From a virus, in the IMG/VR virus record IMGVR_UViG_3300022719_000152, positions 1 through 22,793 of that record: a stretch of DNA of 22,793 nucleotides; one strand, written 5' to 3'. The position numbers were made by a program, and so were the translations under genes. The notes under the pieces are model-generated. The model was given only the letters and a program-made list of their open reading frames with translations. It made no database searches and had not been told where the DNA came from. Below, one piece after another: positions 1-22,793 of the stretch. The number at the start of each line of letters is the position of its first letter. Position 1 is the first letter of the stretch.

Positions 1-714
1 GTTAGTTATGAAGGACACCAGGCGTGTATGTAAAGAGGAACCCGCGCTCATGTCTTTAAGGATATTCTGCAGGTGGTAGATCACCGGCTTCCTCTGAATA
101 CGGGCCTTCTCGACCTTGTCCATGTCCTTCCCTGTCTCATGTATTTTATCGTACCTGATATCCAGAGGAGAGTACTTGAAATACACGTCGGCGCTGTCCT
201 CGAGCTGATGGAACGTCTTCTCCAGAAGAGTAGCCAACTTCGCCGGAGAGAGCCGACACAACTTCTCGCCCGACACGCACGGCATCGAGCGGAATGGGGT
301 CCCGTTCCTACCCTCTCTTTCAGCATACTGAGCGTGTTGTTCCCTAGAATCTGGGTCCAGGAAGAGTTCCCGGTTGCACTTCGGACACACACAGTGGAAA
401 TGGGCAAACAGATCTGTGCTGAACGGGTGCTGGCAATCATCAAACCCGCACCAATACATCTTCTGGTCGCCGCCGCCGTGGAACCGCTTGCCTGACTCCC
501 AGATGGTGACAATGCAGGGAGATGGCTTGTGGGCAAGAGTAGAGCGGTTCTTCCCGAACATCACCTCAATCTTGTACTTGGCCTTCAGAGCTTCCTTCTC
601 GGCATGCTTCTTCAGCAATCCCTCCACAGACTCCCCATCTTTGAGGATAACCGTGTCCCTACTCTGACTGCCTACATTGACAGGGGAGTCTATTCTCTTA
701 ATCTTGACGGGCAT
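1..714 (-). CDS. Hypothetical Cys-rich (probable Zn-binding) protein, truncated at the window edge
   Basis: Not in the ORF track because no stop lies in the window. Manual translation from ATG 714 is open to position 1: MPVKIKRIDSP...AKYKIEVMF...IWESGKRFHGGGDQKMYWCGFDDC...CVCPKC...LVSFITN. It starts just after the stop of 717..1211. Confidence 0.8.
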   Translation of the reverse strand, partial: MPVKIKRIDSPVNVGSQSRDTVILKDGESVEGLLKKHAEKEALKAKYKIEVMFGKNRSTLAHKPSPCIVTIWESGKRFHGGGDQKMYWCGFDDCQHPFSTDLFAHFHCVCPKCNRELFLDPDSREQHAQYAEREGRNGTPFRSMPCVSGEKLCRLSPAKLATLLEKTFHQLEDSADVYFKYSPLDIRYDKIHETGKDMDKVEKARIQRKPVIYHLQNILKDMSAGSSLHTRLVSFITN

Positions 715-716
715 GA

Positions 717-1211
717 CTAGGCACCGCCGCCAATGGGAGCCGCTCCCTTGCGTCCAGTAACCAAGCCTCCGCTAGAGGGGGTGCCGCCGCCCATCAAGGG
801 GGCCTCAGTGACCTCCATCCTGGGGATGATGTGGGAGAAGGACTCAGCAAGAGCATTAGCTCCATCGCGAAGGTTGTTGGAGGCAAAGCTAACTACCCAG
901 CCGTACTTCATGATGCCACCTTTGAGCATGAACTGGGTCCCAATGTGCAGCTTCACATCGTTCTCCCTAGCGGCGAACAGCATCGGACGGATCACGCTCT
1001 CGGCAAACTTACCGGCGTCCTTGTCCTTGACCGCGCCCAAGATGTTCACAGTACCGATGGCCGCGCTGACCTCTCTAGCTGAGAACAGCTTGGTGGCCTC
1101 CAAAGCAGTGGCAAACATGTTAGCGGTATGGTCAGCAATCTCTTGAGGAGACACCTCCGACTCCTCGAAGTTGCCTTCTGCTTGAAATTCACTCTCCAGG
1201 CTGTCTATCAT
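717..1211 (-). CDS. Hypothetical protein (164 aa)
   Basis: ORF packed into the minus-strand block with protein-like composition and a Gly-rich C-terminus. Confidence 0.75.
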   Translation of the reverse strand: MIDSLESEFQAEGNFEESEVSPQEIADHTANMFATALEATKLFSAREVSAAIGTVNILGAVKDKDAGKFAESVIRPMLFAARENDVKLHIGTQFMLKGGIMKYGWVVSFASNNLRDGANALAESFSHIIPRMEVTEAPLMGGGTPSSGGLVTGRKGAAPIGGGA

Positions 1212-1494
1212 CTTTTACGCTCCTGATGTCTACAACGTTGTCCACCACTTCCATCTTCTCCAGATGGGTACGGTAGTCATCCAAAAGTCCTTCACACCTG
1301 GCCCTCACCATGACCAGGACTTGAAGCAATGCTTGTGTCCCTGCCCAGACCCCAAACTTCTCCTGCCGCTCAGTGCCCTCCAACTCGTTGTAGCGATTGT
1401 TGATAGCGTCCCTTGCTGCATTGAAAGCATCTAGGTCTTTTTGTACCTCTCGCATCTCTGCGATGATTTCATTTCTAGTCGGTAGCTCCGCCAC
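1189..1494 (-). CDS. Hypothetical helical/coiled-coil protein
   Basis: GTG start after GGAAGG; overlaps both neighbours; heptad-like EMREVQKDLDAFNAARDAINNRYNEL. Confidence 0.7.
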   Translation of the reverse strand: MAELPTRNEIIAEMREVQKDLDAFNAARDAINNRYNELEGTERQEKFGVWAGTQALLQVLVMVRARCEGLLDDYRTHLEKMEVVDNVVDIRSVKDDRQPGE

Positions 1495-1825
1495 TGGCCT
1501 TCCTCATCAAATCGTTGAAGATTGGCAGGCGGGAGGCAGTCTTTACCGTAGCTTCCTCTGGTACGTCTACATCCCGCCACTCCAAATACTTGCAAGGTTC
1601 GCCACCAGCGATCTTGGGTATTGGAGCTCCGCCTGGCTCGCCATTCTCTCTAGGGATCGCACAGCAAGCACCTACGTCACACGCACAATCTCCATGCCGC
1701 TCTCCCTCAGCGGTGAAGTAGTATGTGCATTCCGGTGGAGTGTAGTGAGAGACTGTTGGGTAGGCCCTACACACATCCGGCCGGGATTCGTAAATGCTGC
1801 AGCGTGCAATCGTCTTAGTTGTCAT
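1475..1825 (-). CDS. YkgJ/CxxCxxCC-family cysteine-cluster protein with permuted motif order
   Basis: Probable start is ATG 1825 (MTTKTIARC), after GAGGA and overlapping the upstream stop. Contains CSIYESRPDVCRAYP, then CACDVGACC and PCKYL. Confidence 0.75.
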   Translation of the reverse strand: MTTKTIARCSIYESRPDVCRAYPTVSHYTPPECTYYFTAEGERHGDCACDVGACCAIPRENGEPGGAPIPKIAGGEPCKYLEWRDVDVPEEATVKTASRLPIFNDLMRKASGGATD

Positions 1826-2054
1826 ACCTCGTGTCCTCGAACTGTATGAACTGTGGAACTCCTCTGGCCCGAATGGCCACTGCAAGTTCCTCTGGCGGGA
1901 GTTCATCCCACTTCTTGGGCTTCCGTCTCCTCCGGAGTTTCGGCAGGAACTCTTCGGCGACCACCTCCATGGCCGTCTTGCGCTCCTCCGCGGTCAGATA
2001 CCGCATGTTTGAATGCTTGCAGATGAACCGGTCAAGTTTGTCCAGCAGTGACAT
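1815..2054 (-). CDS. Hypothetical basic protein (79 aa)
   Basis: SD AAGGGAGA before the ATG; basic patch KLRRRRKPKK; coupled to neighbours. Confidence 0.7.
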   Translation of the reverse strand: MSLLDKLDRFICKHSNMRYLTAEERKTAMEVVAEEFLPKLRRRRKPKKWDELPPEELAVAIRARGVPQFIQFEDTRYDN

Positions 2055-2553
2055 TTTGGTCTCCCTTGTTTAGACACAACACGATGGTGACTTCTTCGTC
2101 ACCAACAAACCTAGATTCCTTCGACACCACCAGGTACTTCCTGACGTTGCCGTTGTCCTCCTCCGGAAAGGACACGTAGTACAAGTCAGATGCGTATGCT
2201 GATGCTGGAATGTGTACCCTGTCCAGTTTGTCTACTTGGGCCTCCAGCACCTTCACTGATGACGAATCTTTAGACTCAATATAGTGAAGACGAACCCTCT
2301 TGGTTTCCAAAGGCAGGTCGAGATTGGTCTCTCGAATAACCCTCATCTCACTAGTGAGGGCGGCTCGGAGCTCCTTGACGAAGTCCTCTACAGCTTCACC
2401 CCCATCCTCAAGAGATACTGGGCGTGTGCCATGAACATCTTTTAAGTCCTCCGGAACCAACGTCCAACGGGTTAGTTGCTCCAAAGAGTTCTTGGGAATG
2501 ATCCCCGCTTCTACCATCAACCGCATCGAGTGTTTTACGCTGCTCTCTTCCAT
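2032..2553 (-). CDS. Hypothetical protein
   Basis: Probable start ATG 2553 (MEESSVKH) after GGAG; the track ORF extends to 2589. Confidence 0.7.
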   Translation of the reverse strand: MEESSVKHSMRLMVEAGIIPKNSLEQLTRWTLVPEDLKDVHGTRPVSLEDGGEAVEDFVKELRAALTSEMRVIRETNLDLPLETKRVRLHYIESKDSSSVKVLEAQVDKLDRVHIPASAYASDLYYVSFPEEDNGNVRKYLVVSKESRFVGDEEVTIVLCLNKGDQNVTAGQT

Positions 2554-3100
2554 GACCTTCACTCCGGATTTCAATAGATGTCTTGACAACCAGCTCTATC
2601 TCGCTGGGCTCCGCCTGTAGGTACTTCGACCCACAGAGGATGAGTGTCTCTTCTGGTAACGAGCCCAACCGATGAACCGGTAGGCCCAAAATCGTGTCTA
2701 TGCCCGTAGCCGGCATCCCACGCTCCTCGAACTCAAACCATCTGCTCAGGAGGCCTTGCTGACCAACACCCGTGACCCAACAGGTGCCATGTAGTCTTTC
2801 GAAGGCTACTAGCTGCAGCATATCGAAAATGACTTGGAACGACGAGGCTCCCTCACTGTAGTACTCCAGGAACCCCTCTACATTCTTGAGAGCTCCGTCC
2901 CAAGACTCCTGAATCTCGACCAGGTCAGGGTCACCCTCCTCTACCTGTCTTTGCACACGGACGGGCTCATCAACGTCAATCTCGATGCGCTGGACCAAGC
3001 CCGGTTGGGTGAGAATCTCCCGGACGAGAGAACACACCGCTTCCGGTGTGCGAGGCCGCGGGTACTTCTCAGTCCGCACACTCTTAGATCTGCTCGACAT
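2408..3100 (-). CDS. Hypothetical protein
   Basis: Probable start ATG 3100 (MSSRSKSVRTEKYPRP) after GGAGCAGGGA; the C-terminal tail overlaps the next gene. Confidence 0.7.
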   Translation of the reverse strand: MSSRSKSVRTEKYPRPRTPEAVCSLVREILTQPGLVQRIEIDVDEPVRVQRQVEEGDPDLVEIQESWDGALKNVEGFLEYYSEGASSFQVIFDMLQLVAFERLHGTCWVTGVGQQGLLSRWFEFEERGMPATGIDTILGLPVHRLGSLPEETLILCGSKYLQAEPSEIELVVKTSIEIRSEGHGREQRKTLDAVDGRSGDHSQELFGATNPLDVGSGGLKRCSWHTPSIS

Positions 3101-3281
3101 TGAGTCCCTGCTCCTTCTCTCGAAGGTCCATGAAGTGTTGAGTGACGATTTGGGAGACGGACGTATCCCTGCGTTCAGCATAGTCGATGATGAACTCTTT
3201 CAGGTCGCCCCGAATAAGGAGGTGGAGACGCTCGCCTTTGACGACGTTCTTTCTCCTCTTCTTTTTCTTCCTCCTAGCCAT
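3084..3281 (-). CDS. Ribbon-helix-helix (CopG/Arc-like) DNA-binding protein
   Basis: RLHLLIRGDLKEFIIDYAERRDTSVSQIVTQHF fits the strand-helix-turn(S-V-S)-helix pattern; basic N-terminal arm RRKKKKRRK. Confidence 0.7.
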   Translation of the reverse strand: MARRKKKKRRKNVVKGERLHLLIRGDLKEFIIDYAERRDTSVSQIVTQHFMDLREKEQGLNVEQI

Positions 3282-3283
3282 AA

Positions 3284-4063
3284 CTATGCACAGAGATCTT
3301 CTGGGAGTACCCCCCTCTCCAAAGACATTCCAGTTTGATGTAACCGCACTAACCTTTCAACAAGATTTTGATCGTAAAAACTGCCTCTTCTAAGGCTCAA
3401 GTTTTGGTCAGACACAAAAGACATCACAGCAGAGGCAGTTTGTTTGCCCCACATACCGTCTACTACACCGGCATTATAACTCTGCATGTTCAGAAGATGC
3501 TGCACCCGGCGCTTCATCCAAGGCGTATTGAACAAGAAGGTGGTGTGAGCCTTCACCAACCACTCCACGTCGGTGCAATAAGGGTACATGCCAGCATGAA
3601 GCTCGTTGAAAGTGAATCGAACCTGACAGTGAGGTACATCCCGAAACTTCCAGCGACCTCCCCACTCGTAGTCGATACCATCTGGCTCTGCCTCATCGAG
3701 CTCGATGGCAGACTCCATGAGGGCCTCTTCGACCTTCCACCAGATCTCACCTTGGAGTTCATCTGGGTCCGGCCACCACAAGTCATCGGGTTCTTCCGTA
3801 AGTAGGTTGAATGGTGCCATATCAACGGCCAACCCATAGTTGTGCATCGACTGACCACCTCGGGCCTTGGTCACGATCTTACCCTTCTTCCCCTTCGTGC
3901 GGCCTTGAGCGTAGAGTTCATTCTGCTCAGCGAAGGTACGAAGTCCTGAGTACGCCTTGAAGGGTGACTTGAAGTCCTCCTCCAGCTTCCGTAGGACACG
4001 CTCGATGACTGCTACCAGTCCGGGGTGAAGGTTGCCTTTGTCAATTCTGCGTAGCCACGCCAT
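3284..4063 (-). CDS. Endolysin: peptidase M15 (L-Ala-D-Glu-type) with C-terminal peptidoglycan-binding domain
   Basis: SGLRTFAEQNELYAQGRT, GGQSMHNYGLAVD (SxHxxxxAxD) and WGGRWKFRDVPH; C-terminal VQHLLN...VDGMWGKQTASAVMSF is PG_binding_1-like. Confidence 0.9.
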   Translation of the reverse strand: MAWLRRIDKGNLHPGLVAVIERVLRKLEEDFKSPFKAYSGLRTFAEQNELYAQGRTKGKKGKIVTKARGGQSMHNYGLAVDMAPFNLLTEEPDDLWWPDPDELQGEIWWKVEEALMESAIELDEAEPDGIDYEWGGRWKFRDVPHCQVRFTFNELHAGMYPYCTDVEWLVKAHTTFLFNTPWMKRRVQHLLNMQSYNAGVVDGMWGKQTASAVMSFVSDQNLSLRRGSFYDQNLVERLVRLHQTGMSLERGVLPEDLCA

Positions 4064-4361
4064 CAGTCTCTTCTTTCTTCTCAGGTTGAACGTGAATGAT
4101 CCCCTCCAGGTATGCTCTCAACCCTGGTATGGGGTGCTTCTCCAGAATCAGATCAATGACACACTGATGCATGCGTTGCATCAGGTCTAGCTGCTGACCT
4201 GGCCTCGGCAGAGGGTCTAGCATCTCCCCCTTGAACTTCTCAGTCATGCGCTTGTCCACGAACCGGTGGAGTTCGCGGTCTGCCGCGAGGAAGAAGGGAA
4301 GCCACGTCCACGCGACCTCCCATCTTCCGTCCTGCTGCTTCTTCTCGTGAATCAAGTACAT
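4041..4361 (-). CDS. Hypothetical protein (106 aa)
   Basis: ATG after GAGG; fills the gap between GroES and the endolysin. Confidence 0.7.
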   Translation of the reverse strand: MYLIHEKKQQDGRWEVAWTWLPFFLAADRELHRFVDKRMTEKFKGEMLDPLPRPGQQLDLMQRMHQCVIDLILEKHPIPGLRAYLEGIIHVQPEKKEETDGVATQN

Positions 4362-4367
4362 GGTGCC

Positions 4368-4736
4368 TCAGTTGTCGTAGGGTAGTGCCAGGTCTAGCAC
4401 CGCCTCCTTGTCAATCACTCCCAGGATGTCTGGGATCTTCAAGAAGAACAGGTCTCCGATGTACTGGTAGCTGACAATGTCGTTGTGCTTGAGGTGGCCG
4501 CGGAAGACGATGCGGTCTCCCTTCTTCACCGTGTGTTCAACCCAAACACTCTTACCCTTCGGGGTGACGTGCCAGTAGCCTTTGTCCACCGACACCACTA
4601 CTGCCACCGAGTGACCCATACGTTCCATCTGGTTGCCCTCAGGAATATACAGGCCACTCTCGGTCTTCTCCCTACGCCTCTCCGGTTTGACGAGAAGCCA
4701 GGGGCCTCTAGCCTTTACACGCTCAGGGTCGGTCAT
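4368..4736 (-). CDS. groES: GroES/Cpn10-like co-chaperonin
   Basis: WLLVKPE..EKTESGLYIP mobile-loop motif, AVVVSVDKG, VKKGDRIVF and DILGVI. Confidence 0.9.
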   Translation of the reverse strand: MTDPERVKARGPWLLVKPERRREKTESGLYIPEGNQMERMGHSVAVVVSVDKGYWHVTPKGKSVWVEHTVKKGDRIVFRGHLKHNDIVSYQYIGDLFFLKIPDILGVIDKEAVLDLALPYDN

Positions 4737-5035
4737 ACCGACTCGACTCCTTGCCCCTGCTGCAGGTGCTGGAGGAACTTCTTACGGAACCACTCTTGCG
4801 AATCAGCAAAGAGCACCTGACCCTGAATCTTCTCCCGGGCCAAGAAAACAGATGCTTTTTCTCCCAGACCGGGAGGGCACAAAGCAAGGCGTACTTGCTT
4901 CTCGCCTTTGCCGTCAGTGTAGGCCACCAAGTAGGACTTCACCTCTTGGATCCCCTGGATGGAGTTGGGGCCTGCAGCGGAGGTCTCCTCAAACTTGAAA
5001 GCCGGGGACCCTTCAGGGTGTGGAATGTTGCTCAT
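4733..5035 (-). CDS. Hypothetical protein
   Basis: Probable start ATG 5035 (MSNIPHPEG) after AAGGAGA; ATGA overlaps with both neighbours. Confidence 0.7.
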   Translation of the reverse strand: MSNIPHPEGSPAFKFEETSAAGPNSIQGIQEVKSYLVAYTDGKGEKQVRLALCPPGLGEKASVFLAREKIQGQVLFADSQEWFRKKFLQHLQQGQGVESV

Positions 5036-5358
5036 GATGGAATGTCTCCTTGGTTGATTGGTAATTGGGTGACCGTTGGTGCGCACCCACAAACTCGAAT
5101 GTTCATCGGCACTTCAGCTCCGTTGTTGTCTGTCTGAATCCGAAGCTGGTAGTACGTCACCTGTTTCTGACACAGGGGGCACCCGCCCGGGGTTGGGGAG
5201 TTCATGGGGGCCAGGAGTGGTGGAAGCTCCGGGATACCTCCGGAGGCCGTAGCTTGTTGCGGTTTCATCAGCAACTTGAGCCCCTCGTCCACCTTCTTCT
5301 CGATTCTGAGAAGAGCTTCCATCAGCAGCTTGAGTATCTCGACTATTCCGAAGTTCAT
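5032..5358 (-). CDS. Small Zn-ribbon-like protein (CPLC...CGC)
   Basis: Probable start ATG 5358 (MNFGIVEILK) after GAGGTGG; ATGA coupling to the downstream gene. Confidence 0.6.
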   Translation of the reverse strand: MNFGIVEILKLLMEALLRIEKKVDEGLKLLMKPQQATASGGIPELPPLLAPMNSPTPGGCPLCQKQVTYYQLRIQTDNNGAEVPMNIRVCGCAPTVTQLPINQGDIPS

Positions 5359-5797
5359 TTTCCACCACCTCTGTACAAGTAGGGCCACCAGGCTCCTCGA
5401 TGTAGTAGCAGCAAGCGCCACGGCCAGAGGACTCGAAGTGCATCCGAGTCCCATCTTCCAAAACTAGCTGCCGGACGATGACCCTTTCCGGTTGGCCAAC
5501 AGGCTCAACAGTCATATCCACAATCTTCTTGTTCAGAAGAACCTCTCGGAACTTCTGTGCCGACGCAGGGTTACCATTCCAACCAAACCCATGGATGGCT
5601 CGGTAGAACTCCCTCACTGGAACCTCAATCATAGGATATACGGAGCTCGCAGCTTTGTGCATCTCCATGCGCCCGCCACATAGAGGGGTGATGCACTGGT
5701 ACATCAAGCCAGCCGGCCCGAGTAGCGCAGTGACCTCCTCAATGTTGCCGCCAATCTGATACGACTTTTGGCAAGTATGGCAGGACACAATCCTCAT
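5114..5797 (-). CDS. Hypothetical protein with N-terminal Zn-binding motifs
   Basis: CHTC and CITPLC motifs; ATGA overlap with the upstream gene; low-complexity tail overlapping the next gene. Confidence 0.75.
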   Translation of the reverse strand: MRIVSCHTCQKSYQIGGNIEEVTALLGPAGLMYQCITPLCGGRMEMHKAASSVYPMIEVPVREFYRAIHGFGWNGNPASAQKFREVLLNKKIVDMTVEPVGQPERVIVRQLVLEDGTRMHFESSGRGACCYYIEEPGGPTCTEVVENELRNSRDTQAADGSSSQNREEGGRGAQVADETATSYGLRRYPGASTTPGPHELPNPGRVPPVSETGDVLPASDSDRQQRS

Positions 5798-6228
5798 ATG
5801 GAGCCAACTCCAGTGAGGCTGTCAGTGTACTCTTCACCGGGCTCCGGACAGCCATCGCCTTCGTTGAAGTCCTGCTCAGCCGGCTCTTCATCATCAACGA
5901 AGAGAGACATGTTATCGGGACCCATGAGCTCCTCATTTGAGGTACGAGAAAAGTCCTGGGCCAGCTTGACGATCCGGTCTACTGAGTCGGTCGGCTCCTC
6001 CTCGTCGTTGGAAGGACCAAACGTGGAAGCCACGACGTTGTCCTGAAACCTGACCTGGTCAGGTTTTCCGTCAGCCTCAATCATCAGCTCGAGGACGCCG
6101 GCGGCCTCCAAATCACTCACGGCAATCTCAAACTTGGAGGTCCCATTGGTGAGAACCAACCGCCGAGGGAGTTCCTTCCCTGTCTCCAGGTCAAAAGAGT
6201 CCCCAAGCAACTGCACGACTCTGATCAT
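5794..6228 (-). CDS. Hypothetical acidic protein
   Basis: SD GAGGAGAGG; ATGA coupling; very D/E-rich C-terminal half. Confidence 0.75.
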   Translation of the reverse strand: MIRVVQLLGDSFDLETGKELPRRLVLTNGTSKFEIAVSDLEAAGVLELMIEADGKPDQVRFQDNVVASTFGPSNDEEEPTDSVDRIVKLAQDFSRTSNEELMGPDNMSLFVDDEEPAEQDFNEGDGCPEPGEEYTDSLTGVGSI

Positions 6229-6626
6229 CTTCCTCTCCTCTTGCCCTTCCGCTTTCTTTCGCTCTCTAGAATCTTTACCTTGCCTCTACGCAGCTTCGAG
6301 ATGAGCGCCTGGTTTTCCTTGGCACGCCACAAAGGACGGACCTTGAATGCGACCTTCTCTGCCCAATGCTTGAGGGCGTCCTTGGTCTGCTTGTCGTATC
6401 GCCTCTTCTCTCCTTCGAGGTAGGGGAACAAAGACTTCCGGTACTCGTCCATGGCGTCTTCGAGCATCTTGCTGCCGCCCTCGGCGCCGGCGGCTGCAAT
6501 GACTGCGGCTACCATGGACTTCGTCTGGAAGTACTCCGCTTCCTGCCTCCTCTTGCTGACGAGAAGAAATAGAGGCTCCAATAAACTCCCTGGCCGCGGA
6601 GGCGCTGCGGCCAAGTCGTACAACAT
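6225..6626 (-). CDS. Probable -1 frameshift extension (GT-like) of the tail assembly chaperone
   Basis: No SD before ATG 6626; the frame stays open upstream through the A AAA AAT heptamer at the end of 6656..7828. Confidence 0.65.
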   Translation of the reverse strand: MLYDLAAAPPRPGSLLEPLFLLVSKRRQEAEYFQTKSMVAAVIAAAGAEGGSKMLEDAMDEYRKSLFPYLEGEKRRYDKQTKDALKHWAEKVAFKVRPLWRAKENQALISKLRRGKVKILESERKRKGKRRGR

Positions 6627-6655
6627 GTTGGACCGTGCCCAACCTATTGGAGCCT

Positions 6656-7828
6656 CTAGCCATTTTTTAGGTTTTCGATGCTGAAGAGTTTCTGTACCCT
6701 CTCCTGAAACCAGATGGCCTGCACTGAGATGTCCGCCAGCAAATTCGTGGGCATCCGAGACAAGATGGCCAATTTGTTTCTGAAGGCATCTCGGTCCACT
6801 TCCTCCTTGGGGGTTCCGATTTCCTTACGATGGTCAGGTAGGGCCTTCCCGTTCAGTGCAAACAGTGCACACGCTAGCTTGCAGGTATTGAGGAGCTCTT
6901 CAACGTAAGCAGCAGAGCCAACTTGGTCGTACACATACTGCAGGCAGAAGAGGTACTCCTGTTGGTTGAAGGTCCGCAGTGTGTAGACCAGTTTGTCAGG
7001 GATGACAGGGATGGTTTGCTTGATCTCGCTTTGGATGATCATGTCCCCAATATTGAGGGGCTCCAACCTACTCTCTATGATCTTGCGTCGCTCATCGTTG
7101 GCGATCACTTGTTGTTGCCGGGTGAGCGCATCAAAGTTGAACCCTGGGAAGTCGGAGGTGGCCAGCTCGTCTTCCGCTTCCTCCATGTCCTTCTTGGCAT
7201 CAGTATCATCCAATGGAGACTTGGGCTCTTCGAAGGCGGGGGTGTCTTCCACCTGAACCTTCTTCAGGGCCTCCATAGATTCAGGTGATAGCTGCTTCGG
7301 GCGTTCTTTTGGCTTGTCGTCTTGCTGCACAGTTCCCATCCTTTTTGCTTCTCCCAAGGTGACTGGTCCTTTGGTGTGGCCTCGAGCCATGCGCTGGTTT
7401 GCTACATACGCTGACCCAACTCCGCCGATGGAGGGGAGCTGCTTCTCCTCCTCTGGGTCCACCGGGTTCTCCGGAGCCCGAGAGGCATACGGGTCCGGCG
7501 GCGGTTCTTCAAGGTCATCCTCGCCGAAATTTGGGGTAGCCATGAGCTGGTTCAGGCCCGTGAGCTCAGCCAGCTTACCTGGCTCTACTTCCGGAGCTCC
7601 TCCCAAAGGCTTCCTAGAGCGTTTGACACTTCGCATCGCTGCTTGCCGTTGCTTTACCCTATCGCCGTATGATGCGGCTGATTGAATGGTGCCGGGGTCT
7701 TCAGCTTCGACCTCTTCGGTATCCTCGATTTCTTCCCTACCACTACTGATCTCCTCAGGAGTGGGAGTGAGGGAAACTTCGCTACCCTTTTTTCTTGGGT
7801 CCAAACGACTCATCTTCACCCGTCCCAA
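6656..7828 (-). CDS. Probable tail assembly chaperone (G-like) with long disordered acidic N-terminus
   Basis: Helical C-terminal domain ending ...KLFSIENLKNG* with a slippery heptamer just before the stop. The function is inferred from this arrangement. The start is uncertain (TTG 7828 or ATG 7813). Confidence 0.55.
   Translation of the reverse strand: MGRVKMSRLDPRKKGSEVSLTPTPEEISSGREEIEDTEEVEAEDPGTIQSAASYGDRVKQRQAAMRSVKRSRKPLGGAPEVEPGKLAELTGLNQLMATPNFGEDDLEEPPPDPYASRAPENPVDPEEEKQLPSIGGVGSAYVANQRMARGHTKGPVTLGEAKRMGTVQQDDKPKERPKQLSPESMEALKKVQVEDTPAFEEPKSPLDDTDAKKDMEEAEDELATSDFPGFNFDALTRQQQVIANDERRKIIESRLEPLNIGDMIIQSEIKQTIPVIPDKLVYTLRTFNQQEYLFCLQYVYDQVGSAAYVEELLNTCKLACALFALNGKALPDHRKEIGTPKEEVDRDAFRNKLAILSRMPTNLLADISVQAIWFQERVQKLFSIENLKNG
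6662..6668 (-). other. Putative programmed -1 ribosomal frameshift site A AAA AAT
   Basis: 0 frame reads CTA AAA AAT GGC TAG; the -1 frame reads AAA AAA TGG CTA GAG...AAC ATG TTG TAC, open into 6225..6626. Confidence 0.7.
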
Positions 7829-8129
7829 TTTCCTCGTAAGCCATGTTCCAATCTGGCTCTACGAGCGTTTGTTTGCTCAAGCCCCTCGGCATGTTGAGAG
7901 GCGGTCCACTCAAATCTGGCGCAGGACCTATAGGCCATGTGAGCTTGCATGGCCCACAGTACGCCTGTCGAAATCCTGACTTGGAAACAATGCGTGCATC
8001 TTTGCCGCACTGCTTGCATTTGCGAGCTTTGTCAACGGCTCGCTCTCCCCTCTTTACTTCGACTTGAGGTTCAGGGAGCCCAGTGATCCCATCTGGAGGC
8101 TCCGGCAGTCCTTTCGGGGGGTCACTCAT
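7782..8129 (-). CDS. Zn-ribbon protein
   Basis: CKQC...CGPC; SD GGAGGT; TAATG coupling. Confidence 0.75.
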   Translation of the reverse strand: MSDPPKGLPEPPDGITGLPEPQVEVKRGERAVDKARKCKQCGKDARIVSKSGFRQAYCGPCKLTWPIGPAPDLSGPPLNMPRGLSKQTLVEPDWNMAYEEIGTGEDESFGPKKKG

Positions 8130-8629
8130 TACTCTACCTCCGATCGAGACCAGGCTTGCTTGATTCGGAACGAGTAGGTGCAGTCACCAACTTCTTGGAC
8201 CGACACCTTGAGAGAGTCGATGAAGTTCACCTTCAACTTCTCGTTGTCCTTCAACTGGGACACCAAGTGTTGAGCAACACTCTCGACCAAGCCAACTAGG
8301 TGCCGGCTAGTCTCCTCAGACTTCTCCTTCATCTTCTCTGGTTCGTAGACAGGGAAATAGATGGTGACGGAGGCCTGGCACATCCACTGAGGTCGGTCCT
8401 GCGGGGAGCCTTTCATCGTAGCGCGGTCCTTGAGTCGGTTGTTCAAGTCGCGCTTCGCCGACCGCGCAAAGGCATTCTCAGCTACCTCCAAGCTGTGATG
8501 GATTGCTTCGAAGACTCGGTGGTACTCGATGGCAGTGAAGTCTTTGCCGTCCTCCGTGCCCCGGATGGGATCGCTATCGAAACCAGTGATGATCTTGGTG
8601 TCTTGGCTCATGGAAAGATAGCTATGCAC
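8129..8629 (-). CDS. Hypothetical protein
   Basis: Long ORF in the minus block; the start is either GTG 8629 or ATG 8611. Confidence 0.7.
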   Translation of the reverse strand: MHSYLSMSQDTKIITGFDSDPIRGTEDGKDFTAIEYHRVFEAIHHSLEVAENAFARSAKRDLNNRLKDRATMKGSPQDRPQWMCQASVTIYFPVYEPEKMKEKSEETSRHLVGLVESVAQHLVSQLKDNEKLKVNFIDSLKVSVQEVGDCTYSFRIKQAWSRSEVE

Positions 8630-8649
8630 ACTTTATGCGCATGAGTCAA

Positions 8650-8919
8650 TCACCTGATTTTTGGGGGCTTAACTGGTGGTATAACAGGCTTCTTGGGCTT
8701 TGGTTTTGGCTCAGGCGCATCAACGATCACATTCCCAGCCGCATCGAACCGAGCTCCACACAGGCATTTGAACGTCCGGTCTGGTTGCTCCTGGGTGTAC
8801 TCGGGCTCCGCGCTCGAGCAAATGGGGCATTGGATTAGAACGCCCGACCGCCGACATCGGTAGCATCCCTGGCCTTGGCACCTGGGGCATGCTTGCTTTC
8901 CATCCTTCAATCGCATCAT
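8650..8919 (-). CDS. Small multi-Cys Zn-finger protein with Pro/Lys-rich tail
   Basis: CPRCQGQGCYRCRRSG (DnaJ-like CxxCxGxG), CPIC and CLC. Confidence 0.7.
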   Translation of the reverse strand: MMRLKDGKQACPRCQGQGCYRCRRSGVLIQCPICSSAEPEYTQEQPDRTFKCLCGARFDAAGNVIVDAPEPKPKPKKPVIPPVKPPKIR

Positions 8920-8946
8920 GGCTAAAAAGAGGGCGCGAGGCCCTCT
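8920..8946 (-). terminator. Intrinsic terminator-like hairpin after recA
   Basis: Minus strand reads AGAGGGC-CTCGC-GCCCTCT, with the stem end running into TTTTTAGCC. Confidence 0.6.
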
Positions 8947-8949
8947 ACG

Positions 8950-9879
8950 TCAAGCCAGAGCCTCGTAGACTCTGCGCTTGACCTCTTCTCCTAGGGGAAG
9001 GTTTCTTATGAGCTGACCTGTGGCTTTGATGCCCTGGGCCAGGACATTCCCTTCAAATCCTACCCACGAAGCTGAGTGATCTAACACACCTGCCTTCACA
9101 CCCATAGCCACTATATCAGTCCAAACATCAACACCTTCTCCTTTCGTAGAACGGAGCTCTACGAACCTGGCTGGCGGTCGGAAGGGGTTGGCCAAGATAT
9201 GCGCGACCATGGTGTACGTGTCAGAGGTGACCTGGTCACGCGACAGCTCTATCCGCGCATCAAAGAGTCGAGTGATCCTCCGTGCCGCAGACTCAATACC
9301 CATAGAGAACTTCTGTAGTGGGTGAACTGACTTCTTTGTTCGGGCCTGGTTGAGCACCACGATACTCGAGCGGCCGTGCAGATACTCCTTGGCCTCCTCC
9401 AGCAAGATCAACATGGTCTCTGCCCACACACCTGGGTCGTCAAAGTACGGCCGGATGAAGGTTAGGGAATCTATGCCGACAACTAGGTTGTTGTTCGTCC
9501 GTAGTTCATCCAGTGCAATACGAAGAGCAATATCACTGACACCAGCGATATACCCTAGCTCTTCTGGCACCACTCCGAGGCTCTCCAAGTAGAGCCGGTC
9601 GAAGGCCTCACTTTGGATCAGTAGGGTGTTGAACCCATCGCTTTGTGCCTGGGCAAAGATGTGTCCGAGTAATGCAGTCTTGCCTACGGATGGTTCTCCA
9701 TAGAGCTCAGTAACGCCTGATGGAAGTCCTCCACCAAGTGCAAAGTCTAGAGACGGGATACCCGTTCTAGTAGAGCAGCCGTGTTGTGCCATAGGTCGCT
9801 GCTCTAGATTTCGGAGCCCCAAGCCATTCATTGTTTCAGTGGCTCGGTCTACGAGGCTCTTCTTTGTCATCGCCATCAT
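8950..9879 (-). CDS. recA: Divergent RecA/UvsX-like recombinase
   Basis: TGIPSLDFALGGGLPSGVTELYGEPSVGKT (Walker A), VGIDSL (Walker B), VLNQAR, and a RecA-like C-terminal GVLDHSASWVGFEGNVLAQG. Confidence 0.88.
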   Translation of the reverse strand: MMAMTKKSLVDRATETMNGLGLRNLEQRPMAQHGCSTRTGIPSLDFALGGGLPSGVTELYGEPSVGKTALLGHIFAQAQSDGFNTLLIQSEAFDRLYLESLGVVPEELGYIAGVSDIALRIALDELRTNNNLVVGIDSLTFIRPYFDDPGVWAETMLILLEEAKEYLHGRSSIVVLNQARTKKSVHPLQKFSMGIESAARRITRLFDARIELSRDQVTSDTYTMVAHILANPFRPPARFVELRSTKGEGVDVWTDIVAMGVKAGVLDHSASWVGFEGNVLAQGIKATGQLIRNLPLGEEVKRRVYEALA

Positions 9880-9956
9880 TCAATCATTCTCCGGTTCTGA
9901 AGGTAAGTAGCTTTCGATCTGCAGTCTTTGTACCGCGAAATGTAGTCAAATTTTCA

Positions 9957-9974
9957 GAGATAAGGGGAGGGAAG
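9957..9974 (+). promoter_or_regulatory. Putative phage promoter motif copy 1 (GAGATAAG-N6-GAAG)
   Basis: Intergenic, upstream of 10022; overlaps the hairpin GAAGAC-GTGT-GTCTTC. Confidence 0.55.
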
Positions 9975-10021
9975 ACGTGTGTCTTCATCTAACCTTTACT
10001 CAAAAACCGGAGAATCAGCCA

Positions 10022-10552
10022 ATGAATGCACAACAAGTGCGAGTCCTACTAGCTAGCCATCCACATGAGGTCAACAAGGTGGCCAAGAGCTTGAAACTGA
10101 CTCCAACGGTGGCAGTCAATATACGCGAGCGATGGTTTTGTCAGTTGGGCGGCAGGTTTGACCGTGATCAGACCCTTAGTGTGCTGCAAGAACTGCAACC
10201 AACAGACGTGTTGCTGCGCCGAGAATGCTCTCAGTGCAAGAAGACAATCAACTTCAAGGTGGAACACATCCTCAAGTGCTTCCTCAAGAAGGGTGGTTTC
10301 TACCCGTCCAAGTTGTGTTGGACCTGTAAGAAGAAAAAGCAGATCTCCTCACAGTCCAAAGCACCACCGAAGGCTCCCGCATCAAAGAAGAAACCCCCCA
10401 AGAAGAAACCCATGAAGAAGAAACAGGCAAAGAAGTTGGCTCCGCCCGTCGGTGACAGCAACTCACACCTCACTTGGGTGGATAAGAAGAGCAACGAAGT
10501 GAAGAACAAGCCCTTCGCCAACCTGGCCCTCCAAAACCCGAAAAACTGTTGA
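10022..10552 (+). CDS. Zn-ribbon (zf-trcl-like) protein with Lys/Pro/Ala-rich tail
   Basis: Start ATG 10022 after AACCGGAGAA; CSQC...FLKKGGFYPSKLCWTC; tail KAPPKAPASKKKPPKKKPMKKKQAKK. Confidence 0.75.
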   Translation: MNAQQVRVLLASHPHEVNKVAKSLKLTPTVAVNIRERWFCQLGGRFDRDQTLSVLQELQPTDVLLRRECSQCKKTINFKVEHILKCFLKKGGFYPSKLCWTCKKKKQISSQSKAPPKAPASKKKPPKKKPMKKKQAKKLAPPVGDSNSHLTWVDKKSNEVKNKPFANLALQNPKNC

Positions 10553-10559
10553 TTTCGTT

Positions 10560-10577
10560 GGGATAAGAAAATTGAAG
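10560..10577 (+). promoter_or_regulatory. Putative phage promoter motif copy 2 (GGGATAAG-N6-GAAG)
   Basis: Intergenic; followed by hairpin 10580-10605, AAGAGGACGC-CCTAAA-GCATCCTCTT (one mismatch). Confidence 0.65.
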
Positions 10578-10653
10578 GAAAGAGGACGCCCTAAAGCATC
10601 CTCTTTCCCTTCTCCGTTAACGGAACACAACCAGTACAAGAAAGGAAGTCAAA

Positions 10654-11103
10654 ATGACTCAACAAGCATCCGTAACGAATCTGAAAAAGAACAAGACTAC
10701 AACTCGGCGCAAGTCTTCTACCAAGAAGGCGCCATCCAAAGCCAAGGGTAAGACCAAAGCAGAGGCTAGCAGCGTTGTGGTCACTCCCGAGAAGATGCGA
10801 GAGGCTACAGGCATCTTCTACACTGAGTCCGATGAGGGCATTCGGGAGTGGAAGGAGGAGAGTCCAGAGAACGCCGAGGCTGCCACAGCGTTGGCGAGAA
10901 TCCATCGGGAGATTGAACGTAGCGACGATCCCCGTGTGACTCAAGTGTTCAAGAGCATCTTGGAGTGGCCCTTCAAGAACAAGTATTCAGCTCCGGTTGC
11001 ATGGGGCCTCTTGGGCGCTATGGGCATCCAAGTTGCCTCTGACACGTACCAGTCCGGCAGGGGCTTGGTGTCAAAAGCAGCAAAGAAGATGAAGAAGAAG
11101 TAG
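10654..11103 (+). CDS. Hypothetical protein with Lys/Thr-rich basic N-terminal tail
   Basis: SD AAGGAAG; N-terminus KKNKTTTRRKSSTKKAPSKAKGKTK; followed by a terminator. Confidence 0.8.
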   Translation: MTQQASVTNLKKNKTTTRRKSSTKKAPSKAKGKTKAEASSVVVTPEKMREATGIFYTESDEGIREWKEESPENAEAATALARIHREIERSDDPRVTQVFKSILEWPFKNKYSAPVAWGLLGAMGIQVASDTYQSGRGLVSKAAKKMKKK

Positions 11104-11123
11104 GATCTGGCTGATCCAAAAGA

Positions 11124-11156
11124 GTCCCGGGGAAACCCGGGGCTTCTTTTTTAGCT
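11124..11156 (+). terminator. Intrinsic terminator
   Basis: GTCCCGGG-GAAA-CCCGGGGC followed by TTCTTTTTTAGCT. Confidence 0.85.
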
Positions 11157-11177
11157 GCAACATGGTGCAATGGCTTT

Positions 11178-11195
11178 GGGATAAGTAAGAGGAAT
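11178..11195 (+). promoter_or_regulatory. Putative phage promoter motif copy 3 (GGGATAAG-N6-GAAT)
   Basis: Non-coding, directly after the terminator. Confidence 0.55.
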
Positions 11196-11243
11196 AGAAA
11201 TATCAAGTGGAGAGTGCGTGACCACGCGCTAGAAAGATTAGCT
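11196..11243 (+). ncRNA. Candidate very small RNA
   Basis: Lies between a promoter motif and TTAGCT; hairpin AGTGCGT-GACC-ACGCGCT (11213-11230); no ORF. Confidence 0.3.
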
Positions 11244-11251
11244 GTGCTTTG

Positions 11252-11267
11252 GGTATAAGAACTGTAG
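11252..11267 (+). promoter_or_regulatory. Putative phage promoter motif copy 4 (GGTATAAG-N4-GTAG variant)
   Basis: Preceded by GCTTTGGG like copy 3; followed by the hairpin AGAC-GGAG-GTCT. Confidence 0.45.
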
Positions 11268-11508
11268 ACGGAGGTCTTTAGTTTCCCTCATCCCTTGAGG
11301 TGTGCTGCTGATCTTCTCACCGAATTCCTTCGGGCAATCCCATCTACCGTAGCCAGATAACGTCAACATCAACAGTGGTAGAAAGGGGGGACCCATGGAG
11401 TCAAGTGAATTTCCTTTTTTGAGTACTGGTTTTGGGCCGTCGCCTTGGGGCTGCTACTGCTTGGTAGCTCCAGGGCGGCGGTAATCCATCAAAGCGCTTT
11501 TCTTACCC
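11266..11508 (+). ncRNA. Candidate structured small RNA (about 240 nt)
   Basis: ORF-poor unit containing a 21-bp contiguous stem with six G-U pairs (11436-11482) and ending at TTTTCTTACCC. Confidence 0.4.
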
Positions 11509-11540
11509 TAGATTCGTTGTAAAAATATAGGTACAGATGC

Positions 11541-11559
11541 GGCATAAGACAGGTAGTAG
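11541..11559 (+). promoter_or_regulatory. Putative phage promoter motif copy 5 (GGCATAAG-N7-GTAG)
   Basis: About 30 nt upstream of the histone-fold gene. Confidence 0.45.
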
Positions 11560-11589
11560 AACTCCCCATTTAGCACTGGAGGCTAGATA

Positions 11590-11907
11590 GTGGCTCGAAG
11601 CAAAGCCAGAGTGAATGAACGGGGAGAACCCCTTCTCCTCAACAATGCTCAGATCAAACTCTACTGTCACAACGACGTCCTGGAAGGCAATCCTGACGAT
11701 CCTGAAGATATGGAGATTGTGAAGATGCGTCCGACAGAGCCGTTCTACGACGAGCTCCAAAAGCAAGTCTACGATATGCTGATGGATGCCATTGCGGCAG
11801 CTCGCCGTGATGGAAGAACTACTCTGATGCGCGAAGACGTCCCTGGGTATGACCCAGAAGAGGACGAGGACGAAGATGAGGAAGAAGGGGACGAAGTCTA
11901 CAACTAA
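11590..11907 (+). CDS. Bacterial-type histone-fold protein with acidic insert and acidic tail
   Basis: GTG start after GGAGG; helix 1 LLLNNAQIKLYC; KMRPTEPFYDELQKQVYDMLMDAIAAARRDGRTTLMREDV carries the histone RxTxxxxD motif and the Bd0055/DUF1931-like pattern. Confidence 0.8.
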   Translation: MARSKARVNERGEPLLLNNAQIKLYCHNDVLEGNPDDPEDMEIVKMRPTEPFYDELQKQVYDMLMDAIAAARRDGRTTLMREDVPGYDPEEDEDEDEEEGDEVYN

Positions 11908-11926
11908 ACCAAAACCGGAGAATCAA

Positions 11927-12115
11927 ATGCACATTTGCCCAAACTGTGTGATGGCCGTCCTGATGGCGTTGCCCTTTGTAGGAACGGTAGCACATGCCGT
12001 CTACCACTGGGTGAGAAAGGACAGGTCTTGCACCAATGAAACACATCCACATCTGGATTCCTGTGGGGACGCTTTGCGTGGAGCTGAGCCGCAACGAGGT
12101 CCAGAAAGCCCTTAG
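11927..12115 (+). CDS. Small membrane protein with N-terminal HxCxxC
   Basis: ATG after AACCGGAGAA; MHICPNCVMAVLMALPFVGTVAHAVYHWV hydrophobic segment. Confidence 0.65.
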   Translation: MHICPNCVMAVLMALPFVGTVAHAVYHWVRKDRSCTNETHPHLDSCGDALRGAEPQRGPESP

Positions 12116-12401
12116 AGACGACGGCCTTCATCGGGCCGAATATTGCCGCGGGTGCTCGACTTTCCGAGTACACATGAGCGGAGGAAGAGTAGCGCTGCTT
12201 CAAGGCGACGCTACCAGACAGTTTCTTGAAGGCGTTGACGAAGAAGAAAACGTCACCATCCACCGAGCTCCTCCAGAGTTCGACATCAAGAGAAAAGTAA
12301 GACAGCCCCCACTGGAATCCCGCTTAGGGAGAGGGCTGAAAGACCTCATGGAGTCTCAACCTCCAATGAGGGTTACCCCCTTTGACAAGGAAGACCGATG
12401 A
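12036..12401 (+). CDS. Hypothetical protein
   Basis: Track ORF with AAAGGA upstream; ATGA coupling downstream. Confidence 0.6.
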   Translation: MKHIHIWIPVGTLCVELSRNEVQKALRDDGLHRAEYCRGCSTFRVHMSGGRVALLQGDATRQFLEGVDEEENVTIHRAPPEFDIKRKVRQPPLESRLGRGLKDLMESQPPMRVTPFDKEDR

Positions 12402-12562
12402 TCACAGAGGAAAAGCTACGAGAGCTTTTGAACGAGCTAGAGCATTTACGAAGACAGCGCGATGAGCTACAGCGCTGCAACAACGAATATTTAGAAAGGG
12501 CGCGCAAGGCCGAGGAGTTGGTAAATCAGTGTGAAACCGGAGCTGTAGATGGATCCGAATGA
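12398..12562 (+). CDS. Small coiled-coil protein (54 aa)
   Basis: Below the track cutoff: MITEEKLRELLNELEHLRRQRDELQRCNNEYLERARKAEELVNQCETGAVDGSE; SD AAGGAAG; ATGA overlap. Confidence 0.7.
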   Translation: MITEEKLRELLNELEHLRRQRDELQRCNNEYLERARKAEELVNQCETGAVDGSE

Positions 12563-12767
12563 TTACTGCGCACAACATAGGCATCAACATCCCTGCAGCT
12601 ACTGCATCGAGAACCTCATTGAGGATGTCGAAGAGGCTCACAACCTACTAGACACCGCCAATATCCCAAGGCGCCGCCGAGGGAAGATAGATCTCACTTT
12701 GGGCGGTAGGTTGCGAATGTTATTCGAGAGGGATGCGCGTTCACTTTCTGAGATGCGAACTTCTTAG
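12549..12767 (+). CDS. Hypothetical protein with Cys/His cluster
   Basis: SD GGAG; CAQHRHQHPCSYC. Confidence 0.65.
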   Translation: MDPNDYCAQHRHQHPCSYCIENLIEDVEEAHNLLDTANIPRRRRGKIDLTLGGRLRMLFERDARSLSEMRTS

Positions 12768-12776
12768 GAGAACTCA

Positions 12777-12905
12777 ATGACACAACTAGAAACTACTGGG
12801 ACCTGCTCTAACCGGGTCCTGATGGCAGGGTGTTCCTTCACCACCAAGGCAATCGGCTGGATCGTTCCTTTGGTCGCTTTCGTGGTGGTGGTGGCGGTAT
12901 GTTGA
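12777..12905 (+). CDS. Small membrane peptide (42 aa)
   Basis: SD TAGGAG; C-terminal hydrophobic IGWIVPLVAFVVVVAVC. Confidence 0.55.
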   Translation: MTQLETTGTCSNRVLMAGCSFTTKAIGWIVPLVAFVVVVAVC

Positions 12906-13531
12906 GGGCCATCTTTGACCAATTTACTTGCCCACCTCTCCATCACCTGACTGCGGCTGCTGACAGGATTAATGGCACCGTTGCCTACGATGGATTGTGT
13001 TGGACGGTGGAGATTCCCATTGAAACCAATGAGGCGCTCGAAGAGATTCTGTTGGAGGCGAATATTCGAGCAAATCTTCGGGATAAGAAAGTTGAAGCAA
13101 CTCAACCAGCTATTACCGAGGAAATTCACCATGGAAACAGAATTGCAGCAAAACAAGCCAGTCGCCCTCATCATGGACGACAACGAGTTCATGCGTCGAG
13201 CATTGAAGCGGATGCTCAGGGCGGACTTCGAGGTCTTGCTCGCGCCGAACCCAGAGGAAGCTCTGTCTTCCTTGGAGAAGGCGGAAGTGGTCTTATCAGC
13301 GTGGCGACCGAACTTGGACTCTTTCCAGAAGTTTTTAGACACTGTGAATGGGAAACCGATGCTGGTGATGACCACCTTCCCGGAGCGAGTTCCGGCAAAG
13401 TGGCCCACCGTACAAAAGCCCTTCCTGTGTCAGGAGCTTCTAGAGCCTCTTCACCTGGCGGTGAGGAACAAAGAGCTTCAGTTCACGCAGACGATGAAGT
13501 GCCCGAATTGCGACGAAGAGTCGCTACATAA
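12899..13531 (+). CDS. Possible hypothetical protein; only the first ~70 aa look genuine and the tail overlaps the receiver gene
   Basis: ATG 12899 overlaps the upstream stop (ATGTTGA); MLRAIFDQFTCPPL...WTVEIPIETNEALEEILLEANI. Confidence 0.35.
   Translation: MLRAIFDQFTCPPLHHLTAAADRINGTVAYDGLCWTVEIPIETNEALEEILLEANIRANLRDKKVEATQPAITEEIHHGNRIAAKQASRPHHGRQRVHASSIEADAQGGLRGLARAEPRGSSVFLGEGGSGLISVATELGLFPEVFRHCEWETDAGDDHLPGASSGKVAHRTKALPVSGASRASSPGGEEQRASVHADDEVPELRRRVAT
13080..13097 (+). promoter_or_regulatory. Putative phage promoter motif copy 6 (GGGATAAG-N6-GAAG)
   Basis: About 33 nt upstream of ATG 13131. Confidence 0.6.
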
Positions 13532-13586
13532 AGTCAGGAATGACTTTTGGGTGTGTTCGTCCTGCGAGTACACTGACCAGCGATAG
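13131..13586 (+). CDS. Aspartate-less response-regulator receiver domain fused to a C-terminal Zn ribbon
   Basis: Start ATG 13131 after GAGGA; ALIMDDN, VVLSAW (acceptor Asp position is Ala), LVMTT, QKPF; then CPNC...CSSC. Confidence 0.8.
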   Translation: METELQQNKPVALIMDDNEFMRRALKRMLRADFEVLLAPNPEEALSSLEKAEVVLSAWRPNLDSFQKFLDTVNGKPMLVMTTFPERVPAKWPTVQKPFLCQELLEPLHLAVRNKELQFTQTMKCPNCDEESLHKVRNDFWVCSSCEYTDQR

Positions 13587-13591
13587 CTTAG

Positions 13592-13628
13592 AAGGCCCCC
13601 GCTAACCACGGGGGCCTTTTCTTTTACC
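13592..13628 (+). terminator. Intrinsic terminator
   Basis: AAGGCCCCCG-CTAACCA-CGGGGGCCTT followed by TTCTTTTACC. Confidence 0.85.
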
Positions 13629-13646
13629 AAAACACCGGAGAACCCA

Positions 13647-14102
13647 ATGACTACCTACTACTCAGAGTTTTGTACGGCTCTGCCGATAGACAATGACGCG
13701 CAGAAGGAGTGGCTGATCGCACATCACAACTTCTTCGACACCGAAAGAACCGAGGAAGAATGCGAAGCCTTCTGCAAGCGATTCGATATCGACGACGAAT
13801 GCGAATGGGGCGATGGCGTATTCGGACTCAGGTTTGAGAACGGGATGGCTATCATGGCCGGCGACGAGAGCTGCCGGGCATACGAGTCAGCAGCAACCCT
13901 AATCCACGAATTCCTCAAATGGTTTCGACCAGAAGGATGCCATGGATACGAATTCTGCCACTCGGCTTCTCGTGCCCACACAGACGCCTTTGGTGGTGGG
14001 GCCGTCTTCATCACCGCCAAAGAGATCAAATGGCTCTTCACCAACCAGTGGTTGGAGGAGCAACATGAGGCATTCGCCAAGATAGGCTCTGAGGAGCAAT
14101 AG
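13647..14102 (+). CDS. Hypothetical protein (FGGGAVFITA motif)
   Basis: ATG after ACCGGAGAA; the motif is recalled from other phage/plasmid hypothetical proteins (not verified). Confidence 0.8.
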   Translation: MTTYYSEFCTALPIDNDAQKEWLIAHHNFFDTERTEEECEAFCKRFDIDDECEWGDGVFGLRFENGMAIMAGDESCRAYESAATLIHEFLKWFRPEGCHGYEFCHSASRAHTDAFGGGAVFITAKEIKWLFTNQWLEEQHEAFAKIGSEEQ

Positions 14103-14116
14103 GGACTGAGTATTTT

Positions 14117-14135
14117 GGGATAAGTAGTGTGGTAG
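14117..14135 (+). promoter_or_regulatory. Putative phage promoter motif copy 7 (GGGATAAG-N7-GTAG)
   Basis: Intergenic; overlaps the hairpin GTAGA-GGAGT-TCTAC. Confidence 0.6.
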
Positions 14136-14238
14136 AGGAGTTCTACTCCTTTCCCACGCTTGTCCCCTCAGGGCCCTGTTGATTGACGTAATCTGGCTGG
14201 ACTTTGAGGGGACATAACTATTTCCTCTTGTTTTAGCT
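14132..14238 (+). ncRNA. Candidate small RNA (about 105 nt)
   Basis: Lies between a promoter motif and TTTTAGCT; perfect 10-bp stem TGTCCCCTCA/TGAGGGGACA (14161-14214); no ORF. Confidence 0.4.
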
Positions 14239-14315
14239 AGGCTACTTCAATACACATGACATGCATATTTCGAGGCCAGAGGCCTCACTAACTTCCAAAG
14301 GGAGACCTGAAGAAA

Positions 14316-14516
14316 ATGGCTACACAACAAATCAAGATCAATGAGAACCAAGAAGCCGCACTTTCCCAAATCATCAGTGAAGGTAAAGTCATCGCTGACG
14401 ACTTCGACAAGCGTACCATTGGTGCCTTGGAGACCCGCGGGCTCGTGAAGGTCACCGAGAACAAGAAAGGCGTCTTCGTAGCCCCAACCGCCAAGGGCAA
14501 GAAGTTCATCAACTAA
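14316..14516 (+). CDS. Small winged-helix-like DNA-binding protein
   Basis: TIGALETRGLVKV...VAPTAKGKKF matches the wing pattern LxxxGLV...TxKG; SD GGGAG. Confidence 0.7.
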   Translation: MATQQIKINENQEAALSQIISEGKVIADDFDKRTIGALETRGLVKVTENKKGVFVAPTAKGKKFIN

Positions 14517-14542
14517 GGACGCGCATCCAAAGTTGAGTTGCT

Positions 14543-14587
14543 GACGCCCAGCGTGTTCTCCCTCCGGTGGCACGCTGGGCGTTTTCT
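14543..14587. terminator. Hairpin terminator between convergent genes
   Basis: GACGCCCAGCGTGTT...GGCACGCTGGGCGTT followed by TTCT. Confidence 0.7.
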
Positions 14588-14604
14588 ATGGTGACGGGCG
14601 GTCT

Positions 14605-14916
14605 TCAGTAGTGACTGACGATATAGTTGAGAAGATCCTCCCAGTAGATATAGAGCAGGACCCCTTCCATAAAAATGACGAACAGGGCCGAGTAGAAGAA
14701 GGCCGGCAGCCAAGACCCAAGCCAGCAGTCGTAGAACTCCCAGATAGGGTCGATGACCAGGTCATCAAACTTGTCGAAGGTACCAATCCTCCACAACCAG
14801 GTGGCGAGCCACCAGCCTGCCAACACGGCGGTTATTCTCCAGTCTTCTTCAAAGAAGAGCGCGGCCATAACAGCCACAGTGAAGTCGTGTACCTTCGCTA
14901 GTGATAGAAGTTTCAT
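14605..14916 (-). CDS. Multi-pass membrane protein
   Basis: Several hydrophobic Trp-rich segments; ATGA-coupled to the matrixin gene. Confidence 0.7.
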   Translation of the reverse strand: MKLLSLAKVHDFTVAVMAALFFEEDWRITAVLAGWWLATWLWRIGTFDKFDDLVIDPIWEFYDCWLGSWLPAFFYSALFVIFMEGVLLYIYWEDLLNYIVSHY

Positions 14917-15500
14917 GCGTAGAGCTCGTGCAGTGACTGGACATCCTTGTCAGTCACTACGTAGGACTGATCGTGCTCAAGCCTCGCCACCATGATGGAA
15001 TTCTTGACCTCATCGTGTGCCAAACCCAAAACGTGGCCGAGTTCATGTTGTAGAGCGTCCGCTAGATAGCTCATGTGTACCCCGTCCCACCCTGGCAGCA
15101 GCCACACAGTCGCTGACTGAACAACGTCGTCTTTGTCGTAGAGGAGCTGCACCCAGGCGTAGGCAGAGCAGTCATCTTCTTCCCTCTCCGAGTTTGACTC
15201 CTGGATAAAGACGAATTTGTTGCTGTCTGGGTCGATAAGATCTCCTACCCCGGAGAACAGCTTCAACCCCACAGAGTCGTTCCAGAAGTCCACAGCGGCC
15301 TGGGCAACCTCTTTGACCAATGCCCGCTTTTCTAGCCCCTCCCCTAGAATGATGGTGATGGGCACCCAATCAGGCATGAACTTGAGGCCCGGAAGGGTAG
15401 AGTGATCCCCCTTCTTATCCTTGTCGCGAATCACCATCACAGTGATCAAAGTCAGGATGGCAAGAAAGAAAACGCAGAAGAGACTGATTTTCCAAGTCAT
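14913..15500 (-). CDS. Membrane-anchored matrixin (M10/metzincin) metalloprotease
   Basis: Start ATG 15500 (MTWKISLFCVFFLAILTLITVMVI anchor); HELGHVLGLAH (HExxHxxGxxH) and Met-turn SIM. Confidence 0.88.
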   Translation of the reverse strand: MTWKISLFCVFFLAILTLITVMVIRDKDKKGDHSTLPGLKFMPDWVPITIILGEGLEKRALVKEVAQAAVDFWNDSVGLKLFSGVGDLIDPDSNKFVFIQESNSEREEDDCSAYAWVQLLYDKDDVVQSATVWLLPGWDGVHMSYLADALQHELGHVLGLAHDEVKNSIMVARLEHDQSYVVTDKDVQSLHELYA

Positions 15501-15682
15501 CAGTTGTCCGTCCTTGCCCCGTACAGGAGCTGCAGCACCCACAAATCGTGAGGGTTCAGTTTGTCGGGCATGAGGAAGAATCGGCACCACTCCGATTTGG
15601 ACCAGTTCTGGTCCATATACCGAAGCACCTGTCGGCGCTCCTCAACCTTCTGAGCAATCGAGGCCCGCATTCCTACCGGCAT
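15500..15682 (-). CDS. Small hypothetical protein
   Basis: Stop overlaps the matrixin start (TGATG); start uncertain, no clear SD. Confidence 0.4.
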   Translation of the reverse strand: MPVGMRASIAQKVEERRQVLRYMDQNWSKSEWCRFFLMPDKLNPHDLWVLQLLYGARTDN

Positions 15683-15786
15683 ATCTTGAAGAAAAGCATG
15701 AGAAACCTTGAAAACCAACAACCACCGTGGGACCGTCAGAGCATACCTGTATGGTGCACCACATGGACCTCGGCGCGGAGCCAATA

Positions 15787-16236
15787 ATGTGCGTTTTGTG
15801 TGAAAGAGAGGAGATGACCCGGGAGGCTCGTCTCCGGGAGTATCTCAAAGACTCCAAGACATTTGAGGGCAACAAGTACCCCGTGATGGCTGAGTTTGGT
15901 CGCCGAGCTCGTAAAGCACTGAAGCTAATTCAACCCTACATGAAATCCGGTGAACAGGTCAGAGAAGATGTGTCCGCCAAGATATTGCCTGCGCTGGGGG
16001 CGGCCTACACCACAGGTATTGCAATGTCCGGCCAGTTGCAGTCTGTTGGGCTGAAATGCCGAGACAGCAGAGCTCGCTACGTCGGTCTCATAGACCTTCT
16101 TGCTTTCCTACTCCGGGACTTCAACGTCATGGTCCCCACCTGCCACGCTCGAGCTATGATGGAAGTCGCCCCCCGAGTAGTGAGTCAGATCCAAGAGGCC
16201 ATGGAAGGCCCGGAGCACCCAGAACAACTCAACTAG
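15787..16236 (+). CDS. Hypothetical helical protein
   Basis: Probable start ATG 15787 (MCVLCERE) after GGAG. Confidence 0.65.
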   Translation: MCVLCEREEMTREARLREYLKDSKTFEGNKYPVMAEFGRRARKALKLIQPYMKSGEQVREDVSAKILPALGAAYTTGIAMSGQLQSVGLKCRDSRARYVGLIDLLAFLLRDFNVMVPTCHARAMMEVAPRVVSQIQEAMEGPEHPEQLN

Positions 16237-16243
16237 AGGACCC

Positions 16244-16564
16244 ATGGCCACAATAACCGTCACGTACACTGCACCAGTGTACGCACAAGGCTCTACGGAT
16301 TCGTGTGCAGTGGCCAACGTCACAACTTCAGTCACTATCCGCCTAGGCAGTTCCGGGTCATCTATACCAATACCACCAGCCCCTCGACCTGATCCGGCAG
16401 AACTACTCCAAGCAATTCGACATCCACCTCCTCCGCTACCTGCGAAAAATCGCCGCCTGGAAGCTCTGACCCCGAGAAAAATCGCCGTCATGGTCTCCCA
16501 AGTTGTGGTTCCTCGCCGCCGCGAAGGGGGCATAGGCATCAAAAACTTCAGGAGAAAGAAATGA
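16244..16564 (+). CDS. Hypothetical Pro-rich protein
   Basis: SD GAGGA; ATGA-coupled to the next gene. Confidence 0.6.
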   Translation: MATITVTYTAPVYAQGSTDSCAVANVTTSVTIRLGSSGSSIPIPPAPRPDPAELLQAIRHPPPPLPAKNRRLEALTPRKIAVMVSQVVVPRRREGGIGIKNFRRKK

Positions 16565-16773
16565 GTAACAAAGACAGCGTCCTTAAAGATCTACGTTCAA
16601 ACGACTCCTCAGAACCCGAGGAAGAAGAGATGTGGGAAGACCCGTTTCCTGAATGGGAGGAACAGCGTGCCCCTCATCTAAGTTGCGCCTCTTACCCTAA
16701 CTGCGATGTAAACCCAAACGGTTGCTCAATCGAGAATAGGGAAGATGCAGAACCCTACGGTCATCGGGACTAA
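16561..16773 (+). CDS. Small acidic Cys-containing protein
   Basis: SD AGGAG; HLSCASYPNCDVNPNGC. Confidence 0.7.
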   Translation: MSNKDSVLKDLRSNDSSEPEEEEMWEDPFPEWEEQRAPHLSCASYPNCDVNPNGCSIENREDAEPYGHRD

Positions 16774-17150
16774 TGGGTAAATTAACCAAAATGACCATCG
16801 CGAACCTCAACCCCGAGATCCGTGACCTGGTCGTGTGGCTCAATGAGATGGGCTACGAAACCACTGATAGCGGAGACGGCACCAACCACACCAACGGCAT
16901 GGAGGGAGCTCTCGAATTCCCCCATATCGCGGTGCTATTCAATCCCAACCAATCCCGATGGCAAAATGCAATTCTGCAAGCCCGGGACCTACACAAGGAG
17001 CTCAAGGAGAGAGGTATCAAGTTTGGGTACCTGGACAAGGACCCCATCATAGAGCTCCACTACAACCCGGAAGACGACACCGCGTTGATCATGGTCTGCA
17101 ACGTCACCAGTGATATGGTGGACATGCGGCCAAAGGAAGAGACAGGCTAG
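16773..17150 (+). CDS. Hypothetical protein, possibly Tyw3-like N-terminal fold
   Basis: PEIRDLVVWLNEMGYETTDSGDG resembles the I..LV..LN..G..T.xSCxG pattern; TAATG coupling. Confidence 0.6.
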   Translation: MGKLTKMTIANLNPEIRDLVVWLNEMGYETTDSGDGTNHTNGMEGALEFPHIAVLFNPNQSRWQNAILQARDLHKELKERGIKFGYLDKDPIIELHYNPEDDTALIMVCNVTSDMVDMRPKEETG

Positions 17151-17401
17151 CCTTCGGCCTCTTCCTCCCCTGAAGAGTCCTCGGGCTCTTCTTTAGCCCC
17201 AAAGTCTTGCTCCTCTGAGACGACCCAAGTCAATCGAATCCCCTCCAGGTCAACGTACTCCTCATCCTCGCTCTCCCCCTGCTTGGTGGTGAGCGTGGGC
17301 TCTGTATCTGGTACCTCCACACCTGCCGTCTTCAAAATCTCTTGCAAGGCCTCCGCAGTGAGATCGAGATCAATGGTGGTCTCTTTGGTGAGCTTGATCA
17401 T
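17147..17401 (-). CDS. Small acidic protein
   Basis: ATGA-coupled to the AAA ATPase gene; E-rich. Confidence 0.7.
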   Translation of the reverse strand: MIKLTKETTIDLDLTAEALQEILKTAGVEVPDTEPTLTTKQGESEDEEYVDLEGIRLTWVVSEEQDFGAKEEPEDSSGEEEAEG

Positions 17402-18690
17402 GCTGCCTGCGCTTTCTCTACCGCGCGGACAGCGGCCGTGGGATCATTCCGGTTATCCATGAGGAACTTCTGCAGGTTGGACATGCTATACTCACGGTCC
17501 CGACCCACTGCAATCTGAAACTCCACCGCCAATCCTAGCTCGTCGGGGAAGAATCGTCTGAAGAGCTCAAGGGCCTGCTCTTGAGATGCGTTCTTGAACT
17601 CGAAGTGGTGGTCAGCGCGCCCCGGTCGGATCAACGCCTCATCTAACCGGTTAATATGGTTGGTGGTCATAATGAGCAGCCGACCTTCACTGCTAGTCAC
17701 GCCATCGAGTGCGTTGAGGAACCCGCTGAAGGTAAGCACTGGCTCACTGAACGGGACACCACTATTCGACTCCCGATCTTGAAAGAAGCAGTCTACATCT
17801 TCGATGATGAGGATTGAGTGCGGGGGCACGCTAGCGATGAGCTGCCTGAAGTGCCCGTCCGTCAGACAATCCACACGGGCAATGTAGATGTCCCGGTCAA
17901 ACTTACTAGCTAAGGCTACTGCAGTAGAAGTCTTCCCATTGCCAGGCCTCCCATGGAACAGAAACCCCATGCGATAAGGGATACCGAGGCGCTGGTACCA
18001 TTTGCGGCTGGTGAAGAACTCCTCTGTGCGGAAGAGGATTTCCTTCATCATCCCCTCATCGAGCACCACAGACTCCTCCGACCTGGGCATGCGGCCGTCG
18101 ATCTTGCTCCAGTTTCCGTAGTTGTGGGAGTAGATGCCTACGGTTTTCTCATCAGGGGAGACAGTGGCTTCTTGCGCTTCAAACATGAGATCTCGGACGT
18201 AGTCTTGCCCTTGGAAAGTTCGAAGAGTGAACATCTCCCTCCAGAACCTAGCATGCTGCCCTCCCTCTTGTTTCTCTCGCGTCTTAGTGAGCCAAATCCA
18301 ATGCCCTTTGAACTTCAAAAGGTGCATGCCTGGTGCTGGCGTGAAATACACTTTCGGTTTGTTCCTCTTCTGTGCATAGGGACCATTGATGGGGCCTACA
18401 AGAGCTTCCTTGGAGAAGCCTGGTACGTATGCTGTGGCCTCAGTAGAGACGGAAAGAAGTCGAGACTTCTGACTGTACTCATGCTTTGAGAGCCACTCCT
18501 CCAACCAGAAGAAGGCTTCGTCCTGATCACTCACATCGACCGTGGTGATCAATCTACGTTGCAGGAAGTTCTTGGCGAGGCGAGGAATATACCGAAAGTA
18601 AGCCAGCACTGCACCCAACAACATGAGCAGCGTGCCACCAGTAAGGAACTGGTTCTCAAACTGCGCTTTTAGAAATTCGACTACGGACAT
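17398..18690 (-). CDS. BCS1-like membrane-anchored AAA+ ATPase
   Basis: Start ATG 18690 after GGAG; N-terminal TM helix; BCS1_N-like YFTPAPGMHLLKFKGHWIW; Walker A GRPGNGKT; Walker B ILIIEDVD; TFSGFLNALDGV; MTTNH...ALIRPGRAD. Confidence 0.9.
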   Translation of the reverse strand: MSVVEFLKAQFENQFLTGGTLLMLLGAVLAYFRYIPRLAKNFLQRRLITTVDVSDQDEAFFWLEEWLSKHEYSQKSRLLSVSTEATAYVPGFSKEALVGPINGPYAQKRNKPKVYFTPAPGMHLLKFKGHWIWLTKTREKQEGGQHARFWREMFTLRTFQGQDYVRDLMFEAQEATVSPDEKTVGIYSHNYGNWSKIDGRMPRSEESVVLDEGMMKEILFRTEEFFTSRKWYQRLGIPYRMGFLFHGRPGNGKTSTAVALASKFDRDIYIARVDCLTDGHFRQLIASVPPHSILIIEDVDCFFQDRESNSGVPFSEPVLTFSGFLNALDGVTSSEGRLLIMTTNHINRLDEALIRPGRADHHFEFKNASQEQALELFRRFFPDELGLAVEFQIAVGRDREYSMSNLQKFLMDNRNDPTAAVRAVEKAQAA

Positions 18691-18818
18691 GCTGTACTCC
18701 ACAACCACAAAAGATGAGATGCCGGGGTTTCCAGGACGATAGGAACTCTATATGCCCCCATTTCCAAATTTTGCCGCACTTGCACTTGAAGCGCCGGCTA
18801 TTCGAGTGATGGCTTACT

Positions 18819-19208
18819 TTAACCACTGCAACTCTTTTTAGTTTTGTCGATTATCTCAACAGTGACTTTGAGCTCTGCCTCCTGGCCGTGAGGGAACGGG
18901 CTACTAATCTTGGCGGTGAATGAGTTGGGTTCTCCTAAAGGAGCCAACAACCTAATCTCACAGGGTGGGTGTCTACCGACAAGAGAAGTACGCACGAGCT
19001 CCATGAACTCATAGAACAAGCGCTCTCTGTACTGATTCAGTATGAGGTGGCGGATTCGACCAGCTATAGAGTAGGGGGCCCCATCTTCATCTTTATTGGG
19101 AGCTTTCAACTCATCGAGGTACATGTCGAGACCCTCAATCTCTTCTCGAAACAATTCAAGAGTATTCTCCACCATGCCTAACTTGGGGGGAGTGATTTCA
19201 TTACTCAT
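18819..19208 (-). CDS. Hypothetical protein
   Basis: ATGA coupling; SD GGACGGA. Confidence 0.7.
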   Translation of the reverse strand: MSNEITPPKLGMVENTLELFREEIEGLDMYLDELKAPNKDEDGAPYSIAGRIRHLILNQYRERLFYEFMELVRTSLVGRHPPCEIRLLAPLGEPNSFTAKISSPFPHGQEAELKVTVEIIDKTKKSCSG

Positions 19209-19480
19209 GCTTTCCGTCCTCTGTCTCTTCCTCGTGGCCAGATGAAATTGGCAACGTCCCAGTACATCTTGGCCTGACGTTTGAGTTGAAGAACCTCGGG
19301 ATGTCTCTTCGAGGCTCCCGGGTTGTACTTGTCCACGCTCTCAGCCAGTAAGTTGGCGCGCGCCTCAATGCTTTCGTAAGTGTGCGCTAGCCAATCGGCC
19401 GCCGTCATTCGAGCTTCAATGGTCGGAGGAGGCGGTTGGATATTGTCGAACTTCCGCTTCGTCTCTGATTTCTCTGACAT
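19205..19480 (-). CDS. Hypothetical helical protein
   Basis: SD AGGGAG; ATGA coupling. Confidence 0.7.
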   Translation of the reverse strand: MSEKSETKRKFDNIQPPPPTIEARMTAADWLAHTYESIEARANLLAESVDKYNPGASKRHPEVLQLKRQAKMYWDVANFIWPRGRDRGRKA

Positions 19481-19522
19481 GAGGGTGGTCTCCCTAGCGA
19501 CCTGACAGCCGCTTCACAAGTC

Positions 19523-19723
19523 CTATCTGTTTTGGTCGCCCTCTACAACCTTCAGATTCTGACACTTCGGACATTGCTGAGGAGTGTAGACGATGAAGAC
19601 ACGAGTGTTGTGAGGAAGAAGTTCCTTGGAAGCGTCGATGCCTCGATCAAGGACTTGGAACTGCGTGCCGCAATCCTTGCACTCCAGGAAGAAGTGCCAG
19701 TTTCGGGGAGGTAGGTCAGCCAT
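19523..19723 (-). CDS. Zn-ribbon protein
   Basis: CKDC...CPKC; SD GAGGTAGG. Confidence 0.75.
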   Translation of the reverse strand: MADLPPRNWHFFLECKDCGTQFQVLDRGIDASKELLPHNTRVFIVYTPQQCPKCQNLKVVEGDQNR

Positions 19724-19779
19724 CAGACTGACCTACCTCAATGCGAACTCCCGAAGAAAAGAGAGATACCTCCTCATTC

Positions 19780-19995
19780 TTAGCCAGTTGCTTGGAGAAC
19801 AGCAGGAGCACTTCGCTCATCGCGTTCAGTGAGCGTGTACTCCTTATCTCCCAGCCGTATGACAGTCTCTCGTCCCCGCTCACGAAGTCGGGCTCCAGAT
19901 ACTTTTGCTGAGGATGAGCTACGGAGGTCTCGAGCGAGATCTTCGAGCTTCTCCGCCATCTCACGGGCTAGAACGAGCTGTAGAGCCTGTCCCAT
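19780..19995 (-). CDS. Hypothetical protein
   Basis: Start ATG 19995 (MGQALQ) after AAAGGGGG; a sigma70-like TAGACA-N16-TATATT lies upstream. Confidence 0.6.
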   Translation of the reverse strand: MGQALQLVLAREMAEKLEDLARDLRSSSSAKVSGARLRERGRETVIRLGDKEYTLTERDERSAPAVLQATG

Positions 19996-20070
19996 GGTGT
20001 ACCCCCTTTCTATGCACATAATATACGCACCTGACGAAAACTGTCTAGTCTAATGTGACTAGGGAGGAGT

Positions 20071-20107
20071 GTCTCCTGCACAATTCTCATCGTTTTGTGC
20101 AGGAGAC
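20071..20107. repeat. Perfect 13-bp inverted repeat (hairpin)
   Basis: GTCTCCTGCACAA-N11-TTGTGCAGGAGAC. Confidence 0.9.
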
Positions 20108-20117
20108 GTACTTGACT

Positions 20118-20144
20118 TCACCGCATCAGGCATCACCTCCTTTC
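20118..20144 (-). other. Extended SD followed by a Met-Arg-stop minigene
   Basis: GAAAGGAGGTGAT GCCTG ATG CGG TGA. Confidence 0.45.
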
Positions 20145-20157
20145 GCTGCAATTCGAT

Positions 20158-20245
20158 TGGTGGGTGGAGAAGGAGTCGAACCTACGGAGATCTCAAGATC
20201 ATCGGTTTTACAGACCGCACCGGCCCCCTACCGGAATATCCACCC
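20158..20245 (-). tRNA. tRNA-Tyr (GTA)
   Basis: Acceptor stem GGGTGGA/TCCACCC, discriminator A, encoded CCA, anticodon loop CTGTAAA, long variable arm GATC-TTGA-GATC, T loop TTCGACT. Confidence 0.9.
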
Positions 20246-20272
20246 AGCGGGATAATCCTCGTCAGGCGGAGT

Positions 20273-20468
20273 CCTAGACTCCCGAGCTCGTGGACGAATC
20301 CAACCTCTGTACGCGCCTGCCCGGAGGTTGGGTATTGGGCCGGGAGGCGCTAGGCGAAATTTTGGCTGTCGATGACGAAGTGATTTGGCTTTGAGGCGCA
20401 ATACGTCGCCCAGCCTTTAAGGCCGAAACGTTCTAGTACTGCTGTTGCCAACGTCATCATTGAGACCA
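20273..20468. ncRNA. Candidate structured RNA(s) 5' of the tRNA
   Basis: Two multi-stem foldbacks (20273-20354 and 20363-20468) lie between a minus-strand promoter and the tRNA. Confidence 0.35.
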
Positions 20469-20469
20469 G

Positions 20470-20499
20470 ACGGTACCGCGAAAATGGTGACACGGTCAA
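20470..20499 (-). promoter_or_regulatory. Sigma70-like promoter for the tRNA unit
   Basis: TTGACC-N18-TACCGT on the minus strand. Confidence 0.5.
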
Positions 20500-20520
20500 C
20501 ACAATTTCACCCCATATTTT

Positions 20521-20538
20521 GGGACAAGGAAGTTGAAG
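20521..20538 (+). promoter_or_regulatory. Putative phage promoter motif copy 8 (GGGACAAG-N6-GAAG)
   Basis: At the strand switch, upstream of ATG 20575. Confidence 0.6.
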
Positions 20539-20574
20539 GAAGTTCTCTACATATCACTAAAAAAGGAGTCAGAG

Positions 20575-20787
20575 ATGGAGGAAGGTGTGAAGCTAGGTGT
20601 GAAGGTGTTCTGTGCTACCAAACATAACGAACGTGAAAACCTTGGAACCCCAATTACGAAATGGCTGACGGCCCAACAGAAGGAATACGGCGACAAGTTC
20701 CTAATCAAAGACACAATAGTAAAACAAAGTTCAGACAGTGAGTACCACTGCTTGAGCATCATCTTCCTCTACGGAATTCATCTGTGA
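20575..20787 (+). CDS. Small conserved protein resembling a Myxococcota family (VKVFxAT...QSSDxxxHC)
   Basis: SD AAGGAG; GVKVFCATKHNERENLG..ITKWL...QSSDSEYHCLSIIFLY. Family recalled, not searched. Confidence 0.75.
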   Translation: MEEGVKLGVKVFCATKHNERENLGTPITKWLTAQQKEYGDKFLIKDTIVKQSSDSEYHCLSIIFLYGIHL

Positions 20788-20960
20788 ATTCAGAAAACAG
20801 TCTGTGGCCTGAACCTATAGAAGACGCCCCTAGCGAGGAACAGCTCAGCGCTTGGGTTTTGGATTCTATAGTAGACGCAACAGATGGATGCCAAGTTGAG
20901 CCTGATGGTGTGTGCCCACACGGATACCCATCATGGCTCATACAACTGGGGTTAATCTAA
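20784..20960 (+). CDS. Small Cys/His protein (58 aa)
   Basis: Below the track cutoff; GTGA and TAATG overlaps with neighbours; DATDGCQVEPDGVCPHGYPSWLIQLGLI. Confidence 0.75.
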   Translation: MNSENSLWPEPIEDAPSEEQLSAWVLDSIVDATDGCQVEPDGVCPHGYPSWLIQLGLI

Positions 20961-21355
20961 TGTCTTCTAAAGTAGAAGATCTAGAGTTTGTTCTCAACAC
21001 TGATCTACAAGCTTTGAGCGTTTCCGCTTACAGAAAAGGTTTAGGAGGAACTGCCAGTGCTTCTTTATGTAGAGGAGTTTGGTGGATCGACCGAGTGGTA
21101 GTCTCTCCCAAGCTACATAGGAAGGGGCTAGGTACTCTCTTGTTGAAGAAGCTATCAGAGATGGTTGCCTCTACAGATGTTCACACCCTAAAGGTTTGCC
21201 CTGGAGGGTATGAAGGTCAAATCACCTACGCCGGACAATGCGCCTTCTACGAATCATGCGGGTTCGAGCACGTCGTAGATGGCATCTTTATAAAACTCAT
21301 AACCAAGAAAGAATTACTCAATGAGCGACCAGCAACCCTCAACTCCAGGCACTGA
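20960..21355 (+). CDS. GNAT-family acetyltransferase
   Basis: Start ATG 20960; motif A IDRVVVSPKLHRKGLGTLLL; C-terminal AFYESCGF. Confidence 0.85.
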   Translation: MSSKVEDLEFVLNTDLQALSVSAYRKGLGGTASASLCRGVWWIDRVVVSPKLHRKGLGTLLLKKLSEMVASTDVHTLKVCPGGYEGQITYAGQCAFYESCGFEHVVDGIFIKLITKKELLNERPATLNSRH

Positions 21356-21815
21356 CAAACCATTGCGTCTGGACAAAGAACGTGGCGTCAATCCAGCAAT
21401 CACCGTTTGTCCTGCTTGCGGGACAGATGTCGGTCTGGTCTTATTAGGGGTAGGCGGCTTCAAGAAGAAGTGTTTGGATTGCAACACCACGAACATCGGG
21501 TACCAAAGTCAAAACCGATGTGGCAACTGCAAGAGCTGCCGACTCAAAGATGAAGGCCGTCTACGAGAAGGTGAGAGGGTTCCAGATGAGTTGTGTGACG
21601 ACTGCGCAGAAAAGCAACGGCTAGTCGATGAGGAGGTAAAGAGCGGAGGAGTCTACTGGAAGTGCTCAGATTGCCACTCCACTGGAGCATTGAAGGAAGA
21701 TACACCTCTAGCCGCTGCAGTTCGAGATCAATCAAAGATAGCTCCACCTGACCCAGTCGGAATAGAATTTTCAAAAGAACATTGCCCAGTATGCAATCAG
21801 GAGGAGCTCTCCTGA
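21321..21815 (+). CDS. Multi-Zn-finger protein
   Basis: Six CxxC pairs: CPAC, CLDC, CGNC, CDDC, CSDC, CPVC. Confidence 0.8.
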   Translation: MSDQQPSTPGTDKPLRLDKERGVNPAITVCPACGTDVGLVLLGVGGFKKKCLDCNTTNIGYQSQNRCGNCKSCRLKDEGRLREGERVPDELCDDCAEKQRLVDEEVKSGGVYWKCSDCHSTGALKEDTPLAAAVRDQSKIAPPDPVGIEFSKEHCPVCNQEELS

Positions 21816-21844
21816 CTGTGGGCTAACTCAAACTGGAGAAACCA

Positions 21845-22348
21845 ATGAAACCAGTACTACTTTTGTCTTTGGCCCTTGTGGCCTGCAGTGACCCCACTGA
21901 GAGCGCTCAGTCAGCAGCAGAGTACTTCGTCGCGCAGGTGAACGACGGACGATACGCTGAGAGCCTCATGAATGATGAGTTCTTGTACGAGAGGACTATG
22001 ACCTGCGTTGCCGTTGAAGCCTGTGCAGGGAAGAGCGACCCATTTGGGTTCTGCTACAGCAATGCGTACAAGGAGGGTGATAAGCATTTCAACTGCGGCC
22101 CAGCTCGCGCTGACGCGAACTGGTTCAAGTTCATCAAGGGACTACACGCCTACGCGCCCTGCACTCTCAATGAAGTCGTCGTCAAAGACGTCAGCGATTG
22201 GAATGCAAAAGCAAAGATCACTTGCGACGGGAAGAGCGACTGGCTCTACCTAGCCAAGAGGTCCGGGCGTTGGAGGTTGTCAGGAAACTACGCAACACTC
22301 CCGAAGTTACGAGGAGACGTCCTGTTGGACTCAATGGTCATGAAGTAG
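21845..22348 (+). CDS. Lipoprotein
   Basis: MKPVLLLSLALVAC signal peptide with lipobox LVAC; leader AACTGGAGAA. Confidence 0.8.
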   Translation: MKPVLLLSLALVACSDPTESAQSAAEYFVAQVNDGRYAESLMNDEFLYERTMTCVAVEACAGKSDPFGFCYSNAYKEGDKHFNCGPARADANWFKFIKGLHAYAPCTLNEVVVKDVSDWNAKAKITCDGKSDWLYLAKRSGRWRLSGNYATLPKLRGDVLLDSMVMK

Positions 22349-22353
22349 AGATG

Positions 22354-22406
22354 TTCCCACCTTCCGTTTGGAAGGTGGGGATTTACTCCTCTGACTAAAT
22401 TTAGCT
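22354..22406. terminator. Hairpin terminator between convergent genes
   Basis: TTCCCACCTTCC-GTTT-GGAAGGTGGGGA; TTTAGCT at 22400-22406. Confidence 0.7.
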
Positions 22407-22419
22407 CCCAGGCTAATAG

Positions 22420-22605
22420 CTACTTAGGACACTGATGCACAGCTTTGGCTAGGTCGGTGCATTCAGACACCTTGTGTCCTGTATCGATACACTCCGTGAT
22501 TGGGTTGTCTCCATAGTAGGCACTACCGCCTCTGCAGCCAGACATCTTGCCGAAGGTGAAGAAGGCAATCGCCACGGCGGCCATGGTGAGGAGCTCGGTC
22601 CTCAT
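22420..22605 (-). CDS. Small exported or membrane protein
   Basis: Hydrophobic N-terminus, four Cys; ATGA coupling; SD GAGG. Confidence 0.65.
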   Translation of the reverse strand: MRTELLTMAAVAIAFFTFGKMSGCRGGSAYYGDNPITECIDTGHKVSECTDLAKAVHQCPK

Positions 22606-22727
22606 GGCTGTCGTACCTCTTCTTGAGGATCAACCTTGGGGCTCTTCACATGATTGATGACCATCCAGCCCACGGCTCCGGCACCGACAGCGCCGATGAG
22701 CCAAACGAACCAGAACTTCTTCAACAT
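22602..22727 (-). CDS. Small membrane peptide (41 aa)
   Basis: SD AAGGAGGAG; MLKKFWFVWLIGAVGAGAVGWMVINHVKSPKVDPQEEVRQP. Confidence 0.7.
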   Translation of the reverse strand: MLKKFWFVWLIGAVGAGAVGWMVINHVKSPKVDPQEEVRQP

Positions 22728-22793
22728 ATCTCTCCTCCTTTACACATTTCTACGTCTCGGTCGAAGGTTCTCATGGATGGTCTCCCGATTTGA

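Follow-up and report, generated by a model that had tools for sequence, protein, structure and literature searches.

A phage gene at positions 11590–11907 of the window (the whole 22,793-nucleotide stretch of DNA analysed here) encodes a strongly acidic protein of 105 residues (net charge −18, pI 4.15) that is predicted to adopt an α3-truncated histone fold of the HBb/HTkC type and to pair with itself in a histone-type handshake. Bacterial and phage histones have been recognised only in recent years. The protein belongs to a small conserved family in which, according to the predictions, the histone dimer is kept and much of the DNA-contact set is now acidic or neutral. We tentatively favour a role other than DNA packaging, as set out below together with the alternatives.

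The gene and its relatives

The window is part of a 138.6-kb tailed-phage record from IMG/VR that carries terminase, tail-sheath, endolysin and replication genes, which bears out the description of the gene as phage-encoded in an earlier note on this DNA. The open reading frame lies on the + strand, starts at a GTG and ends with TAA at 11905–11907. A GGAGG sequence, read on the + strand, stands 7 nt before the GTG at 11590, and because an in-frame TAG occupies 11584–11586 this GTG is the first possible start. The three amino-acid strings quoted in the earlier note are all found in the translation (DVLEGNPDDPEDMEIV at residues 29–44, AIAAARRDGRTTLMREDV at residues 67–84 and DPEEDEDEDEEEGDE at residues 88–102). 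The features of the gene and of its surroundings are collected in Table 1.

The open reading frame is a real phage gene. That it might be a chance reading frame or a decaying copy with no functional gene is scarcely credible: PHROG, NCBIfam and above-threshold Pfam searches gave no match and a word-based homologue search returned just the protein itself, but a strong ribosome-binding site precedes the start, the structure model is confident, and some 20 relatives with 29–47% identity keep the length, the motifs and the invariant residues P14, A71, R76 and D83, a conservation that already contradicts this reading.

These relatives are metagenomic proteins of 86–143 residues, found with phmmer in the full library. 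At E ≤ 1e-3 the search gave 22 library proteins; 19 proteins besides the protein's own copy are genuine relatives, aligned across residues 3–97. P0019 (561 residues) and P0020 (1,160 residues) are tandem-repeat proteins with seven weak stretches each and were left out of the alignments. All per-column conservation counts given here refer to 25 family members, and the structure-profile comparisons to a profile of 20 members. With the family profile the word-based search returned seven proteins. For the acidic protein, tblastn against 50,697 phage records found nothing, the top BFVD entry, an unnamed protein with E = 0.22, fell short of the 0.001 threshold, and the ESM Atlas gave sub-threshold leads alone (0.86–0.88). 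Scans of viral contigs with the family yielded no usable locus; P0021 gave two confirmed stretches without a locus, and a candidate (L010) was rejected as an off-frame match within an ATPase gene. The metagenome scan found one contig, L009, of 1.3 kb. The long contigs with relatives are those of P0021 (61.5 kb), P0025 (41.1 kb), P0013 (34.5 kb) and P0014 (23.5 kb). Neither the 121 genomes of Bdellovibrionota nor five hand-picked genomes contained a full-length match to the family profile; in the five, one candidate inside or opposite an unrelated 301-residue reading frame (L020) and another that was a mere 25-residue match (L018) were disregarded.

Net negative charge is found in 24 of the 25 family members, the window's copy being the most acidic, and many relatives are mildly acidic (−1 to −6). 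A long acidic tail is present in eight members and absent in 17. It had been claimed that an acidic insert and an acidic tail distinguish this protein from minimal basic histones; both are present, but the insert and the net acidity are traits of the family rather than of this copy.

Table 1. Features of the acidic histone-fold gene and of its upstream region (window coordinates)
Feature	Position	Strand	Basis or details
Gene for 191-residue protein (context)	9977–10552	+	Net +28, pI 10.1; Cys pairs, Lys/Pro-rich stretch
Gene for 149-residue protein (context)	10654–11103	+	Net +13, pI 10.0; lysine-rich ends
Gene-free leader, 486 nt	11104–11589	+	ORF, intergenic-length and Rfam checks
Terminator-like GC-rich hairpin, then T run	11122–11145	+	10 pairs, 7 G-C, then CTTTTTT
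Strong stem-loop in leader	11429–11495	+	21-pair stem plus 7 outer pairs
Shine-Dalgarno GGAGG	11578–11582	+	Read from sequence
CDS of 105-residue acidic protein, predicted histone fold	11590–11907	+	ORF, translation and relatives
N-terminal segment, residues 1–18	11590–11643	+	Family conservation, dimer model
Predicted helix α1, residues 19–28 (NAQIKLYCHN)	11644–11673	+	AlphaFold2 model
Predicted acidic β-hairpin in loop L1, residues 29–44 (DVLEGNPDDPEDMEIV, net −7)	11674–11721	+	Model and alignment
KMRPT, conserved end of L1, residues 45–49	11722–11736	+	Conservation, dimer model
Predicted long central helix α2, residues 50–73	11737–11808	+	AlphaFold2 model
Loop L2 and predicted one-turn α3, residues 74–85 (DGRTTLMREDVP)	11809–11844	+	HBb/HTkC alignments, model
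Acidic C-terminal tail, residues 86–105 (GYDPEEDEDEDEEEGDEVYN, net −13)	11845–11904	+	Translation, model

Histone fold and predicted dimer

The single sequence matches the Pfam family DUF1931 (PF09123) with E = 0.037 and 14.7 bits, below the gathering cut-off of 21.8, and matches the PDB weakly (E = 0.12–1). Four of 20 family members match DUF1931 at E ≤ 1 (best E = 0.02), and PF00808 (CBFD_NFYB_HMF) gave no match at E ≤ 10 across the whole record. Searching the PDB with the 20-member profile retrieved HTkC (9f2c; E = 3.5e-6), HBb (8fvx/8cmp; 0.0024) and HLp (9qt0; 0.031), and an hhalign comparison with 23 Bdellovibrionota histones gave a probability of 94.7% and an E of 6.3e-8 over 57 columns reaching from α1 to α3. 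Homology to the α3 histones is established at the level of these sequence profiles.

With the family alignment, AlphaFold2 produced a model with a pLDDT of 90.8 and a pTM of 0.69; a single-sequence model (pLDDT 52, helix 50–73 alone) was set aside. Compared by VIA with 48,161 chains, the model is most similar to HTkC (9f2c_A; Z 6.8, r.m.s.d. 1.4 Å, 58 of 58 residues), followed by HBb (8cmp_A; Z 6.8, 1.1 Å, 58 of 58) and HLp (9qt0_A; Z 6.3, 1.7 Å, 56 of 56), and TAF pairs come next after the α3 histones (Z 5.4 and 4.8). The best rows from Foldseek are the same three proteins (E = 0.02–0.1, TM by target 0.74–0.82). Both the profiles and the model thus point to the prokaryotic-type, HBb-like histone fold that had been proposed, and structure prediction, suggested as a check, came out as a histone fold with α3 histones as the best of all the chains compared. 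In the suggested comparison with known families, Foldseek placed the α3 histones first and DUF1931 stayed below its cut-off. Judged by profiles and model together, the resemblance to histones exceeds chance.

In the model, α2 is 24 residues long and α3 is a three-residue helical turn at 81–83, as assigned by DSSP. The RxTxxxxD motif noticed earlier runs R76-T77-T78-L-M-R-E-D83, with R76 and D83 in all 25 members, T77 in 19 and T78 in ten; the ending of Bd0055 given in the earlier note also matches the HBb chain as shown by the HMMER alignment (...AKADGRKTVMARDI). Residues 1–12 are basic (net +3) and a family motif, [LIV]-R7-x-D/N-E-x-G-x-P14, spans this end of the protein, with R7 in 22 of 25 members and P14 in all of them. 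The bacterial α1 lysines K14, K16 and K20, which are invariant or nearly so, map by hhalign to Q21, K23 and H27, so that K23 alone is kept; across the family these columns hold Q in 17, K in 14 and H in 22 of the 25 members. The pair C26–H27 is conserved, C26 being present in 20 members.

Loop L1 carries a predicted β-hairpin with strands at 31–33 and 41–43 (pLDDT 94–96 in these blocks). Relative to HBb-type histones it adds 13 residues here and 11 in most relatives, and it faces a gap in the bacterial profile. In all 25 members the hairpin has a net negative charge, and it adjoins the L1–L2 DNA site; G39 at its tip is found in 21 members, and the window's copy lacks the consensus TEDGD. In the conserved end of L1, K45 occurs in 22 members, R47 in 17 and T or S at position 49 in all 25, with T49 aligned to HBb S24. 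Position 57 in α2 is N in 24 members and Q in the window's copy. T77 takes the position of HBb K52 (K55 of the bacterial profile) and E82 that of HBb R57. The tail is modelled at lower confidence (pLDDT 72–77) with a four-residue helix at 89–92, and its end holds aromatic residues (DEVYN; DYDP is common to P0002 and P0023). Without the tail, the fold region is still net −5.

The oligomer prediction proposed in the earlier note returned a handshake homodimer, with an ipSAE of 0.66 (three runs, 0.65–0.67) against 0.00 for the best of three controls. Of proteins with solved structures, 20 of 30 same-chain pairs and one of 23 single chains attain this mark, counts that hold only roughly here because we supplied our own alignment to the dimer prediction. 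The runs share at least 97% of their contacts and the partner pLDDT is at least 76. Residues 46–49 of L1 contact 77–80 of L2′ and residues 83–84 of α3 contact 52–56 of α2′; the helices meet at 56:63/64 and at 60:60, where V60 crosses its counterpart. The interface also takes in the family-specific residues 5–7, 14–18, 28–32 and 44, which minimal histones lack. The favourable score may reflect the model's memory of the solved HBb and HTkC dimers.

Comparison with known histones and acidic proteins

The α3-truncated histones are described as having an α3 of 3–4 residues and an α2 shorter than that of nucleosomal histones (PMC11390915). Judged by its sequence and its model, the acidic protein belongs to this superfamily, as it combines the homology, the short α3 and α2 and the RxTxxxxD motif. 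It shares with HBb (Bd0055, the 'bacterial dimer' of Bdellovibrio bacteriovorus; 8CMP, 8FVX, 9EZZ, 9F0E) the three-helix fold with a one-turn α3, the predicted handshake dimer without tetramer residues, and the RD clamp with the preceding D-G (D74-G75-R76...D83 in the phage protein, D49-G50-R51...D58 in HBb). It differs from HBb in having the 11–13-residue acidic L1 hairpin and extra conserved N- and C-terminal segments, in its charge of −18 where HBb is basic, and in leaving the Pfam histone models below cut-off or unmatched. In HBb the DNA contacts are K10, K12, K16, K52 and R57 (PMC11317129); K10, K16, K52 and R57 are replaced by Q, H, T and E in the phage protein. In place of the bacterial-dimer signature (RKT in L2, and K11, K13 and K17 of the logo in α1) the protein has RTT and Q21, K23 and H27, and in place of the minimal form (about 60–70 residues, basic, no insertion) it has 105 residues, a 13-residue insertion and a pI of 4.15.

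Among the face-to-face histones, HTkC from Thermococcus kodakarensis (9F2C) is the best profile match, and the structural fit to HTkC and to HLp from Leptospira perolatii (9QT0) equals that to HBb. Counted from the L2 arginine, the dimer–dimer residues of this type are an R six positions earlier and an N two positions earlier (logo residues R48 and N52; PMC11390915). The acidic protein has A70 and D74 instead; most family members have N or S in column 70, and column 74 holds D (seven members), N (seven) and E (six). The best places for the family profile in the 121 Bdellovibrionota genomes (E = 1e-6 to 8e-5) are two histones that we call ZZ-type (L060 and L062), a label set by the description in PMC11390915 alone. 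Their stretch ...AIQNAREDGRKTVMDRDIP is near the family consensus SIxNARxxGRTxLMxEDVP, and profile positions 45–91 alone match. Unlike the phage family, these proteins begin with a domain rich in Cys and His, retain the lysine of RKT and show no hairpin in L1.

Histones with the α3 fold have already been published for phages. The 'phage histones' of Schwab et al. 2024 (PMC11390915) and the VTTH, VHHH, VFFH and BBVH groups of Liu et al. (bioRxiv 10.1101/2024.12.06.627149, also hLife 2025) are, like the present family, α3 folds from tailed phages. The published groups are described there as lysine-bearing DNA benders or bridgers, and BBVH as Bd0055-like predicted dimers (bioRxiv 10.1101/2024.12.06.627149). 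The Schwab phage histones are described as having their α3 fold at the N-terminus, lacking RxTxxxD and ending in a long tetramerisation helix (PMC11390915). Unlike this signature, which also stands for VTTH, the acidic protein has the motif and ends in an acidic tail of low model confidence. The descriptions given for the phage groups mention no L1 hairpin and use 'acidic' solely for giant-virus triplets, and it is by such descriptions that we tentatively set the acidic family apart from the Schwab and Liu groups. Its weak match to public models (DUF1931 below cut-off, PF00808 none) suggests that it was probably missed by the HBb profile of Liu et al. (E < 1e-5).

In archaea, the coexistence of a basic with an acidic histone within a genome is described as widespread, and basic–acidic heterodimers have been predicted for such pairs (PMC13260811). 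The same paper describes archaeal 'acidic miniature' histones, which are Bd0055-like but acidic and whose role it leaves unresolved, and reports that models of archaeal acidic histones keep a basic DNA-binding ridge. As in these archaea, the phage genome combines an acidic histone-fold gene with a basic one. The archaeal acidic histones are about 55–70 residues long, many are halophilic adaptations, and the account in PMC13260811 does not mention an L1 insertion. In the phage, the pair belongs to a proteome whose pI is moderate (a median of 6.5 across 201 ORF calls).

Phage DNA mimics of the Ocr, ArdA and Arn type are small, dimeric and strongly acidic, and their genes stand among small ones without a known function. 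Such mimics are marked by surface carboxylates that are laid out like DNA phosphates and by binding to a DNA-binding enzyme. The fold predicted for the acidic protein is unrelated to theirs, most of its relatives are far less acidic, and its charge of −18 is a bulk value. As many relatives are mildly acidic and most lack the long tail, a charge density like that of a DNA mimic is no trait of the family.

Possible roles and genomic surroundings

The record also encodes, on the minus strand at record positions 56086–56286, a second histone, a basic protein of 66 residues (pI 9.6) of the face-to-face type, which carries the face-to-face residues R52 and N56. It matches the bacterial histone profile with E = 3.5e-15 and HLp with E = 8.1e-9, is at most 45% identical to Bdellovibrionota histones, and was the only protein returned by a word-based homologue search made with it. 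The acidic family aligns with it by hhalign at E = 5.4e-6. Acidic and basic histone-fold genes of these kinds were seen together in one phage, that of the window.

The replacement of most of the canonical DNA-contact lysines, together with the strong acidity, makes it likely that the protein does not package DNA. The reading that we prefer, and to which we give a little less than an even chance on sequence and model evidence, is a strongly acidic histone-fold dimer that would form through the handshake, would not package DNA, and would bind basic DNA-binding proteins as a decoy or chaperone. It could target the basic histone of the phage, the lysine-rich products of the two genes that lie just upstream, or a nucleoid protein of the host. 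The earlier idea that this is no simple DNA packager fits the replacements Q21, H27, T77 and E82 and the net negative charge of nearly all members. Counter-evidence to a decoy or chaperone comes from the loop region, which retains K45, R47, T/S49, R76 and T77; these residues could still hold phosphates. A partner need not be a host protein because the phage has its own basic histone and the two lysine-rich neighbours, and the proteins with net charges of +28 and +13 are possible basic partners. The host itself was approached through RNase HII, for which a scan gave six loci with 37–41% identity (three Bdellovibrionota-type records and two from Bacteroidota); this identity is too weak for naming a host, and the lead to Bdellovibrionota is accordingly a weak one.

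The retained loop residues also bear on a different reading, in which the protein would still be a DNA- or RNA-binding histone and the acidic hairpin and tail would be built-in regulators, either auto-inhibitors or handles for recruiting partners. Acidic C-terminal tails of SSB, T7 gp2.5 and HMGB1 act as such regulators. We think this unlikely, but it has several points in its favour: the R76–D83 clamp is invariant, the well-conserved K45, R47, T/S49 and T77 lie by the L1–L2 site, the N-terminal segment is basic, aromatic residues lie close to the end of the tail, and the archaeal acidic models keep their basic ridge (PMC13260811). However, α1 has kept one of its three lysines and L2 has lost its own, HBb R57 has become E82, the fold region stays negative without the tail, and an acidic hairpin lies by the canonical DNA site in every member. 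The tail, missing from 17 of 25 members, cannot be the core mechanism of the family.

The protein might instead be a poison subunit, in line with the dominant-negative partner for a host histone proposed in the earlier note: joined through the handshake to the basic histone of the phage or to an HBb-type histone of the host, it would yield heterodimers that can neither bind DNA nor oligomerise on it. We consider this distinctly improbable. The α2 core can be aligned both with bacterial histones and with the second phage histone, HBb-type histones occur in 95 of 121 genomes of Bdellovibrionota, the phylum with three of the six closest RNase HII matches, and basic–acidic heterodimers have been predicted in archaea (PMC13260811). 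Against this, it is the homodimer that is confidently predicted, through an interface that uses the family-specific residues; the host lead is weak, and the basic phage histone is distant from those of the phylum.

A bolder reading, which we hold to be about as improbable as the poison subunit, is a two-part chromatin system built on one fold, in which the basic face-to-face histone would coat DNA and the acidic protein, as an 'anti-histone', would control the basic one. The anti-histone would have the same fold with its charge inverted through the L1 hairpin and the tail, and during infection would act on the basic histone of the phage, or on the histones of the host, by chaperoning, timing or stripping them. 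If true, it would be the first description of a histone/anti-histone pair in a bacterial virus. An acidic form that regulates or antagonises basic histones would offer a simple model of chromatin control without eukaryotic chaperones, and could also be turned as a tool on the histones of bacteria, HBb for example; if the protein is merely a weak DNA binder, it is one further divergent phage histone.

A protein scaffold with no role in chromatin, either an adaptor of the phage RNA polymerase by analogy with TAF and NF-Y or a metal module formed by C26–H27 and TEDGD, is more doubtful still: the phage does encode a fused β-β′ RNA polymerase of 2,464 residues, TAF pairs are the next-best structures after the α3 histones, and C26, H27 and the tip residue G39 are conserved, but the polymerase gene lies more than 85 kb away without a link to the acidic gene, the hairpin tip of the window's copy lacks the TEDGD consensus, and any histone fold gives matches at the level of the TAFs.

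Upstream of the gene, the leader ranks second by length among the intergenic stretches of the record. None of its reading frames has a convincing start, and Rfam matched zero families in the window, the leader included. The terminator-like hairpin ends the gene at 10654–11103 and so parts it from the acidic histone-fold gene. The stem-loop further downstream has a predicted energy of −44.3 kcal/mol (z −5.6), with none of 200 shuffles equally stable; the scan for DNA inverted repeats did not report it, and as its stem contains G-U pairs by our reading, its formation would be confined to RNA of the + strand. No RNA run is listed among the matching sequencing runs, and the single run with a strong match may be the source sample. 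A scan of 9800–14300 for sigma-70 promoters gave zero sites, and the 9-mer enrichment across intergenic regions had as its sole recovery the ribosome-binding context ACCGGAGA.

The gene and its family

The ORF of the acidic protein opens with GTG behind a Shine–Dalgarno-like element, and there is no start further upstream because of an in-frame TAG at 11584-11586. The product has a pI of 4.15 and a net charge of -18, made up of +3 in residues 1-12, 0 in residues 13-27, -7 in residues 28-44, -1 in residues 45-85 and -13 in residues 86-105. The three sequence strings quoted in the earlier note all occur in the translation (residues 67-84, 29-44 and 88-102), and the gene is phage-encoded as claimed there: the record is an IMG/VR virus contig with terminase, tail-sheath-like, endolysin and replication genes.

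A word-based homologue search with the acidic protein recovered only itself. HMMER against all 1.84 billion cluster representatives returned 22 proteins at E ≤ 1e-3 (three at ≤ 1e-10 and one at ≤ 1e-30), one of which is the window's own product. P0019 and P0020, tandem-repeat proteins with seven weak stretches in each, were dropped as family members. The remaining 19 relatives (86-143 aa, 29-47% identity, aligned over residues 3-97 of the acidic protein) all come from metagenome assemblies, and none carries a protein name; no fused forms were found in the full-library HMMER search, in which any protein length was allowed. The family alignment has 25 rows (the relatives, their cluster mates and two more profile matches), three of them near-duplicates of others. 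P14, A71, R76 and D83 are invariant, N57 is conserved in 24 rows and R7, H27 and K45 in 22 rows each; the consensus is R-x-D-E-x-G-x-P-I-x-V-I-x-x-Q-I-K-x-x-C-H ... E-D-G ... K-M-R-P-T-x-x-F-L-x-x-L-N ... A-R-x-x-G-R-T-x-L-x-x-x-D-V-P. There is good support for a real gene in a conserved family.

Coordinates of the features discussed; positions are in the window unless the record or a locus (L005, L006, L007 and L051, stretches of the record; L060 and L062, loci in Bdellovibrionota genomes) is named
Feature	Position	Strand	Details
GroES-like co-chaperonin (Cpn10)	4368-4736	-	E 3.5e-7
Short RecA-like ATPase	8950-9879	-	besides the record's longer UvsX/RecA-like gene
Basic-protein gene	9977-10552	+	net +28, pI 10.1; two CxxC pairs; Lys/Pro-rich stretch
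Basic-protein gene	10654-11103	+	net +13, pI 10.0
Terminator-like hairpin	11122-11145		between the 10654-11103 gene and the acidic gene
Stem-loop in leader	11429-11495	+	-44.3 kcal/mol, z -5.6; 0/200 shuffles as stable
Shine–Dalgarno-like GGAGG	11578-11582	+	7 nt upstream of GTG
ORF of acidic protein	11590..11907	+	105 aa, GTG start
Protein with matrixin-type metalloprotease C-terminus	14913-15590	-	
tRNA-Tyr(GTA)	20158-20245	-	88 nt; ARAGORN; other three tRNAs elsewhere in record
Basic histone ORF	record 56086-56286 (L051:1498-1698)	-	66 aa; bacterial histone profile E 3.5e-15, whole-record search
Fused beta-beta' RNA polymerase	record 99453-106847 (L006:5453-12847)	-	2,464 aa; Rpb2 and Rpb1 domains
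Large terminase	L005:10155-14309	-	1,384 aa; intein with LAGLIDADG domain
Family-A DNA polymerase	L007:10224-13427	+	1,067 aa; three matching stretches, middle PHROG matches typical of inserted element
Cys/His-rich N-terminal domain + HBb-like histone domain	L060:1165-1629	+	Bdellovibrionota
Cys/His-rich N-terminal domain + HBb-like histone domain	L062:1120-1623	+	Bdellovibrionota

Predicted fold and dimer

The single sequence matches histones below threshold: DUF1931 at E 0.037 (14.7 bits; cut-off 21.8) and, in the PDB, HTkC of Thermococcus kodakarensis at E 0.12 and HBb (Bd0055 of Bdellovibrio bacteriovorus) at E ~1. PDB entry 9F2C is the face-to-face histone HTkC (PMC11390915). With the family profile the PDB matches are HTkC (E 3.5e-6), HBb (0.0024) and HLp of Leptospira perolatii (9qt0; 0.031), followed by NF-YC, HmvA, HPhA, HMfB and viral H4-H3 doublets, among which a few designed helical proteins are interspersed. 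We also aligned the family profile using hhalign with a profile of 23 HBb-type histones, drawn from one bacterial phylum in genomes found via the RNase HII scan; the probability was 94.7% (E 6.3e-8, 57 columns), and the alignment runs from α1 to α3, interrupted once, at loop L1, where the bacterial profile lacks 13 residues. The end of Bd0055 given in the earlier note agrees with the HBb chain of the HMMER alignment.

AlphaFold2 gave a poor model from the single sequence (pLDDT 52) and, with a 20-row alignment, a model with a pLDDT of 90.8 and a pTM of 0.69, in which helices 19-28 and 50-73, strands 31-33 and 41-43 and a helical turn at 81-83 are predicted. According to VIA-align, four of 48,161 chains match this model at Z ≥ 5, namely HTkC (Z 6.8, 1.4 Å, 58/58 residues), HBb (Z 6.8, 1.1 Å, 58/58), HLp (Z 6.3, 1.7 Å, 56/56) and a TAF pair; a Z below 8 can reflect a common arrangement, and here whole targets are covered and independent sequence evidence is concordant. 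No Foldseek match to the model reaches E ≤ 0.001; the same three histones head its list (E 0.023-0.1, TM by target 0.74-0.82), and the best 50 rows are all histone or histone-fold entries, judged by title. The prokaryotic histone fold proposed earlier is supported, in that the family profile, hhalign and AlphaFold2 with VIA-align all lead to α3 histones.

Homodimer prediction with the family alignment scored 0.66 (0.65-0.67 in three runs) versus 0.00 for the best of three controls. Of 30 proteins solved as same-chain pairs 20 reach this mark, as does one of 23 solved as single chains, counts that are only roughly valid here because our own alignment was supplied; the score shows likeness and may come from model memory, as the HBb and HTkC dimers are already solved. 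At least 97% of the contacts are common to the runs, with a partner pLDDT of at least 76. The predicted contacts (46-49 with 77-80', 60 with 60, 56 with 63/64 and 52/55/56 with 81/83/84) form the pattern of a histone handshake. An α3 histone fold with an L1 hairpin, assembled as a handshake homodimer, is predicted for the acidic protein with good support.

Charge inversion, companion genes and possible roles

In HBb, the residues that contact DNA most are T8, S9, K10, K12 and K16 in α1, N22, T23 and S24 in L1, K52 and T53 in L2, and R57 (PMC11317129). Positions K14, K16 and K20 of the bacterial profile correspond to Q21 (Q in 17/25 family members), K23 (K in 14, Q in 10) and H27 (H in 22/25) of the acidic protein. 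HBb K52 (K55 of the profile) corresponds to T77 (T in 19/25), T53 to T78 (T in 10/25) and R57 to E82 (E or D in 15/25), while N22 aligns with R47 (R in 17/25) and S24 with T49 (T or S in all 25); the RD clamp R76-D83, with D74, is retained. In all 25 members the extra L1 segment carries a net negative charge (-1 to -7), and overall net charge is negative in 24 (range +1 to -18), the acidic protein being the most acidic. Its hairpin (residues 29-44) exceeds most of the others by two residues and has no consensus T-E-D-G-D tip. The acidic insert and tail noted earlier thus differ in standing: the insert defines the family and is not a peculiarity of this copy, and the long tail is lineage-specific, a net charge of -5 or lower occurring there in only 8/25 members.

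The phage has a second, basic histone (net +3, pI 9.6), which matches HLp (E 8.1e-9) and HTkC (0.0017) in the PDB and lies between genes for a J-domain protein and a DNA helicase. Its R52, N56, R58, T60 and D65 are spaced exactly as R48, N52, R54, T56 and D61 of the face-to-face logo (PMC11390915). The acidic family profile matches its α2-α3 part (E 1.3e-4; hhalign E 5.4e-6); pairwise BLAST of the two phage proteins shows no similarity, and PF00808 matched neither. Pairs of basic and acidic histones in one genome are known in archaea (PMC13260811).

Two genes for basic proteins directly precede the acidic gene on the same strand, and family searches with both gave no match. The Lys/Pro-rich stretch of the +28 protein is reminiscent of linker-histone tails. 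The acidic gene follows a 486-nt gene-free leader, the second longest intergenic stretch of the record, with a stable stem-loop about 95-160 nt upstream of the gene. A DNA inverted-repeat scan found no inverted repeat there, and by our reading the stem has G-U pairs, suggesting an RNA-level element on the + strand; an Rfam scan of the window at gathering thresholds returned zero families, tRNA included. The small ORFs downstream are rich in Cys and match no known family.

Most of the DNA-contact set is replaced, with the acidic hairpin lying alongside the L1-L2 site, and HBb-like DNA coating or bending is therefore unlikely. Our first choice, still tentative, is that the protein would serve as a decoy or a chaperone, binding basic DNA-binding proteins through its acidic surface. 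The main points against this are the conserved K45, R47, T49, R76 and T77 and the basic ridge that acidic archaeal histone models retain (PMC13260811); with these in mind a regulated nucleic-acid binder is conceivable, if clearly less probable, the replaced contact set standing on the other side. A poison subunit acting through heterodimerisation seems rather unlikely, and a non-chromatin scaffold is more doubtful still. That the ORF is not a functional gene is scarcely credible beside its conserved family.

Alpha3 'phage histones' have been published (Schwab et al. 2024, PMC11390915), as have the viral histone groups VTTH, VHHH, VFFH and BBVH (Liu et al., bioRxiv 10.1101/2024.12.06.627149). 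The passages of Liu et al. covered here have no 'hairpin' and use 'acidic' only of giant-virus triplets. Full-text searches on phage and bacterial histones, histone-fold DNA mimics and acidic or HBb phage folds found no account of such a family, and the supplementary lists of Schwab et al. and Liu et al. may contain members. Phage α3 histones are already known, and the interest of the acidic family rests on its conserved charge-inverted design together with a conventional histone in the same phage.

The phage and its cellular relatives

The record, of which the window is bases 1-22793, is linear, 138,638 bp long and 70% complete by the CheckV estimate. The window encodes an M15/VanY endolysin with a peptidoglycan-binding domain, a GroES-like protein and a RecA-like ATPase. 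The record as a whole has a 1,205-aa virion protein with a tail-sheath-like C-terminus, replication and repair genes (family-A DNA polymerase, DnaB, helicases, a second RecA/UvsX-like protein, UDG, RNase HII and ParB-N) and four tRNA genes (ARAGORN). Its fused RNA polymerase shares ~30% identity over 80% of its length with unnamed proteins of Vibrio phages D69, D181 and D148.

The phage RNase HII has six confirmed relatives in species genomes (37-41% identity): a 'Deltaproteobacteria' MAG, a Pseudobdellovibrionaceae MAG, Bdellovibrio sp. ZAP7, a 'Proteobacteria' MAG and two Bacteroidota. We searched a sample of 121 Bdellovibrionota genomes, the phylum to which Bdellovibrio sp. ZAP7 belongs. 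An HBb-type histone is present in 95 of them, the basic phage histone matches 57 (identity ≤45%) and the acidic family profile matches eight at E ≤ 1e-4, always at profile positions 45-91 only. No full-length hairpin-family member was found in these 121 and five hand-picked genomes. The cellular sequence closest to the acidic family, in the sample searched, is the histone domain of the L060 and L062 proteins, the two matches inspected. Both are longer proteins that fit the published description of ZZ histones, a label assigned from that description. Many Bdellovibrionota HBb-type histones (L037-L044 and others) have long Lys/Ala-rich N-terminal tails (AKKKATKKAAPKK...), which are absent from HBb itself.
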